Origin: Oscillospiraceae bacterium
GTDB lineage: Bacteria > Bacillota > Clostridia > Oscillospirales > SIG627
Direction of reading: 5' to 3'
DNA length: 64,000 nt
Assembly (NCBI GenBank): GCA_015065265.1
Contig: SVQQ01000007.1
Location: 475-64,474, forward strand
The notes below the pieces were generated by a model. That model saw nothing but the letters and a program-made list of their open reading frames with translations. It had not been told where the DNA came from and made no database searches. How positions within the stretch are numbered: the stretch's first letter is position 1; the number at the start of each line of letters is the position of its first letter. The position numbers were made by a program, and so were the translations under genes. This document shows, piece by piece, positions 1 to 64,000 of this stretch.

Positions 1-594
1 TGGGGTGGGGGCTTTGCAGTATTCTCTGCCGAAAAGGACTATTCTGTGGCAAAAGTCGGACTGGTCTTCCTTTGGAATAAGGCGTGAAAGTTCCTTTTCG
101 CAGGTGACAGGGTCGGCTTTTGAAATAAGTCCCGTCTTATGTGAAATTCTGATACAATGGGTATCAGGCACGATTTTAGGGTCATGGAAGACGTCACCTA
201 ACATCAAATTTGCAATTTTCATACCAACGCCCGACAAATTTGTCAGGTCTTCGTATGTACTTGGTACTTCACCGTTATGCCTTTCGATAAGTTGTTTTGA
301 CATGCTTATAATGCTTTCGGCTTTTGTACGGAAAAGTCCGCAAGGGCGGATAATTTCTTCCACGTCCTTCTGCTCGGCAGTTGCAAATGCCTTAGCATCG
401 GGGAAGCGGACAAAGAGTTTTTTCGATACTTCATTCACTCTTTTATCGGTGCACTGTGCCGAAAGACGAGCCATTACAATGAGTTTAAAGGGGTCTTCTT
501 CATATTCCAGCGCACAAAGGGCATCGGGGTACTGCTCTTTTAGAAAAAGTGAAAATAGTTTTACCCTGTCGCTCTTTTTCGTGACTTTTGCCAT
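1..594 (-). CDS. nth: Endonuclease III (Nth), C-terminus cut by window edge
   Basis: Own minus-strand translation from the ATG at 594-592 gives MAKVTKKSDRVKLF...LTNLSGVGMKIANLMLG...FGREYCKA. This shows the helix-hairpin-helix motif and the start of the C-terminal Cys cluster. It is missing from the ORF track because no stop lies in the window. The + ORF 5..691 is its antisense shadow. Confidence 0.8.
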   Translation of the reverse strand, partial: MAKVTKKSDRVKLFSLFLKEQYPDALCALEYEEDPFKLIVMARLSAQCTDKRVNEVSKKLFVRFPDAKAFATAEQKDVEEIIRPCGLFRTKAESIISMSKQLIERHNGEVPSTYEDLTNLSGVGMKIANLMLGDVFHDPKIVPDTHCIRISHKTGLISKADPVTCEKELSRLIPKEDQSDFCHRIVLFGREYCKAPTP

Positions 595-614
595 TTTGGG
601 ACAAGTGGTTTTTT

Positions 615-1424
615 TCATTGTTCTTCCTTTACAAGTTCAAGGTTGCGTTTTATTACCTCTTCACCTCGCCAGGCGTACGCTCTTTTTTTAAATTCTCCGC
701 TTTCAAGAAGTTCAAAAAGGGTGTCACTATCCAGTCGGTGTATAACTTCCTCTTTAAAAAATGGAATTTCGCTCTTTTTTGCCCCTTTATTCATAGGGCA
801 CACCTTTTGACAAACATCACAACCCCAAAGAAACTTCGAGTCTTTTATGATTATTTCTTCTTCGGGAGTGATTTTCTTCTTTTGATTTATGTTTGACAGG
901 CATTTTCCCTTATCTTTTATGCCTCCCCAAAGACACGCCTTTTCACAGGCTCCGCAGTCAAGACAAAAGTGTCCTTTGTCTTTCGTTTTAAGGCCTTGGA
1001 AGATGGGGTGGGACATCTCTTTTGAAGAAAAGATTTCGCCGATAAAGACGAAACTTCCGTATTCTTCGTTAATGAGCAGTGAATGCTTACCAATAGAGCC
1101 AAGTCCCGACTTTACCGCACATTCCACTTCGTTTATAGGGGAAGTGTCGGCTACGACTTTAAGGTCCTGTCCGAAGGCGGAAGAAAGTCTTATTGAAAAG
1201 TCTTCGATATACAGGTGATAGTCTCTTGCATAGGCGTAAAGTGAGAGGTTTGAGTGCTCTTTTTCCCCTGTAAAATAGGGGATTAAAAAGGGGACGACCG
1301 TCCTGCAAGGCTTTTCTTTAAACATCCTTGATGCCCGACGCTCGTCTGTTACAGTAACTTCATCAAAGGGCAATATGGAGTACTGGGTAATATTTTCCTT
1401 TTTAAAAAAGTCAATTAAGGTCAT
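615..1424 (-). CDS. queG: Epoxyqueuosine reductase (QueG family, short form)
   Basis: Contains GLGSIGKHSLLINEEYGSFVFIGEIF and two ferredoxin-type Cys clusters (CLDCGACEKAC, GCDVCQKVCP). Confidence 0.7.
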   Translation of the reverse strand: MTLIDFFKKENITQYSILPFDEVTVTDERRASRMFKEKPCRTVVPFLIPYFTGEKEHSNLSLYAYARDYHLYIEDFSIRLSSAFGQDLKVVADTSPINEVECAVKSGLGSIGKHSLLINEEYGSFVFIGEIFSSKEMSHPIFQGLKTKDKGHFCLDCGACEKACLWGGIKDKGKCLSNINQKKKITPEEEIIIKDSKFLWGCDVCQKVCPMNKGAKKSEIPFFKEEVIHRLDSDTLFELLESGEFKKRAYAWRGEEVIKRNLELVKEEQ

Positions 1425-1864
1425 TCTTCGCTACTTTGGTGCTTGTCGCAGTGACAGCAATTCCCGTCGCAGAATTTAGTTTTGTCGTATTCGATTCCGT
1501 TTTTGTCGTAGTAGTCCTTAACTGCCGCTTTAACCGCCTCTTCGGCAAGTACTGAGCAGTGAATTTTATGAGTGGGAAGTCCGTCAAGGGCTTCTACTAC
1601 TGCACGATTGGTAAGTTCAAGGGCGTCGTCGATGCTTTTGCCTTTAATCATTTCGGTTGCCATTGAACTTGATGCAATTGCCGAACCGCAACCGAAGGTC
1701 TTGAACTTAACGTCTGTGATGATATTATTATCAACCTTAATATAGATTTTCATTATATCTCCGCACTTTACGTTACCTACTTCACCGATACCGTCGGCGT
1801 TCTCTATTTCTCCCACGTTTCTGGGATTTTTGAAATGGTCCATTACTTTTTCGCTATATAACAT
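1421..1864 (-). CDS. iscU: Fe-S cluster scaffold protein NifU/IscU
   Basis: N-terminus YSEKVMDHFKNPRNVG...VKCGDIM...TFGCGSAIASSS is the IscU signature. It overlaps queG by 4 nt. Confidence 0.85.
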   Translation of the reverse strand: MLYSEKVMDHFKNPRNVGEIENADGIGEVGNVKCGDIMKIYIKVDNNIITDVKFKTFGCGSAIASSSMATEMIKGKSIDDALELTNRAVVEALDGLPTHKIHCSVLAEEAVKAAVKDYYDKNGIEYDKTKFCDGNCCHCDKHQSSEE

Positions 1865-1876
1865 TTTTCTTTCTCC

Positions 1877-3064
1877 TTAAAGTATAAATTCCCTTTTTCC
1901 TGTTGTGAGTTCTTCCCATACGGGTGAAATCTCTCTCAAATACGCTACCACTTCGGCAACGGATTTTATAATATAGTCAATTTCTTCCTCGGTGTTTTCC
2001 TCGGTTATTGTAAGTCTGAGCGAACCGTGGGCAACGTCGTGGGGAAGTCCTATTGACAAAAGCACGTGGCTTGGGTCAAGTGAGCCTGAGGTACAAGCAG
2101 AGCCTGAAGAGGCTTCAATTCCTTTTTCGTCAAGGAGTAAAAGCAAACTTTCCCCCTCAATTCCTTCAAAACATACGTTTACGTTACCTGGGAGTCTCTT
2201 TTTTAGGTCTCCATTGATTTTAGAGTGAGGAATTTGTGAAAGTCCGTCTATAAGTTTCTGTCTTAAAGGAAGAAGAATTTCGGCGTTTTTATCTATATTT
2301 TCTACAGCCTCACTCATCGCGGCACACATTCCCCAAACGCCTGCAAGGTTTTCGGTTCCTGCTCTTTTATTTCTTTCCTGTGCACCACCTTCAATGAGAG
2401 AAGAAAGTATCACACCTCGTCTGCAATAGAGAAATCCCACTCCCTTAGGGCCATGGAATTTGTGTGCGGAAACCGAGAGCATATCAACTTGAAGTTCGTT
2501 TACGTCAATTTTCAGGTGTCCTGCCGCCTGAACAGCGTCTGTGTGGAAAACTACTCCTTTTTCTCGGCATATTTTTCCAATTTCGCCGATAGGCTGAATG
2601 GTTCCTATCTCGTTATTGGCGAACATTACTGTAACAAGGGCGGTGTCCTCTCTGATTGCCTTTGCCACGTCCTCGGCTTTTACAATTCCGTCTTCATTTA
2701 CGTCAACAAGCGTTATTTCAAAGCCCTGTCTTTCAAGTTTTTTCAGGGTATGGAGTACCGCGTGGTGCTCGAATTTTGTGGATACAATGTGCTTTTTATT
2801 CTTTTTAAGTCCGTTTTTGGCTGCCGAAAGGATTGCCTGATTGTCGGCTTCGCTTCCTCCTGAAGTGAAATAAATTTCTCTTGCCTCGGCACCGATAAGA
2901 CTTGCAATTTTATTTCTCGCAAGACTTAGTTCTTCTGCCGCTATCTGACCTGTTGTGTTAAGAGATGAGGGGTTTCCGTAAATTTTATCAAAATATGGGA
3001 GCATAGCGTCAATGGCGGTTTTGCTCATCTTTGTGGTTGCGGCGTTATCTGCATATATTCTCAT
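1877..3064 (-). CDS. nifS: Cysteine desulfurase NifS/IscS
   Basis: 395 aa class V aminotransferase with SAHKFHGPKG (PLP lysine) and SSGSACTS (active-site Cys). Confidence 0.9.
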   Translation of the reverse strand: MRIYADNAATTKMSKTAIDAMLPYFDKIYGNPSSLNTTGQIAAEELSLARNKIASLIGAEAREIYFTSGGSEADNQAILSAAKNGLKKNKKHIVSTKFEHHAVLHTLKKLERQGFEITLVDVNEDGIVKAEDVAKAIREDTALVTVMFANNEIGTIQPIGEIGKICREKGVVFHTDAVQAAGHLKIDVNELQVDMLSVSAHKFHGPKGVGFLYCRRGVILSSLIEGGAQERNKRAGTENLAGVWGMCAAMSEAVENIDKNAEILLPLRQKLIDGLSQIPHSKINGDLKKRLPGNVNVCFEGIEGESLLLLLDEKGIEASSGSACTSGSLDPSHVLLSIGLPHDVAHGSLRLTITEENTEEEIDYIIKSVAEVVAYLREISPVWEELTTGKREFIL

Positions 3065-3497
3065 TTATCTGTCCTTCTTTTGATATAGATTTTTCTTGAT
3101 TTACCACGTCTTCAAGGGTGGTTGAATCGATGTAGTCGTTTATGGTCTTGTTAAGTCCTTCCCAGAAAAAGAGGGTTGGGCAACAGTTACTGCTCTTGCA
3201 TCTGTTAGGGGAGTCCTCAACACAAGAAATAGGCGCCATTGAGCCTTCTGTCGCTCTTAAAATTTCGCCTACCGTGTATTCGCTTGGCGCTTTTGACAGT
3301 TTATAGCCTCCACTTTTTCCACGTGTGCTCTTTATCAGTTTTGAGCCAAGGAGCATTGTGATTATCTGTTCAAGATATTTTGCCGACACGTTTTGTCTTG
3401 TGGCTATTCCCTTTAAAGATACGTATTCTTCGCTATCCGATAGGGCGAGGTCAAGCATTATTTTAAGGGCGTATCTCCCTCTTGTCGAAATCTTCAT
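3045..3497 (-). CDS. Rrf2-family transcriptional regulator (IscR/CymR type)
   Basis: Begins MKISTRGRYALKIMLDLA with a winged-helix N-terminus and a C-terminal Cys cluster (CVEDSPNRCKSSNCC). It is the first gene of the nifS-nifU operon. Confidence 0.85.
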   Translation of the reverse strand: MKISTRGRYALKIMLDLALSDSEEYVSLKGIATRQNVSAKYLEQIITMLLGSKLIKSTRGKSGGYKLSKAPSEYTVGEILRATEGSMAPISCVEDSPNRCKSSNCCPTLFFWEGLNKTINDYIDSTTLEDVVNQEKSISKEGQINENICR

Positions 3498-3504
3498 CTG
3501 TTAT

Positions 3505-4151
3505 CCTTTCTTCGTCTCTTTATGTGCATTTTTGGTTAAAATACAGAAATGAAAAGATTATTAGAATTTTAATAAAACAAAATCATATACAAAAATTGAA
3601 TTTTTTATAGTTTTCTTTATATACAGTTTTCTGCGGAAAGAAATTCAAAGAATTTCTTGCAATTTTATCCAATTTCATTTCTTCGCGTGTTGCTCGGACT
3701 GCTGTACCCTTGTACAGCGACGCCGTCGCACTCCGCGATTTTTCCTCAAAAATGCTCTACTTTTTTGGGCTGTGGGCTGAGATTTAAAGATTAAAAATTT
3801 TATTTTCCCTCAAAGATACTCTCTCACTCTTTTCGGGTTGTGGGCTAATGTCTTTACAATGGATAGCAGAAGACGCGAGTACTAGCAAAAATCGTCTTTA
3901 ATCCTTGTATATAGGCTAATTTCAAATAAATTTATTGAAGATTTGCAAAGCAAATCAACCTTAATTCTGCATTTTGCATTTTGCATTCTGCATTTATAAT
4001 AATTGAAGATTTGCGAAGCAAATCAACCTTAATTTTACATTTGAGCGGGGGATTTTTGTGGTGTAGCGTTTAGCGGAACCTACAAAAATTCAAGCCATAC
4101 AGGGAGCGTAGCCAAGCATTTTGCGAGGCTAAAGCGAGTCGTACGGCATTT
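3505..4151 (+). repeat. Repeat locus A: m1 variant, m3, m4, two m5, m6, two half copies of the palindromic element, m7
   Basis: Direct matches to other loci. Region 3505-3732 resembles 49383-49610 and 4038-4151 resembles 49607-49721. Hairpins lie at 3638-3658 (AAGAAATTC/GAATTTCTT) and 3701-3718 (GCTGTAC/GTACAGC). m6 (3853-3919) resembles 34031-34098 inverted. Confidence 0.9.
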
Positions 4152-4172
4152 ACTGTTTCGTGCAACACATAT

Positions 4173-4201
4173 AATATACCATAGGTTTACTATGAATTCA
4201 A
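4173..4201 (-). promoter_or_regulatory. Candidate sigma-A promoter of the Rrf2-nifS-nifU operon
   Basis: The minus strand reads TTGAAT, a 17-nt spacer, then TGgTATATT (extended -10). Module m7 starts about 20 nt downstream. Confidence 0.4.
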
Positions 4202-4229
4202 TAGTGTTTTAATATATTTTGCAAAAAAA

Positions 4230-4258
4230 TTGACTTTTATTAAATGTTTTGATACAAT
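4230..4258 (+). promoter_or_regulatory. Candidate sigma-A promoter for the 4299 gene
   Basis: TTGACT (4230-4235), a 17-nt spacer, then TACAAT (4253-4258). The ORF-track start codon at 4230 is actually the -35 hexamer. Confidence 0.5.
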
Positions 4259-4298
4259 AATTTCAACGAAATTGACTTCTGTTTTGAAAGGACAAGGT

Positions 4299-4880
4299 AT
4301 GAATATAAATATTCCCGAAAATTACCGTGAAGAATTTGACCGTGCGGTAGATTTTGCCTTAGATAAGGAATACTTTACGCCAAAGGAACTTGCAGAATAT
4401 CTTGAAAAAAGTGTTCTGGTTGCCTCTATTATGATAGCCTATATGGAAAAGGCGTCCCTTATCACCGAGGGCAAAAACGACGAGGTGAGGCACACCCTTA
4501 TAACAAAGGGTAATTGGCAGTCAATCGGTGGGAAAATCGAGAACTTCACACCACCCCCAAAGGAAGAAAAGAAGACCTTTACCCCTGTTATTTTAGACAA
4601 GACGGCGGTGGATTTATCAGATATTTTTGAAGAAGCCTTTATTTTTGGAAAAATAGAGGTGTCTTATCTGAATCCAAACCTTTTCTTTTCAGGTGAAGAA
4701 GTGTGTCCCGATGAAATACAAAGTGTTTTAGTGGAAAAAGGCGGACTTTTCAAAAAAGGGCAACTGATTTTCACTCTTCTTTGCGGTGACGAAAAGAAAA
4801 TACCTTTAAAGAAGAAGGAATTTGACAAGGCCTTAAGGCTCAAAGTATTACTTGACGAAAAACTGGGACTCCAATATTGA
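4299..4880 (+). CDS. Hypothetical protein (weak resemblance of the N-terminal region to an FtsK-gamma-like winged helix)
   Basis: ATG at 4299 is preceded by GAAAGGACAAGGT. The ORF-track N-terminal extension overlaps the promoter. I recognise no confident domain. Confidence 0.5.
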   Translation: MNINIPENYREEFDRAVDFALDKEYFTPKELAEYLEKSVLVASIMIAYMEKASLITEGKNDEVRHTLITKGNWQSIGGKIENFTPPPKEEKKTFTPVILDKTAVDLSDIFEEAFIFGKIEVSYLNPNLFFSGEEVCPDEIQSVLVEKGGLFKKGQLIFTLLCGDEKKIPLKKKEFDKALRLKVLLDEKLGLQY

Positions 4881-4958
4881 CAAAATTGTGAATAAACTGT
4901 ATAATAGGACTGAATATATTTAGATGAACGTTTAGCGTTTATCTGAAAGGAGAAATAT

Positions 4959-5333
4959 ATGGCATTTTTTGAAGATTTTGGCAAAAAGTTATCTCAGGCA
5001 GGTCACAGTGCCATGCAGAAGGGCAAGGAACTTGCAGATATTACCAAACTTAACATTTCTGTTTCAGACGAAGAAAGAAAACTTGACGAGATTTACAAGA
5101 AAATCGGCAAACTTTTCGTTGAAAAGGTAGGAGACAGAAGTGAGGGCGACTTTCTTCCTCTTGTGACCGAAGTAAAAGAGGGTCAGAAGAAGATAGAAGA
5201 ACTCAAACAGCAGATAAAGGACATTAAGGGAATTGCAATTTGCCCTAAATGTAATGCTGAACTTCCCGCAGATGCAATTTTCTGCAACGTTTGTGGCGAA
5301 AAACTTCCCGAAAAACAAGAACAAGAACAGTAA
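4959..5333 (+). CDS. Zinc-ribbon domain protein
   Basis: C-terminal CPKCNAELPADAIFCNVCGEKL (CxxC-N10-CxxC). RBS is AAAGGAGA. Confidence 0.6.
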   Translation: MAFFEDFGKKLSQAGHSAMQKGKELADITKLNISVSDEERKLDEIYKKIGKLFVEKVGDRSEGDFLPLVTEVKEGQKKIEELKQQIKDIKGIAICPKCNAELPADAIFCNVCGEKLPEKQEQEQ

Positions 5334-5348
5334 TTAAGGAGACTTTTT

Positions 5349-5771
5349 ATGAAAACTAAACTTGGAATTTCAATCGGCGCTATGGCAGTTATCGTTTATC
5401 TGACAGCACTTTTCGGCGGATACATACCTCTTTTCCTTTTAGCAGGTTACGTTTTACTTGTTGAAGGCGACGAGTGGCTCAAGAGAATGAGCGTAAAGGC
5501 AGTTGTACTTGCTCTTACCGCTTCAACTCTTTATTGGCTCGTTGCTCTTATCCCCGACGTTATCGGTTTGATTAACGACCTTATCGTTATTTTCGACGGC
5601 AAGACAATTTACCTCGAATTCCTAAGCGAACTTGTAAACTTAATCCTTGCAGTTATTTCATTTGCTGAAACCGTCCTCTTCCTTCTTCTTTCGTTCAAGG
5701 CTTTGAAGAAATCTACTCTTTACATTCCCCTTGTTGACCCCATTGTAAACAAATTTTTGTCAGACAAATAA
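5349..5771 (+). CDS. Small integral membrane protein, unknown function
   Basis: Has 3-4 hydrophobic helices and the RBS TAAGGAGA. It lies 15 nt after the previous gene. Confidence 0.55.
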   Translation: MKTKLGISIGAMAVIVYLTALFGGYIPLFLLAGYVLLVEGDEWLKRMSVKAVVLALTASTLYWLVALIPDVIGLINDLIVIFDGKTIYLEFLSELVNLILAVISFAETVLFLLLSFKALKKSTLYIPLVDPIVNKFLSDK

Positions 5772-5790
5772 TTTTTAAGGAGAAAACACA

Positions 5791-5910
5791 ATCTTTTGTA
5801 CAAATTGTGGAAACAAAGTAGCAGACGATGCACTTTTCTGCACTTCTTGCGGTGAAAAACTTGCAAAAACAATGAACCTCATAAACAGAAGTTACAATTA
5901 TTACGGTTAA
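5791..5910 (+). CDS. 39-codon zinc-ribbon mini-ORF with an apparent ATC start
   Basis: AAGGAG at 5777-5782 lies 8 nt before ATC at 5791. The frame opens after TAA at 5776-5778 and has no ATG, GTG or TTG before the motif. It encodes IFCTNCGNKVADDALFCTSCGEKLAKTMNLINRSYNYYG, a paralog of the C-terminus of the 4959 protein. Confidence 0.35.
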   Translation: MFCTNCGNKVADDALFCTSCGEKLAKTMNLINRSYNYYG

Positions 5911-5914
5911 TTTT

Positions 5915-5950
5915 TTAAGAGGCTGACCGAAAAAAAGGTGAGCCTCTTAA
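5915..5950 (+). terminator. Hairpin after the zinc-ribbon cluster
   Basis: TTAAGAGGCT(G)ACC-GAAAAAAA-GGT(G)AGCCTCTTAA. The T tract is poor, so terminator function is uncertain. Confidence 0.35.
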
Positions 5951-5974
5951 GTTTAATAAGAAAGGTTAAAAACT

Positions 5975-7558
5975 ATGAACTCTTCAACAATACAGATACT
6001 TGTTGCCATGGTAATCTATATGGCAGCGGTAATCGGAATAGGTATTGCCTTTGCAAAGAGAGCAAATGCCAACTCCGAAAACTACTTCCTTGGCGGTAGA
6101 ACCCTTGGCCCTTGGGTTACTGCCATGAGTGCGGAAGCCTCCGATATGAGCGGTTGGCTCCTTATGGGTCTTCCCGGTGTCGCTTACTGGTGCGGACTTG
6201 CAGATGCTGCTTGGACCGCTATCGGTCTTGCGGTAGGTACATATTTCAACTGGTTGATTGTGTCAAAAAGACTTCGCCGTTACAGTGTCAGAGCCAACAA
6301 CTCTATTACACTTCCCGAATTCTTCTCTAACAGATTCAGAGAGAAAAAAGGCGTTGTAATGACGATTTCCGCCCTTTTCATTCTTGTTTTCTTTACCGTT
6401 TATGCGGCAAGTTGCTTTGTTACTTGCGGAAAACTCTTTTCCACGCTTTTCAATACGGATTACACCGATATGATGCTACTGGGTGCGGTATTCGTTCTCA
6501 TTTACACCTTACTTGGCGGATTCCTTGCAGAAAGTGCCTCTGACTTTATGCAGAGCATCGTTATGATTGTTGCTCTTTCTGTTGTGGTAATCGTAGGTAC
6601 TGTTAATGCAGGGGGTATTAGTGAAGTATTTGCCAATGCAAACAAAATCCCCGGCTTCCTTGAATTTTTCGGACTTGCAAATCCCGATGTTACCGACGGT
6701 GTGCAAAACGTAGTTAACGGTGCACCTGTTTTTAATGAAGCAAAGGAATACGGAGTTCTCACTATCGCATCTATGATGGCGTGGGGTCTTGGCTACTTCG
6801 GTATGCCTCAGGTACTTCTTCGCTTTATGGCAATAAGACGTGAAGACGAACTTAAACGTTCAAGAAGAATCGCTATGATCTGGGTTGTAATTTCTCTTGC
6901 AGTTGCAGTATTTATCGGTATTATCGGCAGAGTTATTGCAATAAACAATCCCGAACTTCTCAAAGGTGACGTTCTTCTTACAAAGGCAAGTGCCGAAAAC
7001 ATATTCATTCAACTTTCCACAAGTTTCTTGCCCCCCATTCTTGCAGGTTTCGTTATGGCGGGAATTCTTGCGGCGACAATTTCTTCTTCCGACTCATATC
7101 TTCTTATCGCAGCCTCTGCAGTTGCTAAAAACATCTATCAGGGCGTTGCAAAGAAGAAAGCCACAGACAAGCAGGTTATGATAGTTTCAAGAATAACACT
7201 TCTCGTTATTGCGGCAATCGCAGTAGTATTTGCCCTTGACGAAAACAGTGTAATTTTCTCCATCGTATCTTTTGCTTGGGCAGGTTTCGGTGCTACCTTC
7301 GGTCCTCTGATGCTGTTCTCGCTGTTCTGGAAGAGAACTACAAAGGCGGGTGCTATTGCAGGTATGGTAGGCGGCGCAGGTATGGTATTCCTGTGGAATC
7401 TGGTTATTTCAAAACTTGGTGGCGTTTTCGCTATCTACGAACTCCTCCCCGCCTTCATCTTCTCCTCTTTGTGTATCGTTGTAGTTTCACTCCTTACACC
7501 AAAGCCCAGTAAAGAAATCCTCGAAGACTTTGAGGCGGTTAAGAACAACACCCTGTAA
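5975..7558 (+). CDS. putP: Sodium/proline symporter (SSF family)
   Basis: 527 aa. YFLGGRTLGPWVTAMSAEASDMSGWLLMGLPG is typical of PutP, and the protein has about 13 TM helices. Confidence 0.85.
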   Translation: MNSSTIQILVAMVIYMAAVIGIGIAFAKRANANSENYFLGGRTLGPWVTAMSAEASDMSGWLLMGLPGVAYWCGLADAAWTAIGLAVGTYFNWLIVSKRLRRYSVRANNSITLPEFFSNRFREKKGVVMTISALFILVFFTVYAASCFVTCGKLFSTLFNTDYTDMMLLGAVFVLIYTLLGGFLAESASDFMQSIVMIVALSVVVIVGTVNAGGISEVFANANKIPGFLEFFGLANPDVTDGVQNVVNGAPVFNEAKEYGVLTIASMMAWGLGYFGMPQVLLRFMAIRREDELKRSRRIAMIWVVISLAVAVFIGIIGRVIAINNPELLKGDVLLTKASAENIFIQLSTSFLPPILAGFVMAGILAATISSSDSYLLIAASAVAKNIYQGVAKKKATDKQVMIVSRITLLVIAAIAVVFALDENSVIFSIVSFAWAGFGATFGPLMLFSLFWKRTTKAGAIAGMVGGAGMVFLWNLVISKLGGVFAIYELLPAFIFSSLCIVVVSLLTPKPSKEILEDFEAVKNNTL

Positions 7559-7574
7559 AAAGTAAAACTAAAAC

Positions 7575-7607
7575 AAAAAGAGTTCCAAAAATTTGGAACT
7601 CTTTTTT
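7575..7607. terminator. Bidirectional intrinsic terminator
   Basis: Perfect 15-bp arms AAAAAGAGTTCCAAA / TTTGGAACTCTTTTT, flanked by A and T runs. It serves putP (+) and the uxaC/small-ORF transcript (-). Confidence 0.8.
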
Positions 7608-7685
7608 CTTGCCTAAAATACGTAAAACCGTCGTTTTAGTTTTGAGTTTTATTAAAACATGGAGTCGCCGAATAAAACTCAAATT

Positions 7686-7832
7686 TTACCAGACGCTTTT
7701 CTCATTTATGGGAATGGTGGGGAGTTCTATAACTCCATCACCGCCACCGCTACTTGTGGTGATTATGTCTTCGACTTCTAAATATACGGTTTCCAGCGTT
7801 GGAGTCGTGTAAACTTCTTTTTCTTTATTCAT
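7686..7832 (-). CDS. 48-aa acidic small protein (below the ORF-track length cut-off)
   Basis: Own translation gives MNKEKEVYTTPTLETVYLEVEDIITTSSGGGDGVIELPTIPINEKSVW. GAAGGAGGA lies 6 nt before the ATG, and the ORF starts 36 nt after the uxaC stop. The + ORF 7609..7812 is antisense to it. Confidence 0.45.
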   Translation of the reverse strand: MNKEKEVYTTPTLETVYLEVEDIITTSSGGGDGVIELPTIPINEKSVW

Positions 7833-7868
7833 TTTTTCCTCCTTCTGTTGCCGTAAAAACTTTGCTAT

Positions 7869-9245
7869 TTACATTCCAAAATAGTTCTTTGCATTGTTAA
7901 GGCAGATGTCTGCAACAAGTTTGTCAAGCATCTTCGTATTGTTATCGAACTCACCGTTTTCCACAATTCTGCCTATTCTCTGACAGAGAATTCTTCTGAA
8001 ATATTCGTGTCTTGGATATGACAGGAATGAACGTGAGTCGGTAGTCATACCAACAAATGCAGCAAGAGCGCCTTCGCTTTCAAGGGCTTTGAGTTGTTCT
8101 CTCATTCCGTCAAGATGGTCGTTGAACCACCAAGCACTACCAAGTTGAATTTTACCCTTTATTCCGTCGCCCTGGAAGTTACCAAGCATTGTAGCGAGCA
8201 TATAGTTATCGTTGGGGTTAAGCGAGTACAAAATAGTCTTGGGTAGGTTGCCCTCAATCTCCATTGTGTCAAGCAGACGTGACAGGTTTTCCGCAAGTGA
8301 AAATACACCGATTGAATCGAAACCTGTGTCGGGGCCAAGGCGCTTGAACATTCTTGTATTATTGTTTCTGATAGCGCTCATATGAAGTTGCATAACAACG
8401 TCGCGTTTCTTGTATTCTCTTGCAAGGAAGAGGAGCATTGCGGTGCGATAAGCCTCAACTTCTTCGGTAGTGAGTGCCTTGTCTTTCATCGCCTTATCGA
8501 AAATCTTTGAAATTTCCTTGTCGCTCTTTATAACGAAAGGCACTGTAACAAGGGCGTGGTCTGAAATTCTACTGCCCATTGATACGAAATAGTCAAGTCT
8601 CTTTATAAGTTTATCCTTCAGGTCTTCAAAGGAGACTACTCCCGCCTTTTCCATATAAGGCTTGAAGTCGGGTGACTCGATAGCACAGGCTTTATCGGGG
8701 CGGAAAGTGGGCACAACTCTTGTTTTAAGTTTGCCTGATTCCTTTATTATCTTGTGGTATTCAAGGGTGTCAAAGGGGTCGTCGGTAGTGCCGATAAGTT
8801 CGACGTTTGACTGATTTATGGCAGTTTGTGCCGAGAAAGAAGTTGTCAGTACAGCATTTGCCTTTTCCCAGATTTCCTTTGCAGTATCAAGAGAAATAGG
8901 TGTATATATGCCGAAATAACGCTGAAGTTCAAGATGTGACCAGTGATAAAGAGGGTTACCGAAGGCATAACCTATACATTCACAGTATTTCTCAAACTTT
9001 TCATAGGGGTCAGCGTCTCCTGTCATATACCTTTCGTCAACACCCATAGAACGCATAAAACGCCACTTGTAGTGGTCTCCGCCGAGCCATATTTCAGTTA
9101 TATTGTTATACTTTTTATCCTCGGCAATTTCCTTGGGGTTCAAGTGACAGTGATAGTCGTATATAGGAAGTTCTTTTGCAACGTCAAAATAGAGATGCTT
9201 TGCTGTTTTGGTGTCCAGCAAGAAGTTTTCGTCTAAAAATGCCAT
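7869..9245 (-). CDS. uxaC: Glucuronate (uronate) isomerase
   Basis: 458 aa beginning MAFLDENFLLDTKTAKHLY...IYDYHCHL. It shows UxaC family signatures along the full length. Confidence 0.9.
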   Translation of the reverse strand: MAFLDENFLLDTKTAKHLYFDVAKELPIYDYHCHLNPKEIAEDKKYNNITEIWLGGDHYKWRFMRSMGVDERYMTGDADPYEKFEKYCECIGYAFGNPLYHWSHLELQRYFGIYTPISLDTAKEIWEKANAVLTTSFSAQTAINQSNVELIGTTDDPFDTLEYHKIIKESGKLKTRVVPTFRPDKACAIESPDFKPYMEKAGVVSFEDLKDKLIKRLDYFVSMGSRISDHALVTVPFVIKSDKEISKIFDKAMKDKALTTEEVEAYRTAMLLFLAREYKKRDVVMQLHMSAIRNNNTRMFKRLGPDTGFDSIGVFSLAENLSRLLDTMEIEGNLPKTILYSLNPNDNYMLATMLGNFQGDGIKGKIQLGSAWWFNDHLDGMREQLKALESEGALAAFVGMTTDSRSFLSYPRHEYFRRILCQRIGRIVENGEFDNNTKMLDKLVADICLNNAKNYFGM

Positions 9246-9394
9246 ACTTGTGTTCTCCTTTGTTTTGGTGATTTTTTAGCAAAATTTTCACACTTATATT
9301 ATATCAAACCTCAATTATATATGTCAAGTAAAAAGAGGTTAAAAAATATTTGTTTACCCTTTGTTTTCTTAATGGTAACAAATGGCAATTAAAA

Positions 9395-9410
9395 TGTTTC
9401 ACGTGAAACA
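9395..9410. promoter_or_regulatory. parS site
   Basis: TGTTTCACGTGAAACA is a perfect 16-bp palindrome matching the Firmicutes parS consensus TGTTNCACGTGAAACA. Confidence 0.85.
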
Positions 9411-9480
9411 TAGGATTTTTTAAAAATTAAAGGAAATACTATGATTTAATCAATAATCTTTCAGAAAAAGAGGAACGAAA

Positions 9481-10110
9481 GTGAAAAAGTACAAAAAAGC
9501 CATTTACGAACCTAATATGAAAACCGTTAAGGCTCTTATGATATCGGGACAGATAGAAGGACACACAATTTTACCCGAAGGGATTAAAGCAACTAAATAC
9601 GAAGAAGTTATACCTAAAATACTTGCATTTGAAGAAGATGACAGTGTCGGCGGAGTTTTGGTGCTACTGAACACCGTAGGCGGTGACGTAGAGGCGGGAC
9701 TTGCAATTGCGGAAGCCATCGCAGGTCTGTCAAAACCTACAGTTTCCCTTATTTTAGGTGGTGGTCACAGTATTGGAGTACCTTTGGCTGTCTCAGCCGA
9801 TAAATCCTATATAACTCACACTGCATCTATGATAATACACCCAGTAAGAATGAATGGCGTAGTTCTGGGAGTGGATCAGGCTTTTGACTACCTTTCACGT
9901 ATGCAGGACAGAATAAACTCTTTTATAGTTAAACATTCAAAGGTAAAAGAGGAAGTTTTAAGAAAACTTATGCTTAATACCACAGAAATGTCCTGTGATA
10001 TAGGGAGTATTCTGTACGGACAAGAGGCAGTAAATGCTGGAATTATAGATAGCGTAGGAAGTATGAGCGAGGCTCTCAGAGAACTAAAAAGAATGGTAAA
10101 TTCGCTGTGA
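9481..10110 (+). CDS. ClpP-family serine protease homolog (TepA-like)
   Basis: GTG start with AGAGGA 6 nt upstream. GGDVEAGLAIAEAI and the IHP motif region resemble the ClpP/TepA fold. Confidence 0.7.
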   Translation: MKKYKKAIYEPNMKTVKALMISGQIEGHTILPEGIKATKYEEVIPKILAFEEDDSVGGVLVLLNTVGGDVEAGLAIAEAIAGLSKPTVSLILGGGHSIGVPLAVSADKSYITHTASMIIHPVRMNGVVLGVDQAFDYLSRMQDRINSFIVKHSKVKEEVLRKLMLNTTEMSCDIGSILYGQEAVNAGIIDSVGSMSEALRELKRMVNSL

Positions 10111-10166
10111 TTTTGACATTTTTCTGCTTGGTTGCCCCTGTAAAATAGATGAAAAGGGGGATTTCT

Positions 10167-10931
10167 ATGGAATTTAAGAACATTAAGGCAGACAGAATCA
10201 TTTTGTCTGAAAAGAGCGCTCGGCACAAAAGCGGTGAAATTATAGCCCTTGCTCAAAGTATAAATTATTTCGGCCTTCTTTCGCCAATAACCGTGAGAGA
10301 ACTTGCCCATAGTGACAGATATGAGATTATATCCGGAAATAAGCGTTTTTATGCTTGTAGACTTGCAGGAATCGAAATAATTCCTTGCTATGTAACAACA
10401 GCACATCGAGAGATTGCACGTGTGGCATTAAAAAGAAAAGAAAAACAAGACTTTTTTCTTGAAGCAGACAACGTCAGAGATGCTATGTTATCTAAGAACA
10501 TATCTGCAGAAGAATTTGCAAGTGCCACCGGATACACTCCACCAGAAATTCTGGGAATGTTGCGCCTTGCCAATATGACGGATTTTGAGAGAGAAATGGT
10601 ACGTCGCAACGGTGTAAGTCGAGAAATAGCCCTTGAAATAGGACGTTTTGAGTATTTCATCACGAGAACCGAGTTGTTATCCGAGGTGGTAAAGGGTAGG
10701 CTAAAACTCGGAGAAACCGTCGCCATGTGCGAAAAAGAAAGACGTGGAAAAAGGCTCCCCGCAAAGCCAAAGGCGGTCAGAAGTCCGAAATTCAGGGATT
10801 TGAGGCTATTTGACAACACAATTTCACGAGCACTATCTATTTTAAAAGAGGCTGGTGTTCACGCAGAAGTAGAAACTTATTCAACTGACGGCGGAAAAGA
10901 ATATAAGATTGTAATAGCCGAAAAGGTATAA
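10167..10931 (+). CDS. ParB/Noc-like N-terminal-domain protein (divergent paralog)
   Basis: Contains LSPITVREL...YEIISGNKRFYACRLAG (ParB box region). I prefer the start at 10167 because AAAGGGGGA lies 5 nt upstream; the ORF track starts at 10149. Confidence 0.7.
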   Translation: MEFKNIKADRIILSEKSARHKSGEIIALAQSINYFGLLSPITVRELAHSDRYEIISGNKRFYACRLAGIEIIPCYVTTAHREIARVALKRKEKQDFFLEADNVRDAMLSKNISAEEFASATGYTPPEILGMLRLANMTDFEREMVRRNGVSREIALEIGRFEYFITRTELLSEVVKGRLKLGETVAMCEKERRGKRLPAKPKAVRSPKFRDLRLFDNTISRALSILKEAGVHAEVETYSTDGGKEYKIVIAEKV

Positions 10932-11052
10932 ATAAGGCTTAGCATCTCAAAACGGGGTCTAATACAGTAAAAAATAATTTCTTTTAAAAAACGAGATTAT
11001 GTTTTCATATCATCAACGAAGTCTTTTGCTACGTCTAACTATAAGAAGTCAA

Positions 11053-11068
11053 TGTTTCACGTGAAACA
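11053..11068. promoter_or_regulatory. parS site
   Basis: Second perfect TGTTTCACGTGAAACA, located upstream of soj. Confidence 0.85.
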
Positions 11069-11100
11069 TTGAAAAAACTATACATATTTTCTCTTTTCCA

Positions 11101-11129
11101 TTGACAATAGGGTAAAAAATTGATACAAT
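11101..11129 (+). promoter_or_regulatory. Candidate sigma-A promoter of soj-spo0J
   Basis: TTGACA, a 17-nt spacer, then TACAAT. Confidence 0.6.
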
Positions 11130-11226
11130 ATAATATATACTAATAAAGGAAGATTTTCGACAAAAACTCCTTTTGATGTAGTTTTCCTTAATGATATTAC
11201 AAAAACAGGATAAAAAGGGATTAAAA

Positions 11227-11994
11227 ATGAGTACAATAATAGCATTTGCCAATCAAAAAGGCGGTGTGGGAAAGACCACGTCTGCTGTTAATATTGCGGC
11301 AGATTTAGGGTGTTTGGGCAAAAAGACTCTTCTGGTAGACTGCGACCCTCAGGGGAACGCTTCCTCGGGTGTTGGTGCAGAAAATAGCGAAATTACCCTA
11401 TATGATATGCTTTTTTCGGGACTTGAAGCAAAAAAAGTGATACAAAAGACTAAATTCAAGAACCTTGACGTTATACCGTCAGATATGAACTTGGCGGCGG
11501 CAGATATTGCTCTTGCAGACGAAAAGAACAGAGAAAGTAAGTTAAAGGTGGCTTTTGACAGTATAAAAGAGGAATATGACTACATAATTCTTGACTGTCC
11601 GCCATCTCTTAGCCTTATTACACTTAACGCTCTCACAGCGTCGAATTACGTGGTAGTGCCTATGCAGTGTGAATATTTCGCTCTTGAAGGCTTATCACAA
11701 CTTGTTTTCACTATAAAGCAGGTAAGAAGGCTCTATAACCCAAACCTTGACCTTTTAGGCGTAATACTTACTATGTACGACGGAAGACTTAACCTCACCG
11801 TTCAGGTAATGGAAGAGGTTAAAAAGCACTTTCCAGGCAAGGTGTTCCGCAACTCCATTCCTCGAAACGTGAGACTTTCAGAAGCGCCAAGCCACTCTAA
11901 ACCCATTAACTATTACGATAAATTCTCAAGAGGTGCATTGAATTATATGGAAGTTGCCCGTGAGTTGATAGAGCGAGCAGAACACAATATATAG
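11227..11994 (+). CDS. soj: Chromosome partitioning ATPase ParA/Soj
   Basis: MSTIIAFANQKGGVGKTT is the deviant Walker A motif. The ORF-track start at 11191 is probably too early. Confidence 0.9.
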   Translation: MSTIIAFANQKGGVGKTTSAVNIAADLGCLGKKTLLVDCDPQGNASSGVGAENSEITLYDMLFSGLEAKKVIQKTKFKNLDVIPSDMNLAAADIALADEKNRESKLKVAFDSIKEEYDYIILDCPPSLSLITLNALTASNYVVVPMQCEYFALEGLSQLVFTIKQVRRLYNPNLDLLGVILTMYDGRLNLTVQVMEEVKKHFPGKVFRNSIPRNVRLSEAPSHSKPINYYDKFSRGALNYMEVARELIERAEHNI

Positions 11995-12048
11995 TGGTTC
12001 GCTTTAACTAAAACACAATATATAGTATATTATACATATAATTACGAG

Positions 12049-12954
12049 GTGGATATGGAAAAGAAAGGATTAGGAAAAGGACTTAACACGTTTTTCCTTG
12101 ATACAGGGATTGACGAAGGGGTAAAAGAAATTGAAATTTCAAAAATATTCCCCGACCCTGACCAACACAGAAAGACTTTTTCTCAAGAGACCATAAGAGA
12201 ACTTTCAGACTCAATAAAGGTACACGGTGTAATTCAACCTTTAATCGTCAGAAAAGACGGAGAGAATTACAAAATAGTTGCAGGAGAACGTCGCTATCGT
12301 GCGTCAATTCTTGCAGGACTTGAAAAACTCCCTGTTATCGTCAGAGACGACATATCCGACAGAGATGCTGCGGAAATTGCACTGATTGAGAACCTTCAAA
12401 GAGAAGACTTAAACCCTGTCGACGAGGCAAAAGGATACGAAAAACTCATTTCCGACTTCAACATAACGCAAGACGAGGCGGCTCAGAGAGTGGGCAAGTC
12501 CCGAGTTGCAGTAACAAATGCTCTAAGACTCTTAAAACTTCCCGACGAAGTGCTTGAACATCTTAGAAACGCCACAATTTCGGCAGGTCACGCAAGAGCC
12601 CTTTTACCTCTTAAAAACAAAGAGGATATTTTGGAAATGCTCTCGAGAATAATAAACGAAGGACTGTCTGTCAGAGATACGGAAAACGAAGTAAGGTGGA
12701 CTATAAACACCTTCATCGACACTCCCGTAGTAGAGGAAAAACCCCTTATAAAGAAGGGCTTTTCCATTAGTGACGAGTATTTGTTATCCGTACAGAAACT
12801 TATGGCAGAAAGGCTTTCAAGACGAGTAAAAATCAAGCAGAAACCAGGTAAAACTTCGGGAAAAATAACTCTCGATTACCATTCTTCTGACGACCTTGAA
12901 ACAATACTTTCCGCCCTTTGCGGAGAAGATTTTTTAGATTTACTTGACAAATAA
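12049..12954 (+). CDS. spo0J: Chromosome partitioning protein ParB/Spo0J
   Basis: Contains GVIQPLIVRK...IVAGERRYRASILAG and an HTH. The start could instead be the ATG at 12055. Confidence 0.9.
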   Translation: MDMEKKGLGKGLNTFFLDTGIDEGVKEIEISKIFPDPDQHRKTFSQETIRELSDSIKVHGVIQPLIVRKDGENYKIVAGERRYRASILAGLEKLPVIVRDDISDRDAAEIALIENLQREDLNPVDEAKGYEKLISDFNITQDEAAQRVGKSRVAVTNALRLLKLPDEVLEHLRNATISAGHARALLPLKNKEDILEMLSRIINEGLSVRDTENEVRWTINTFIDTPVVEEKPLIKKGFSISDEYLLSVQKLMAERLSRRVKIKQKPGKTSGKITLDYHSSDDLETILSALCGEDFLDLLDK

Positions 12955-12972
12955 CGAAAGGACATTAAAACA

Positions 12973-14247
12973 ATGCTGGACATTAAACTTATCAAAGAAA
13001 ACCCCGAAGAAATAAAGAAGAGACTTCTCACAAGAGGAAAGGATTTTTCCGAAGAAATAGACACACTTCTCGCCCTTGACACAGAGCGCAGAACACTTAT
13101 TGCCGACACAGAGAGCCGAAGAGCAAAGCAAAATCAGATTTCAAAGGAAATTCCCATGCTCAAGAAAGAAGGCAAGGACACAAGCCTTATTCTTGCGGAA
13201 ATGAAGGAACTTTCCGACCTTGTTAAAGCGGGAACAGAAAAGATTTCCGCCCTTGACGAAAAGATTGAAAACATACTTCTCTGTATGCCAAACACTCCTA
13301 ACGCCTCTGTTCCTGTGGGAAAAGACGATAGCGAAAACGTAGAAATCAGACGTTGGGGCACTCCAAAAGAGTTCTCTTTTGAACCTCAGGCGCACTGGGA
13401 TATAGGTAAAAACCTCGACATTCTCGACCCAGATACCGCAGCGAAGGTTACAGGTACACGTTTCCACTTCTATAAGGGACTTGGCGCAAGACTTGAAAGA
13501 GCAGTAATCAACTATTACCTTGACACCCACACAAAGAACGGATACACAGAAGTGTTCCCTCCCTATATGGTAAACCGTGATTCTATGAGAGGCACAGGAC
13601 AACTTCCCAAATTTGAAGAGGACGCTTTCAAGGTTGAAAATAACGGATATTTCCTTGTTCCTACCGCAGAAGTACCCGTTACCAATATGCACAGAAACGA
13701 AATTCTCGACGGTGACAAACTCACTATAAAATATTGCGCTTATTCTGCTTGTTTCAGAGCAGAGGCAGGAAGTGCGGGACGTGACCAGAGAGGTCTTATT
13801 CGTCAGCACCAATTTAACAAGGTAGAACTTGTAAAATTTGCAAAACCCGAGGAGTCTTACGACGAACTTGAGTCGCTTACAAAGGACGCCACAGGGGCTC
13901 TGGAAGGACTTGGTCTTCCTTACAGAGTGGTATGCCTTTCAACAGGTGATATGGGCTTCTCTTCAGCAAAAACCTACGACGTTGAAGTGTGGATGCCCTC
14001 TTATAACAGATACGTTGAGATTTCTTCTTGCTCTAACTTTGAAGATTATCAGGCACGTCGCGCAAATATCAAGTTTAAGGAAAGCGGAGATTCAAAGGCG
14101 CGTCTCGTTCACACTCTTAACGGTTCAGGTCTTGCAGTTGGCAGAACTGTTGCGGCAATTCTTGAAAACTACCAGAACGAAGACGGAACTGTTACCATTC
14201 CCGAAGCACTCGTTCCTTATATGCACTGCGACAAAATAGAAAAGTAA
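12973..14247 (+). CDS. serS: Seryl-tRNA synthetase
   Basis: 424 aa beginning [18 protein letters not shown], with class II motifs including [12 protein letters not shown]. Confidence 0.95.
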
Positions 14248-14248
14248 T

Positions 14249-14665
14249 ATGGACATAAGAACTATTACTGCCATCATATACTGCATTACAGGGGGTATTA
14301 CCCTTGGGTTTATACTGTCTCTTATTACGAGACTTTTTGTAGGCCCTTTTGTGAGCAGTATTTTAAACAGTGATGCAAAAGACGAAGACAGCGCCAAAAC
14401 CCTTAAAGAATTGAAGGTAAAAAGGGGAGTTTTACTGTCGCTTTTTATAAAAAGCAGTTCTACTTTAAAGAGAATTGTAAGTTCCGACAGTGAAAAAGAG
14501 CCCCTTTCAAAAAGGCGTTTCTGGATAGCGGAAGAATATACAAAAAAGGCGAAAAGCCTTTACGGAACTGAGAAAATCTCCCTTTTGTCAATCTTGATTT
14601 TCGCCCTTCTTCTCGCCCTTGTCGTTCTCCTTTGCACTCGTATTTTACCTATGATAGAAATATAA
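14249..14665 (+). CDS. Hypothetical membrane protein
   Basis: Has an N-terminal and a C-terminal TM helix and starts 1 nt after the serS stop. Confidence 0.5.
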   Translation: MDIRTITAIIYCITGGITLGFILSLITRLFVGPFVSSILNSDAKDEDSAKTLKELKVKRGVLLSLFIKSSSTLKRIVSSDSEKEPLSKRRFWIAEEYTKKAKSLYGTEKISLLSILIFALLLALVVLLCTRILPMIEI

Positions 14666-14679
14666 GGAGGTAGAAACAC

Positions 14680-15642
14680 TTGGCACAAGAAAAGAAACTT
14701 CATCCCCTTGGGGTAGTTTTTATAGTGGCACTTGCTTTGGTAATTGTTACCTTTACAGTGCTTTATACCGCTTTGGGATTGAGATACGTAAATGACAAGA
14801 CCCACGAACTCAAATTTGTAGGGCGTGTGGAAAACGGTGTTGCAGTGTCGGGAAAAATCTACTATTACGACGGTAGAGTCGGAACTCTCGATGCTGAGAA
14901 TAAGACTATTCTCTTTGAAAACGCCGACAAGTATTCAGGTGCACTTTCAGGGTATCTGCCTCACGGAAAAGGAACTCTTACAACTGCCGAGGGAACTATT
15001 TTTGAAGGTGATTTTTACGAAGGTTATTGCACAGGCAACGCTACAATTTCCTACAAAAACGGAGACGTTTATATAGGTGAAGTAAATCACTCCAAACGTG
15101 AAGGCTTCGGCAAATACATAAAGGCAGACGGAACAGTTTATGAGGGCTCTTTCAGAGACGGTGAGAAAAATGGAATCGGAAGAACCGCTTTTACCGATGG
15201 GTCTGTCTATATCGGTCAGTATAAAGACTCTATAAAGGACGGAGTGGGCGCTTATCTTTTTGATGATAGCGACATTTACGTGGGAGAATTCAAAGAGGAC
15301 AAACGTACAGGCAAAGGTATATACGTCTGGTCGAAGAGCGAAGCGTTTACAAGTGAGTTTGATACTCTCTTTAACGTAACTCTTGACGAAAGTTTTGTCT
15401 CTTCCTTTATTTCTTACTTTGAAGGGGACTTTAAAAATCACTTCAAAGATGCAGAATATACCGAGCCCGTTACAGAAAATCCCTTCTTTTTGTCCTTTGA
15501 AAACGTCCTTAAAAGAAGTCAGATTGAAATGTATATCGGTGATTTTTACGAAAATCAACTCACAGGTGAAGGAACTTACAGGTGGCTCTCGGGCAGAGTA
15601 TACTCCGGTACATTCAAAGACGGCGTAATTGTTGAGGAATGA
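14680..15642 (+). CDS. MORN-repeat protein with N-terminal membrane anchor
   Basis: TTG start 9 nt after AAGGAGG. It carries repeated Y(x)G(x)(x)(x)(x)GxxxGxG MORN units, for example YIGEVNHSKREGFGKY and YEGSFRDGEKNGIGRT. Confidence 0.75.
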   Translation: MAQEKKLHPLGVVFIVALALVIVTFTVLYTALGLRYVNDKTHELKFVGRVENGVAVSGKIYYYDGRVGTLDAENKTILFENADKYSGALSGYLPHGKGTLTTAEGTIFEGDFYEGYCTGNATISYKNGDVYIGEVNHSKREGFGKYIKADGTVYEGSFRDGEKNGIGRTAFTDGSVYIGQYKDSIKDGVGAYLFDDSDIYVGEFKEDKRTGKGIYVWSKSEAFTSEFDTLFNVTLDESFVSSFISYFEGDFKNHFKDAEYTEPVTENPFFLSFENVLKRSQIEMYIGDFYENQLTGEGTYRWLSGRVYSGTFKDGVIVEE

Positions 15643-15643
15643 C

Positions 15644-16210
15644 CGTCTTTTTGGTTAAAACAGTTAATATAGTGCAGAATGCAGAATGCAAAATGCTGAA
15701 TTAAGGTTGATTTGCTTCGCAAATCTTCATTCATATACGTTTAGCGGAAAATCCGCTAAACGCACATAAATCAATTCAAATGCGAAGCTTTTGTTCCTTT
15801 ATTCTGCATTTTGCATTTTGCACTCTGCATTTACAACATACACACTAGAATATCAAATATATAAAGCGTAGCCTATGAAAATAGACTACGCTTTACTATG
15901 TCTTTATAATATCATTTCATTTCGGTTTTCACCAAAGAGACGAAAACCTCCGCACACAACCCGAAAAGAAAAGAGTATCTTTGAGGGAAAATCAACGTTT
16001 TACGAAGCCGTCGGCGTACTTACGTACGGCAGTGCGAGTAAACGTTGAAGAAATGAAATTGGAATTGTTCAAAAGAAGTTCGCAGAACTTCTTACATTAG
16101 AAAATTGTTGATTTGAGTGGCAAATACAAAAGAAATAGCCTATAAAAAATAGGCTACACCTTATTAAAAAAACACAACCCCATTTCATTTCGCTTTTCAC
16201 CAAAGAGACG
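15644..16210 (-). repeat. Repeat locus B. From the S41 stop on the minus strand: m1-m2-m3-m4-m5-m1-m2-palindromic element. A truncated + oriented m1 abuts the MORN gene stop.
   Basis: m1 copies lie at 15644-15661 (+), 15914-15942 and 16181-16210 (-). m2 lies at 15862-15895 with a degenerate copy at 16131-16165. m3 is at 16073-16093, m4 at 16003-16060 and m5 at 15943-15993. Confidence 0.9.
15671..15832 (-). mobile_element. ~163-bp palindromic MITE-like element (full copy)
   Basis: Imperfect ~34-bp terminal inverted repeats made of TGCARAA heptamers flank three hairpins: GATTTGC/GCAAATC, GTTTAGCGGA/TCCGCTAAAC and CAAATGC/GCATTTG. Confidence 0.6.
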
Positions 16211-16211
16211 T

Positions 16212-17795
16212 TCATCTATAAATTCTCATCACATAATCGAGGACGGAAAAGGTTTGAAGGTACGCGCTCTTCTCCATCATTTCTATCTCTGACATAATGG
16301 TAAAATAGGTTTCGTCATTAAGGGCTCCCGTAACGTCAAGCCCAAAGGCTATCTGGAAAGCAATTATTGCCGAAGTGGTATCTTTATCAAAGGTACTGTC
16401 AGACTTTGCGGGATTTAAAAAGTCCAGTATTTCAAGGCGCATTTCAAGTCCTTTAACCCACTTGTTTGTACTGCCTTCTACTGCATTTTTGTAGTTCTGG
16501 TAGGTAAAGGTGGGAAGATTTTCGGGAAGGTGATATTTCTCAAATTCGTCCTCTACCTTTTCGTCGGGAATTATACCCTTTTCGTTATAGGTGTTTCCCT
16601 CAATATCATATGCCACAAAAGACGTAATGCCTGAAGTTGTTTTATCAATAAAAGTGGTAACCTTCTGTGCGACGCCTTTTCCGTAGGTTGTAGTTCCGTA
16701 AATTCTTGCGCCAGACACAAGTCGCAAAGTGTTTGCAAAAATTTCGGAGGCAGAGGCGGTACCTTTATTTACCATAATGCCGATTTCTTCAAAATCGTAA
16801 CCGTTGCCAATAGAATGGTATACGCTGTAATTCTTTATTCCCTCTCTGCCCATAGAAAAGAGCGCTTGGCGGTCGTTGCCTGTAAACTTAGACATAATAG
16901 ACCCTGCAACAGACAGGTCTCCTCCCGAATTGTTCCTCAAATCAACAATAATCTTGCGGTATCCCGCCCCCCACGCCTTGTCAAGTTCTGCGCTGACTTC
17001 GGTTACTGTTTCGTCGTACATAAAACTGTTAATATCAAGGTAAATAAGGTTGTTTTCGGGATAAAGTTTTATAGTATATTCAGGGAAATACGACACTGTG
17101 CGAAGCAGAGTGTAACTTTTTATTTCCCCCTCTCTTTCAAGGGTAATGTCAAGGGTTTGAGCATCTTCTTCAACAGTTAAAATAATAGCGCTCATAGCGT
17201 TGAAGCCAACGCCTGAAACGTCGTATCCGTTAAAGGAAAGTATCTTGTCGCCTGGGAGAATTCCTGCACTTTCGGCGGGAGAGCCCTTCGCTACCATTTC
17301 AACAAAGATACCCTTGGAGTCGTATCCGTCGCTTTCCTCTCCCCATATCATAGAAATTCCTATTCCACGACTTGCGGTGGGAGAGAACATTTGCTGGGTG
17401 CGCTCTTCATTAGCGTAAAAACTGAATTTGTCAAGAAGTGCGAAAAGGGCGTTGTAGGTTTCGTCCATATTGTTTATGTCAATTTTATCTATGCTTGAAA
17501 TAAACTCATGAAAAAGTTTGTCACTGTCAAAGCCCTTGTAATAGTATGCGGGGATTACCTGTAAAAAATATTCAAGTTTCTTTGTCAAAATCTTGTTTTT
17601 ACTGTTATCCACAACGTTTAAAAGTGAGAAAAGTTGCTCGTACGTCATATCTTCCGTTACAGGAATCACGCCTTGATGCAGACTTTCATAAAAATCGGCG
17701 TCATATTCGGCGCTCACCGTTAAAAGCATGGTGGAAATAACTATTACCAGGGCAACAAGGGTTTTAAGGGTTCTTTTAATCATATTTTTCTCCAT
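16212..17795 (-). CDS. S41 family C-terminal processing peptidase with PDZ and peptidoglycan-binding domains
   Basis: Has an N-terminal signal anchor, a PDZ domain (GSPAESAGILPGDKILSFNG), the S41 core (NKGTASASEIF) and C-terminal PG_binding_1-like sequence (TTSAIIAFQIAFGLDVTG). Confidence 0.8.
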   Translation of the reverse strand: MEKNMIKRTLKTLVALVIVISTMLLTVSAEYDADFYESLHQGVIPVTEDMTYEQLFSLLNVVDNSKNKILTKKLEYFLQVIPAYYYKGFDSDKLFHEFISSIDKIDINNMDETYNALFALLDKFSFYANEERTQQMFSPTASRGIGISMIWGEESDGYDSKGIFVEMVAKGSPAESAGILPGDKILSFNGYDVSGVGFNAMSAIILTVEEDAQTLDITLEREGEIKSYTLLRTVSYFPEYTIKLYPENNLIYLDINSFMYDETVTEVSAELDKAWGAGYRKIIVDLRNNSGGDLSVAGSIMSKFTGNDRQALFSMGREGIKNYSVYHSIGNGYDFEEIGIMVNKGTASASEIFANTLRLVSGARIYGTTTYGKGVAQKVTTFIDKTTSGITSFVAYDIEGNTYNEKGIIPDEKVEDEFEKYHLPENLPTFTYQNYKNAVEGSTNKWVKGLEMRLEILDFLNPAKSDSTFDKDTTSAIIAFQIAFGLDVTGALNDETYFTIMSEIEMMEKSAYLQTFSVLDYVMRIYR

Positions 17796-17811
17796 TCATT
17801 TGGGTTGATGT

Positions 17812-18453
17812 TCAAAGACTTAAAAGTTCTGAAAAGTCGTATATATAGTGGTCTGCAACCTCTTTTATATCATCTACAAAGTCTCGGGAATACTCGTCGA
17901 AAACTCCGCACACTTTCATTCCCGCCTCTTTTGCGGTTTTGTCGGCAAGGAAGTTGTCGTCAAGGAAAAGTACGTCCCCCACGGGCACGTTCATACGCTT
18001 TGCCGCCATTTTGTATATGTTGGGGTCTGACTTTGTTGTAGAAAAGTCGTCACAGGACCACACGTTTTCAAAAAGGTCGAAAAGTCCCAGCCTTTTAAGG
18101 CAGGGGTCAAGGACTTTATGAGGACTTGCAGTCAAAACGTTAAGACTTGCGCCACGCTTTTTGAGTTCAAAGAGCACGTCTTTAACGTTGTTTTTTGCCT
18201 CAATTTTATAAAGGTAGAGGTCTTTTGCCCTTTCGTTCATAAAGGCGACAAGTTCCTCTTCGCTATTTTTTACGCCAAGTTCTCTGAAGTATCTTGCGCT
18301 GCCAAGGTATCCTAAAGGGGTAATTATTTTTACAATGTCACTTGTGTATTCTATCTTGTTTTCGTCAAGGATACCAAGCATTACCGACACAAAACTTGGC
18401 ATTGAGTCCACAAGTGTTCCGTCAAAATCAAATAGATAAGTCTTATAGTTCAT
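17812..18453 (-). CDS. HAD-superfamily hydrolase
   Basis: YLFDFDGTLVDS is HAD motif I, and a DD motif lies near the C-terminus. Confidence 0.8.
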   Translation of the reverse strand: MNYKTYLFDFDGTLVDSMPSFVSVMLGILDENKIEYTSDIVKIITPLGYLGSARYFRELGVKNSEEELVAFMNERAKDLYLYKIEAKNNVKDVLFELKKRGASLNVLTASPHKVLDPCLKRLGLFDLFENVWSCDDFSTTKSDPNIYKMAAKRMNVPVGDVLFLDDNFLADKTAKEAGMKVCGVFDEYSRDFVDDIKEVADHYIYDFSELLSL

Positions 18454-18706
18454 TTTTCACCTTCAAGGCGTTATTTTGTAAGTATTTTTTCTTTCAAGTG
18501 AACTTGTGCCGCCAAGGTACACCGACATATCGAAGTTTACGATAATTGTACGAATTGAAAGCACAACTATTGCAACTCCTACAATAACAGAGATAACTGA
18601 ACTCAAACATTTTGTCTTGAAGTTTTCATCTCATAGGTTTTCTCCTTTGAACTTCCCTTTTTTCATTATATCACAACGAAAAAGGAAAGTAAACGTTTTT
18701 AAAAAA

Positions 18707-18739
18707 ATAAGAGAGATTTTGCGACAAAATCTCTCTTAT
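18707..18739 (-). terminator. Intrinsic terminator of the permease gene
   Basis: AAGAGAGATTTTG-CGA-CAAAATCTCTCTT forms a 13-bp stem, followed on the minus strand by ATTTTTTT. Confidence 0.75.
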
Positions 18740-18757
18740 TTATATATTTATAAGGTT

Positions 18758-19990
18758 TTAAAATATGATTATAATCAGTTGAGCAATAATTACTACCGAA
18801 ACAAGTGCTATGGGGTAGGTTGCGGCATAGGCTGCGGCAACGTCCTCTGTCTTTGCAACTGAAATGAGTGTGCCCAGAGCAGGTGTACTTGTCATTCCCC
18901 CTGTAATTGAGCCGAGAGTGTTAAGTACGTTCATTTTAAGCACGTACTTTGCAAATATAAAGCCCACAATCATAGGAAGAACCGTCATAATTACGCCGTA
19001 AACGAAGTAACTTACCTTAAATTCTGCAACAAATCTTGCGCCACCTGCAATTCCTGCACCGATGAGGAAAAGCATAAGTCCCAGTTCTCTGAACACTTTA
19101 AGAGTGGTGGTACTTGGCATAAGGTTGATTTTTCCAAGCCTTCCGAAATGTCCGAAAACAAGGGCTGAAAGAAGGCAACCGCCTGTTGTGGTAAGAGAGA
19201 AGGTTGTTCCGTCAAAGCCTTTTGAAGTGAGAGGAATTTTAATCATTCCGATTAAGATTCCGATTACTGCGGCAATAGCGAAGGGGGCAATTCCAAAGTC
19301 GTCAAGGTCAATAAGTTTTACTTCTTTTTTCTTTGTCTTTTCACCTTCATTAAGGGATACGAGTTTCTGTCTTTCCTCGTCCATATTCACCTTTAAAATC
19401 TTCGGTAAAAGTTGAACGAATAAAACTACGCCGATAACGCCGAATATGTAAGCAATTCCGTAACCGACAGATACAAGTTGTTCAAGTTCCGGCGTTGCAA
19501 CAGATGCCTTTGCGGCGGAGAAAGCGGGGGTTGACGTCAGAGCCCCTGCGAAAAGTCCTGAAACCATGGCAGAGAGTTTTTCCATATCGGTTTCGCCCAT
19601 CATCTTACCGATATATACGCAAGAGATAGCACAAAGTCCGCCAACGATTACGATTACAAGCCCCAGCATTACGTAGGACTTAAAGTTTTTCTTCAAGTTT
19701 TCAAAGAACTTGGGCCCTGCAATAAATCCAACGGAAGAAACGAAAAGGATAAGTCCGATGTTTTCAACGATTTTCAGGGCGTTTGTGGTGTAGCCTTGAA
19801 GTTCTGCCCCAAGATTGTCATAAAAGAGACAACCGTATACAAGGGCTACAATGAATACTCCTGCGGTACCAAGGGAAACACCTTTTATAGTAATTCTTCC
19901 AAGAGCGTATCCTATCATGGAAATCGCAAAAACAGAGAACACCAAAAAGGTAACTCCCGTAATTGTCAATGCTCCTCCAAATAAAGTCAT
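18758..19990 (-). CDS. AAE-family (YidE/YbjL-like, Asp-Al_Ex) permease lacking the central RCK-C domains
   Basis: Has two homologous halves of 5-6 TM helices each, with GRITIKGVSLGTAGVFIVALVYG-type motifs. The central loop is short. Confidence 0.65.
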   Translation of the reverse strand: MTLFGGALTITGVTFLVFSVFAISMIGYALGRITIKGVSLGTAGVFIVALVYGCLFYDNLGAELQGYTTNALKIVENIGLILFVSSVGFIAGPKFFENLKKNFKSYVMLGLVIVIVGGLCAISCVYIGKMMGETDMEKLSAMVSGLFAGALTSTPAFSAAKASVATPELEQLVSVGYGIAYIFGVIGVVLFVQLLPKILKVNMDEERQKLVSLNEGEKTKKKEVKLIDLDDFGIAPFAIAAVIGILIGMIKIPLTSKGFDGTTFSLTTTGGCLLSALVFGHFGRLGKINLMPSTTTLKVFRELGLMLFLIGAGIAGGARFVAEFKVSYFVYGVIMTVLPMIVGFIFAKYVLKMNVLNTLGSITGGMTSTPALGTLISVAKTEDVAAAYAATYPIALVSVVIIAQLIIIIF

Positions 19991-20256
19991 TTTGTAAAAC
20001 CTCTTTTCTTAATTAAAAACAGTATAGCCCGTAGGCAACACCGCTTATTATACTACAATTATACATTGATGTCAAGTTTTGTCAGGGTGCTTTTCCTCTT
20101 TTTCCTTTGGAAAAGCGGGGTATAAAATAAAGGCGGTGAGGGACGCTATAAATTTACGAAAACTCTTTACTTTTTGATGATTTTTTGTTATAATTTAATT
20201 GGGTATATATTGCCTGAAAAAGTGACGTTTATTTGCTTTCTTTAAGGAGGAAAATT

Positions 20257-20787
20257 TTGAAAAAATTATTAGTTGTAACTATGTTGCTCACTATTGTTTT
20301 AACCCTTGCTTCTTGCTCAAAAAAGGAAGAAACAGGATTTCCCGAAGGTATGACCTATAGCGAAAACGATGCGGTTGATTTTATGTTTTTTTACCCTGAA
20401 GACTGGACCCTTGACAGAAATGACGGAATGGTAAGTGCAAGAGTTTCCGACAAAGACCACTCCAACGTGTCCGTTACAGTATTTACTTCGCCCGAGGGCG
20501 TTGTGGATATCGAAGGATATCTTAAAGACACCTATCTTGGCTACGTGAAGGAGAACTTCCCAGACCTTGAAATGCTTTCCGAGAACGAAAAGACGACTCT
20601 TGGCGGAGTAGATGCAAGACAGAACGTGTTTTCCGCAACCGTTGCAGGTGAAAAGTATCAGTTCCTTCAGGTTATTACCTACCGCTACGGATATATTTAC
20701 ATTCTCACCTATACGTCGACAGCCGAAGGTTTTGACTCTCACACAGAAGAAGTACAGAAGATTATAAAGGAATTTAAGTTTAATTAA
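20257..20787 (+). CDS. Lipoprotein, unknown function
   Basis: TTG at 20257 lies 6 nt after AAGGAGG and gives MKKLLVVTMLLTIVLTLASC (a lipobox). The ORF-track start at 20233 is probably too early. Confidence 0.6.
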   Translation: MKKLLVVTMLLTIVLTLASCSKKEETGFPEGMTYSENDAVDFMFFYPEDWTLDRNDGMVSARVSDKDHSNVSVTVFTSPEGVVDIEGYLKDTYLGYVKENFPDLEMLSENEKTTLGGVDARQNVFSATVAGEKYQFLQVITYRYGYIYILTYTSTAEGFDSHTEEVQKIIKEFKFN

Positions 20788-20797
20788 GGTATAAAAA

Positions 20798-21796
20798 ATG
20801 GCAAAAAGAGAAAAAAGGGCTTGTCCTACCGCAAATAACAGAGTTGGCGGACAGGCTGTGCTTGAAGGAGTTATGATGAAGCACAAGGATTTTTGTGCGA
20901 CAGCAGTAAGATGCCCCGACAAGACTATCGCTGTAGATAAAAGACAGGTTAAAAGTATAAAAGATAAATGTTTTCTGTTTCGTCTCCCCATAATACGAGG
21001 AGTTGTAAACTTCGTTGAGACCTTGCGTCTTTCGATGTCAACCCTCACCCTTTCGGCAGAACTGCAAGGAATTGAGGAAGAAAAGTCGGAATTTGAAAAG
21101 AAACTTGAGAAAAAACTCGGAAAAAGCATTATGGGTATTGCGGCAGTTATTGGCGGAATACTGGGAGTTGTAGTGGCTCTGGCGATGTTCTTCTATCTGC
21201 CTATGCTGGTGTCGAAGTTTGTGTCCCTTTTCGTTGATATGAACTTTGTCTTAAAGGCTATTGTTGAAGGCGTATCTAAATTTTCAATCTTTTTACTCTA
21301 CGTTTGGGCGGTGGCTTTTATGCCGGACATCAGACGTACCTATGAATACCACGGTGCAGAGCATAAATCCATTTTCTGCCACGAACAAGGACTCCCTCTC
21401 ACCGTTGAAAACGTAAAAAAACAGTCACGTTTCCATCCAAGATGCGGAACGAGTTTAATGTTCGTTATGCTACTGATTGGAATGCTCGTTTCTATGTGCC
21501 TTCCCGCAACCTTGTGGGATAACCTCTTTGTACGTTTCCTTGTGAAACTCTTAATCCTTCCCCTTGTGGTTGGCGTTGGATACGAATTCACCATATTTGC
21601 AGGAACACACGACAATTTTGTCCTACGTATTCTTACCGCGCCTGGATTATGGTTCCAGAGACTTACCACAAGAGAGCCTGACGCAAGACAGATTGAAGTG
21701 GCGATAGTCGCCTTAAAGTCTGCTATGCCTCACGTCTATCCCGAGGAAAGCGTATTTGATAATATTGAAAACAAAAAAGACGAGGGTGAACTTTGA
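20798..21796 (+). CDS. DUF1385-family membrane-associated protein
   Basis: VGGQAVLEGVMMK...YHGAEHK is typical of DUF1385, which is usually found next to prmC. Confidence 0.75.
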   Translation: MAKREKRACPTANNRVGGQAVLEGVMMKHKDFCATAVRCPDKTIAVDKRQVKSIKDKCFLFRLPIIRGVVNFVETLRLSMSTLTLSAELQGIEEEKSEFEKKLEKKLGKSIMGIAAVIGGILGVVVALAMFFYLPMLVSKFVSLFVDMNFVLKAIVEGVSKFSIFLLYVWAVAFMPDIRRTYEYHGAEHKSIFCHEQGLPLTVENVKKQSRFHPRCGTSLMFVMLLIGMLVSMCLPATLWDNLFVRFLVKLLILPLVVGVGYEFTIFAGTHDNFVLRILTAPGLWFQRLTTREPDARQIEVAIVALKSAMPHVYPEESVFDNIENKKDEGEL

Positions 21797-22596
21797 GAGA
21801 ACTGAAAAAGATTTGGGAAGAAAGTGAATTTGCAAGAGAGAACCTGTCTTTTCACGAGACCCTTTCCCTGATTCTTGAAAAGAAGGGATATACCCTTGAC
21901 CACCTGCTTCTTGAAAAGGAAATTGACAAGGAAAGCCTTGAGGAGATTACCTCTCTATTCAAAAGGGCGGTAAACGGAGAAGTCCTCGGTTACCTTTTGG
22001 GAAAAGTTCCTTTTTATGACAGTGAATTTTTCGTAAAAGAAGGGGTGCTCGTTCCAAGGCGTGACAGTGAGACCCTTGTAGAGTGCGCCATAGAAAACGT
22101 TCCGAAGAACGCACACTTTATAGATATGTGTACAGGTAGCGGTTGTATAGGACTTTCAATACTTTTAAAAAGAGACGACCTTACTGCAACCCTCTGTGAT
22201 ATATCACCTGTCAGTGAAGAGGTAGCAAAAGAGAATATTTCCCGTTTATCCCTTAAAGACAGATGTTCTTTTTGCTCCTTTGACCTCTTTTCAGACCGCC
22301 TTGAAAGTCTCGGGGACTTTTCAGCAATAGTTATGAACCCCCCGTATATCACAACAGAACAGATGAAAGCGCTCCCCGAAAACGTAAAAAAAGAACCTGC
22401 TCTTGCCCTTGACGGTGGACCTGACGGACTTAAATTTTACCGTTTTCTTGCAGAAAAGAAAGATACTTTACGTGGAAAGACCTTGATTTTTGAAATAGGC
22501 TATGATGAGGGGGAAAGCCTTGTATCTCTTTTCGGCGGCGGGAAAATCATAAAAGACCTATCAAAAAACGACAGAGTCTTTATAATTAAACTTTGA
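21793..22596 (+). CDS. prmC: Release-factor glutamine N5-methyltransferase
   Basis: Contains [10 protein letters not shown] (SAM motif) and the catalytic motif VMNPPYI. Confidence 0.85.
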
Positions 22597-22621
22597 AAAA
22601 TTAAAAAGTGAGGATATAAAA

Positions 22622-23731
22622 ATGGACGAGAAGAAGAAAAAAGCACAAGAACTCGACGGGGAAAACTCCTCATCGGGTAGAGAAGCGGCGAGAAAGAAAG
22701 CAATATCCCAGATTACAAAAAGATACGGACAAGGCTCAATTATGAGACTTGGTGACAACACCGATATGCAGATAAGCGCAATTCCCACAGGGTCACTTTC
22801 CCTTGACTTTGCTTTAGGGATTGGCGGTGTTCCCAAGGGAAGAATAGTTGAAATTTATGGGCCTGAGAGTTCAGGTAAGACCACTCTTGCTTTGCATATT
22901 GCGGCAGAGGCTCAGAAACTCGGCGGTTCGGCGGCGTTTATTGATGCGGAACACGCTCTTGACCCAGGTTATGCACAGGCAATCGGCGTTGACATTGACG
23001 ACCTTCTTGTAGCACAACCCGACAACGGTGAACAGGCTCTTGAAATTGCCGAAGCCCTTATCCGTTCTGACGCTATCGACGTAATTATTATCGACTCGGT
23101 TGCCGCCCTTGTTCCCAAGGCGGAAATTGAGGGTGATATGGGTCAGGCTATGGTAGGCGCTCATGCAAGACTTATGTCACAGGCACTTCGTAAACTCTCG
23201 GGCGCTATCGCCAAGAGTCAGTGTGTACTTATCTTCATAAACCAACTTCGTGAAAAGGTTGGTATCGTCTACGGAAACCCCGAGGTTACCACAGGCGGTA
23301 AGGCACTTAAATTCTACGCATCTGTAAGAATTGACGTCCGTCGTGGACAACAGATTAAAAACAAGAGTGACGTTGTGGGTAACCACACTAAATGTAAAGT
23401 TGTTAAAAACAAGGTTGCCGCTCCCTTTAAGTCGGCAGAGTTCGACATTATGTACGGAGAAGGCATTTCTTCCGACGGAGAACTTCTCGACCTCGGCGAA
23501 AGCCTTGGAATTGTCCAGAAGAGCGGTTCTTGGTACGGATACAACGGTCTTCGTCTCGGACAGGGTAAGGACAACTCGAAAATTTATCTTAAAGAGAACC
23601 CCGACATTCGTGAAGAAATCAAGTCTAAGATTTTAGCACAGGCAAACGAACTTCAAGGAAAACTCTCCTTTGGTGGAATAAGCGGTCTTGACGACGATGA
23701 CGACGAAATCGGCGACGGATTTGACGAATGA
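22622..23731 (+). CDS. recA: Recombinase RecA
   Basis: Contains [12 protein letters not shown] (Walker A) and shows RecA signatures along the full length. Confidence 0.97.
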
Positions 23732-24330
23732 AATTCATAAGAGCATATCACATACAGAAGAATAACGAAAGTGTTGTAGTCACCGACTGCGGTGAATTTC
23801 CCATATGGGTAAAGGACTTTGAAAAGTACTTTTCAAGCCTTTGTGCAGGTGACGAAATTGCAGAGGAAGAAACCCTTGTTACCCTTGCAGTACGCCGTGA
23901 CGTGAAGAAGACTGCTATCAGGCGACTTGCGGCGGGTGACGTGACGAAAAAGGCTCTTTCAAAAAAACTTATGTCGAAAAAGGTTTTCGGAAGATACCCC
24001 GAAAAAGAGTTTGTAGACTCTCTTCTTGACAAACTTGAAAAGGCAGGGTACATTGACGACGTATCTTTTGCAAAAAGGACCGTCAACAAGTGCGCTGAAA
24101 AAAACTGGGGAGAAATGAAAATCCGTGCCTATATGCAGGAAAAAGGGTTTTTAACAGAGCACATTAACCTTGCCCTTGAAGAAGAAAACCCCGATTTCGT
24201 AGGTATTGCCGAAACACTTATAAAGCGAGACTTTCTCTCCTGTGACAAGGACACCGTTTACCGACGCCTTTACACAAGAGGTTTTAAGGGCGACGAAATA
24301 GCAGAGGCTCTGGGAAGGATAGAAAAATAA
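23728..24330 (+). CDS. recX: RecA regulator RecX
   Basis: Overlaps recA by 4 nt. It has repeated helical modules with (Y/F)IDDxxFA motifs. Confidence 0.8.
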
Positions 24331-24334
24331 AAAA

Positions 24335-25663
24335 ATGAGTATAAAAGTTGGATTTGTGTCACTTGGCTGCCCCAAAAACACCTGTGACACCGAAGTGATG
24401 CTTGGTCTTATAAACGAGGCGGGAATGGAAATCGTAGAGGAAGACATTTATGCCGACGTTATGGTAATTAACACCTGCGCATTCATTCAGAGTGCAAAGG
24501 AAGAGGCAATAGAGACAATTCTCGACGTAAACTACCTCAAAGAGCATCACAACTTAAAGGGCATTGTGGTAACAGGTTGCCTTGCTACCCGATATGCCAA
24601 GGATATAGAGAAAAATCTGCCCGAAGTCGACGCCATTTTATCGGCAGGTGACGAAGGTAAAATATGTGAGGCGGTTGAGGCGGCTTACAGAGGGGAAAAG
24701 TATATTTCCTTTTCTCCCACCGAAAACCTCGCCTTTGGCGGTGACAGGGTAGTTACTACCCCCGAATACACCGCATATTTGAAAATTGCAGAGGGTTGCG
24801 ATAACCGTTGCGCCTACTGTTCTATTCCCAATATCAGAGGAAAGTTCAGAAGCCGTGAAGAAGAGGACATTGTGGCGGAAGCCCATACCCTTTTTGACCT
24901 TGGTGTCAGAGAACTCTGCCTTGTGGCTCAGGACACGACCCGTTGGGGACTTGACCTTTACGGTGAGTACAGACTCGACAAACTCGTTGAGAGACTTGCC
25001 ACCGAAGAGGGACTCGGTTTTAAGTGGATACGACTTCTCTACTGTTATCCCGACAAGATTACCGACTCACTTATCGACGTTATGGCAAAGTACAAAAACG
25101 TTGCAAAGTACATAGATATGCCAATTCAACACATAAACGACAGGGTACTGTCGGTTATGAACAGACACGGCGGAAGCGAAGTTATAAAGAGTGCAGTTCG
25201 TCGTTTAAGGGCGAAAATGCCTGATATAACTATAAGAACTACGGTTATAACGGGATTTCCCACAGAGACGGCAGAAGAATTTTACGAAATGCTTGACTTT
25301 GTAAAAGAGACACGTTTTTCGAGACTGGGGGCTTTCCCTTATTCAAGAGAAGAAGGCACTCCCGCTTATGATATGAAACAGGTGTCCGTGAAAAACCGTG
25401 AAAAACGTGCCGACGCCATAATGGAAGCGCAACACGATATACACGCCGAAAATAACGAAAAACTCATAGGAAAGACTATTGAAGTTCTGTCAGAGGGCTA
25501 CGACCCTGTTGCCGAAACCTATTTTGGCAGAAGTGAAATGGACGCCCCCGACATTGACTCCAAGGTGTATTTCTCGGCGAAAAGACGAATTCGAGACGGA
25601 GAGTTTATTAAAGTTGAAATTACAGGCTCTCTGGACTATGACCTTATAGGAAAACAAATATAG
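24335..25663 (+). CDS. rimO: Ribosomal protein S12 methylthiotransferase
   Basis: Begins VGFVSLGCPKN, has the radical-SAM motif CDNRCAYC, and ends in a TRAM domain. Confidence 0.9.
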   Translation: MSIKVGFVSLGCPKNTCDTEVMLGLINEAGMEIVEEDIYADVMVINTCAFIQSAKEEAIETILDVNYLKEHHNLKGIVVTGCLATRYAKDIEKNLPEVDAILSAGDEGKICEAVEAAYRGEKYISFSPTENLAFGGDRVVTTPEYTAYLKIAEGCDNRCAYCSIPNIRGKFRSREEEDIVAEAHTLFDLGVRELCLVAQDTTRWGLDLYGEYRLDKLVERLATEEGLGFKWIRLLYCYPDKITDSLIDVMAKYKNVAKYIDMPIQHINDRVLSVMNRHGGSEVIKSAVRRLRAKMPDITIRTTVITGFPTETAEEFYEMLDFVKETRFSRLGAFPYSREEGTPAYDMKQVSVKNREKRADAIMEAQHDIHAENNEKLIGKTIEVLSEGYDPVAETYFGRSEMDAPDIDSKVYFSAKRRIRDGEFIKVEITGSLDYDLIGKQI

Positions 25664-25681
25664 ATGCCGAAAGGAAACGTT

Positions 25682-26257
25682 ATGAGTAAAATCAATCTTC
25701 CAAACAAACTGACCGTTTTAAGAATGTGCCTTGTTCCTGTTGTAATGTTGTTTATTCTTTATCCCTCACTTACAGGGAACAACAGCGTACTTTACGGAAT
25801 TATCCCCGCACTTCTTTTCATCATTACCGCAATTACCGACTTCATTGACGGTAAAATCGCCCGTAAATACAATCTCATTACCGATTTCGGTAAATTTATG
25901 GACCCTGTTGCCGATAAGTTTATGGTTATAGGAACTCTTATGTCAATCACCTTCGCCAACGCGTCACTCCGTCCATATTTAGTATGGGTTACCATTATCG
26001 TTATCTTCCGTGAACTTGCAATCACTTCAATCAGACTTGTAGTTTCGGGAGAAGGTATCGTTGTGGCGGCAAACTGGCTTGGAAAGTGCAAGACTATGAC
26101 ACAGTCTATTGCAATAGTTGTCTTCCTTATCGAGCATCTTTTGTGGGACTATTATTATCTGTCATACGTAGGGCTTGTTGCAACAGCGGTGTTGACACTC
26201 TGGTCAGGCTTTAACTACATTAAGGAGTACTGGAAATACATTGACCCAACAAAATAA
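25682..26257 (+). CDS. pgsA: CDP-diacylglycerol--glycerol-3-phosphate 3-phosphatidyltransferase
   Basis: LPNKLTVLRM...DFIDGKIARKYNLITDFGKFMDPVADK is the CDP-alcohol phosphatidyltransferase motif. An alternative start is at 25664. Confidence 0.85.
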   Translation: MSKINLPNKLTVLRMCLVPVVMLFILYPSLTGNNSVLYGIIPALLFIITAITDFIDGKIARKYNLITDFGKFMDPVADKFMVIGTLMSITFANASLRPYLVWVTIIVIFRELAITSIRLVVSGEGIVVAANWLGKCKTMTQSIAIVVFLIEHLLWDYYYLSYVGLVATAVLTLWSGFNYIKEYWKYIDPTK

Positions 26258-27533
26258 TTTTAAAGAAACTCTCACGAAATCAAAATCAGGCGTGAGAATT
26301 TACTCTTTTCACACTCCCGTTCACAGTTTTTGTCTGTCCCTGTATATTCCTGCAGGGCCTATGTACGAAAAAAGTATTGAAGCGGGATATTCCCACTTTT
26401 TTGAGCATATGGTGTTCCGCAACGTAAACCGACTGATGTCGGGTGAACTCTATCGGGAACTTGACAAGTTTGGGTTAACCCTGTCGGGCACAACCTACAA
26501 CGAGTTTATTCAACTCTCAATTTGCGGTTCTCCCAAGTTTTTTAACAAGGCATCTGAAATTCTCACCCTTGCCCTTGAAGAAATCGTAGTTACAAAAGAG
26601 GAACTTTCAGGGGAAAGAGAAAGAGTTAAGAGGGAAATCCGTGAGGACACCTACTCTTCAACTATTGACGCTTTAAGTCAAAAGGCGGTATGGTGTGGCA
26701 CGTCTCTTTCGGAAACCATTACAGGCAGTGTGGGAAATCTCTCGAAAATTACTGTAAACAAACTTAAAAAGTTCAGTCAGACACTTATGTCTCGGAATAA
26801 TATATTTTTCTATCTTACAGGAGCGTTTTGTGAAGATAACGTGGATTTTCTCACCTCACTTGTAGATAAAAAGGAACTCCCCTTGTCCCCAAAACGACAG
26901 AATCTTGCACCTGTGCCACCCCTTTTCTTTAAAAGGGCGTGTGAGGTGAAGGCGAAGAGAGACGACGTGTGCAAGGTGAAACTTGCTTTCGACGTAGACA
27001 CCGAGAAGGTGAAAAAGCCTGTCCGCGACCTTATCTACGATATCCTTTTTCAAGGGGATACGTCACAGGTCTTTTTGGAACTTTCCGAAAAGAACGGTTA
27101 CGTATATTCCTATGATGCAAACTTTGAAGAATATCTGAACGTTGGGGTACTGACCCTCTCTTTTGAGACTTCAAAGGCGGATTTTTCAAAGGCTCTTGAA
27201 GTGGTGAAGGACATTTTTATATCTCTTCGAGAAAACGAAGAAGAGGACCGTCTCGCCCTTGCGAAAGTCCCTTATACCGAAAACTACCTCTTTATTCTCG
27301 ACGACGCCGAGGCTCTTAACTTCAATAAAGCGGTGGAGTCTCACTTTTTGGGCTTTGACTACAAAACCCTTGAAGAAAGACGCGCCTTTTATGAAAAGGT
27401 GACGGGAAATGACGTAAAAGAGGGGGCAAAGGAAATCTTCAAAAAGGAAAACCTCACCGTCTCTATAAAGCACAAAAATCCCGAGTTTGCCATAAAGGAA
27501 GTAAAACGTATATTTTTTGACGGTAATTTCTGA
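26241..27533 (+). CDS. M16 (insulinase/pitrilysin) family peptidase-like protein
   Basis: HFFEH is the inverted zinc motif HxxEH. TTG start overlaps the end of pgsA. Confidence 0.7.
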   Translation: MTQQNNFKETLTKSKSGVRIYSFHTPVHSFCLSLYIPAGPMYEKSIEAGYSHFFEHMVFRNVNRLMSGELYRELDKFGLTLSGTTYNEFIQLSICGSPKFFNKASEILTLALEEIVVTKEELSGERERVKREIREDTYSSTIDALSQKAVWCGTSLSETITGSVGNLSKITVNKLKKFSQTLMSRNNIFFYLTGAFCEDNVDFLTSLVDKKELPLSPKRQNLAPVPPLFFKRACEVKAKRDDVCKVKLAFDVDTEKVKKPVRDLIYDILFQGDTSQVFLELSEKNGYVYSYDANFEEYLNVGVLTLSFETSKADFSKALEVVKDIFISLRENEEEDRLALAKVPYTENYLFILDDAEALNFNKAVESHFLGFDYKTLEERRAFYEKVTGNDVKEGAKEIFKKENLTVSIKHKNPEFAIKEVKRIFFDGNF

Positions 27534-27558
27534 AAATTTATAAATAACGTAGGTCAAA

Positions 27559-28596
27559 ATGAGGAAAATTAGTTTTAAGAAAAAAGTTTTTTCGTTTCTC
27601 TTTTTATCCCTTGTTTTCCTGCTGTTTTCTTGCGGTGTAAATGAAGAAACCCCTGTCACACCAAAGGAAAAAGAAACGGTTAACACAAGTGAAAAAGAGT
27701 TTTTTGAAAAAATACTCACAAAAGTGCTCTCGGTTACCACCGACGTGTCGGGGGGTAGTGCCACCGTCTTTTATGAAGAGGGGGACGACCTTTACGCCGT
27801 AACGAACTGTCACGTGATTAAGGGAGCAGGAGAAATTTATCTCTCCGCCTTTTCTTATGAAAAAAAGAGACACCCTGCCGTATGTATTTGGAAGAGTGAA
27901 GAATACGACCTTGCCCTACTGAAAGCCGAAGGGCTGAAAAAGGAGTATCCCGCTTTAACTCCTGTGACCTTTATTAAAGAAGACAACACTTTTGTAGGGC
28001 AAAGGGTATATTTTGCAGGAAACTTCGAGTCTTCGGGTATATCCGTTGACTGCGCCAGGGTTGGAAGACTTGGTGAATACCTCTCACTTCCGACGTTAGA
28101 TAAAACGCTTCCTTTTATAAGACTTCGAGGGGATATCCCTCAAGGTGCGTCAGGCGGCCCTGTATTTGATGAAAACGGAGAGGTTTTGGGAATTGTCACC
28201 GCCCGTCGCACAGACACAAGCGAGGGCTACGCCCTTGACTCGTTCACGGTTCAATATGTTGTGTCAGAGGTAATAAAAAAAGGCTACGCCACCTGTTTTG
28301 ACTTCGGAATAGAGGTAAAAAACATTGGGGGAATAGTAAAAGACGAGCCAAATCAGATAGCGGTCTCAAGCCTTAAAATAGGCTCTCTTGCCTCCGCCTT
28401 TTTGAAAGTGGGCGACGTTATAAAGGCAATAAAGATAAATGATGAGACCTTTAGAGTTCCTTTTTCTCACGTTTTTTCAAGGCTTTTGTTGAATGTGAAG
28501 GAAGAAGATAACATAACAATAGAGTATATACGTGGCGGGAAAGATGAAAAGTACGCCTTTACCGTCCATAAACGTTATATAAAAGAAATAAATTGA
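27559..28596 (+). CDS. Trypsin-like (S1/HtrA-type) serine protease lipoprotein
   Basis: Lipobox LLFSCG. The triad context is TNCHVI (His), YDLALLK (Asp) and GASGGPVF (Ser). Confidence 0.75.
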   Translation: MRKISFKKKVFSFLFLSLVFLLFSCGVNEETPVTPKEKETVNTSEKEFFEKILTKVLSVTTDVSGGSATVFYEEGDDLYAVTNCHVIKGAGEIYLSAFSYEKKRHPAVCIWKSEEYDLALLKAEGLKKEYPALTPVTFIKEDNTFVGQRVYFAGNFESSGISVDCARVGRLGEYLSLPTLDKTLPFIRLRGDIPQGASGGPVFDENGEVLGIVTARRTDTSEGYALDSFTVQYVVSEVIKKGYATCFDFGIEVKNIGGIVKDEPNQIAVSSLKIGSLASAFLKVGDVIKAIKINDETFRVPFSHVFSRLLLNVKEEDNITIEYIRGGKDEKYAFTVHKRYIKEIN

Positions 28597-28615
28597 CTAA
28601 AAAAGGAGAAAAGAA

Positions 28616-30784
28616 ATGAAGATTGAATTGATTTTTATTGAACTTCTTTTGTTTTCCGTTTTGCTCGGCATATTTATTGCCCACAAAAAGAGCATCGGCG
28701 AAAGACTGGTACTGCTCGGAACAGTGCCTGTATCCTTCCTTGTTGCCTTTATTATAAGCAAAGCGGGAGCATTTGACTTCCTCGGTAAACTTATAGCAGA
28801 CGCCATTACAGGTATCCCGTCGGTGTCGGCGTACGTTGAAAATTCTATGGCAGTCAAAACAGGACTTGCGGGAATTATCTCGGCTTTTCTACGTCCTGTC
28901 TTCACTACCGTAATTTTCTGGATACTGCTTGTTGTAACAAAAATTGTTGCTTCGGCTATAATAAGTAAAAAGAAGAAAGAGGGCAAAGGGCTTTTCGAGG
29001 CAGGAAAAAAAGCATTTGACAAAAAGAACGTTTCCGCCTGTGCAATTTCTGCCCTTGGCGCATTCCTGATTTTTATGTTTTCATGTCTTCCCATAAACTT
29101 TTTGTCCACCGCCTTTGAAGATGCAATAATTAAGGCTGAGGGCGAAAAGTATGCGGACACCTGGGTTCAGGACACCGCCACTCGTATTTCAAAGACCTAT
29201 ATGCCCACCTCAAACGAAGAAGTTTTCGGTTCTATTCAGCGTTTTACAGGTATGAAGGCTATTCTTCGAGGGGCATCAAACTCTCTTGCCACAGTTACAC
29301 TTGAAACAAACGATGGAACGAAAGTTAAATTCAATGCCCTTGAACTTATGGGGATTATAGTTGGCGACGGAGTGGACGTACTCACCGTCTGGGAATATAT
29401 TACAAGTCCCGACCACCACACACTTTCCGATATTTCCATGGTTTCTACCCCCATTCGTACCCTTGCGGATTCGTCACTTATAATGTCACTTGTCTGCGAA
29501 GTGGTGCAGTCCTATGAAGACGGAGACAATCACGCACTTAACACCTTTATGGCGGCGGCAAAGGAAAACTATTCTCCAAAAGACTCACATCTTCTGGAAG
29601 AAGACATAAGACTTCTTGCAGACGCCATTGACGTTGTCATCGAGGCGGGTGGCGATGAAGAAATATACAGTGACCACCTTGTAGAACTATTCTTACATCC
29701 TCTCGAAGACGAGGAAACGTCATATCTCTTTATTGAAGAGTTGTCAAAGACAAGTATCTACTCAAAGGCTCTTGTTTCCTTTACGGAATACGGAGTGAGA
29801 CTCCTTTGTGACAAACTCCAGATAAGTGAAAACAGACTTGACGCTCTTGAAGATTTCAGATACGGAGTATTTGAAGGAGTGAACAACAGAAGCGAGGGTA
29901 CAATCGACCTTAGCCTTGCCGAAAAGTTCATCGTTTACTGTGCAAATAACTCTGTCAGGTCAAATTCATATACTGTAAAAGACGAAAACCACCTCACCTC
30001 TCGTGATATGGAATTCAAGAACTATCAGCGTTATATGACAAGAAAAGAGGAAATTGAGAGGGCGTTTACCGCTTACCACGTAGAAGACAGCGCTCTTCCC
30101 ACAGGTTTTGTTGCCTCTGACGGAACGGTTTATAAATATAATGAGACAAATTCAACCTGGTCAAAAAGCACTGCAAACAGTGTAAATTCACTTTCTCTGT
30201 TCTCGCATTTTCTCATTTCTCAGTCAAACGACAAGTTCAAAGCAGACCACAGTTTCACCTATGAAATGGAAGACGTTATAACCCTTGCTCACGAATATGA
30301 GAACAAGGCTCTCTCCCCAAGAGATATCTTTAACCGTTCAAAAGAGGCTGTGAAGGTTCTCTATAACGACGAAAACTACAATCCCGAAGGCATAACCTAT
30401 TCCGACGAGATAACCTCTCTTATAACTGACAAAAAAGTATTTGACCAAAAGGATAACCACGCCGCCGCAAAGGCAATTTCAAGCGGTGCGGCATTTGCGG
30501 TGAAGTTCTTTGAAGAAGAGGACAAGACCACAGTTGAGATAGTTTTATCTAACTTCTCACTTGTCGGCAGACTCCTTGACGCCTTGTGCGAATATGAAAT
30601 CACTTCAAAAGTTCCTGCAAAACTTCTCGTCGTTACCACGTCAAATCACGAGTTCGGAAAATATTTCGTTTCCGACAGTATTGTGAGAATTACCGAAAAG
30701 GTAAGCGTAGGTCTTTCAAGTTACGAAAACCTCTTTGGCTCGGTACAGGCAATTTACAACATTGTAGATAAAGTTATATTCTAA
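28616..30784 (+). CDS. 722-aa polytopic membrane protein with a large soluble domain, unknown function
   Basis: About 5 N-terminal TM helices (weakly CvpA-like) followed by about 530 aa with no motif I recognise. RBS is AAGGAGA. Confidence 0.6.
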   Translation: MKIELIFIELLLFSVLLGIFIAHKKSIGERLVLLGTVPVSFLVAFIISKAGAFDFLGKLIADAITGIPSVSAYVENSMAVKTGLAGIISAFLRPVFTTVIFWILLVVTKIVASAIISKKKKEGKGLFEAGKKAFDKKNVSACAISALGAFLIFMFSCLPINFLSTAFEDAIIKAEGEKYADTWVQDTATRISKTYMPTSNEEVFGSIQRFTGMKAILRGASNSLATVTLETNDGTKVKFNALELMGIIVGDGVDVLTVWEYITSPDHHTLSDISMVSTPIRTLADSSLIMSLVCEVVQSYEDGDNHALNTFMAAAKENYSPKDSHLLEEDIRLLADAIDVVIEAGGDEEIYSDHLVELFLHPLEDEETSYLFIEELSKTSIYSKALVSFTEYGVRLLCDKLQISENRLDALEDFRYGVFEGVNNRSEGTIDLSLAEKFIVYCANNSVRSNSYTVKDENHLTSRDMEFKNYQRYMTRKEEIERAFTAYHVEDSALPTGFVASDGTVYKYNETNSTWSKSTANSVNSLSLFSHFLISQSNDKFKADHSFTYEMEDVITLAHEYENKALSPRDIFNRSKEAVKVLYNDENYNPEGITYSDEITSLITDKKVFDQKDNHAAAKAISSGAAFAVKFFEEEDKTTVEIVLSNFSLVGRLLDALCEYEITSKVPAKLLVVTTSNHEFGKYFVSDSIVRITEKVSVGLSSYENLFGSVQAIYNIVDKVIF

Positions 30785-30800
30785 TTAAGGAGTAAAAAGG

Positions 30801-33800
30801 ATGAAAAAAGTTTTAATCTCACTGCTTTCACTTCTTGCAGTAGTTGCAGTCGTATTTACATCAATTCTTGTCTTTAACACCGTAAAAAAAGACTCCTTTG
30901 AAAACCCTTTCTCACTTTTCAGTGAAAAGGCGAACAGTTTTTCTCTTGACGTTAAAGTTGAGGGAGAGGGAAAAGTTGAGGGTGCTGAAAAGTACTACAA
31001 GAAAAACTCACTTGCTACCCTTGAAGCAAAGGCAAACGAAAACAGCGTTTTCTACGGTTGGTACGACGGTGAGGACAGATATCTGACCTCGTCTCCCGTA
31101 TATTCCTTTACAATTGACGAAAATGCCACAATCGTTGCAAAATTCGGTGACAAAGAAGACTCGCTGAACTGGTCTGTTGAGTCGGTTTCCTCACTTTCAA
31201 GCGTAAAAGATAATTTTACCTTTGAAATTGACTGCGACAGAGAAGATGCCGAAGAATACCTCAAAGAAAACCTTAAAGTCGTTCAGTCTCAGTTCGTCGG
31301 CACAGAATTCGAGGACGACGCAAGTAAAAAGGTTAAGATAGAAAAGATTGACGAGGGAAAATTCGAGGTTTCTCTTGAAGAGGGCGAACAGTACGAAAAG
31401 GGTGTGTCCTACACCGCAGTAATTGAGGAAGAAAAAGAAGAAGGCAAAGAAGAAGGCAAAGAAGAAGAAGATAAACCCGACAAAGAAGAACTCGATGCCT
31501 CAATTAACTTTACAGGCTCAAATGAGGGTGACTTCAAGGTAGAAAAAGAAGAAACCGAAGTTATCGAAGCAAAGAAGGGTATGACCTCTTTCAGTTTAAA
31601 AACCGAGGTTACAAAACTCGTTGACGACGGACTTTTTGAAGGGGATGCAGGCGACAAGGCAGACTACGTTGTAGTAACTGATACCAAAGGCATTGTAGCA
31701 GGCGAAGTATTCCTTGTATACGGTGGGGCAACCGAAGAGGAAGAAAACGAAAACTCCTTCTACGCAAAGGCAAAGAGCGTTGAAGGAAACAAGATTGTTT
31801 ATACACTTCCCGAACTTTCCGAAATCTTCGATAACCTTGATATCCATACAAATAACGAAATAGAACTTGACGGAATTGACTTTGATTCAAACCTTGTTGA
31901 AGGAGTAAAGGACGCTCTTTTAAACAACGAGAGTTTCATTCAGTTTGCAAATCTTTCCGAAAAGACTATCTCAAATCTTATAGACACAACAGGCTACGTA
32001 GTTGAGCCTTGTGCGAAATATCTTGGTGACAGGTTAAATATCAGCGTTGACTCTTACCTTAAAGACAAGACCACTGCCAAGGTAAAAATCGTTGCAACTC
32101 TTTTTGTTCCCATAACTAACGGTGAAAAGAGCACTTCTGTAGCGGTGAAGATGAATATTGAAAAGAATATTACACTTTCTCGCTATGCGAACCTTGTAAT
32201 TAGTTTATTTGGAGGAATTCCCTCATACGATTTCAGTGTCAGCATCACAGACGAAGAAATTTGTGACGTTAATATCCTTGTAGACCCCAACGCTCCCAAA
32301 GAAATTACCGCTGAGGTAGTGCGTGACAAATTCACTACAGAATATAACCACGTTGCAAAAGATGCCCTTTTACTTGAAAAGGTTGACACAGTTAGTGCTA
32401 CAAAGACTATTGACCTCTTTGAACTGTCTTTCACGTCAGGTATTTTAAAGTATTCTATCGACGTTGATATGGCTTTAAACCTTGACTTTACAGGCTCACT
32501 TAATTTGAAATCCACAACAACTAACACCGTTGAAGTGGGTGTTCGTTCAGAGGGTAGGTTAGGTATTCGTCCTTACACTAACCTTTACGGAAACGCAAAC
32601 GTTTCATCCCTTACCGCAGTGGGTGACTCCTCTTACTCCAACACAGTTTCCCTTAAAGCTGACGTAAGGTTTATGAACGTTATCCTTTCAAGATATATGA
32701 AAAAACTTTCCTTCTCTATTGAAGAAGGTCGCAACTTTGAGAGTGAGGGACTTGTGAACACCGTTTCGGGTCACGTGCTTGGAAACCTTGAAGTAACCTC
32801 CAACTATAAAGCCGCTGCTTCTTACAAACTCTTCTCGGCATCGGGCAACTGGTCAAGCAGTATTCAGGAACACTCCCTTGGTAAATACGGAAACGAAAAA
32901 GCGATTGTCTCCTATGTAAATCAAAGTGCCCTTACAAAAGAAAAGGCGACTGTGAACTTTATAGGTAGCACCTTCGACCTTCTTTCCTCCGACCTTTTGG
33001 ACGTGAGAGTTTATGACGCAAATTCAAACAAAATCACAAAAGAAAGTCTTGCCTCAGACAGCACAGACTACAAGGTGACTGTGACTACGGGAAAAGTTGG
33101 TATTTCCTATAAAGACGGAAAACTTTCTCTTGACGACCCCAAAGCCACTTATATCAAGGACACCGTTACAATAAAGGTTGAAAACAAGAATAAGGCATGG
33201 GGAAAATATAACAAGAACAAAGTTCCCACCTACCTTCCCGAAATTAAACTCTCGGTTGTCTACGGTAACGAAGACTTGTACTATGCAAGTATTGACAGCT
33301 CCCTTGAAAAAGAATTCAGACTTCTTTTCCGCAGTTACGACGATGAAAGTGCTGACGTGCTTCACTCTAACTTCTCAAATCTTGTAAATAACGTTATTTC
33401 AATCCCCGCTGAATACAACGACATCTTCTCTATAATTGCAGAAAGTTATATCAACAATATGTTTGGTGAAATAAGTTCTCTGAAGAAAATTGAAGACGAT
33501 AACAGAACTCAGGAAAACGCTTTTGTTAAAGCGGAATCGGCGGCATTTGAATACCTTATGAACTTCATTAACTCGGTAATCAGAGACAAGGGAGTTGACG
33601 CAGGCGAAGCAGAAGATATGATGGCTTATATTGCAAAATCAAGTGCAATGAAGAAGACCATTATCGAAACTTCCCGTTCTTCTTCAGGAAAGACCTTGTC
33701 AAGTTACTATAAGAAGGCTTCAAAGGAAACTCAACAGATGATTGACAAGGCGGTTACCGCTTGTGAAAACACCGCGTCCGAATATGGAATTTCAGACGTG

Positions 33801-33830
33801 GCAAGAGCATTCAGAAGACTTCTTTCTTAA
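30801..33830 (+). CDS. 1009-aa anchored or secreted protein with an InlB B-repeat-like domain and an acidic linker
   Basis: Has an N-terminal signal anchor. VKVEGEGKVEGAEKYYKKNSLATLEAKANENSVFYGWYDG...IVAKF matches the Listeria-Bacteroides/InlB B-repeat pattern. An EEEKEEGKEEGKEEEDKPDKEE linker follows, and the remainder is unknown. Confidence 0.6.
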   Translation: MKKVLISLLSLLAVVAVVFTSILVFNTVKKDSFENPFSLFSEKANSFSLDVKVEGEGKVEGAEKYYKKNSLATLEAKANENSVFYGWYDGEDRYLTSSPVYSFTIDENATIVAKFGDKEDSLNWSVESVSSLSSVKDNFTFEIDCDREDAEEYLKENLKVVQSQFVGTEFEDDASKKVKIEKIDEGKFEVSLEEGEQYEKGVSYTAVIEEEKEEGKEEGKEEEDKPDKEELDASINFTGSNEGDFKVEKEETEVIEAKKGMTSFSLKTEVTKLVDDGLFEGDAGDKADYVVVTDTKGIVAGEVFLVYGGATEEEENENSFYAKAKSVEGNKIVYTLPELSEIFDNLDIHTNNEIELDGIDFDSNLVEGVKDALLNNESFIQFANLSEKTISNLIDTTGYVVEPCAKYLGDRLNISVDSYLKDKTTAKVKIVATLFVPITNGEKSTSVAVKMNIEKNITLSRYANLVISLFGGIPSYDFSVSITDEEICDVNILVDPNAPKEITAEVVRDKFTTEYNHVAKDALLLEKVDTVSATKTIDLFELSFTSGILKYSIDVDMALNLDFTGSLNLKSTTTNTVEVGVRSEGRLGIRPYTNLYGNANVSSLTAVGDSSYSNTVSLKADVRFMNVILSRYMKKLSFSIEEGRNFESEGLVNTVSGHVLGNLEVTSNYKAAASYKLFSASGNWSSSIQEHSLGKYGNEKAIVSYVNQSALTKEKATVNFIGSTFDLLSSDLLDVRVYDANSNKITKESLASDSTDYKVTVTTGKVGISYKDGKLSLDDPKATYIKDTVTIKVENKNKAWGKYNKNKVPTYLPEIKLSVVYGNEDLYYASIDSSLEKEFRLLFRSYDDESADVLHSNFSNLVNNVISIPAEYNDIFSIIAESYINNMFGEISSLKKIEDDNRTQENAFVKAESAAFEYLMNFINSVIRDKGVDAGEAEDMMAYIAKSSAMKKTIIETSRSSSGKTLSSYYKKASKETQQMIDKAVTACENTASEYGISDVARAFRRLLS

Positions 33831-33847
33831 GAAAAGTTTTAAAAAGC

Positions 33848-33883
33848 AAAGGACAGAGAACTAATGTTCTCTGTCCTTTTTTT
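33848..33883 (+). terminator. Intrinsic terminator
   Basis: AAAGGACAGAGAAC-TAAT-GTTCTCTGTCCTTT forms a 14-bp stem followed by TTTT. Confidence 0.85.
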
Positions 33884-33901
33884 AGTTGTATAGAAAATGG
33901 A

Positions 33902-34427
33902 AAGTGCAGAATGCAGAATGCAAAATGCAGAATTAAGGAACAAATGCTTCGCATTTGAGTTGATTTTATTATAAGTTTAGCGGAAAATCCGCTAAACACT
34001 TAAAAAACTTAATCATTATAAAAGAGCGTTTTAGTCTATATACAAAGACTAAATCAACTTTTTGACAGTACTCACGTCTTCCGCTTTTTATTGTAAAAAC
34101 TTTAGTTCACAGCCCGTAAAAGCAAGAGTATCTTTGAGGGAAAATCGCTAATATAATTCAGAGTGCAGAATGATGAGTGCAGAGTTAAGGACGATTTGCT
34201 TTGCAAATCTTCAATAATTATAAGTTTAGCGGAAAATCCGCTAAACGCACATAAATCAATTCAAATGCGAAGCATTTGTTCCTTTATTCTGCATTTTGCA
34301 TTTTGCACTCTGCATTACAATATCCACAGAAGAATAGGCAACAAATAAAGCATAGTCCATTTTCATAGACTATGCTTTACTAAATCTCTTATAATGTCAT
34401 TTCATTTCGGTTTTCACCAAAGAGACG
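33902..34427 (-). repeat. Repeat locus C. From the RNHCP gene on the minus strand: m1-m2-palindromic element-m5-m6, then an inverted half element.
   Basis: m1 lies at 34397-34427, m2 at 34346-34379 (AAAGCATAGTC/GACTATGCTTT), m5 at 34101-34148 and m6 at 34031-34098. A half element (+ orientation) lies at 33902-33997. Confidence 0.9.
34157..34316 (-). mobile_element. ~163-bp palindromic MITE-like element (full copy)
   Basis: Near-identical to 57131-57293 and to the reverse complement of 52290-52452. Confidence 0.6.
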
Positions 34428-34741
34428 TCATTTTCAGGGTTCGTAAGTTTGATGAGGAGGGCAGTGTTGTCGTCGTCAGCACACTTATTGCGTACTATCT
34501 CACCGCACTTTTCACAGCGGAAGACTATTATAAAGCCTTTTTTCGCATCGGGCAGGGTCTGGACGGGGCGTAAAACTCCCCGACAGGTGTTCTTTCTGTC
34601 CCCCGGCATCACGTCCACGTGCAAAGAGGACAGACAATAGGGACAGTGATTGCGAGAGGTGTAATGAAGGGGTGAAACCTCTTTTTTACAAACTTCGCAG
34701 ATAAAACCGTTATCGTTTTTCTTAAATCTTTTTTCTTCCAT
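34397..34741 (-). CDS. RNHCP-domain zinc-binding protein
   Basis: Contains CEVCKKEV...YTSRNHCPYCLSSLH...CEKCG. The last ~10 codons (DVSLVKTEMK) are encoded by repeat module m1. Confidence 0.7.
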   Translation of the reverse strand: MEEKRFKKNDNGFICEVCKKEVSPLHYTSRNHCPYCLSSLHVDVMPGDRKNTCRGVLRPVQTLPDAKKGFIIVFRCEKCGEIVRNKCADDDNTALLIKLTNPENDVSLVKTEMK

Positions 34742-34751
34742 TTTTTCTCTC

Positions 34752-35240
34752 TTATTTATGATACTTTTTTCCGTTTATTATAGTGAAAGCCCTGTAAATC
34801 TGCTCGGACAAAATAACCCGCATAAGTTGATGAGGAAAGGTCATTTTTGAAAAGGAGAGTTTCATATCACACGCCTTTTTAACCGTGTCGGAAAGTCCGT
34901 GAGAAGAGCCTATAATAAAGGTAATCTTTGAAAAACCCCCATCGGCAGAGGCGGTGAAAATACCTGCAAACTCTTCAGAGGTTACCCCATTTCCCTCAAC
35001 ACAGAGGGCTATTTTTTTACTTCTCGGGTCAAGTTTTTCAAGTATCTTTTCCCCCTCTTCCAAAAGAACCTTTTCAATTTGGTTTTTCTGTGGTGAGTCG
35101 GGGAGATTTCCCTCTTTTATAAGTACGTCTTCAAACTTTCCAAAGGCGGAAATACGTTTTGAATATTCAAGGAAGGCTTCTTTTAAATATTTTTCTTTAA
35201 AGTCACCTACGTGTATTATGGTAACGTTCATTTTTGACAC
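34752..35240 (-). CDS. rlmH: 23S rRNA (pseudouridine1915-N3)-methyltransferase
   Basis: 162 aa SPOUT protein with a C-terminus typical of RlmH (FIIGSSHGLS...LSFSKMTFPHQLMRV). Confidence 0.9.
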   Translation of the reverse strand: MSKMNVTIIHVGDFKEKYLKEAFLEYSKRISAFGKFEDVLIKEGNLPDSPQKNQIEKVLLEEGEKILEKLDPRSKKIALCVEGNGVTSEEFAGIFTASADGGFSKITFIIGSSHGLSDTVKKACDMKLSFSKMTFPHQLMRVILSEQIYRAFTIINGKKYHK

Positions 35241-35301
35241 TTTCGTTAAAATTTATAGTTTTAAACTCTTCTTTTTAACAAAAACGTTAAAATTAAGAGT
35301 T

Positions 35302-36102
35302 TTAGAAAATCTCCACCTCTGTCGGTGAATAAGCCGAGGCAACTTTTAAGGAATAGTCATCTTTACCTATCAGAGCACCTCTGGCACTTTCAAGGGCAAG
35401 GGTGGGAAGATTATTTTCTTCTGAAAGGTGGGCGAGAGTGAAACTTCTGCAACCTGCCTCATATAACTCTTTTATAAACTCGGCACAGTCAAAGTTTGAC
35501 AAGTGTCCGCGAGGGGACAGAATTCTCTCTTTTAAATATTCGGGATAACTTCCACATTTAAGCATATTAACGTCGTGATTGCTCTCGATTATGATATTCT
35601 TTACGCCTATTAGCACCTGTCTCATATCGTCGGTAACCTGTCCGATGTCTGTGGCGTAACCAATACCTTTTTTGTCCTTTGTGGAGTTAAAGAGAAAACC
35701 GAGACTTGCCTCAACGTCGTGAGGGGTAGGAAAGGTGCGAATGGTCATTGTGCCGATTTCATAGGTCTTTCCTGCCTTTACAGTCATAACGTTTGATGCA
35801 AGAGTCTGACAGTCTTCAATAGTATTTGTATTTGTCGGCGTACATATGGCACGTGCAGTTTCCACTGTGGTGAAAATGCGGATACTATATTTTTTTACTA
35901 TGTGTTTTAAGGCTTTTATATGGTCTATATGTTGGTGAGTTACGAAAATTCCCTTTACGTTTTCAAGACTGTCGCCGAGTTTCTCTATATTCTCTTTAAT
36001 TCTTTTAAAACTGCCACCTGCATCAACTAAAATTGAGGTTTCCCCGTCTGAAATATAGGTGCAGTTTCCTTTTGAGCCAGAATAAAAAATATGCGTTTTC
36101 AT
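35302..36102 (-). CDS. MBL-fold metallo-hydrolase (YycJ-like)
   Basis: Contains the HxHxDH motif (HQHIDH). Confidence 0.8.
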   Translation of the reverse strand: MKTHIFYSGSKGNCTYISDGETSILVDAGGSFKRIKENIEKLGDSLENVKGIFVTHQHIDHIKALKHIVKKYSIRIFTTVETARAICTPTNTNTIEDCQTLASNVMTVKAGKTYEIGTMTIRTFPTPHDVEASLGFLFNSTKDKKGIGYATDIGQVTDDMRQVLIGVKNIIIESNHDVNMLKCGSYPEYLKERILSPRGHLSNFDCAEFIKELYEAGCRSFTLAHLSEENNLPTLALESARGALIGKDDYSLKVASAYSPTEVEIF

Positions 36103-36653
36103 TAAAATTCAAGTACCTTTACTTCAAGGTCTGAAATTTCCTCAAAGGTTGCAATAGTGCCTTTAACACTCACGCCACAGAAGCGGGATAAAATTTCAGA
36201 CAAATCAAAAAAATATACGTTTTCGGGGATATCCTTTCCCCTTTGACAGAAAACTCCGTCACCCGTCAGTTTTCCGTATGCCTCTTTCTTTACCCAAAGG
36301 GAGTAAAAATCTTCAAGGGTCAAAATTTCTTTTCTTTCCTTTTCGGTGAAAAAGGAATTTTTAAGTCGGGATATGTCACGCCCTAATACTTCTTCCGCAT
36401 CAATGCCACATTCCCCTTTATTAAGAAAGAGACAGAAAAGTTCTCCTGTGTGACTGACCGAAAAAGAATAGCCTTTTTCCTTTGTGAATACGGGTTTTCC
36501 TTTATCATTTTTTGAAAAAGGCTCGTCAAAGCCAAAATAATCGGCAATCGCCACCCTTTTCAGAGTGGCGGAGCCTGATTTTACCCTTTCACCTTTTAAA
36601 AGGTATAACGTGGGTTTATTCTTCATTTTCTTGTGTGTCGTCAGTTTCTTCAA
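36102..36653 (-). CDS. 4'-phosphopantetheinyl transferase (Sfp type, short)
   Basis: Contains FSVSHTG, GIDAEEV and [12 protein letters not shown] motifs. The 5' end overlaps the gyrA 3' end. Confidence 0.7.
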
Positions 36654-39177
36654 CTGTGTCGTCTGCTTCTTCTGTTTCGGGCAGGTCTTCTACTTCTTCG
36701 CTTTCGTCGAGAACCTCGTTACCCTCTTCGGTTTCCTCTGCCTGAACTCTTTGAAGTCCGACAATGGACTGTCCCTCGTTTAGTCTCATAAGAATTACAC
36801 CTGCCGACGCTCTGCCTGTGGTAGAAATCTGATCGGCTGGAATTCTGATAAGTATTCCTTCGTTGGTAATGAGCATAATGTCGTCTTCCCCGTTAATTTC
36901 GGTAATTCCTACAAGACTTCCTGTCTTTTCGGTTATCTTCTGACATCTTACTCCCTTACCGCCTCTGCCTGAAAGACGGAAGGTTTCAATTCTTGAACAT
37001 TTACCCATACCGTTTTCGGTAGCGGTGAGAAGGAGACTGTCATATTCTCCCTCGGCATTAGGTGTTGCGGTAATCATACCTACAACCTTTGCACCCTCTG
37101 TAAGTCTTATTGCTCTGACACCTCTTGCGGTACGTCCCATTACTCGAACCTTTTGTTCTTCAAACTTAATGGCAAGACCGTCACTTGTGGCAACGATAAT
37201 CTGACAGTTGCCTTCGGTCTTCTTAACGAAGAGGAGTTTGTCGTCTTCGTCAAGACGAATGGCGTTAACTCCCCCTCGTCTGATATGACGGAAGAGATTT
37301 AAGGGAGTTCTCTTAATTACGCCCTTTTCAGTAACCATCACCAGTGTTTCTTCGGTATTGATTTTACTAACCGATACGAAGGCGGTAATAAATTCACCTT
37401 GTGACAGTGGCAGAACGTTATTCATATGTGAGCCCTTAGCGGTTCTTGATGCCTCGGGAATTTCGTAGCACTTCTTGATATAGAGTCTGCCGAGATTTGA
37501 GAACATAAAGAGGTAATTGTGGCTGTGAGAGATGAAAATATCCTTAACGGAGTCTTCTTCTTTGGTCTTCATAGCCGCAAGACCCTTACCGCCTCTGTTC
37601 TGTGCGGTGTAGGCATCGGCAGGGATACGTTTAATATATCCGTCGTGGGTAATGGTAATTACACACTTATGCTTTTCGATAAGGTCTTCAAGTACGATAT
37701 CGTCTTCCGCTTCTTCAATAGCGGTGCGTCTGTCGTCCCCAAAACGCTTTTTAATCTCAAGCATTTCTTCCTTCATAATTTCTCTTATTCTGCTCTTGTT
37801 CTGAAGGATATCTTCAAAGTCTGCAATAAGGGCGTGAAGTCTTTCAAGTTCCTGCAAAATTGCATCAACTTCAAGAGAAGCAAGGTTTCCAAGAGGCATT
37901 TTAACAATAGCCTGTGCCTGTACGTCGGAAAAATCGAAGGCTTGAATTAAATTGTCTTTAGCGTCTTGTGAAGAACGGCTCTTTCTTATAATCTTGATAA
38001 CTTCGTCGATATTATCAATGGCAATCTTATAACCTTCGTAGATGTGAGCCTTTGCTCTCGCTTTTTCAAGGTCGAAGTTTACTCGTCTTGTGATAACCTG
38101 TTCTCTGTGTCTGATGTAGTGAACGAGAATTTGCTTCAAGTTCAGGGTTTTAGGCTCGTTATCAACCAGGGCGAGCATATTCATAGCGCAGGTGTCTTGA
38201 AGTTGAGTATATTTATAAAGTTGATTTGCGATAACAAGTTCGTTGGCGTCACGTTTAAGTTCCACCACAATTCTCATACCGTTTCTGCCCGATTCGTCAC
38301 GAATTTCGGAAATTCCCTCTACTCTCTTGTCTTTAACAAGGTCTGCAATAGATTTTACAAGGTTTGATTTATTTACAGAATAGGGAATTTCGGTATAAAC
38401 AAGGCTCTTGTGGTTCGCCTTTTCTTCAACGTGGTAAACAGCACGTACCATAACGTGACCTTTACCTGTAAGGTACGCCTGTTTAATGCCGGAAGTACCG
38501 TAAATCATAGCACTTGTGGGGAAGTCGGGGCCCTTGATATATTCCATAATATCAAGAACTTCACATTCGGGGTTCTCCATAACGAAGATCGTTCCGTCAA
38601 TTACTTCCGACAGGTTGTGAGGGGGAATGTAGGTCGCCATACCTACCGCAATTCCCACAGAACCGTTTACAAGAAGGTTAGGAAATCCTGAGGGAAGAAC
38701 GGTTGGTTCTTCAAGTTTATTATCGAAGTTGGGGGTAAAGTCAACTACGTTCTTTTCAATATCGGTAAGGAGTTCGGAAGCAATTTTCGACATTCTCGCT
38801 TCTGTATAACGGTAAGCCGCCGCACCGTCTCCGTCAATGTTACCGAAGTTACCCTGTCCGTCAATGAGGGTATAACGCATGGAGAAAGGCTGTGCCAGAC
38901 GTACCATTGCGTCATAAACCGAGGAGTCACCGTGAGGGTGATAGTGACCCAGCACGTTACCGACAGTGGTCGCCGACTTACGGTAGTCTTTATCGTGAGT
39001 CAGATTATCCTCATACATGGAGTAAAGTATTCTTCTGTGGACAGGTTTAAGTCCGTCACGTACGTCAGGCAGTGCTCTGGACACGATAACCGACATGGCA
39101 TATTCGATATAGGACTGCTTGACTTCTTTATTTATCTCTACCTGTTTGACGTTCTGTCCTTCAAGATATATATCCAT
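36616..39177 (-). CDS. gyrA: DNA gyrase subunit A
   Basis: Contains [28 protein letters not shown] and an acidic C-terminal tail. I prefer the start at 39177 because AAGAGGA lies upstream. The ORF-track extension to 39240 covers DnaA boxes. Confidence 0.95.
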
Positions 39178-39195
39178 TTTTATCTTTTCCTCTTT

Positions 39196-39431
39196 CTTTC
39201 CACAACTTTTCAAGAGACCTTTGTGGAAAACTTTTCTCAAAATTTTTATGTGGAAAATTTTAGTGTATTTAACTTTTGATTTTTATTTAATTTTTTTCAA
39301 AAATTTATTCTTTTGAAAATTTTACCTATAAGCCTTGACTTTTTTTGATTAAACTAAATTTGACAAAGTCCTTTTGTTACTTTTTTTGCTCCTAAAAGTT
39401 TTACACAGAGTTTTCCACAACCTGTGGAAAA
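39196..39431. promoter_or_regulatory. DnaA-box cluster in the gyrB-gyrA spacer
   Basis: Four exact TTTTCCACA boxes lie at 39222-39230 (-), 39249-39257 (-), 39411-39419 (+) and 39423-39431 (-). Weaker matches are CTTTCCACA (39196-39204) and TTTTACACA (39399-39407). The same 9-mer is used in the dnaA-dnaN oriC spacer. Confidence 0.6.
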
Positions 39432-39472
39432 CTTCAGCGAAAGGCAGTTTATGTCAGAGTTTGTCACAATTT

Positions 39473-41781
<2,309 letters not shown>

Positions 41782-41786
41782 AAAAT

Positions 41787-42869
41787 TTACACCTTTTTGT
41801 ATTTTCCTTTTTCAACGTAGATTTTTTCTCCCTTTAAAAACTCTGTGTCTTTTATGCAAGAAGTAATCATAACCTGTTTACCGTATAGTTTTGAGAGTAT
41901 ATACTCCTGCCTTTTTTCGTCAAGTTCTGACAGAATATCGTCAAACAGATAAATTGGAGAGGAGTTTGTCTTTTCTTCTATCAGTTCGCCTTCCGCAAGT
42001 TTCAAGGCTATTACCGCGCTTCTTTGCTGACCTTGTGAACCGTAGTGACGAAGGGGAATATCGTTTACAAAAATCTCGATATCGTCTTTAATAGCGCCTG
42101 CTGTAGCACATTTATAGTTGATATCTCTTTGTCTCATAGAGGGGATAAGAGTTGAATAGAATTCGAGAGCATCTTTCTTTTCAGATAAACCCGACATTTT
42201 AAATTCGTAACTTAACTTATCACCCGACATTTTTTCAAGGTGTACTTTTGCCCTTTCAAAAATCTCTCTTGCCCATTCTTTTCTTATTTCGGTGATTTTT
42301 CCGCCAAGTTTTATAAGACTGTCGTCATATACGTCGAGAAGTATATTTTGACTTTCTGTGCCCTTATAATCTTTTAAAAGGGCATTTTTTTCTCCCACCG
42401 TCTTTGAATGTTTAAAAAGAAGTGTTATATAACTCTTTTTAATCTGACAAAGTGAAGAATCCATAAGGGCTCTTCTCTCGCTTGGCCCGTTTTTAATAAT
42501 CTTCAAATGCTCGGGCACGAAAAGAACTGCTCTGAAATTTCCAAAAAAGTCGCTCATTTTTGAAATTTTTATTCCGTTGTAATAAAAACTTCTCTTTTCA
42601 TTCTTTGAAAAATTCACTTCATAGTTACAAATTCTTCCCATTTCTTCAAAAACTGCCACAATTTTCCCACTGTCTGCACCGAATTTTATCAGGTCGTGGT
42701 CTTGATTTGTGCGGAAACTTTTTGAATTTGCAAAATAGTATATTGCTTCAATTATATTTGTCTTTCCCTCGGCATTATTTCCATATATCAGATTGGTGTC
42801 GGGAGAAAATTCTATTGTTTCGTTTTCTATATTTCTGAAATTTTCAGCCTGAAGTTTTATTATTTTCAT
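41787..42869 (-). CDS. recF: DNA replication and repair protein RecF
   Basis: Contains GNNAEGKTN (Walker A) and an SMC-like signature (GSQGQQRS). Confidence 0.9.
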   Translation of the reverse strand: MKIIKLQAENFRNIENETIEFSPDTNLIYGNNAEGKTNIIEAIYYFANSKSFRTNQDHDLIKFGADSGKIVAVFEEMGRICNYEVNFSKNEKRSFYYNGIKISKMSDFFGNFRAVLFVPEHLKIIKNGPSERRALMDSSLCQIKKSYITLLFKHSKTVGEKNALLKDYKGTESQNILLDVYDDSLIKLGGKITEIRKEWAREIFERAKVHLEKMSGDKLSYEFKMSGLSEKKDALEFYSTLIPSMRQRDINYKCATAGAIKDDIEIFVNDIPLRHYGSQGQQRSAVIALKLAEGELIEEKTNSSPIYLFDDILSELDEKRQEYILSKLYGKQVMITSCIKDTEFLKGEKIYVEKGKYKKV

Positions 42870-43981
42870 TGTTCGTCGTTAAGTCTTACAGGCAGAACGA
42901 GATAGAAATAAGAATCGTGGTCAACAGGTTGAACACTCATTCCAACAAGAGAAGTTTTAAATCTTAATACAACCTCTTCATCGCCGCTAAGTGCCGCTGC
43001 ACGAAGGGCATCTAAAAGATATCTGTTGTTAAATCCTATTTCAAGGTCACCGCCTGTTACCTTTGCGGAAATTTCGTCACGAACCTTTCCGTTTACGCTA
43101 TCGCAGGACAAAAGAAGTCCGTCGGGCATAACTGTAATTTTAACAGGGCTCTTCACTCTTTCGTCTATTACAAGTCCTGCTCTTTCACAACTTGCGATAA
43201 TATCGTCAAGTTTTACACGAACTTCAATGGAAGTATCCTTGGGAATAGGCTTTAAATAATCTATATATTCGCCCTCAATAAGTCTTGAGAAGAAATAGAG
43301 ATTATCAAAATTCATAATTATATGTTTGTTTGTAAGTTCTGCTCTTACAACGTCGTCTGAATCGTCGAGAAGTTTAATAAGTTCCTGAAGTGTTTTACCC
43401 GGAACTATAAACTTCATAATTTCACTTGAATTTACAGTTTCGTGACGGATTGAAAGACGGAAGGCGTCACAACTTACAAGAGTCATTTTATCTGCATTTA
43501 TTTCAAAGTTAATACCGGTTAGCACAGGTCTCTTTTCATCAAGAGAAACAGAGAAGAGAAGTTGCTGACAGAGTTTTTTAAGAATTCCTTTTGGAATTTC
43601 AAAATATCTGTCACCTGAAAGTTCGGGAATTGAAGGATAACCTTCGGTAGAAAGTCCTAAAATTTCAAACTTGATTTTTCCTGAAATTATAGTAACCTTG
43701 TGATTCTGGTCGGCAGAAATTTCTACCATACCGTCGGGAAGCGCTCTTAAAATTGAAGTAAGTTTCTGAGCATTTAAAAGAAGTTCGCCCTCTTCTTCAA
43801 TATATATATCGGTTTCAGTCTTTACGCCTTTTGCAAGGTCGTAGCCTGTGACGGTGAGTTTTCCGTCACCTGCTTTAAAGAATATACATTCAAGTGCGGG
43901 AATAAGCGCCTTTGTAGAAAGTGCGCACAAGGTAGGGGTAACTGCTTCAAGTAAAGTTTTCTTTTCTGCTTTAATTTTCAT
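42866..43981 (-). CDS. dnaN: DNA polymerase III beta sliding clamp
   Basis: The three-domain clamp begins MKIKAEKKTLLEAV. I prefer the start at 43981 because GGGAG lies 6 nt upstream. Confidence 0.9.
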   Translation of the reverse strand: MKIKAEKKTLLEAVTPTLCALSTKALIPALECIFFKAGDGKLTVTGYDLAKGVKTETDIYIEEEGELLLNAQKLTSILRALPDGMVEISADQNHKVTIISGKIKFEILGLSTEGYPSIPELSGDRYFEIPKGILKKLCQQLLFSVSLDEKRPVLTGINFEINADKMTLVSCDAFRLSIRHETVNSSEIMKFIVPGKTLQELIKLLDDSDDVVRAELTNKHIIMNFDNLYFFSRLIEGEYIDYLKPIPKDTSIEVRVKLDDIIASCERAGLVIDERVKSPVKITVMPDGLLLSCDSVNGKVRDEISAKVTGGDLEIGFNNRYLLDALRAAALSGDEEVVLRFKTSLVGMSVQPVDHDSYFYLVLPVRLNDEQ

Positions 43982-44053
43982 TTTTAACTCCCTGTGTTCA
44001 AAGTTATAAACACACAATAATTATTTTTTTTATTCCTTCAAAAATAGGGTCGG

Positions 44054-44268
44054 ACTATATAATATATTATATATATTAAGTCGTAGTAGTAGGGGGTGTC
44101 GGAATTGTGGGAAAGTCTCAAAAGCCTTTTATTGTAAAGATAATTTCATTTTTTCCCTGTTAAAAATCTGTGGAAAAGGTGAGGTGACAATTTCAGACTT
44201 TTTCTGACACAAAAAATATCCTCAAAAACGGGTTGTGGAAAAGTGAGAAAAAACCACATTTAATCCAC
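44054..44268. other. oriC (dnaA-dnaN spacer): AT-rich DUE, DnaA-trios, GC cluster, DnaA boxes
   Basis: The AT-rich tract is at 44054-44079, TAGTAGTAG at 44083-44091 and GGGGG at 44091-44095. Boxes are TGTGGGAAA (44105-44113), TGTGGAAAA (44168-44176 and 44233-44241) and TAATCCACA (44260-44268). Confidence 0.7.
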
Positions 44269-44278
44269 AGAGTTTCTA

Positions 44279-45667
44279 TCATTTTCCTGTGAGTTCTCTT
44301 ATCATTGCATTTATTTCAAATTCAAGAGCAGGGTCGGTCTTTATATCTTCATAAATCTTTGAATATGCCGACATAACCGACGTGTGATGCATACCGAAGT
44401 AAGCGCCGATTTCGGTAAGTGACATATTGGTGATAGTTCTCATTATGTAAATTGTAACGTGTCTTGCGTTTGAAATTTTCTTTTCTCTCTTTCTGCCCTT
44501 GATTTCTTCAACGGGAACGGCATATTTTTTGCCTACCATTTCAAAAATTTCGTCAACTGTAATACCTGTAGGTACAGCGTTTGAGAAAAGGTCTTGTAGA
44601 CAGGATTTAACGGAATCCTGATCAAGACGTGTTCCGTTGAGCATACTTGCAGCCCTTAGTCTCTTTATTGCCCCCTCAAGTTGTCTTATGTTGCCTTTTA
44701 AGTTATCCGCAAGGAAAATAAGAATACTGTCGGGAATTGTAATATTCAGGCTTTGTGCCTTGTTTTTGAGTATTGCAAGACGGAGTTCGTAGTCGGGGGG
44801 TTGAACGTCAACGGAAAGACCCCATTCAAAGCGTGTGCGAAGACGTTCTTCAAGGTTAGGAATGTCCTTTGGAGGACGGTCGGAGGCAAGAATTATCTGC
44901 TTTTTGTCCTCGTGTAAGGCGTTGAAGGTGTGGAAGAATTCTTCCTGTGTTGAGGGCTTACCTGCTATAAACTGAATGTCGTCAACCAGAAGTACGTCGG
45001 CTTTTCTGTATCTGTCTCTGAAATATTGCATGGGTATTTTCTTTGACAGAGAGCGTATCAGTTCGTTTGCGAAATCCTCGCCTCGAACGTAAACAACGTT
45101 TGTATTCTCTCGACGGAGAAGTATCTCGTTTGTAATTGCATAAAGAAGGTGAGTTTTACCAAGACCCGAGTCCCCATATATGAAAAGGGGGTTATAGATG
45201 TGGTCGGCATTTTCCGCAATAGCACGACAGGCAGCGTGGGCAAATTTATTGGTATTTCCTACAACGAAGTTGTTAAAAGTATATTGTGGATTGTAGGTCA
45301 TATAAATTTCGCCACCGTCTCCAACTTCTCCCTGAATCCTCTCGTCACTTACCTCGTCGTCAAGTCTGAAAGCGGGACGTTCCACGATATTAACCTTTTC
45401 GTAGTCGGGCCTATCGTCGAAGATGTCAAGGTTGATTGCAACGTTAAAACCGATGACCTCGGCAAGATATTTTTCAAGGGTTGAAAGGTAGCGGGATGAC
45501 ACAATATCTTTTTTAAGTTGTGTCTTTGTATTTATCAGGGCAAAATCGTTGGTGAGTTTCACAAGTTCAAGGTCTCTGAACCACAAATTGTAGGTGGGTT
45601 CTGAGAATTCACCGCTCTCTGCTATTTTTGACAAAACGCAGGACCAAATTTCATTTAACGAATCCAT
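44279..45667 (-). CDS. dnaA: Chromosomal replication initiator DnaA
   Basis: 462 aa with an AAA+ domain (GDSGLGKTHLL) and the C-terminal DNA-binding signature (HTSVMSAYSKI). Confidence 0.97.
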   Translation of the reverse strand: MDSLNEIWSCVLSKIAESGEFSEPTYNLWFRDLELVKLTNDFALINTKTQLKKDIVSSRYLSTLEKYLAEVIGFNVAINLDIFDDRPDYEKVNIVERPAFRLDDEVSDERIQGEVGDGGEIYMTYNPQYTFNNFVVGNTNKFAHAACRAIAENADHIYNPLFIYGDSGLGKTHLLYAITNEILLRRENTNVVYVRGEDFANELIRSLSKKIPMQYFRDRYRKADVLLVDDIQFIAGKPSTQEEFFHTFNALHEDKKQIILASDRPPKDIPNLEERLRTRFEWGLSVDVQPPDYELRLAILKNKAQSLNITIPDSILIFLADNLKGNIRQLEGAIKRLRAASMLNGTRLDQDSVKSCLQDLFSNAVPTGITVDEIFEMVGKKYAVPVEEIKGRKREKKISNARHVTIYIMRTITNMSLTEIGAYFGMHHTSVMSAYSKIYEDIKTDPALEFEINAMIRELTGK

Positions 45668-45720
45668 TTATTTTTCCTTCCAAAAAATTTTCTACATATA
45701 TAATAATATTCAACAGTTAC

Positions 45721-45749
45721 ATTATAACACATTCTCCTCAATCTTGCAA
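45721..45749 (-). promoter_or_regulatory. Candidate sigma-A promoter of dnaA
   Basis: The minus strand reads TTGCAA, a 17-nt spacer, then TGtTATAAT (extended -10). A repeat module m1 starts 11 nt upstream of the -35. Confidence 0.55.
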
Positions 45750-45759
45750 GAGTTAAATT

Positions 45760-46125
45760 CGTATCTTTGGTTAAAAACGAAATGAAAAAACTACTTAATT
45801 TTTAATAGAGTGCACTTTGTTTTTATGGACTATACTTTGCTGTTCTCTTTCTTTTCGGGTTGTGTGCTTAAGTTTTTGTCTTTTTGGTTAAAAACGAAAT
45901 GATATCATATACGTTTAGCGGATTTTCCGCTAAACTTATATAATATTTAATTCAAATGCGAAGCATTTGTTCCTAAATTCAGCATTCAGCATTCTGCACT
46001 CTGCATTTAAGATGTTTAGCGGATTTTCCGCTAAACTTATATAAAAAAGTGCAGTCTATTTTTCATAGGCTACACTTTTTGAAGTTATATTAACTTTTTA
46101 TTTTTATGTTTTCACCAGAAAGACG
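45760..46125. repeat. Repeat locus D. Forward: m1, degenerate m2, m5, m1, half palindromic element, extra GTTTAGCGG hairpin, m2. An inverted m1 abuts the radical-SAM gene stop.
   Basis: m1 copies lie at 45760-45788 and 45877-45903 (+) and at 46095-46125 (-). The hairpin GTTTAGCGGATTTTCCGCTAAAC occurs at 45913-45935 and 46014-46036. A TIR lies at 45970-46008 and m2 at 46044-46080. Confidence 0.85.
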
Positions 46126-47084
46126 TCAACGGAAAATTCGTCAGACAACTTTTTGAGGTTAACCTTCTTTTGCCCAAGGTATTGGGACAGGAGTTTTTCA
46201 GGAACTTCAAGAAAGACCTTTTCACCTTTTTTAAGGTCCATTTTGCGAAGTTTTTCCCGCATTTCGTCAAGGCGTAACCGAGATAAAATTAACTCCCCTA
46301 TTGCATCGTGATAGTCTCCTGCAATAACGTCGTCGGAGTGTAAACCTTCTCCGGATTGAAGGCCTATTCGGATAACGTCGACGTTGTTTTTTAAAAAAAG
46401 ACCAACAACTTTTGCCCCACGCTCCACAGTTTCGTCAAGGGTAGGCGGTTGATACTTTCCCGAAAGATAAAGGTCACCAAGGGCGGTGGAACTAAATACG
46501 ACAGTGGGGTAAACTCGGGCGCTTGTAGCCCCGTGGGAGATTATGTCAAGGGCAGTCTGCCTTTCATTTTCCTCGTTTCCCCCAAACATACCCGTCATCA
46601 TCTGCCCTGTCAGTTCAAAACCCTCTTTTACAATCAAATCCATTGCGTAAAGTGAGGTTTTGGCGTCGTGACCTCTCTTGTTAAGGGTCAAAACTTCGTC
46701 GTTTGTAGACTGAATTCCAAGTTCGATATTTGCAACTTTGTAAAACTTTAAAATACTGAGTATCTCTTCGTCAATATAATCGGGTCTGGTGGAAAGTCTT
46801 ATGGACGAAACTCGCCCCTCTTTGATGAATTTATTTGCGGTTTCAAGAAGTTTTATCATAAGAGAACGCTCAATTCCTGTAAAACTTCCGCCAAAAAATG
46901 CCACTTGAGGCACAAAGGACGAAATTGTCCCAAGTGCCTTTTCGATTTCTTCTTCAACTCCGTCCACGTCAAAGGAAGTTCTTCCCGAAATAGTCCTTTG
47001 ATTACAGAAAACACAATCGTTGGGGCATCCTATGTGGGGTACGAAAATAGGGATATTGGCGTGACGTTTCATGCCCTCTTCCAC
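46104..47084 (-). CDS. Radical SAM protein (ELP3/COG1243-like)
   Basis: Contains IPIFVPHIGCPNDCVFCNQ (CxxxCxxC). The last 7 codons (DVFLVKT) are encoded by repeat module m1. It overlaps cysS by 16 nt. Confidence 0.75.
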   Translation of the reverse strand: MEEGMKRHANIPIFVPHIGCPNDCVFCNQRTISGRTSFDVDGVEEEIEKALGTISSFVPQVAFFGGSFTGIERSLMIKLLETANKFIKEGRVSSIRLSTRPDYIDEEILSILKFYKVANIELGIQSTNDEVLTLNKRGHDAKTSLYAMDLIVKEGFELTGQMMTGMFGGNEENERQTALDIISHGATSARVYPTVVFSSTALGDLYLSGKYQPPTLDETVERGAKVVGLFLKNNVDVIRIGLQSGEGLHSDDVIAGDYHDAIGELILSRLRLDEMREKLRKMDLKKGEKVFLEVPEKLLSQYLGQKKVNLKKLSDEFSVDVFLVKT

Positions 47085-48460
47085 TTAGTTCCCTGAGGGG
47101 TATCTTCAAGGACAATTCCCTTGTTTTTGAGTTCTTCTCTGATTTCGTCGGCTCTCGCATAGTTCTTTTCTTTCTTTGCCGAAATTCTCTCGGAAATCAG
47201 GTCTTCAATCCACTTTGTGTCCTCTTCTTCTTCGGGAACGAGGAAGCCCATAAGTCCTACAAGTTCCTTATATATAGCGTAAATTTCTTCAAGGTCGCCT
47301 TTTGTAAGAGAAGTGTCGGAAATAAGGGTGTTAATCTTTCTTATCATTTCAAAAATGGCAGAAATTCCGTCTGCGGTATTGAAATCGTCGTCCATTGCGA
47401 CAATGAATTTTTCGCGGTATTCACCCAGTGCATTTATGTCTTCGGTCTTTGTGACACCGCCTTCTTTTGCATTTTTAAGAGCGTACTTTATTCCGTTTTC
47501 ACAGTTGTACATACGTTCAAGAGAAGCCTTTGACTGCTCTAAAATGTCTGCAGAGAAGTTAATGGGACTTCTGTACTGAGCAGAGACAAGGAAAAAGCGA
47601 ATTGCAGGATAGGAGTACTTTGCCGCAGCGTCACGGACGGTGAAGAAATTGCCAAGAGACTTTGACATTTTCTTGTTATCCACGTTTATATATCCGTTGT
47701 GGATAAAGGCACGGCAGAAAGGAACGCCGAAAGCGGCTTCAGACTGTGCAACTTCGTTTTCGTGATGTGGGAAAGTCAGGTCCTGACCGCCTCCGTGAAG
47801 GTCGATTGTCTTTCCGAGATATTTATCAACCATTGCCGAGCACTCGATATGCCAACCCGGTCTTCCTTTTCCCCAAGGGGAGTCCCAATAGGGTTCACCC
47901 TCTTTGTACGCTTTCCACAGAGCGAAGTCAAGGGGGTCGTGTTTTACGTCGTTTACGTCAATTCTCGCTCCGCTTTCAAGGTCGTCTACGTCAAAACCGC
48001 CAAGTCTGCCATAGTCCTTGAATTTACGTGCCGAGAAGTAAACGTCACCGTTTTCGGCAGGGTAAGCGTAGCCTTTTTCGATAAGGATTTTAATGATATT
48101 TATAATTTCTTCCATATTTTCCGTGGCTCTTGGATGGAAGGTGGCGGGAGTTATGCCAAGGCCTTTTGCATCGGTGAAATATTCTTCAATATACTTGTCT
48201 GCAACTGCCTTGACTGTGGTGTTTTCTTCCTTTGCTCTCTTTATCATTTTGTCGTCGATATCGGTGAAATTCTGTACGAAAGTTACCTTGTTTCCTCTAT
48301 ATTCGAGGTATCGGCGAAGCAGGTCGAAAATAACGAAACAACGTGCGTTTCCTACGTGGAAATAGTTATAAACCGTGGGGCCACAGGCATACATTCTCAC
48401 GGTGTTATCCTTAAAAACAAGTTCCTCTTTTTTCTTTGTAAGTGAATTATAAAACTTCAT
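47069..48460 (-). CDS. cysS: Cysteinyl-tRNA synthetase
   Basis: Contains HVGNARC (HIGH) and KMSKS. Confidence 0.95.
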
Positions 48461-48461
48461 A

Positions 48462-49094
48462 TTATTCTCCTTTTTCCAGTGTCTCTATTTTCTTTTGTAG
48501 TTTTTCAATTTCCGCCCTCATTCTGCAAAGTTCTTGGGAAACGGGGTCGGGAATGTGTATCTGGTCAAGGTCGGATTGTCTCTGACCGTCCCTTTTTACA
48601 ACTCGTGCAGGAGCGCCAACAGCAGTTGAATCGGGGGGAATTTCGGTAAGAACCACTGACCCTGCGGCAATTTTTGCCCTGTCCCCTACTTTGAAAGGGC
48701 CAAGAACCTTTGCCCCTGCGCCAACGAGGACACCGTTACCTAAGGTGGGATGTCTCTTTCCAATATCTTTTCCCGTACCGCCAAGGGTTACTCCTTGGTA
48801 AAGTGTACATTCATCACCAATTTCGGCAGTTTCGCCAATAACTACCCCTGAACCGTGGTCAATGAACAGCCCTCTGCCAATAGTCGCACCGGGGTGTATT
48901 TCAATGCCTGTAAAAAATCTGCCCGTTTGGGAGATAAGTCTGGCAATAAAGAAAAGTCGGTGTCTATAAAAGAAATTCGCAATTCTGTAATAAATCAAGG
49001 CGTGAAAGCCTGAATACAGGAAGAAAATTTCAAAAATATTTCTCGCGGCGGGGTCGCGGGATTTAATCGACTTCAAATCCTCAAATATCTTCAT
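48462..49094 (-). CDS. cysE: Serine O-acetyltransferase
   Basis: Has hexapeptide repeats and GIEIHPGATIG. Confidence 0.9.
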   Translation of the reverse strand: MKIFEDLKSIKSRDPAARNIFEIFFLYSGFHALIYYRIANFFYRHRLFFIARLISQTGRFFTGIEIHPGATIGRGLFIDHGSGVVIGETAEIGDECTLYQGVTLGGTGKDIGKRHPTLGNGVLVGAGAKVLGPFKVGDRAKIAAGSVVLTEIPPDSTAVGAPARVVKRDGQRQSDLDQIHIPDPVSQELCRMRAEIEKLQKKIETLEKGE

Positions 49095-49101
49095 TTAGGT
49101 T

Positions 49102-49721
49102 CCTTTCTTCGTCTCTTTGGTGAAAAACGAAATGAAATTGGGTATAGAATATAGTAAGGCGTAATCTGTTTTTAAAGTTTATGCTTTGTTTGTCATCTGT
49201 TCCAATATATAATTTTTTCAAAGTAAGAAGTTCTGCGAACTTCTTTTCATCTATTTCAATTTCATTTCTTCGTTTCTTGCTCGGACTACTGTACATAAGT
49301 ACAGTTACGCCTTCGCAATAAACGATTTTCCCTCAAAGATACTCTCTCTTTTCATTTGGGTTATGTGTTGAAGGCTCAAAGTCCTTTCTTCGTCTCTTTG
49401 GTGTGCATTTTTGGTTAAAATACAGAAATGAAAAGGTTATTAAGTTTTTAATAAAACAAAAACCATTCACAAATCTTAACTTTTTCAAAGCATTCTATAT
49501 ATACAGTTTTCTTCGGAAAGAAATTCTACGAATTTCTCTTGAATTTTTTATTTCATTTCTTCGCGTGTTGCTCGGACTGGCGTACCATTGTACGCCGACG
49601 CCTTCGCACTTGAGCGGGGGATTTTTGTGGTGTAGCGTTTAGCGAAACCTACAAAAATTCAAGCCATACAGGGAGCGTAGCCGAGCAGTGTGTGAGGCTA
49701 AAGCGAGTCGGACTGCATTTT
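49102..49721 (+). repeat. Repeat locus E, lying between cysE and its T-box: m1, degenerate m2, m3, m4, m5, then an m1 variant, m3 variant, m4, m7
   Basis: m1 lies at 49110-49138 and 49391-49435, m3 at 49225-49245 and 49519-49537, m4 hairpins at 49288-49305 and 49579-49596, m5 at 49321-49382 and m7 at 49607-49721. Confidence 0.9.
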
Positions 49722-49771
49722 ACATATCTTCCTTATGTATTATATAAGGGGAAGCGGGTTTTGGGTAAAAT

Positions 49772-49990
49772 AAAAAACCGCCCTCTGTCAAGAGGCGCGG
49801 TTGCGCGGTTCCACTCTTATTTATAACTTTTTCTTTTTTGCTTGTCCCGATTTCTCGGCGGCCGCACTTTCACAAAATAAGCAATAGACGTTCACACCAA
49901 ACACGTCCTCTCTGAATTGCTTTTTTCTTGTTACTCTTGCCAAACAGACTATCCTCTGCCGACTTGCAATATATTAAATTCAAAGTAGTT
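49772..49990 (-). promoter_or_regulatory. T-box riboswitch leader, probably Cys-specific
   Basis: The minus strand reads AAGAG-TGGAACC-GCGC-AACC-GCGC-CTCTT. This is the canonical antiterminator with a 7-nt UGGNACC bulge, where N=A fits the tRNA-Cys discriminator U73. It overlaps the terminator CCGCG(C)CTCT-TGAC-AGAGGGCGG-TTTTTT. Upstream elements are AGAGAG and GGTG. A candidate UGC specifier lies at 49864-49866. Confidence 0.85.
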
Positions 49991-50349
49991 CAGTATGAGT
50001 ATAGCATATAATAATACAAAAAGCAAGTCACAGGAGCACCCTATACTTTATTTTTATTTACGATTATCCGTAATTTGTGTTTTTGGATTTTGGGGCAAAA
50101 AAACACAAGATATAGTGTCTTTCACTTAAAAATCGCTCCCAAAAACTCAACTTCACAGGTCGGCTTTGGCAAATTTGCGGAAGGATGAGCAAAAATTTTT
50201 AGCAAAGTGACAAAAATACAGGCTTGTTTTTGGGCAAAATTAAGAGGATTTGATAATATTTTTACGAAAACACGTAAAATTTAACAAAAAAGCGTCAAGA
50301 TTTTGGTGGAAAATTGACGGAAAAAGACGGGTCAGGAAAATATTGTGAT

Positions 50350-50378
50350 TTGATTTATTTTTGCCTTTATGATAAAAT
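50350..50378 (+). promoter_or_regulatory. Candidate sigma-A promoter of the M23 peptidase gene
   Basis: TTGATT, a 17-nt spacer, then TGaTAAAAT (extended -10). Confidence 0.5.
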
Positions 50379-50419
50379 AACTACACTAAGAAAGATATGC
50401 CATAAAGGAGGTGTTACCC

Positions 50420-52177
50420 ATGGGACAGGATAATCTCGAGAACTCTCAGACAGCGGAGTCTTCAACTATCAACGAAAGTGGAAGAAGACCTGCGAGAAGA
50501 CAGACTTTTACCGGTCTTTACCGTACGTTCAGGCGTTCGGGATTGGGTAAAATCGACTCGGCATTCAACGCTCTTTACATATGCCAGACCAACAGGTGTT
50601 GTCGTGAGAACTTGAATTCCAACAACGTGGGCGACGGATTCTTTAGTCATCCCACAGGTTATTACAGTTCCAAGGCAGAGAGCATCAGACGTGCGGCGAA
50701 AACAAGAACTCTTAGTTTTCTTGAAAGGGTTGCGAAAATTCTTTCCCCTCTTACAAGAAGTGTTGAGAAAAAGGGCAATTCACCTGTAATTTTCGACAAC
50801 AGTGAGGCTTGTCTTAAAAAGGCGCTCTGCTTGTTAAAACGCTCTTCAAAGGCGGTTTGTGTAACAGCTGCTGCACTGCTTTTCGCAATTTCCATTTACA
50901 TAAACAGTCAAAAGAACACAGTTGTGGAAGTTAAGATAGACGGTGTGGTAATTGGCGAAGTTAAGAGTCTTGAAACGGTAGACACCGCGCTCGACCGAGT
51001 TAATGCCAAGATTTCTTCTCTTATGGGCGAGGTTTTCACTTTCCCTCATGAAGTTTCCTTTACTATAAAGAACAAGAACAGTTCCGATTGTATGGATATA
51101 GACAGCGTTTGCGACGTTTTATATACTTACACTGAAGAATACATAACCACAGCCTATGGGTTGTACGTTGATTCTCATCTTATTGCGGTTTTGAATTCCA
51201 GAGACGATATTGTATCCGTCCTTGACACCGTTAAATCCGAGCACATGGCACTGACGGGTGAAGATGAGGATATTGCAAATAATATCGAGATAAAGTATCA
51301 GGAATACGCTAAAAACAGTATTATAGACAAGGAAACACTCGTTTCTATGTTCTCGGTTGTCCCTGAAAAGAAAGAGGATAACGCAAGAGTTGACGCGCTT
51401 CTTTCTTCTAACGAAAACGTTTCCTTTACTCTTGGCGGCGAGATTGTACCCCTCGGACAACGCCTTGCAGAAGCGGTATCCGGCGAAGAAGGACAAAACA
51501 CAATCGTCCTTGACTTTGTAACTTATGAAGAAGTAACTCTTCGAGAGACTGTTCCTTTTGAGACCGAGTATATTACCGACGACACTTATTATACAAGTCA
51601 GAAGGTTGTACAACGTTCAGGTAAAAACGGAAAGGCTAGTAACACTTACCGAGTAAAATACGTAAACGGAGTTGAAGACTCCCGAGTACTTATTAATTCT
51701 ACAACTATTCAGGAAGGACGTTCTTGCATTATAAAGGTTGGAACGAGAATTCTTCCCGAAACTATGACCCTTGATGAAAATGACGGAAAATATATGATAA
51801 ATCCTGTTCCCTTGGCGTATGTCAGCGACTACTTCGGTTGGCGTACACTTAACGGAAGACGTACTTATCACCAAGGTCTTGACCTTGCCGCCATGAAGGG
51901 AACTCCCATTTATGCTGCGGCATCGGGAGAAGTAATTTTGGCAAGTTACAGTTCTTCCTACGGATACGTAGTGAAAATTGAACATGCCGACGGACTTGTT
52001 ACCGTCTATGCCCATTCTTCAAAACTCCTTGTAAAAGTTGGAGACGTAGTTGAACAGGGCGAAGAAATCGCCAGAGTTGGCTCAACAGGTTATTCCTTTG
52101 GATACCACTGTCATTTTGAAGTTATAAAAGACGGAGAAAAGGTTGACCCTGAAGATTATATTTACACTCTTGAGTGA
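50420..52177 (+). CDS. M23 family metallopeptidase with G5 domain and membrane anchor
   Basis: ATG at 50420 lies 8 nt after AAGGAGG; the ORF-track GTG at 50411 is inside the RBS. The G5-like segment is QKVVQRSGKNGKASNTYRVKYVNG. The M23 motifs are HQGLDLAA...HFEV. Confidence 0.8.
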   Translation: MGQDNLENSQTAESSTINESGRRPARRQTFTGLYRTFRRSGLGKIDSAFNALYICQTNRCCRENLNSNNVGDGFFSHPTGYYSSKAESIRRAAKTRTLSFLERVAKILSPLTRSVEKKGNSPVIFDNSEACLKKALCLLKRSSKAVCVTAAALLFAISIYINSQKNTVVEVKIDGVVIGEVKSLETVDTALDRVNAKISSLMGEVFTFPHEVSFTIKNKNSSDCMDIDSVCDVLYTYTEEYITTAYGLYVDSHLIAVLNSRDDIVSVLDTVKSEHMALTGEDEDIANNIEIKYQEYAKNSIIDKETLVSMFSVVPEKKEDNARVDALLSSNENVSFTLGGEIVPLGQRLAEAVSGEEGQNTIVLDFVTYEEVTLRETVPFETEYITDDTYYTSQKVVQRSGKNGKASNTYRVKYVNGVEDSRVLINSTTIQEGRSCIIKVGTRILPETMTLDENDGKYMINPVPLAYVSDYFGWRTLNGRRTYHQGLDLAAMKGTPIYAAASGEVILASYSSSYGYVVKIEHADGLVTVYAHSSKLLVKVGDVVEQGEEIARVGSTGYSFGYHCHFEVIKDGEKVDPEDYIYTLE

Positions 52178-52178
52178 T

Positions 52179-52596
52179 TGTCTCTTTGGTGAAAATACAG
52201 AAATGAAATGATATTATAAAGACATAGTAAAGCGTAGTCTTTAAAAAAGGCTACGCTTTATATATTTGATATTCTAGTGTGTATGTTGTAAATGCAGAGT
52301 GCAAAATGCAAAATGCAGAATAAAGGAACAAATGCTTCGCATTTGAGTTAATTTTATTATACGTTTAGCGGATTTTCCGCTAAACTTATAATTATTGAAG
52401 ATTTGCAAAGCAAATCAACCTTAATTCTGCACTCATCATTCTGCACTCTGAATTATATTAGCGATTTTCCCTCAAAGATACTCTTCTCTTTTCATTTAGG
52501 CTGTGTGTTGAAAGTTTGAGTCTCTTTGGCTAAAACCGAAATGAAATTATAATAAATAGTAAAGCATAGTCTATAAAAATAGGCTATGCTTTATAT
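52179..52596 (+). repeat. Repeat locus F: m1-m2-palindromic element-m5-m1-m2, starting 2 nt after the M23 stop
   Basis: m1 lies at 52179-52209 and 52518-52547, m2 at 52228-52260 and 52560-52593, and m5 at 52461-52517. Confidence 0.9.
52290..52452 (+). mobile_element. ~163-bp palindromic MITE-like element (full copy, reference orientation)
   Basis: The left TIR is TGCAGAGTGCAAAATGCAAAATGCAGAATAAAGG. The right TIR, reverse-complemented, is TTCAGAGTGCAGAATGATGAGTGCAGAATTAAGG, matching at 27 of 34 positions. Three internal hairpins are centred on GTTTAGCGGATTTTCCGCTAAAC. Confidence 0.6.
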
Positions 52597-52614
52597 ATTT
52601 TCTTTTTTGTTTGG

Positions 52615-53358
52615 TTACATATCTAAAGTTTTGAAGGTATAGCCTTGGCTTTTTAACGTTCTAATAAACTCACCTAAAATTTTGGCATTGGTGGAAGAAG
52701 TGGGGTGGAGCAGAATTACAGCACCGTTGTGCATACGTGACAAAAGTTTATTTATGGCGGCATCGGGGGACATCTGTGCCTTTTCGTCCCAATCTGCATA
52801 GGCGAGACTCCAAAATACCGTTTTATAGCCTAATTCCTGCGCCCATTTCAGATTTTGTTCCGAAAATGCACCGCAAGGGGGTCGGTAAAACTTTGCCAAA
52901 TCTTTTCCCGTCTTTTCTTTAAAGTCCTTTTCAAGACCTTCTATTTCTTCCTTGAAACTTTCAAAGTCACTCATTTTTGTCATATCCTTGTGATGAGACG
53001 TGTGGTTCGCACATAAATGTCCGTCTGACACGATTGAGTCAAGGTATTCACCGTTTACTACGGTGTGTCGCAAGAGGAAAAAGGTTGCCTTTACGTCTTC
53101 CTCTTTCAAGGTGTCGATGATTTTTTTAACGTTTTCGTTTTCGTATCCTAAATCAAAGGTTAGATATACGCTTTTTTCATCTGGACCTATATAAAAACCG
53201 CCGTATTCGTCTAAAAAATGTCCCTCAACTGCCCCCGACGGACGAGTGTTGTCGCAGGTGGGGTTGTAGTACCACTCTATACGCTTTGTGCCTGTACTTG
53301 CTAAAACGCCTGTTGACAGAAGGCAGACACAAAGAAAAATATTGATAAGTTTTTTCAT
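52615..53358 (-). CDS. Polysaccharide deacetylase family protein (PdaA-like), secreted
   Basis: Has a signal peptide, an NodB-type motif (YLTFDLGYE) and the His motif CANHTSHH. Confidence 0.8.
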   Translation of the reverse strand: MKKLINIFLCVCLLSTGVLASTGTKRIEWYYNPTCDNTRPSGAVEGHFLDEYGGFYIGPDEKSVYLTFDLGYENENVKKIIDTLKEEDVKATFFLLRHTVVNGEYLDSIVSDGHLCANHTSHHKDMTKMSDFESFKEEIEGLEKDFKEKTGKDLAKFYRPPCGAFSEQNLKWAQELGYKTVFWSLAYADWDEKAQMSPDAAINKLLSRMHNGAVILLHPTSSTNAKILGEFIRTLKSQGYTFKTLDM

Positions 53359-53535
53359 TTTTTCACCTGTTGTTTTTACTTTTGGGGAACTTTTGTTCCC
53401 TTTTTATATTCTGCCCCGAAAGGAAAGATTGTTTCGTGACTTCTGTCAAAATCTCTTTTTTAAAAAACACTTTATTTTTGTAAAAAATTATGGTAAACTA
53501 CAAATATAAAAGAAAAGATAAAGGAAATTTTTGTT

Positions 53536-55569
53536 TTGAAAAAATGCGAACTTTTAGCCCCTGCAGGTTCATATGAAGCCTTTGTTGCGGCAATAAAAGC
53601 AGGTGCCGATGCCGTTTATCTCGGTACAGGAAGCCACAACGCCAGAATAGGCGCGAAAAACTTCACCGAAAATGAACTTGAAAGAGCCATCGGTGAAGCA
53701 CGTCTTTACAACAGAAAAGTTTATATAACTCTAAACACTCTTGTTTCCGACAGGGAAATGGGCGACGTTCTTTCTTCTGTTAAAACCCTTTTACAAATGG
53801 GCGCAGATGCCTTTATTGTACAGGATTTAGGACTTATTTCGGCAATAAAGGAAGCCTTCCCTTGTGCCGAAATTCATGCAAGTACCCAGTGTGTCACCCA
53901 TAGCTTAGAACAGATAAAAGCCCTTGAAACGCTGGGCGTTAAAAGAGTGGTTTTGTCACGTGAACTGGACAGGGACAACATAAGACATATTTGTCGTACG
54001 TCCAATTTAGAAATTGAAGTTTTCGTACACGGGGCGCTATGTGTCTCGCATAGCGGTGGATGTCTTTTCTCTTCTCTTGTAGGAGGGAGAAGCGGTAACA
54101 GAGGCGAATGTGCTCAGCCTTGCCGACTTCCCTATACAGTTAAAAACCTTGACAACAAATACCCTTTAAGTCTGCGTGACCTGACCTTGTCAGAGCACGT
54201 TGAAGAACTGCTTGAAATGGGAGTAAACTCCCTTAAAATAGAGGGTAGAATGAAAAGTCCCGACTACGTTTCGGGAGTTGTGTCGGTGTTCAGACGACTC
54301 CTTGACGAAAAGAGAAATGCAACGCCCCAAGAAGTAACAGAACTTGAAAAAATATTCAGCCGACAAGGCTTTACCGACGGTTATTTTAAGAAGCGTTTAG
54401 GACGGGATATGTTCGGTGTCAGACGTGACCTTGACAAAGAGAGGACAAGAGAGATAGAAAGCGTAACTCCCACTCTTCCTAAAATTCCCCTTCAGGCAAA
54501 ACTTGAGGTTCTTAAAGATGGCGGAAGCCTTTCTTTTGAAAGAGAAGGATATTTTGCAAAGGTTTCACTCCCCGCTCCAAGTCCTGCTGAAAAACTTGCC
54601 CTTGATTATAATTCCGCCTATGAACAGGTGTCAAAACTCGGCGCAACGCCCTTTGAAATAGAGACTTTCAACTTTTTTGCAGACGGTGAATACTTCTATC
54701 CAAAGTCTGTTTTGAATGGCGCAAGGCGAGAGGTGGCGGAGAAACTTTATAAAAACATCACAAAAAGAGAAGAAAACGTAAATCAAAATCCCCTTAAACC
54801 TATTTTGCCCGAAATGAGCGAAAAAAATGAAAACGTTTTGATTTTCGCTCCTCACAGAAAGGTGACAAACGAAGAGATTTCCTCTCTTCTAAGCCTTGAT
54901 ATCCAGAGAATTTACCTTCCTGCATTCAGATTCCCCGAGAAAATTAAAAACATAGGACAAATTGGTCTTGTGTTGCCTACAATTCTATTTGATTCTCAAA
55001 GGGAAGAATTTGAAAAGGAACTTGTAAGGCTTAAAAAGCTTGGCGTAAAGTATGCCTACACTGAAAATTTAGGTGTAGGGAAAATCGCCATAGAAAAAGG
55101 CTTTATTACTCTTGCGGGACCTCGCATGAACGCATATAATTCAAGGACTGTAAAAGTTCTGAAAGATATGGGATTTTCGGGGGCAATTCTCTCTCACGAG
55201 ATGCACCCTTCGGCAAGGCGTGACACAGTTAAGAGTATGCCGACAGGTGAGTTTATCTACGGTCGTGCACCCCTTATGACTATGGAAAACTGCGTTATGA
55301 ACATAAAGGACTCTTGCCAAGATAAATGCGACTGGCACACTTGTCAAAAGGGCTTGACTTTGCACGACAGAAAGGGTATCGACTTCCCCGTTTTCCCTGA
55401 ATTTTTCCATAGATGTCAGATTTATAACAGTGTGCCTACCTTTATTGCCGACAAAGAAAGTTTTGTAAATTACAGGGCAATTCTTATAACTGATGAAAAG
55501 AACGTTTTTGACACAGTTAAAAAGGTGTTGAATGGCATCTTGCCTGAAAGGTATACAAGAAAAGGATAG
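53536..55569 (+). CDS. U32 family peptidase/collagenase-like protein
   Basis: 677 aa. ELLAPAGSYEAFVAAIKAGADAVYLG and the conserved Cys cluster (ECAQPCRLPY) are typical of U32. Confidence 0.85.
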   Translation: MKKCELLAPAGSYEAFVAAIKAGADAVYLGTGSHNARIGAKNFTENELERAIGEARLYNRKVYITLNTLVSDREMGDVLSSVKTLLQMGADAFIVQDLGLISAIKEAFPCAEIHASTQCVTHSLEQIKALETLGVKRVVLSRELDRDNIRHICRTSNLEIEVFVHGALCVSHSGGCLFSSLVGGRSGNRGECAQPCRLPYTVKNLDNKYPLSLRDLTLSEHVEELLEMGVNSLKIEGRMKSPDYVSGVVSVFRRLLDEKRNATPQEVTELEKIFSRQGFTDGYFKKRLGRDMFGVRRDLDKERTREIESVTPTLPKIPLQAKLEVLKDGGSLSFEREGYFAKVSLPAPSPAEKLALDYNSAYEQVSKLGATPFEIETFNFFADGEYFYPKSVLNGARREVAEKLYKNITKREENVNQNPLKPILPEMSEKNENVLIFAPHRKVTNEEISSLLSLDIQRIYLPAFRFPEKIKNIGQIGLVLPTILFDSQREEFEKELVRLKKLGVKYAYTENLGVGKIAIEKGFITLAGPRMNAYNSRTVKVLKDMGFSGAILSHEMHPSARRDTVKSMPTGEFIYGRAPLMTMENCVMNIKDSCQDKCDWHTCQKGLTLHDRKGIDFPVFPEFFHRCQIYNSVPTFIADKESFVNYRAILITDEKNVFDTVKKVLNGILPERYTRKG

Positions 55570-55571
55570 TT

Positions 55572-56129
55572 ATGAAAATAATACTTGCTTCAAATTCCCC
55601 TCGCAGAAAAGAAATTCTTTCAAGTTTCGGCTTTGAGGTGGTGACAGTACCCTCTGCACCCGAAAATCCTCCGCCAGAAAACTTGACAGTGGAAGAAAAG
55701 GTGTCCTTCCTTGCCCTTGAGAAAGGACTTGACGCAGAAAAACTTTACCCCGATACTCCCGTTGTCTCTGCCGATACGGTGGTGGTTTTGGGGGAGAGTA
55801 TTATGGGAAAACCCAAAGACCGACAAAACGCCTTCGAGATGCTGCGCGCCCTTTCGGGCAAGACTCATAAGGTCATTACCGCCTATACTCTCTTTTATAA
55901 AGGGCAGAGGGTCAGCAGAAGCGTTGTTACCGACGTAACCTTTTATGAACTGACAGATGAGGAAATTTTAGATTACGTCGACACAGGAGAAGTTTATGAC
56001 AAGGCAGGTTCGTACGGTATTCAAGGAAAGGGCGCAGTTCTTGTGAAGGGCATACAAGGCGACTATCTTAACGTTGTGGGATTTCCTCTTTCTGATTTTT
56101 ATCGCTCTTATCTCTGGGCTGTCAAGTGA
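55572..56129 (+). CDS. maf: Maf-like nucleoside triphosphate pyrophosphatase
   Basis: Contains ILASNSPRRKEIL...SADTVV...DKAGSYGIQG. Confidence 0.9.
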   Translation: MKIILASNSPRRKEILSSFGFEVVTVPSAPENPPPENLTVEEKVSFLALEKGLDAEKLYPDTPVVSADTVVVLGESIMGKPKDRQNAFEMLRALSGKTHKVITAYTLFYKGQRVSRSVVTDVTFYELTDEEILDYVDTGEVYDKAGSYGIQGKGAVLVKGIQGDYLNVVGFPLSDFYRSYLWAVK

Positions 56130-56140
56130 GAAAAGAATAT

Positions 56141-56169
56141 AAAAAGTGCAGTTATAACTGCACTTTTTT
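56141..56169 (+). terminator. Intrinsic terminator after maf
   Basis: AAAAAGTGCAGTTA/TAACTGCACTTTTT palindrome followed by a T run. Confidence 0.8.
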
Positions 56170-56175
56170 GACACT

Positions 56176-56303
56176 TTTAGCGGAAAATCCGCTAAACACG
56201 GAGAATGTTTTTTCAAAAAAGAGACAAAAAAGTATAGCCTGTTTATATAGGCTATACTTTTTAAAATCTAAATAAACTTTTTTAGGCTTTAACCAAAGAG
56301 ACG
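56176..56303 (-). repeat. Repeat locus H (minimal): GTTTAGCGG-type hairpin, m2, partial m1 abutting the mgtC stop
   Basis: TTTAGCGGAAAATCCGCTAAA lies at 56176-56196. The m2 variant AAAAAGTATAGCCT/AGGCTATACTTTTT lies at 56227-56265. The m1 remnant GGCTTTAACCAAAGAGACG lies at 56285-56303. Confidence 0.8.
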
Positions 56304-57005
56304 TCAGAAACTAATTGCTTTGATTTCTTTTTCTGCATTAAAGAGATCAAGCACCTTCGCCGCATCAAGATCAGCATCTCCTGCAACCGACATAATAATA
56401 GTGAATACACCGTCGTCGCCAAGGGAAATTTTAGTGTCTCTTACGACGATATTGTTTTCTGCAAGAACTTCTTTAAGTCTTTCTATTGAAGCGTCGTTGT
56501 TTTCAAGTCTTATAACTACGTCAAAGGAATTGTCGTTGGCAAGGATTTTGTCAAATCCGATAAGGAAGGTATGGAAAAGAATCTGTATTACGATAATTAT
56601 AACCGTTGCCACAACACCCGTTATGTAAAGTCCGCAACCGATTGCGAGTCCTACGCCCGCTGTCGCCCAGATACCTGCCGCTGTGGTAAGACCTTTAATA
56701 TTTGTGCCTTTAACGAAAATCATACCTGCGCCAAGGAAGGATATTCCCGTTACAACGTTTGATGCAATTCTCGATGCGTCTGCTCGAAGTCCCTCAAACT
56801 GCAAGATATCAAAAAATCCGTATTTTGACACTATAATAATAAGGGCTGCGCCTAACGCAACGATTACGTGAGTTCTGAATCCTGCGTCTTTCTGTCTCAA
56901 AGTTCTTTCTATTCCTATTGCGCCACCGCAAAGACAGGCAATAAGTATTCTGATTATGTACATCCATTCGGAATTAACGTCTGTAAAAATCTTCAAAAAT
57001 TCCAA
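56304..57005 (-). CDS. mgtC: MgtC/SapB family membrane protein with C-terminal ACT-like domain
   Basis: Has 4-5 TM helices with GAIGIERTLRQKDAGFRTH, the MgtC family signature. Confidence 0.8.
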   Translation of the reverse strand: MEFLKIFTDVNSEWMYIIRILIACLCGGAIGIERTLRQKDAGFRTHVIVALGAALIIIVSKYGFFDILQFEGLRADASRIASNVVTGISFLGAGMIFVKGTNIKGLTTAAGIWATAGVGLAIGCGLYITGVVATVIIIVIQILFHTFLIGFDKILANDNSFDVVIRLENNDASIERLKEVLAENNIVVRDTKISLGDDGVFTIIMSVAGDADLDAAKVLDLFNAEKEIKAISF

Positions 57006-57102
57006 TTCTGCTTTCTCCTTTTAAAGTTTTATACATTGTAACATAAAAGAAAGCAAAATACAAGTGTTAAATCTATGTAAAATTATTTTTTTGTTATTTT
57101 TG

Positions 57103-57942
57103 TATTTTTGAGGGAAAATCGCTAATATAATTCAGAGTGCAGAATGATGAGTGCAGAATTAAGGTTGATTTGCTTTGCAAATCTTCAATAATTATAAGTT
57201 TAGCGGAAAATCCGCTAAACTTATATAAAAACCAACTCAAATGCGAAGCATTTGTTCCTTTATTCTGCATTTTGCATTTTGCACTCTGCATTTACAACAT
57301 ACACACTAGAATATCAAATATATAAAGCGTAGCATATTTTCATAAGCTACGCTTTACTAAATCTTTATACTAACTTTTCATTTCTGTATTTTCACCAAAG
57401 AGACGAAAATTTAAGCACACAGCCCGAAAAGAGAAGAGTATCTTTGAGGGAAAATCGCGGAGTGCGAAGGCGTCGGCGTACAATGGTACGCCAGTCCGAG
57501 CAACACGCGAAGAAATGAAATTGGAATAATTAAAAAGAAGTTCGTGAGAACTTCTTACATTAAAAGAGTTGTACAAAGAAAAAGAAAATAAATAAAGCGT
57601 AGCCTTTTTTAAAGACTACGCTTTACTATGTCTTTATAATATCATTTCATTTCTGTATTTTCACCAAAAAGACGAAAATTTAAGCACACAGTTTAAATGA
57701 AAAGAGAGAGTATTTTTGAGGGAAAATTCGCAATCCCGAAGCCCCGTCGCTGTACTTACGTACAGCAGTGCGAGGGAGGGCGAAAGAAATGAAAATAAAT
57801 CAAGAAAATTTCGAAGAAATTTTTTCATCAGAAGAAGTGTAAAATAACACAAAAAAACAAATAAAGCGTAGCATATTTTCATAAGCTACGCTTTACTAAA
57901 TCTTTATACTAACTTTTCATTTCGGTTTTAACCAAAAAGACG
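57103..57942 (-). repeat. Repeat locus G. From the fba stop on the minus strand: two full m1-m2-m3-m4-m5 units, then m1-m2-palindromic element-m5(partial).
   Basis: m1 copies lie at 57915-57942, 57641-57674 and 57375-57405, a period of about 270 bp. m2 lies at 57862-57895, 57593-57625 and 57323-57356. m4 hairpins lie at 57749-57766 and 57475-57492. m3 lies at 57802-57826 and 57535-57556. Confidence 0.92.
57131..57293 (-). mobile_element. ~163-bp palindromic MITE-like element (full copy)
   Basis: About 95% identical by eye to the reverse complement of 52290-52452. Confidence 0.6.
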
Positions 57943-57957
57943 ATAAAAGATACTAAA

Positions 57958-58821
57958 TTACGCTTTGTTGGCTGAGCCGAAGAGAGTGATCTTTTCCCTT
58001 ACAGTTTCCTTTATAGCCTCAACGCCGTCTGCAAGGAGTTTTCTGGGGTCAAAGCCCTTGCCCTGAAGGTCTTTTCCTGCTTCAACGTACTTGCGGGTAG
58101 CGGCAGCGAATGCAAGTTGGCACTCGGTGTTTACGTTAATCTTTGAAACGCCAAGGTCGATAGCCTTCTTAATCATTTCTGCAGGGATACCTGTACCGCC
58201 GTGAAGAACAAGGGGCATCTCTCCAACCTTTTCGTTTATCTTTTCAAGGGTGTCAAATCTTAAACCGCCCCAGTTTTCAGGATATTTACCGTGAATGTTA
58301 CCTATACCTGCGGCGAGCATTGAAACGCCAAGGTCGGCAATCATCTTACACTCGTCGGGGTCAGCGACTTCCCCGCCGCCAACAACTCCGTCTTCTTCGC
58401 CACCGATTGCACCAACTTCGGCTTCAAGGGAGAGACCCTTCTTTTCGCAAACTTCTACAAGTTCACGTGTCTTTGCGATATTCTCTTCGATGGGGTAGTG
58501 TGAACCGTCGAACATAATGGAAGAGAAACCTGCTTCGATACATTTATATGCGCCCTCGTAAGAGCCATGGTCAAGGTGGAGAGCAACGGGAACTGTGATG
58601 CCAAGTCCCTCAATCATACCTTCAACCATATTTACAACTGTTTTAAAACCGCACATATACTTTCCTGCTCCCTCTGAAACACCGAGGATTACAGGGGATT
58701 TCATTTCTTCTGCGGTGAGAAGGATAGCCTTTGTCCATTCAAGGTTATTGATATTGAACTGACCTACTGCGTAATGACCTTCTTTTGCTTTTTTGAGCAT
58801 TTCTTTTGCTGATACTAACAT
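57958..58821 (-). CDS. fba: Class II fructose-bisphosphate aldolase
   Basis: Begins MLVSAKEMLKKAKEGHYAVGQFNINN and contains HLDHG and LHGGTG. I prefer the start at 58821 because AGGAGA lies 7 nt upstream. Confidence 0.9.
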   Translation of the reverse strand: MLVSAKEMLKKAKEGHYAVGQFNINNLEWTKAILLTAEEMKSPVILGVSEGAGKYMCGFKTVVNMVEGMIEGLGITVPVALHLDHGSYEGAYKCIEAGFSSIMFDGSHYPIEENIAKTRELVEVCEKKGLSLEAEVGAIGGEEDGVVGGGEVADPDECKMIADLGVSMLAAGIGNIHGKYPENWGGLRFDTLEKINEKVGEMPLVLHGGTGIPAEMIKKAIDLGVSKINVNTECQLAFAAATRKYVEAGKDLQGKGFDPRKLLADGVEAIKETVREKITLFGSANKA

Positions 58822-58885
58822 AATCACATCTCCTAACATTTTTCTTTTTACATTATACAACAAAAACTACAAAAAATCAATATAT

Positions 58886-60229
58886 TTAACTTTTCTTTTC
58901 CATAAGAATAAAATAAACTGTGGCGAGAATTCCGTAGGGCAGAGGGCAAAACTCACCCGGATTTACCTGTGACATTAAAAACAGTCCCACGTATGACAAA
59001 AGGAAGGTCATATTAAGGGGAGAAGTATTTTTAAAATATATTTTTATTCTTACAAAAAGTTGATAGAGGAAAGCCAAAACTCCTACAAGTCCCATAGAGC
59101 CAAGTATTTGGGCGGTCCACATATGATACCAGTTCATAGCCCCGCTTTTTGGAGCATATATGTCGGAGTTTCCTGTGTATCCCAGTCCCACACCGAAAAT
59201 TTTGTTGGATTTAAAGTCTTCAAGTGCTCTCTTTAACAGTTTTCCTCTGCTCTCATTGGGGGAAGTGAAGAAGTTTTTAATGGCGTCAAAGGTTTCAGAG
59301 AGTCCAAAGTTTTCACTTCTCTGACTTGCATAAAGGACGTTTTCCACAATTTCGGGCAAAATCTTTAAAAAAACGTATCCCAAAGCCACAAGCACTGCGA
59401 TATAGAAGAACTTTAGGAGTTTCTTTCTTTCAAAAAAACATATGTAGCAAACAAAGATTATTATAAGTTCAAGTGTGGCAAAGATGATGGCGGCGCGTGA
59501 CGTACTGATTATGGCGCAAAAGTACATAAAGAGAGTTGCAAAAACGTCAACACCTCTCTTTTTCCCGAAGTACATAGGGAAAGGAAGAGAGAGCATTATA
59601 AAGGTGGAAAGGTTATTTGACGCTTGAAAAAGCAAGGTTTTGCTTTCATCTAAAAGGGTTTCTCTGTTCAGATACAAAAAGAGAAGAACGAGGAAGGACG
59701 CAAAGAGTCCCACGGCGTACATAATCTGGGCAAGGTGATAGGCGGAACTCTTTGAGAAGTGATTTGAAAAGAGCAGGTAAAAAAGAAGAGTTCCAAGCCC
59801 CAAAGAAAAAACGTAGTAAAGAGAGGTGGGGCTAAGGTATTCACCTCTTGAAATTGAGCCAAGCCCACCAAGAGTTACAGCAACCGTTACAGCCACAATT
59901 CCCGAAAAAGAGGGCCCGATTGTGATTTTTCTCTTATATTTTAAAAGGTGGAAAATTACCGCTGCCACAAGGAAAAGCCCGTAATACCACATAGATAAAA
60001 AGGTGGCGGCGGAGTCGTAACATTCGGTGACAAATGCCGAAAGCAAGAGGACAGGCAGAATTGAGGGGGTCAGGTCGGAAAAGAGTATTAGCGTGATACA
60101 GGTGATAAGTCCGAAAAAGATTGCCCCCGACACTTCTTGGTCGTTAATTGCAGTAAAGGCGGATAAAACAAACAGAGAGAAAATATAGACGTTCCAAAAA
60201 CTTTTTCTTTTTAAAAGGTTGTCGAGCAT
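58886..60229 (-). CDS. O-antigen ligase-like (Wzy_C) polytopic membrane protein
   Basis: Has about 11 TM helices and a central loop pattern typical of O-antigen polymerase/ligase-like proteins. The assignment is tentative. Confidence 0.6.
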   Translation of the reverse strand: MLDNLLKRKSFWNVYIFSLFVLSAFTAINDQEVSGAIFFGLITCITLILFSDLTPSILPVLLLSAFVTECYDSAATFLSMWYYGLFLVAAVIFHLLKYKRKITIGPSFSGIVAVTVAVTLGGLGSISRGEYLSPTSLYYVFSLGLGTLLFYLLFSNHFSKSSAYHLAQIMYAVGLFASFLVLLFLYLNRETLLDESKTLLFQASNNLSTFIMLSLPFPMYFGKKRGVDVFATLFMYFCAIISTSRAAIIFATLELIIIFVCYICFFERKKLLKFFYIAVLVALGYVFLKILPEIVENVLYASQRSENFGLSETFDAIKNFFTSPNESRGKLLKRALEDFKSNKIFGVGLGYTGNSDIYAPKSGAMNWYHMWTAQILGSMGLVGVLAFLYQLFVRIKIYFKNTSPLNMTFLLSYVGLFLMSQVNPGEFCPLPYGILATVYFILMEKKS

Positions 60230-60247
60230 TGAGTCTCTCCTTAAAGT

Positions 60248-61240
60248 TTAATATGTGAATTTTATAGTATTTTCCGTAAAGGAACCCATATTTTCCACAA
60301 TCAAGATTGCCACAGGGTCTTTTTCTTCTATAAGGGCTTCAAGCCCTGTGGGGTAAAAGCGTGGGTCAATTAAAATCACGTCGAAATGCTCTGCAAGAAA
60401 AGGGGCAAGAGCCGAAGCGAAACTGTCTCGCACCACAAGTAAAGTTTCTCTTTTCTCCCCTTGAAGTTCTATTGTTATATATGGGTTATTTCCCTTGAAA
60501 TAAACTGTATAGGGGTCAAAAGACGTCAGGCTTTTTAAGTCGTACATTCCCTCAAGGGTCACGTTATTAAGGTCACTGTCGTAGGGGAAGTTCACAAGTG
60601 TTGTAGTAAATTCAGTATAGTTTTCCGAGTAGTAAAGAGTTAAGGCGTCATAAACCTTTTTCTCTTTTATTTTATTGTAGTCACTGCCAAGATAGTTAAA
60701 AAGAGCAACTTCTTTTCTAAAAAAGTCTTCTTCAAGAGGAGTTTTTCCAAGGCTTGAAATTATCTTTCGGTAGGCAAGATATGCACCGTGTGATGTCCAG
60801 TGGTGGTCGGTAGCAAAGTACAGGTCTCCCACACTCTCACTCTTTGACGTGAAAATGCCCGTAAGGTCGATATAGTTTACGTCTGCCTTTTTACATTCAC
60901 TTTTTGCAAGGTCGAAAAGGCGCTTTGCGGGTTCTGTGGAAAAACCTTCGGGAAGAGAGGACAAGAGCACGTCCATTTTCCTTGGCGGAATTGCGAGAAA
61001 TACAGGCAGGTCACACTCTTTTCCAAAGTCGGTTATAACCGATAAATTCTTTAAAAAAGGTTCTTCTCCGTGAAAAGCGTAAAGGGAAATTATGTTTCCG
61101 TCGTCGGCAAGGTATACTCCGTTATATTTTTCTACAATTTTTTCTATTAACCGCTCTTCTTTCTGCTTTTCGGTGTGAAAAACCCCGAAGGCGACAAGAA
61201 TGAGGGCGAAAATCACAAATAAAAACCGTAACTTTTTCAT
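60248..61240 (-). CDS. DHHW family protein (AlgX/AlgJ-like SGNH fold), membrane-anchored
   Basis: Contains the signature FATDHHWTSHGAYLAY. Confidence 0.7.
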   Translation of the reverse strand: MKKLRFLFVIFALILVAFGVFHTEKQKEERLIEKIVEKYNGVYLADDGNIISLYAFHGEEPFLKNLSVITDFGKECDLPVFLAIPPRKMDVLLSSLPEGFSTEPAKRLFDLAKSECKKADVNYIDLTGIFTSKSESVGDLYFATDHHWTSHGAYLAYRKIISSLGKTPLEEDFFRKEVALFNYLGSDYNKIKEKKVYDALTLYYSENYTEFTTTLVNFPYDSDLNNVTLEGMYDLKSLTSFDPYTVYFKGNNPYITIELQGEKRETLLVVRDSFASALAPFLAEHFDVILIDPRFYPTGLEALIEEKDPVAILIVENMGSFTENTIKFTY

Positions 61241-62049
61241 TTTTTCCTCAATATAATAATATAAAAGTCGGCGGTGGTGTCAAAGGTGGACTGCTCCTTT
61301 ATTTTTTCAAGAGCACCTTTGGGTGTACGCCAGAAATAAGGGGTCATTGTGAAAAGATGTTCAAGGTCCTCAGAGTTTTCAAGGTGAATGGGGAAGGTTA
61401 CCCCTACTCTCTTTTCCTCGGTAAAGCCTTTGTATTCTATAAAACTTTCTTCGTTTTCATAAGGGTTTTCGTAGAGTAGTTCTTTTAACTCGAAAAGGTG
61501 TCTCGGGGCGGGAACTACGTAGAGAAGGGCACCGCCTTTTTTCAAAATTCTCAGGTACTCTTCATCTGCCATAGGCGAAAAGACACAGGTTATGAGGTCA
61601 ACGCTTTCGTCTTTAAGGGGTAGGTTGTAGACACTTGCTACCGAAAAGAGAGCCCTCTTTTCTTTTTTTGCCGACAGGTCGGCGGCAAACTTGGATATGT
61701 CAACGCCGAGGCAGTCGCAGGTGCCAAGTGCATCTATTACTCCCGAGGTGTAATACCCTGTACCGCACCCTGCATCAAAGTATAGGGAGTCTGGGGGAAG
61801 GGTGACGTCTTTTGCACATTGTGACAGGGCGAGTCTTAAAGGCTCGTAGTAGCCCTTTTTTAAAAACTCGTCCCGAGAGAGCACCATTTCCTTTGAGTCC
61901 CCAGGTGTTTTCGAGTTCATTTTCCCTGCAGGCAAAAGGTTTACGTAGCCCGATTTTGCCTTGTCGAAGGAGTGGTTTAAAGGGCATTTAAAACTCTTTT
62001 CTACAAGGGTTAATTCTTTTTTACATATAGGACACAGGAAGTTATTCAT
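61237..62049 (-). CDS. rlmA: 23S rRNA (guanine-N1)-methyltransferase RlmA-like
   Basis: Has an N-terminal zinc finger (CPICKKEL...CPLNHSFDKAKSGYVNLL) and the SAM motif DAGCGTGYY. The ATG at 62049 forms an ATGA overlap with the aroK stop. Confidence 0.7.
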   Translation of the reverse strand: MNNFLCPICKKELTLVEKSFKCPLNHSFDKAKSGYVNLLPAGKMNSKTPGDSKEMVLSRDEFLKKGYYEPLRLALSQCAKDVTLPPDSLYFDAGCGTGYYTSGVIDALGTCDCLGVDISKFAADLSAKKEKRALFSVASVYNLPLKDESVDLITCVFSPMADEEYLRILKKGGALLYVVPAPRHLFELKELLYENPYENEESFIEYKGFTEEKRVGVTFPIHLENSEDLEHLFTMTPYFWRTPKGALEKIKEQSTFDTTADFYIIILRKK

Positions 62050-62543
62050 ATCTGCTCCGAAATTGTACGAATTAGTGAGGTGACCGTTTCCGACATGGTA
62101 TCGAGACTGTCTTGGGTGACGTCTGCCCACTTTTCGTAAAGGGGCACTCTTTCGTTATACATATCAAGCAGGGTTTCGCCTTGTCTTTGTGCTATTCCTC
62201 TGTGGGAATAGTCGCCAAGTCTTTCTTTTAAGGTGTCGTAATCTATTTTTATGTATAAAACCTTGCCAAGACTTTTAAAATGCTTCATTGCCCGTTGGGA
62301 ATAGACCGCACTGCCACCTGTGGATATTATGGCGTTTTCGCTAAAGATTTCACAGTTAATTTCTTCTTCAAGGGCGAGGAAGTTTTCCACTCCTTTTTCA
62401 GCGATTATTTCGTGGAGAAGTTTTCCCGTCTTTTCTTGAATGACAAGGTCACAGTCTATGAATTTAAGTCCCAGTGCCTTGGCAAGAAGCACTCCCAGAG
62501 TGCTTTTTCCCGAGGAGGGAAGTCCGATAAGTGTAAGTGTCAT
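62046..62543 (-). CDS. aroK: Shikimate kinase
   Basis: MTLTLIGLPSSGKST is the P-loop. I prefer the start at 62543 because AAGGA lies 7 nt upstream. Confidence 0.85.
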   Translation of the reverse strand: MTLTLIGLPSSGKSTLGVLLAKALGLKFIDCDLVIQEKTGKLLHEIIAEKGVENFLALEEEINCEIFSENAIISTGGSAVYSQRAMKHFKSLGKVLYIKIDYDTLKERLGDYSHRGIAQRQGETLLDMYNERVPLYEKWADVTQDSLDTMSETVTSLIRTISEQI

Positions 62544-62676
62544 TTTTCTATCCTTAAAATATGTTTTCTTCATTATTTATAGTATAGCACATTCCTTCAA
62601 TTTTTCAAGCAAAGAATAGTTCTTTGCATATTTAAAACTTTTTTGATTAAGATAACCTTGAAGAAAGGGTGTTTTT

Positions 62677-63549
62677 ATGAAAAAGAGGATTTGGGAAATT
62701 TTGTTTATTCTGTCAGGCTCCTTGATTTTTTCCTTGTCGGTAGTATGGGTGGCGTCTCCTGTGGGACTTGTGACAGGGGGAGTGTCGGGCGTCGGTATAG
62801 TCGTAAAGGAAGTTACAGGGGGACTTGTTCCCATTTTCGTTACAAGTTTTCTTCTCAACGTGCCTCTTTTTGTCATTTCCCTTATTCAGCGGGGAGCAAG
62901 TTTTATCGCAAAGTCACTTTTCTCTTTTTTGGTAATGACCGTTTTTTTAGCCTTGTTCGAGTACTTTGCACCCCCCTTCAATTTTGAGGGAGACCTGATA
63001 ATTTCTACCCTTATATACGGTGTTTTAGCAGGTGTTGGGCTTGGCTTGATTTTAAGGTCGGGGGCGGTTTCAGGGGGTACGGATATGCTGGCTTCCATTA
63101 TTAAGTACAGGCACCCTCACCTACCTATTTCCCGCCTGATTGTGATAATCGACGTTGTAATAATCGGTGTTGGCGCCTTTGTTTTCGGGTTGAGAATAAG
63201 TGTTTATGCAATCGTTGCCCTTGTGCTTTCTGCCAAGATTATCGACCTTGTCATAAGTAGCGGTGAGTCGGCGAAGGCGGTGTTTATTGTTTCGGTGTGG
63301 TCGGGGGAAATTGCAAGTCGCATTTTCACAGACCTTAAAAGAGGGGCAACGGAAATTGACGGAAAAGGTATGTACACTGGGACGGTTAGGAAGATTCTCT
63401 TTACCGTGGTTTCCAAAAACGAGATACCTCGACTTCGTGAAATTGTCAGTGAAATTGACTCTGCCGCCTTTGTGACGGTAACCGACACGAGACAGGTTTT
63501 GGGCAAAGGTTTTGAGAAAATTGCCATCTCCAAAGACTCACTTTCTTGA
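62677..63549 (+). CDS. YitT family membrane protein (DUF2179 C-terminal domain)
   Basis: Has 5-6 TM helices with GGVSGVGIV and GGTDML motifs, and a C-terminal DUF2179-like domain (GATEIDGKGMYTG). Confidence 0.8.
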   Translation: MKKRIWEILFILSGSLIFSLSVVWVASPVGLVTGGVSGVGIVVKEVTGGLVPIFVTSFLLNVPLFVISLIQRGASFIAKSLFSFLVMTVFLALFEYFAPPFNFEGDLIISTLIYGVLAGVGLGLILRSGAVSGGTDMLASIIKYRHPHLPISRLIVIIDVVIIGVGAFVFGLRISVYAIVALVLSAKIIDLVISSGESAKAVFIVSVWSGEIASRIFTDLKRGATEIDGKGMYTGTVRKILFTVVSKNEIPRLREIVSEIDSAAFVTVTDTRQVLGKGFEKIAISKDSLS

Positions 63550-63639
63550 CGAAAAAGGTGTAAAAACGTCTAAAAAAACTCTATAATAAAGGGCTTTTCA
63601 GGGATTTTAAAAAAAGTTTCACTTTTTTAAAAAAAGGTA

Positions 63640-63668
63640 TTGCATTTTATTTTAACTTGTGCTATAAT
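63640..63668 (+). promoter_or_regulatory. Candidate sigma-A promoter of the 5S rRNA-tRNA transcription unit
   Basis: TTGCAT, a 17-nt spacer, then TATAAT. It lies 22 nt upstream of the 5S 5' end. Confidence 0.55.
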
Positions 63669-63690
63669 AAACAAGCCTTGAGAAAGGTTA

Positions 63691-63806
<116 letters not shown>

Positions 63807-63814
63807 TTTTATAT

Positions 63815-63840
63815 TCCTCCTTAGCTCAGTCGGTAGAGCG
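63815..63840 (+). pseudogene. Orphan 5' fragment of tRNA-Asn (acceptor arm plus D arm only)
   Basis: TCCTCCTTAGCTCAGTCGGTAGAGCG is identical to the first 26 nt of the tRNA at 63913. The downstream sequence cannot form anticodon or T arms. Confidence 0.6.
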
Positions 63841-63912
63841 ATTGAAAGCAAATAAACCGGAAAATTAGCTGCTAAAGAGGAGTCAAAAATAAATGCTGAT
63901 TTTCCACAATAT

Positions 63913-63988
<76 letters not shown>

Positions 63989-64000
63989 CAAAAAGACTTG

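Follow-up and report, generated by a model that had tools for sequence, protein, structure and literature searches.

A heptamer-armed palindrome nested in mosaic repeats of a gut Oscillospiraceae genome as a likely ORF-less relative of PF05635-bearing elements

Introduction

Proteins of the S23p family (PF05635) are encoded within some of the intervening sequences (IVSs) that are found in 23S rRNA, and the Xanthomonas homologue was shown to be a pentamer of four-helix bundles (PMC4990558). In Coxiella, the IVS measures 428-444 nt, contains an S23p ORF and ends in a 28-bp stem that RNase III cleaves (PMC4990558). PF05635 is also related to Avd, a protein of diversity-generating retroelements (PMC10053308). 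Two other kinds of described repeats are of interest here: the TAACTGA heptamer repeats, which mostly occur ahead of start codons as single direct arrays, only one inverted case being reported (PMC4679880), and the Gut-1 motif, which is known from gut metagenomes only (PMC2864571; Weinberg et al. 2010).

The DNA analysed here (the window) is a stretch of 64,000 nucleotides from an Oscillospiraceae bacterium with a genome of 1.65 Mb (G000), and it belongs to a 65-kb contig (C26) corresponding to the origin region. Other genomes that were compared are labelled G0nn and loci or contigs Lnnn, L132 being the locus on contig C23 of G000 and L174 a locus of G013. A preliminary description of the window, made from its letters, had reported a 163-bp palindromic, MITE-like element ending in inverted repeats built from TGCARAA heptamers (PAL). 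To our knowledge, S23p/PF05635 proteins and rRNA IVSs have been left without any known function or mode of spread for about 30 years; the comparison of PAL with its relatives, described below, brings the two subjects together.

Results

The palindrome folds and recurs well beyond chance

The four full copies and the four partial copies of PAL that had been listed were all recovered, the former with a mean column identity of 94% in an alignment and the latter as members of repeat families D1, D3 and D15 (Table 1). TGCARAA heptamers sit where they had been placed (at 15673, 15680 and 15687, for example), and the central hairpin (CEN) does have an exact 10-bp stem with a 3-nt loop, which occurs alone at 46015-46035 and 56176-56196 and in 28 exact copies across G000. 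The PAL copies at 52290 and 57131 differ solely in a short segment between hairpin a and the central hairpin. The picture of a non-coding, multi-copy palindrome with inverted heptamer arms around three inner hairpins is therefore one that we can endorse. Two of its figures had to be revised. The ends were said to match at 27 of 34 positions, which is approximate only: an ungapped comparison of the 34-nt ends gives 9/34, because the register shifts, and the predicted fold pairs about 25 positions with bulges. The boundaries given were also too narrow, as the similarity runs on for about 110 bp to the left (52180-52289, with GS, AM, TER and the linker) and for about 30-65 bp to the right (the PC module).

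The predicted fold of the reference copy consists of a long outer arm-arm stem around the three hairpins, with an energy of -64.2 kcal/mol compared to -27.7 kcal/mol for shuffled sequences (z = -10.4 as RNA and -8.0 as DNA). Arrays of at least three TGCARAA units were counted 21 times in G000, 19 of them outside long ORFs, and 0-1 times in shuffled genomes. Since the array count and the fold both lie far above what shuffling yields, the palindrome is a real feature, well beyond chance. It matched no Rfam family at gathering or permissive thresholds. None of the PAL copies is located in 23S rRNA: all are intergenic, their neighbours are protein-coding or tRNA genes and the window contains no 23S rRNA gene. 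The end of the window does hold a 5S rRNA gene and at least one tRNA gene (63691-63985), with no 23S rRNA gene upstream in the window and with long ORFs occupying the preceding 3 kb. Elsewhere in G000, a cluster of seven solo CEN hairpins and arm fragments was seen within about 2.2 kb (G000:C7:13.7-15.9 kb).

Table 1. Coordinates of the palindrome, of the modules around it and of related features (window positions unless a contig or locus is named)
Feature	Position	Strand	Remarks
PAL reference copy, 163 bp	52290-52452	+	palindrome
Left arm of reference	52290-52323	+	
Hairpin a of reference	52329-52345	+	
Central hairpin (CEN) of reference	52363-52385	+	
Hairpin b of reference	52400-52416	+	
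Right arm of reference	52419-52452	+	
PAL full copy 2	57131-57293	-	97% identity to reference; inverted relative to it
PAL full copy 3	34157-34316	-	94%
PAL full copy 4	15671-15832	-	88%
Half PAL (left arm, hairpin a, CEN)	33902-33997	+	91% to 52290-52385; family D15
Half PAL (CEN, hairpin a, left arm)	45911-46008	-	upstream of dnaA; families D3 and D6
Solo CEN	46014-46036		after half PAL 45911-46008
PAL fragment pair	3931-4037	+	hairpin b and right arm, 3931-3995; hairpin b alone, 3996-4037; family D1
Solo CEN	56176-56196		one of the 28 exact genome copies
GS			16-nt motif, begins GTCTCTTTGG
AM			GAAATGAAA
TER	52227-52261 (reference block)		terminator-like hairpin, 16-17 bp
Linker			~20 nt, between TER and PAL
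PC			imperfect reverse complement of GS; usually follows PAL
Composite block	52180-52481	+	GS, AM, TER, linker, PAL, start of PC
Inverted partner block	57102-57404	-	94.7% identity over 304 bp to 52180-52481
Tandem mosaic array	57316-57940	-	~270-bp units (GS-AM-TER-X-PC), between aldolase gene and PAL copy; family D5
Probably inverted segment, ~4.6-4.8 kb	52482-57101		genes: polysaccharide deacetylase, U32 peptidase, Maf, MgtC
ORF-bearing element in G000 (L132)	C23, ~17.97-18.39 kb		
tRNA-adjoining PF05635 loci	L132:1876-1955; L133:2086-2169; L134:2082-2154; L135:2028-2100		

The dispersed unit is a mosaic of about 300 bp

In G000, PAL forms part of a larger mosaic repeat of about 300 bp, within which it is nested as a single module. 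Eight full or near-full PAL copies exist in this genome, half of them within the window, and every one is preceded by the series GS-AM-TER-linker in one orientation, with the A-rich arm of PAL facing the upstream gene in every full copy; a 163-bp unit standing outside the larger block was found nowhere in G000. The preliminary description had stated that copies all embedded identically in larger duplicated segments would speak against its reading, and this is largely what G000 displays (8/8 full copies behind the same block, in the same orientation). Therefore, the unit that is dispersed in this genome is the composite of about 300 bp and not the 163-bp palindrome.

The mosaic itself varies in a modular manner. 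What lies to the left of GS depends on the copy and is either the stop codon of a gene or the tail of a previous unit; in the reference block, GS begins 2 nt past the stop codon of an M23 peptidase gene. G000 has approximately 55-60 GS-AM copies. In about half of them, the stop codon of a same-strand long ORF lies 1-6 nt ahead of GS; most others belong to tandem arrays that repeat every ~270 bp, in which they are the second or third unit. The slot between TER and PC holds either PAL or an alternative hairpin module (X), and the GS and PC ends of the mosaic are inverted repeats of each other. Behind the PAL copy at 15671, PC is replaced by an inverted GS module that abuts the stop codon of a convergent gene (14680-15642). 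All GS-AM copies (52180-52212 in the reference block) read GGTGA, then 8-11 nt, then ATG AAA TGA, which looks like a Shine-Dalgarno sequence with a mini-ORF of two codons behind it. C26 carries roughly 30% of the GS-AM modules of G000. Repeat modules also fill the stretch (49108-49720) between the gene at 48462-49094 and a sub-threshold match to a T-box leader lying about 700 bp upstream of that gene (49788-49954, minus strand; 59.9 bits for a gathering threshold of 93).

Two inverted blocks probably recombined and inverted the DNA between them

Judging from assemblies of other samples, the segment enclosed by the two inverted copies of the block was probably inverted. One contig (L014) joins 50078-52481 (+) directly to 57404-53804 (-), so that the M23 peptidase gene and mgtC become neighbours; two more contigs resemble it, and other samples keep the gene order of the window. 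The crossover falls inside a 100-bp stretch that is identical in both blocks and that comprises the linker, the left arm and hairpin a. Neither of the flanking identical stretches reaches the assembler k of 141, which argues against a graph artefact. Since the reciprocal junction was looked for and not found, we rate this inversion, which rests on three assembled contigs, as no more than probable, with homologous recombination between the inverted copies as its simplest cause. The earlier proposal of a recent spread or gene conversion between the copies at 52290 and 57131 fits these data, in that both copies appear to be recombined with the intervening segment inverted. A different gene order in another contig (L138) turned out to be uninformative, its break being located within mgtC and not at a repeat.

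No transposase goes with the palindrome

The preliminary description had seen no cognate transposase in the window and had proposed a search of the genome; this search again yielded none. The single Y1 transposase gene of G000 (PF01797; C3:5180-5509) is that of an ordinary IS200-like element, the ends of which show no similarity to any of the modules, so that its subterminal hairpins are unlike those of PAL and this element could be excluded as the source of a cognate enzyme. As the flanks of the PF01797 gene share nothing with the modules, it does not resemble a RAYT gene either; a partial second copy is found nearby. The two copies of this IS200-type element (G000:C3:1286-1562 and 4830-5779; 87% over 290 bp) are about 3.5 kb apart and the C-terminus of the TnpA looks atypical. 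Neither TnpB nor a reverse transcriptase is present in G000. Among about 110 loci with arm pairs, not one encloses a transposase, the sole recurrent enclosed ORF being PF05635. An apparent 5.2-kb "autonomous element" in L042/L096 was resolved as two separate small palindromes beside terminators.

Full-size relatives carry a PF05635 gene between the same arms

Inverted TGCARAA arms were found to enclose PF05635 ORFs of 115-118 aa at five loci: L132 in G000 itself, L066, L078, L094 and L174 in G013. The ORF at L132 scores 101 bits against PF05635 (cut-off 33.8) and matches PDB entry 2RLD with E = 5e-39, and the right arm of this element (C23:18361-18391) is 93.5% identical to a PAL arm over 31 nt. 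Full-size members of the family measure about 420-500 bp, with an ORF of 112-124 aa, and are laid out as an A-rich heptamer arm, a TWAAGG junction that overlaps the ribosome-binding region, a small hairpin, the PF05635 gene, a second small hairpin, a CCWTAA junction and the inverted arm, the A-rich arm being always 5' of the ORF. L094 and L174 follow this scheme with CCTTAA or CGATAA as the second junction, and the second hairpin and junction of L174 are visibly homologous to hairpin b of PAL and its junction. Arms consist of 4-5 heptamers (28-35 nt) on ORF-bearing and ORF-less forms alike, matching the stem of about 28 bp that characterises IVSs. The window copies of PAL lack the ORF and have the unrelated CEN hairpin in place of the gene. 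Considering that arms, junctions and hairpin b are shared, the element of the window is best read as an ORF-less derivative of the PF05635-bearing form, which these likenesses make its most likely origin.

The distribution of the gene was then compared with that of the palindrome. PF05635 is multi-copy in 15 of 16 genomes of the genus (1-8 copies each) versus 1 of 14 controls, and orthologues with at least 70% identity were found only in PAL-rich genomes. In G010 and G011, whose completeness is 84% and 89%, ORF-less copies are abundant and a gene of the TGCARAA clade was not found. Two architectures could be distinguished: in type A, the PF05635 gene is preceded by a palindromic "comb", lying wholly upstream, in which small hairpins alternate with a 7-8-nt motif, and in type B contiguous heptamer arms flank the gene. 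The protein tree separates A from B and unites the TGCARAA-armed genes of five genomes in one clade, with genes armed by TTGAAAA/AATTGAA and by AATGAAT in neighbouring clades. A strict recognition code from protein to heptamer is weakened by the type B locus L158 (G002:C27:74195-74509), both arms of which are of the AGAAATT/ATGAGAA type: its protein is 54-67% identical to the TGCARAA clade, as close as the members of that clade are to each other; here the arm motif has switched and the protein has not changed to a similar extent. Of the six PF05635 genes in G000, four adjoin tRNA genes, with a heptamer or comb array between the tRNA gene (and its terminator) and the PF05635 gene. Type A combs with an ATATCAC motif at locus L131 of G000 (484-665 and 1252-1457) gave sub-threshold matches of 35-42 bits to Gut-1 (RF01706; gathering threshold 50), the best with 42.3 bits and E = 3e-5; for the PAL copies there was no match up to E = 1. 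The comb matches suggest that Gut-1, as published, represents one of the subfamilies of type A comb arrays.

The family extends to many gut Clostridia and occupies some orthologous sites

Among 15 other species of the genus, nine match the palindrome query, for the most part via its 60-nt half, and there the palindrome stands alone, without GS, AM or TER. Searches with the arm and its junction motif retrieved more than 113 stretches of gut Clostridia MAGs, obtained from ruminants, birds and humans and assigned to Acutalibacteraceae, Oscillospiraceae, Ca. Fimenecus, Faecousia and other groups, and one viral contig only; the family is dispersed across many gut Oscillospirales genomes. What is conserved in the MAG copies is the arms (4-6 heptamers) and the junctions TWAAGG and CCWTAA, whereas the length of the interior ranges from about 40 to 230 bp. 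A small hairpin usually lies beside each arm, and these arm-proximal hairpins beat shuffled sequences only modestly (mean z of -1.1 and -1.6). No account of this family was found in the literature on MITEs in Oscillospiraceae, PF05635 or TIGR02436.

Orthologous intergenic regions can be occupied or empty. Behind the conserved aldolase gene fba, the site is empty in G006 and G003, where it consists of a brief spacer plus a terminator. In G013 and G014, a 130-bp palindrome with the same architecture sits between the stop codon and the terminator, and in G000 the site is filled by three mosaic units and PAL. The 130-bp palindrome has TGAATAW arms and a hairpin b that is clearly related to that of PAL. 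Upstream of dnaA (44279-45667, minus strand), the intergenic region of G000 (45667-46104) contains two CEN, a half-palindrome, two GS and two AM, and G000 is the only one of 11 species with usable flanks to have such modules there, none of the 10 other species of the genus carrying them; DnaA-box-like sites are few upstream of dnaA in all of these species. Both contrasts are between species, and the fba flanks are too diverged to tell insertion from deletion. Within the species, the copy at 52290 is present in 23 of 23 contigs from other samples, and no strain-level presence/absence polymorphism was detected for the window copies; a protein sought for such strain comparisons (34752-35240) had no database record. 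The flanks of eight genomic copies and of about 26 copies from other MAGs showed no consistent target-site duplication, empty and filled sites being too diverged for a base-level alignment.

The two arms change together without element-specific pairing

As in MITEs, terminal inverted repeats are present, the heptamer arms pairing at about 25 positions of the fold, though their complementarity is not specific to each element: it amounts to 0.706 within elements versus 0.705 between elements, and 2394 of 5000 permutations reach the observed value. This leads us to reject element-specific compensatory pairing and means that the stem is a by-product of the shared heptamer. Across heptamer subfamilies, both arms always change together. 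Such a paired change without specific complementarity points to concerted evolution and to a constraint on the 7-nt period rather than to base-pair compensation.

Discussion

Altogether, we propose that PAL, ORF-less and MITE-like, derives from a family of small palindromic elements of gut Oscillospirales and was nested and multiplied within a mosaic repeat, and we assign this reading a probability of roughly 0.6. According to this model, a selfish, IVS-like palindromic element would have lost its PF05635 gene, the CEN hairpin taking its place, and the resulting ORF-less palindrome would have ended up inside a mosaic repeat that carries a terminator and docks on stop codons. The palindrome would then have multiplied locally as part of the mosaic, eight of the 21 heptamer arrays being located on the origin-region contig. 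The family as a whole may spread, or may once have spread, at the DNA level without a classical transposase, and its arms might be kept alike by concerted evolution, through slippage and the templating of one arm from the other. By analogy with rRNA intervening sequences, the transcribed arm stem is a putative RNase III-type substrate, and a gene for RNase III is present in G000. The PF05635 protein, as a candidate partner, may act on the heptamer arrays. The copies of the window itself lead to a more ordinary conclusion, which is that they are decayed, nested repeat modules; as PAL stands just past the TER hairpin, its main effect at present is probably that of a strong hairpin and of a substrate for homologous recombination.

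The MITE-like status given to the element in the preliminary description can thus be kept in part: the relation of PAL to a larger ORF-bearing element is roughly that of a MITE to its parent, and orthologous sites are occupied or empty, but no transposase is linked to it and an independent insertion of 163 bp finds no support here. A MITE in the classical sense, that is an IS deletion derivative mobilised in trans by a DDE or Y1 transposase recognising the heptamer ends, would explain the inverted ends, the multiple intergenic copies and the variable interior, and G000 does have one Y1 transposase. We nevertheless consider it quite improbable, given that this enzyme is that of an ordinary IS200, which has hairpins of its own and does not resemble the modules, that TnpB is missing, that about 110 loci with arms enclose no transposase and recurrently enclose only PF05635, that no target-site duplication was seen and that the 163-bp unit never leaves the larger block in G000. 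It is less of a stretch, if still unlikely, that PAL is a structured RNA or transcription signal selected by the host (bidirectional terminator, insulator, stabiliser of mRNA 3' ends or RNase III site) and repeated for its usefulness rather than its mobility. The very stable fold would suit this function, the inner hairpins and the adjacent TER score as terminator-like, relatives are found between a stop codon and a terminator or between convergent terminators, the orientation to the upstream gene is constant in all eight copies, and REP, BOX and SPRITE elements behave similarly. What weighs against it is that the arms display no element-specific compensatory change, that Rfam gave no match, that a real terminator (TER) already precedes PAL here, that an ORF-bearing parent form exists and that the element is missing at orthologous sites in most related species, from which it follows that no site needs it.

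The concentration of heptamer arrays around the origin, where C26, the dnaA contig, has eight of the 21 and about 15 times the density of the remaining genome, brings to mind iterons or centromere-like heptads, to which a nucleoid or partition protein would bind as double-stranded DNA. The omega protein of plasmid pSM19035 recognises its sites as contiguous 7-bp heptads. We find such a role hardly credible: in G010 the copies are scattered over many contigs with one match only on the dnaA contig, of 11 species, G000 alone has modules close to dnaA, subfamilies of one and the same architecture have different heptamers, and local amplification of the mosaic explains the cluster more simply. An origin-linked, centromere-like function is thus left unsupported, as G010 lacks the bias and the modules next to dnaA exist in G000 only.

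Coming back to the derivation from PF05635-bearing elements, a broader extension of it can be formulated, which we offer as a speculation with the odds well against it. PF05635 pentamers (S23p/Avd) might be trans-acting partners of palindromic mobile elements that have no transposase: they would read arrays of strictly 7-nt period, each subunit taking up about one heptad (a pentamer facing arms of 4-5 heptads), and, by way of a hairpin or cruciform intermediate, would help the element to be copied or maintained. The ORF-less copies, such as those of the window, would then ride along as MITE-like passengers, and rRNA intervening sequences would be the special case that landed in 23S rRNA. In any event, finding a PF05635 gene with an IVS-type inverted stem as a multi-copy, dispersed intergenic element, together with gene-less derivatives and heptamer subfamilies, provides a comparative system for movement and protein binding. 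There is a practical side as well: the repeats take up entire intergenic regions, interrupt metagenome assemblies and serve as substrates for recombination close to the replication origin, with consequences for MAG quality and the inference of synteny in gut Oscillospirales.

Several known systems resemble parts of what is described here. Like the Correia/NEMIS elements of Neisseria and the RUP elements of pneumococci, PAL is short, non-coding, multi-copy and intergenic, has inverted ends and appears as a deletion derivative of a longer ORF-bearing form; it differs from these MITEs in that its parent has no transposase, in that no target-site duplication was found and in its arms of 7-nt repeats, which vary by subfamily. 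With REP/BIME of E. coli and BOX/SPRITE of pneumococci it shares a likeness in organisation only, as an interchangeable module of a mosaic that has a terminator hairpin and abuts stop codons, whereas G000 has no RAYT-type gene flanked by the repeats. Cyanobacterial STRR heptamers are intergenic tandem 7-nt units too, patchily distributed among taxa and with no known mechanism of spread. The same is true of the TAACTGA repeats of Beggiatoaceae, Cyanobacteria and Bacteroidetes, the description of which does not speak of genes for four-helix bundles or of intervening sequences (PMC4679880).

The 23S rRNA intervening sequences with S23p of Coxiella burnetii, Leptospira and Xanthomonas (PMC4990558) are matched by the full-size relatives in size (about 420-500 bp), in their stem of about 28-35 bp and in their PF05635 ORF. 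The full-size relatives differ from them in lying between protein-coding or tRNA genes instead of in helix 25 or 45 of 23S rRNA and in having arms made of tandem heptamers, and the copies of the window differ further in having kept the palindrome without the ORF.

Follow-up and report, generated by a model that had tools for sequence, protein, structure and literature searches.

A lineage-restricted mosaic of intergenic hairpin repeats beside genes of an uncultured Oscillospiraceae bacterium

Results

The spacer between fba and mgtC carries, on the minus strand at 57102-57942, an array of three units of ~269 bp (Table 1). Positions are those of the window, the whole 64,000-nt stretch of DNA that was analysed; the organism is an uncultured Oscillospiraceae bacterium of gut or rumen. 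The first unit begins 15 nt beyond the fba stop codon (57958), and the m1 modules that open the three units start at 57942, 57674 and 57405 on the minus strand, which gives spacings of 268 and 269 nt. A TRF call covers 57322-57943 (period 269, 2.3 copies, 77% matches, score 716). The original prediction had described m1 copies ~270 bp apart and the order m1-m2-m3-m4-m5 twice, followed by m1-m2-palindrome-m5; both descriptions agree with the nhmmer map, in which the palindrome (P) measures 164 bp instead of 163. At the mgtC side, the array boundary (57102) is exactly an m5 repeat end, and the DNA next to it is homologous to that of relatives.

Unit 3 is a composite of ~300 bp that recurs, by self-blastn, at 52180-52481 (94%, inverted), at 34128-34427 (88%) and at 15645-16102 (84.5%, within a 466-nt match extending into unit 2), whereas adjoining units of the array are ~76% identical. 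Because unit 3 is closer to remote copies than neighbouring units are to each other, the copies in the array appear to have been dispersed, and not duplicated locally.

Table 1. Coordinates of the repeat arrays and related features in the window
Feature	Position	Strand	Description
Unit 1	57679-57942	-	m1 57904-57942; m2 terminator hairpin 57860-57897 (predicted); m3 hairpin 57784-57826; GC-rich m4 hairpin 57737-57774; m5 57679-57727 (nhmmer module map, sequence, TRF)
Unit 2	57410-57674	-	m1 57634-57674; m2 57591-57627; m3 57508-57558; m4 57461-57506; m5 57410-57456
Unit 3 (P-type)	57102-57405	-	m1 57365-57405; m2 57322-57358; 29-nt linker; P 57129-57292; then TATATTAGC; m5 inverted-repeat end 57102-57120
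P centre	57199-57219	.	Perfect 21-bp palindrome TTTAGCGGA-AAA-TCCGCTAAA
Non-repeat, ancestral mgtC upstream region	57006-57101	-	57055-57109 aligns with the dnaA-mgtC spacer of relatives
Short array 3′ of mgtC	56158-56303	-	m1 56287-56303, directly after the TGA stop; m2 56229-56260; m1-like piece; solitary P centre 56176-56196
Array m1-m2-P-m5-m1-m2	52180-52594	+	Between convergent G5/M23 peptidase and polysaccharide deacetylase genes
Array m1-m2-m3-m4-m5-m1'-(alternative m2)-m3-m4-m6	49110-49719	+	m1 end 15 nt from the ATG of 48462-49094 (minus), with the complement of a Shine-Dalgarno sequence (CCTTTCTT) between them
Array from the radical-SAM gene stop to the dnaA start	45760-46125	.	Minus: m1-m2, P centres, P arm; plus: m5-m1 and m1. 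Radical-SAM ORF terminates within m1 (46104); ancestral dnaA upstream region 45668-45729 intact beside the array
Array m1-m2-P-m5-m7-half P	33905-34427	-	3′ of the RNHCP gene; the ORF of this gene continues through m1
Array of two units	15644-16210	.	Fills the entire spacer between two convergent genes; m1-type ends 1 nt from either stop codon
Array m1'-(alternative m2)-m3-m4-m5-m5-m7-two P arms-m6	3513-4150	+	m1 end 15 nt from the ATG of the adjoining Rrf2 gene (3045-3497, minus)
m6	4038-4150	+	~106-113 nt, two stem-loops; second copy 49607-49719

The module grammar is m1-m2-(m3-m4 or P)-m5, ending in m6, with units of 240-300 bp built from modules of 40-160 nt that are of at least eight kinds. 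The outer ends of a unit, m1 (CGTCTCTTTGGTGAAAA...) and m5 (...ATTTTCCCTCAAAGATAC), are imperfect inverted repeats, matching at 75% over 16 nt in each of the two units compared, and there are two alternative interiors, either m2-m3-m4 or m2 plus the 164-bp P. The P-type unit at 15644-16210 is closed by a true inverted m1 (15644-15663). Because the linker of ~30 nt from an m5 to the next m1 is itself conserved, the unit boundaries are open to other parsings; for example, the same sequences can be divided into a ~70-bp m5+m1 palindrome and a ~145-bp element bounded by AGAAATGAAAT and ATTTCATTTCT.

The hairpins of m2, m3 and m4 are maintained through compensatory substitutions. For m2, 96.7% of cells are paired and 17 are double-change cells, compared with 4.7 in shuffles (0/500). 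Compensatory changes affect 9 of the 15 pairs of m4 (0/500), and three pairs of m3, in which 8/8 pairs are preserved across 12 copies. The m4 hairpin is a strand-symmetric palindrome (of 184 cells, 176 are paired on one strand and 175 on the other, with only one G-U pair on either). A strand preference of m4 was rejected, given its Watson-Crick pairing on both strands, and its MFE difference between strands is not due to stem G-U pairing. Also rejected was an m3-encoded peptide, because the ORF varies between copies (MKLE*, 15 aa, 17 aa or absent). Promoter-like sites inside the units are not enriched (3 versus 5.7 expected in shuffles).

The m2 module is a predicted strand-specific intrinsic (Rho-independent) terminator. 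In the alignment, a stem-loop containing GC is followed by a T-rich 3′ flank that includes a T tract, and the module lies 3′ of stop codons, in the sense orientation in 12/12 cases. In 14 of 15 copies its RNA folds more stably from the forward strand (-18.5 versus -14.0 kcal/mol, p = 4e-4), and G-U pairs are confined to that strand. A terminator scan gave seven sites, compared with 1.4 expected; six are on the minus (forward) strand, five of these within repeat modules, and in unit 2 both m2 and m3 were scored on the minus strand.

All seven further spacers that had been predicted to hold identical modules in the same order were recovered by self-blastn and nhmmer (Table 1). The predicted counts of m1 (16) and m4 (6) were exact; m2 has 11 copies and not ~12, and for P there are four full copies, as predicted, and six partial ones instead of four. 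The arrays amount to 4,016 bp, or 6.3% of the window, close to the first estimate of ~4.1 kb and ~6%; of the eight spacers that exceed 300 bp, seven carry arrays, in agreement with the claim that nearly every such spacer is repeat. Likewise, the prediction that transposase, integrase, RT and cas genes are absent holds for the Pfam annotation of the window genes (four ORFs had no Pfam match), and neither a transposase nor a RAYT was found in the 104 kb sampled from this organism. That sample includes 40 kb of flanking DNA with six further arrays, making 14 arrays in 104 kb. Because all the sampled loci, including a flanking piece 23-44 kb left of the window, fall within one ~108-kb stretch, a genome-wide spread is an extrapolation.

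All 17 terminal m1 copies have their m1 end within 0-18 nt of a coding boundary, and the orientation of m1 follows a strict rule: sense after stops, antisense before starts and within an operon. Adjacent gene ends are accompanied by sense m1 in 12/12 cases, either 0-15 nt away or overlapped by the ORF, and adjacent gene starts by antisense m1 in 5/5 cases, 15-18 nt away; the latter include the hisS-aspS operon spacer (a search for a T-box upstream of hisS found none). Simple insertion does not account for so exact a fit between m1 and the coding boundaries. Several ORFs terminate within the repeat. Protein C-termini are altered as well: RNHCP has 114 aa here versus 103 aa in relatives, and a search beyond the array for its displaced native 3′ end gave an 8-nt match only. 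A special role for TGA beside m1 was rejected; overall stop usage is TAA 22, TGA 20 and TAG 4, so an in-frame TGA at m1 is unremarkable. Two out-of-frame TGACGTCT junctions stay odd.

The palindrome P has 51-nt arms that are 75% complementary, with hairpins that contain GCGAAGC, a sequence that forms an unusually stable DNA mini-hairpin. Its 21-nt centre occurs eight times in the window, with none expected from shuffles, and is perfect and invariant in 10/10 copies from the organism. The centre is identical to the XRE (HTH_3) operator palindrome of many other Clostridia. A scan of genome contigs listed at least 110 loci, a lower bound for its distribution; the matches listed are mostly single operator sites, not repeats, and among them P copies in a repeat context outside the organism occur only in the MAG JAZSLY01. 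Of the 98 sites listed in other genomes, 57 adjoin a gene of 66-81 aa, M(L)YRRIRDLRED... (PF01381). We hypothesize that the P centre, TTTAGCGGAAAATCCGCTAAA, is a candidate site for an HTH_3 protein of the MYRRIRDLRED type; no homologue of the XRE regulator was found by tblastn in the 104 kb sampled.

The m6 module is inserted cleanly within an m4 hairpin and within a P heptad, uninterrupted versions of which exist elsewhere. It has neither terminal inverted repeats nor a duplication, a stem-loop is located near either end, and the left flank always ends in T. It is also present in JAZSLY01 at 80-85% identity, the two-hairpin fold being kept across two genera. These features, together with the length of ~110 nt, the precise points of insertion in other repeats and the occurrence in more than one genus, recall PATE-like derivatives of IS200/IS605, a resemblance that we offer as a lead only. 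Unlike those elements, m6 is not seen alongside TnpA or TnpB.

Relatives with 82-88% identical proteins (GyrA/SerS 86-88%) contain no module in the 68 kb plus 10 kb compared; their orthologous spacers are short, with terminators of their own. Only P and m6 recur, in the more distant JAZSLY01 (GyrA 76% identity), where the hisS-aspS gap is 43 nt versus 358 nt here. By these sequence comparisons the repeats are lineage-restricted, and the modules are separable families with differing taxonomic ranges. A metagenome scan with an m5 20-mer returned two chance matches inside coding sequence, the organism evidently being absent from that collection.

Repeats are located at rearrangement junctions. 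One strain (L004) has a strain-specific inversion of 4.6 kb, the junction of which is a clean hybrid of two arrays (F/H), with the 52180-52594 array as the inverted partner of unit 3. The ancestral dnaA-mgtC spacer has been split, and its halves are now 11.3 kb apart with repeats abutting each. No array, that between fba and mgtC included, was found to be flanked by a target-site duplication. There is no presence/absence polymorphism of units, array lengths being equal across every strain sampled, and even the youngest paralogues differ by ~3-6%, so the units may no longer be mobile.

Discussion

The repeat family appears to be undescribed, its organization being of an already known type, mosaic and MITE/REP-like. 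In accordance with the original prediction of an undescribed modular family, there was no match in Rfam, plasmids, phages or the literature searched. The only Rfam matches in the window are 5S rRNA and a tRNA, with none for the repeats at gathering or permissive thresholds; region searches gave nothing credible at E<=10 in 56100-58000, no match at E<=0.5 in 3480-4240, and no match in L132. The resemblance to BOX and BIME elements that had been noted is well founded, because the m1-m2-(m3-m4 or P)-m5 grammar is an organization of the BIME/NIME/BOX type. The units are like MITEs in their terminal inverted repeats (m1/m5) and in being small, non-coding and present in many dispersed copies, with no flanking target-site duplication; they are like REP/BIME sequences in being imperfect palindromes in extragenic mosaic clusters with hairpin covariation. 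They do not form an integron attC array, as there is no integrase and the arrays are flanked by housekeeping genes of either orientation.

Comparable properties are found in BOX, SPRITE, BIME, NIME and Correia elements (PMC3049150). Like the BIMEs and REP (PU) sequences of enterobacteria, our repeats are extragenic palindrome mosaics with a fixed grammar and tandem clusters (PMC3049150, as background). The two are also alike in lying mostly 3′ of genes and between convergent genes, in hairpins kept by compensatory change and in effects on termination and mRNA, which for our repeats are predicted. In contrast to BIMEs, the modules here are longer (40-160 nt) and of at least eight kinds, have no sequence similarity to them, form units with terminal inverted repeats and are hosted by a Clostridia MAG. 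The BOX element of Streptococcus pneumoniae (boxA-boxB(n)-boxC) is likewise a Firmicutes composite with pairing end modules and a variable interior, non-coding and highly folded, which proliferated in the past and is now nearly static (PMC3049150). Our units differ in sequence, in having alternative cassettes as the interior (m2-m3-m4 or m2-P) and in the tandem arrangement of whole units; the host is of a different class from pneumococcus, and no streptococcal record is among the 110 P-centre loci listed. The m1-m2 part resembles a terminator-like interspersed repeat that is strongly enriched at gene 3′ ends, including convergent pairs, and oriented with the gene (PMC3049150), except that the putative terminator is here one module of a larger unit, that the repeat begins only 0-3 nt from the stop codon and that several ORFs end in it. 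Finally, the Correia elements and NIMEs of Neisseria and other MITEs share the length of 100-300 bp, inverted-repeat ends, lack of an ORF and, for NIMEs, mosaic intergenic arrays, and are able to donate promoters or terminators and to carry protein-binding sites. Unlike these, our repeats have no detected TA or other target duplication and no known cognate IS, and their inverted repeats are only ~75% matched.

We consider it probable that a non-coding composite repeat, specific to this lineage, occupies the fba-mgtC spacer as three adjacent copies and is a hairpin mosaic of the BIME/NIME/BOX/MITE kind. The units would be present or former non-autonomous mobile DNA that accumulated and nested in intergenic space, and the mobilizing enzyme would be encoded elsewhere in the genome. 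A sense m2, and probably m3, would end transcription of the upstream gene, in the fba array as in others, and mgtC may retain its ancestral promoter. Because a sense m2 would terminate transcription, selection would permit sense copies only after gene ends, and antisense copies only within operons or in the stretch from a promoter to its gene. The m1 end may have replaced native gene ends: one strand would obtain from it stop codons and a terminator, and on the other it lies beside a Shine-Dalgarno sequence. Dispersed copies could serve as substrates for homologous recombination, leading to inversions and to shuffling of gene blocks around the origin.

There are several other scenarios. In a strict REP/BIME-type mechanism, the hairpins of m4, the P arm and m6 would be recognized as single-stranded DNA, with no inverted terminal repeats or target duplications, and moved by a single-copy Y1 transposase (RAYT or IS200/IS605 TnpA) encoded elsewhere. 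E. coli REPs are located next to stop codons, and the position of our repeats resembles theirs. Such a mechanism would also fit the lack of target-site duplications at any junction, the ends of m6 (no inverted repeats, a stem-loop near each, T in the left flank), the strand-symmetric Watson-Crick pairing of m4 and the unusually stable DNA mini-hairpin, GCGAAGC, in the P arms. We nevertheless regard it as unlikely, because there is no Y1 transposase in the 104 kb sampled, the modules are far longer and more varied than REPs with no GTAG head evident at their ends, and the RNA-strand asymmetry of m2 fits a role at the transcript level better than at the DNA level. An origin without transposition, through segmental duplication, unequal crossing-over and gene conversion, with copies kept as terminators or UTR elements, likewise has a low probability in our estimation. 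It would account for the constant module order and the composites of 300-480 bp common to several loci, it has a precedent in the demonstrated recombination between copies, and it is in keeping with the lack of target duplications and of presence/absence polymorphism among strains. However, homologous recombination cannot seed non-homologous loci, yet 14 spacers in 104 kb are occupied and none in relatives; m6 is found at differing precise points inside other modules; and P and m6 are shared with a MAG at 76% GyrA identity and not with closer relatives, a patchiness typical of mobile DNA.

It is very improbable that the ~270-nt units are each a small-RNA or cis-regulatory RNA gene, arranged in tandem like multi-copy sRNA families. 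The conserved, covarying hairpins, the predicted terminator in each unit and the two-hairpin m6 fold across two genera are what such genes might show, but promoter-like sites are not enriched, there is no Rfam match, the short m3 ORF is not conserved, and fragments occur in all combinations, with antisense copies in an operon and overlaps with ORF ends. An assembly artefact or a CRISPR-like array can practically be dismissed. Metagenome assemblies can collapse or chimerize repeats; however, at least six independent assemblies, from JGI and ENA, agree on the fba-mgtC array at 100% identity, and the arrays, which were to be checked as possible artefacts, are therefore real. A CRISPR array, already discounted in the original prediction, would have repeats of ~24-48 nt with unique spacers, whereas the period here is 269 nt, the would-be spacers are repeated modules, all inter-repeat sequence recurs elsewhere, and there are no cas genes.

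To return to the composite mobile repeat that we prefer, there is a more elaborate and quite unlikely version of it, in which the unit is a mobile 'gene-boundary cassette' and not a passive MITE, with m1 built for coding boundaries and P spreading perfect copies of an XRE-repressor operator. If so, sense m1 would provide stops in all three frames together with a terminator, replacing gene ends as at mgtC and RNHCP, and antisense m1 would lie flush against a Shine-Dalgarno sequence or donate one. P would then place dozens of intergenic regions under a single regulator, or would titrate that regulator. The invariant XRE-operator palindrome in P thus offers a testable hypothesis, that of a repeat family spreading transcription-factor sites.

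Interspersed mosaic repeats have been examined in depth in a few cultured pathogens and are almost unknown in uncultured Clostridia, which are dominant in gut and rumen communities. In the organism described here, they make up ~6% of the sampled DNA, where they alter protein C-termini, occupy operon spacers, have reshaped the origin region and probably replace native terminators. Repeats of this kind break or mis-join metagenome assemblies and need to be masked in screens for ncRNAs, and they could be used as a species barcode.

The array between fba and mgtC

The short repeats m1-m7 and the 164-bp palindromic module P were located with iterated nhmmer profiles, and the focal array was read from the fba stop along the minus strand. 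The resulting module map, together with Tandem Repeats Finder (57322-57943: period 269, 2.3 copies, score 716), confirmed the three-unit structure proposed for the fba-mgtC spacer (see table), and the seven further spacers listed in the original prediction proved to be filled by the same modules in unchanged order. The predicted counts for the window held for m1 (16) and m4 (6), whereas m2 has 11 copies rather than about 12, and P has 4 full and 6 partial copies rather than 4 and 4. The predicted repeat share was borne out, with arrays covering 4,016 bp (6.3%) of the window and occupying 7 of the 8 spacers that exceed 300 bp. Also as predicted, transposase, integrase, RT and cas domains are absent from the genes of the window. 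The arrays are the same in JGI and ENA assemblies made independently, which excludes an assembly artefact, an explanation that the original prediction had left room for.

Similarity of the units to copies at other loci is 94%, 88% and 84.5%, but to their neighbors in the array only about 76%. Units that are closer to distant copies than to adjacent ones point to an array built by dispersal or conversion, and the lower similarity between neighbors rules out recent local duplication as its origin.

Structure of the modules

The start of m5 (GATTTTCCCTCAAAGATAC) is an imperfect inverted repeat of m1 (CGTCTCTTTGGTGAAAA...), which gives a unit running from m1 to m5 an inverted repeat at either end. 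In the fba-mgtC spacer the array stops exactly at the end of the m5 repeat, and the adjoining DNA aligns with relatives; a P-type unit in the spacer at 15644-16210 has a true inverted m1 as its closing end. Modules m2, m3 and m4 form hairpins in which the stem varies among copies yet remains paired. The m2 stem is 96.7% paired, with 17 double-change cells against 4.7 expected (0 of 500 shuffles); compensatory changes are found in 9 of the 15 pairs of m4, and all 8 pairs of m3 are retained across 12 copies. In m2, G-U pairs are restricted to the forward strand, whose RNA is the more stable in 14 of 15 copies, and the hairpin with its following T-rich tail is predicted by a terminator scan to be an intrinsic terminator. 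In contrast, m4 is strand-symmetric and pairs by Watson-Crick pairs only. P consists of two arms around a central perfect palindrome, each arm containing four 7-nt repeats, TTAAGG and a small hairpin. Either part, arm or center, is found alone as well.

The m6 module (~106-113 nt) has two stem-loops, with a few compensatory changes across two genera. It is cleanly inserted within an m4 hairpin and within a P heptad, with neither inverted repeats nor target duplication at the insertions, and is thus a candidate PATE-like element or structured RNA. It is 80-85% conserved between this organism and the genus of JAZSLY01, a MAG (GyrA 76% identical, 47% GC), and has no Rfam match.

Coordinates of repeat features. 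Positions are in the window unless preceded by an L-number, which denotes a stretch compared with it; L132 is the 20.6-kb LysA-AspS-HisS locus.
Feature	Position	Strand	Content
Unit 1	57942-57679	minus	m1-m2-m3-m4-m5
Unit 2	57674-57410	minus	m1-m2-m3-m4-m5
Unit 3	57405-57102	minus	m1-m2, linker, P (164 bp, 57129-57292), truncated m5
P center	57199-57219 and 7 other window sites		
m6 copies	4038-4150, 49607-49719; L123 17169-17283; L132 15216-15327; JAZSLY01 L035, L060, L073		
ORFs ending in m1	34397-34741, 46104-47084; L123 15358-16680; L132 1-107		
hisS-aspS spacer	L132 13172-13529		array antisense to operon
Further L132 segment, listed with the hisS-aspS spacer	L132 14784-15412		
JAZSLY01 dense repeats	L037 6780-7260, L066 7330-7562, L096 5180-5420		

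Placement relative to genes

Every terminal unit has its m1 end on a coding boundary. Twelve m1 copies lie 3′ of a gene end, all in sense orientation: seven at 0-3 nt past the stop, the fba copy at 15 nt, and four overlapped by the ORF. Five copies lie 5′ of a start codon, in antisense, 15-18 nt away with a Shine-Dalgarno sequence between; four of these share CCTTTCTT, and hisS and the gene at 48462-49094 have 15 nt in common. Array ends other than m1 are a median of ~75 nt from genes, and native promoters or terminators are left in place. The hisS-aspS spacer, with its antisense array, is 358 nt here compared with 43 nt in JAZSLY01, and no T-box or other Rfam leader was detected across the 20.6-kb locus.

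Two genes differ from those of relatives at their 3′ ends. In relatives mgtC ends in ...AITM-TAA followed by its own terminator, whereas here it ends in ...AISF-TGA with m1 directly 3′; RNHCP has 114 aa here and 103 aa in relatives, the extra 11-aa tail (ENDVSLVKTEMK) being encoded by 8 nt plus m1. Judged by this comparison, the native ends of both genes are replaced. The four ORFs that end within m1 encode RNHCP, a radical-SAM protein, a CNNM protein and a GFO_IDH oxidoreductase.

The simplest reading of the orientations has two parts. Sense copies after genes would be tolerated, and useful, as predicted terminators, and those lying within an operon, or separating a promoter from its gene, would persist only in the non-terminating orientation.

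Rearrangements and distribution

The presence of dnaA, dnaN, recF and gyrBA places the window at the replication origin. Its MgtC is 100% identical to NCBI MBE6700954.1, a protein from an Oscillospiraceae MAG. In relatives (L119-L122), dnaA and mgtC are divergent neighbors ~300 bp apart; here the halves of that ancestral spacer lie at 45668-45729 and 57055-57109, 11.3 kb apart, and repeats abut each half, which indicates a reshuffling of the genes beside the origin. In a second strain (L004, 99.8-99.9% identical), the 4.6-kb segment 52482-57101, from a polysaccharide deacetylase gene to mgtC, is inverted. The junction repeat (L004 4805-5106) combines the two inverted copies, 52180-52481 and 57102-57404, as a clean hybrid, and the crossover falls inside ~100 nt over which they are identical. 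These copies share at most 114 nt without a mismatch, which is below the final k (141) of the assembler. On these alignments, the inversion is likely to be real and repeat-mediated.

The family is not confined to the window, as flanking DNA retrieved through exact protein matches shows. Three more arrays, flanking polA, a CNNM gene and a 252-aa gene, occur in the 9.4 kb to the left, and another three in the LysA-AspS-HisS locus 23-44 kb to the left (contig Ga0224413_10001948); the 9.5 kb to the right (ParAB/TED-SpaA island) contains none. The total is 14 arrays in 104 kb, all inside one stretch of ~108 kb, and from this sample the arrays are likely to be spread genome-wide. Beyond the organism, every module is absent over 68 kb of four relatives (MgtC 82-84%, GyrA 86%, SerS 88% identity) and from another three contigs, all short, whose MgtC is 85-87% identical, and a 20-mer of m5 gave only two chance matches, in coding sequence, in the JGI metagenome collection. 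Among the matches listed, only P (arms and center) and m6 recur elsewhere, both in JAZSLY01. The "family" is thus several separable repeat families in company, whose ranges are patchy and differ from one another.

Two other features were noted near the right edge. At 63691-63985, between a YitT-family gene and the ParA/ParB pair, a solitary 5S rRNA gene is accompanied by a single tRNA, and neither 16S nor 23S is nearby; past 64000, downstream of ParB (L126, L128), strains differ in having TED/SpaA genes or a Gp49-like toxin.

Relation to known repeat systems

In keeping with the predicted likeness to BOX and BIME, the organization is, by analogy, that of the interspersed mosaic repeats already known in bacteria, a class that includes BIME/REP, NIME and Correia elements and the BOX, RUP and SPRITE elements of pneumococcus (PMC3049150). 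That paper describes BOX elements as composite repeats whose interior varies and SPRITE as resembling a terminator and being enriched 3′ of convergent genes, and it reports that the BOX, RUP and SPRITE families proliferated in the past and insert slowly now (PMC3049150). Each of these three features has a parallel here. The repeats also share inverted repeats, small size, lack of an ORF and many copies with MITEs, but no target duplication was found. They do not qualify as a CRISPR array, already rejected in the original prediction, as an integron or as an Rfam RNA. The repeats have no match in Rfam or in plasmid and phage collections, no named family matches in sequence wherever compared, and literature searches found no description; as predicted, this is a real, undescribed family, but one of a known kind. 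What is unusual is m1 lying flush on coding boundaries, with gene-end replacement, and the invariant operator-like palindrome in P.

The palindrome at the center of P

The P center, TTTAGCGGA(W3)TCCGCTAAA, is perfect in 10 of 10 copies, and the arms differ by 10-30%. That it is invariant rather than covarying suggests sequence-specific recognition by a protein. Other genomes, largely from Oscillospirales with some Paenibacillus, carry the same 21-mer in at least 110 stretches (loci L007-L116), where one copy or two overlap a promoter. At 57 of 98 sites among the matches listed, a gene for a 66-81-aa HTH_3 (XRE) protein (MYRRIRDLRED...) lies alongside, and from this arrangement the 21-mer is probably the operator of the adjacent regulator. 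No homologue of this regulator was found in 104 kb of this organism, and a role for P as decoy operator or regulon spreader is therefore offered only as a hypothesis.

JAZSLY01 has dense intergenic repeats of its own, built from numerous short hairpins, their loops of the TTCG/GAAG/GCAA type, and from the 7-nt repeats ATTCATC and ATTCAGC. It also contains tandem P centers with ACCAYWTAATACCATA between them.
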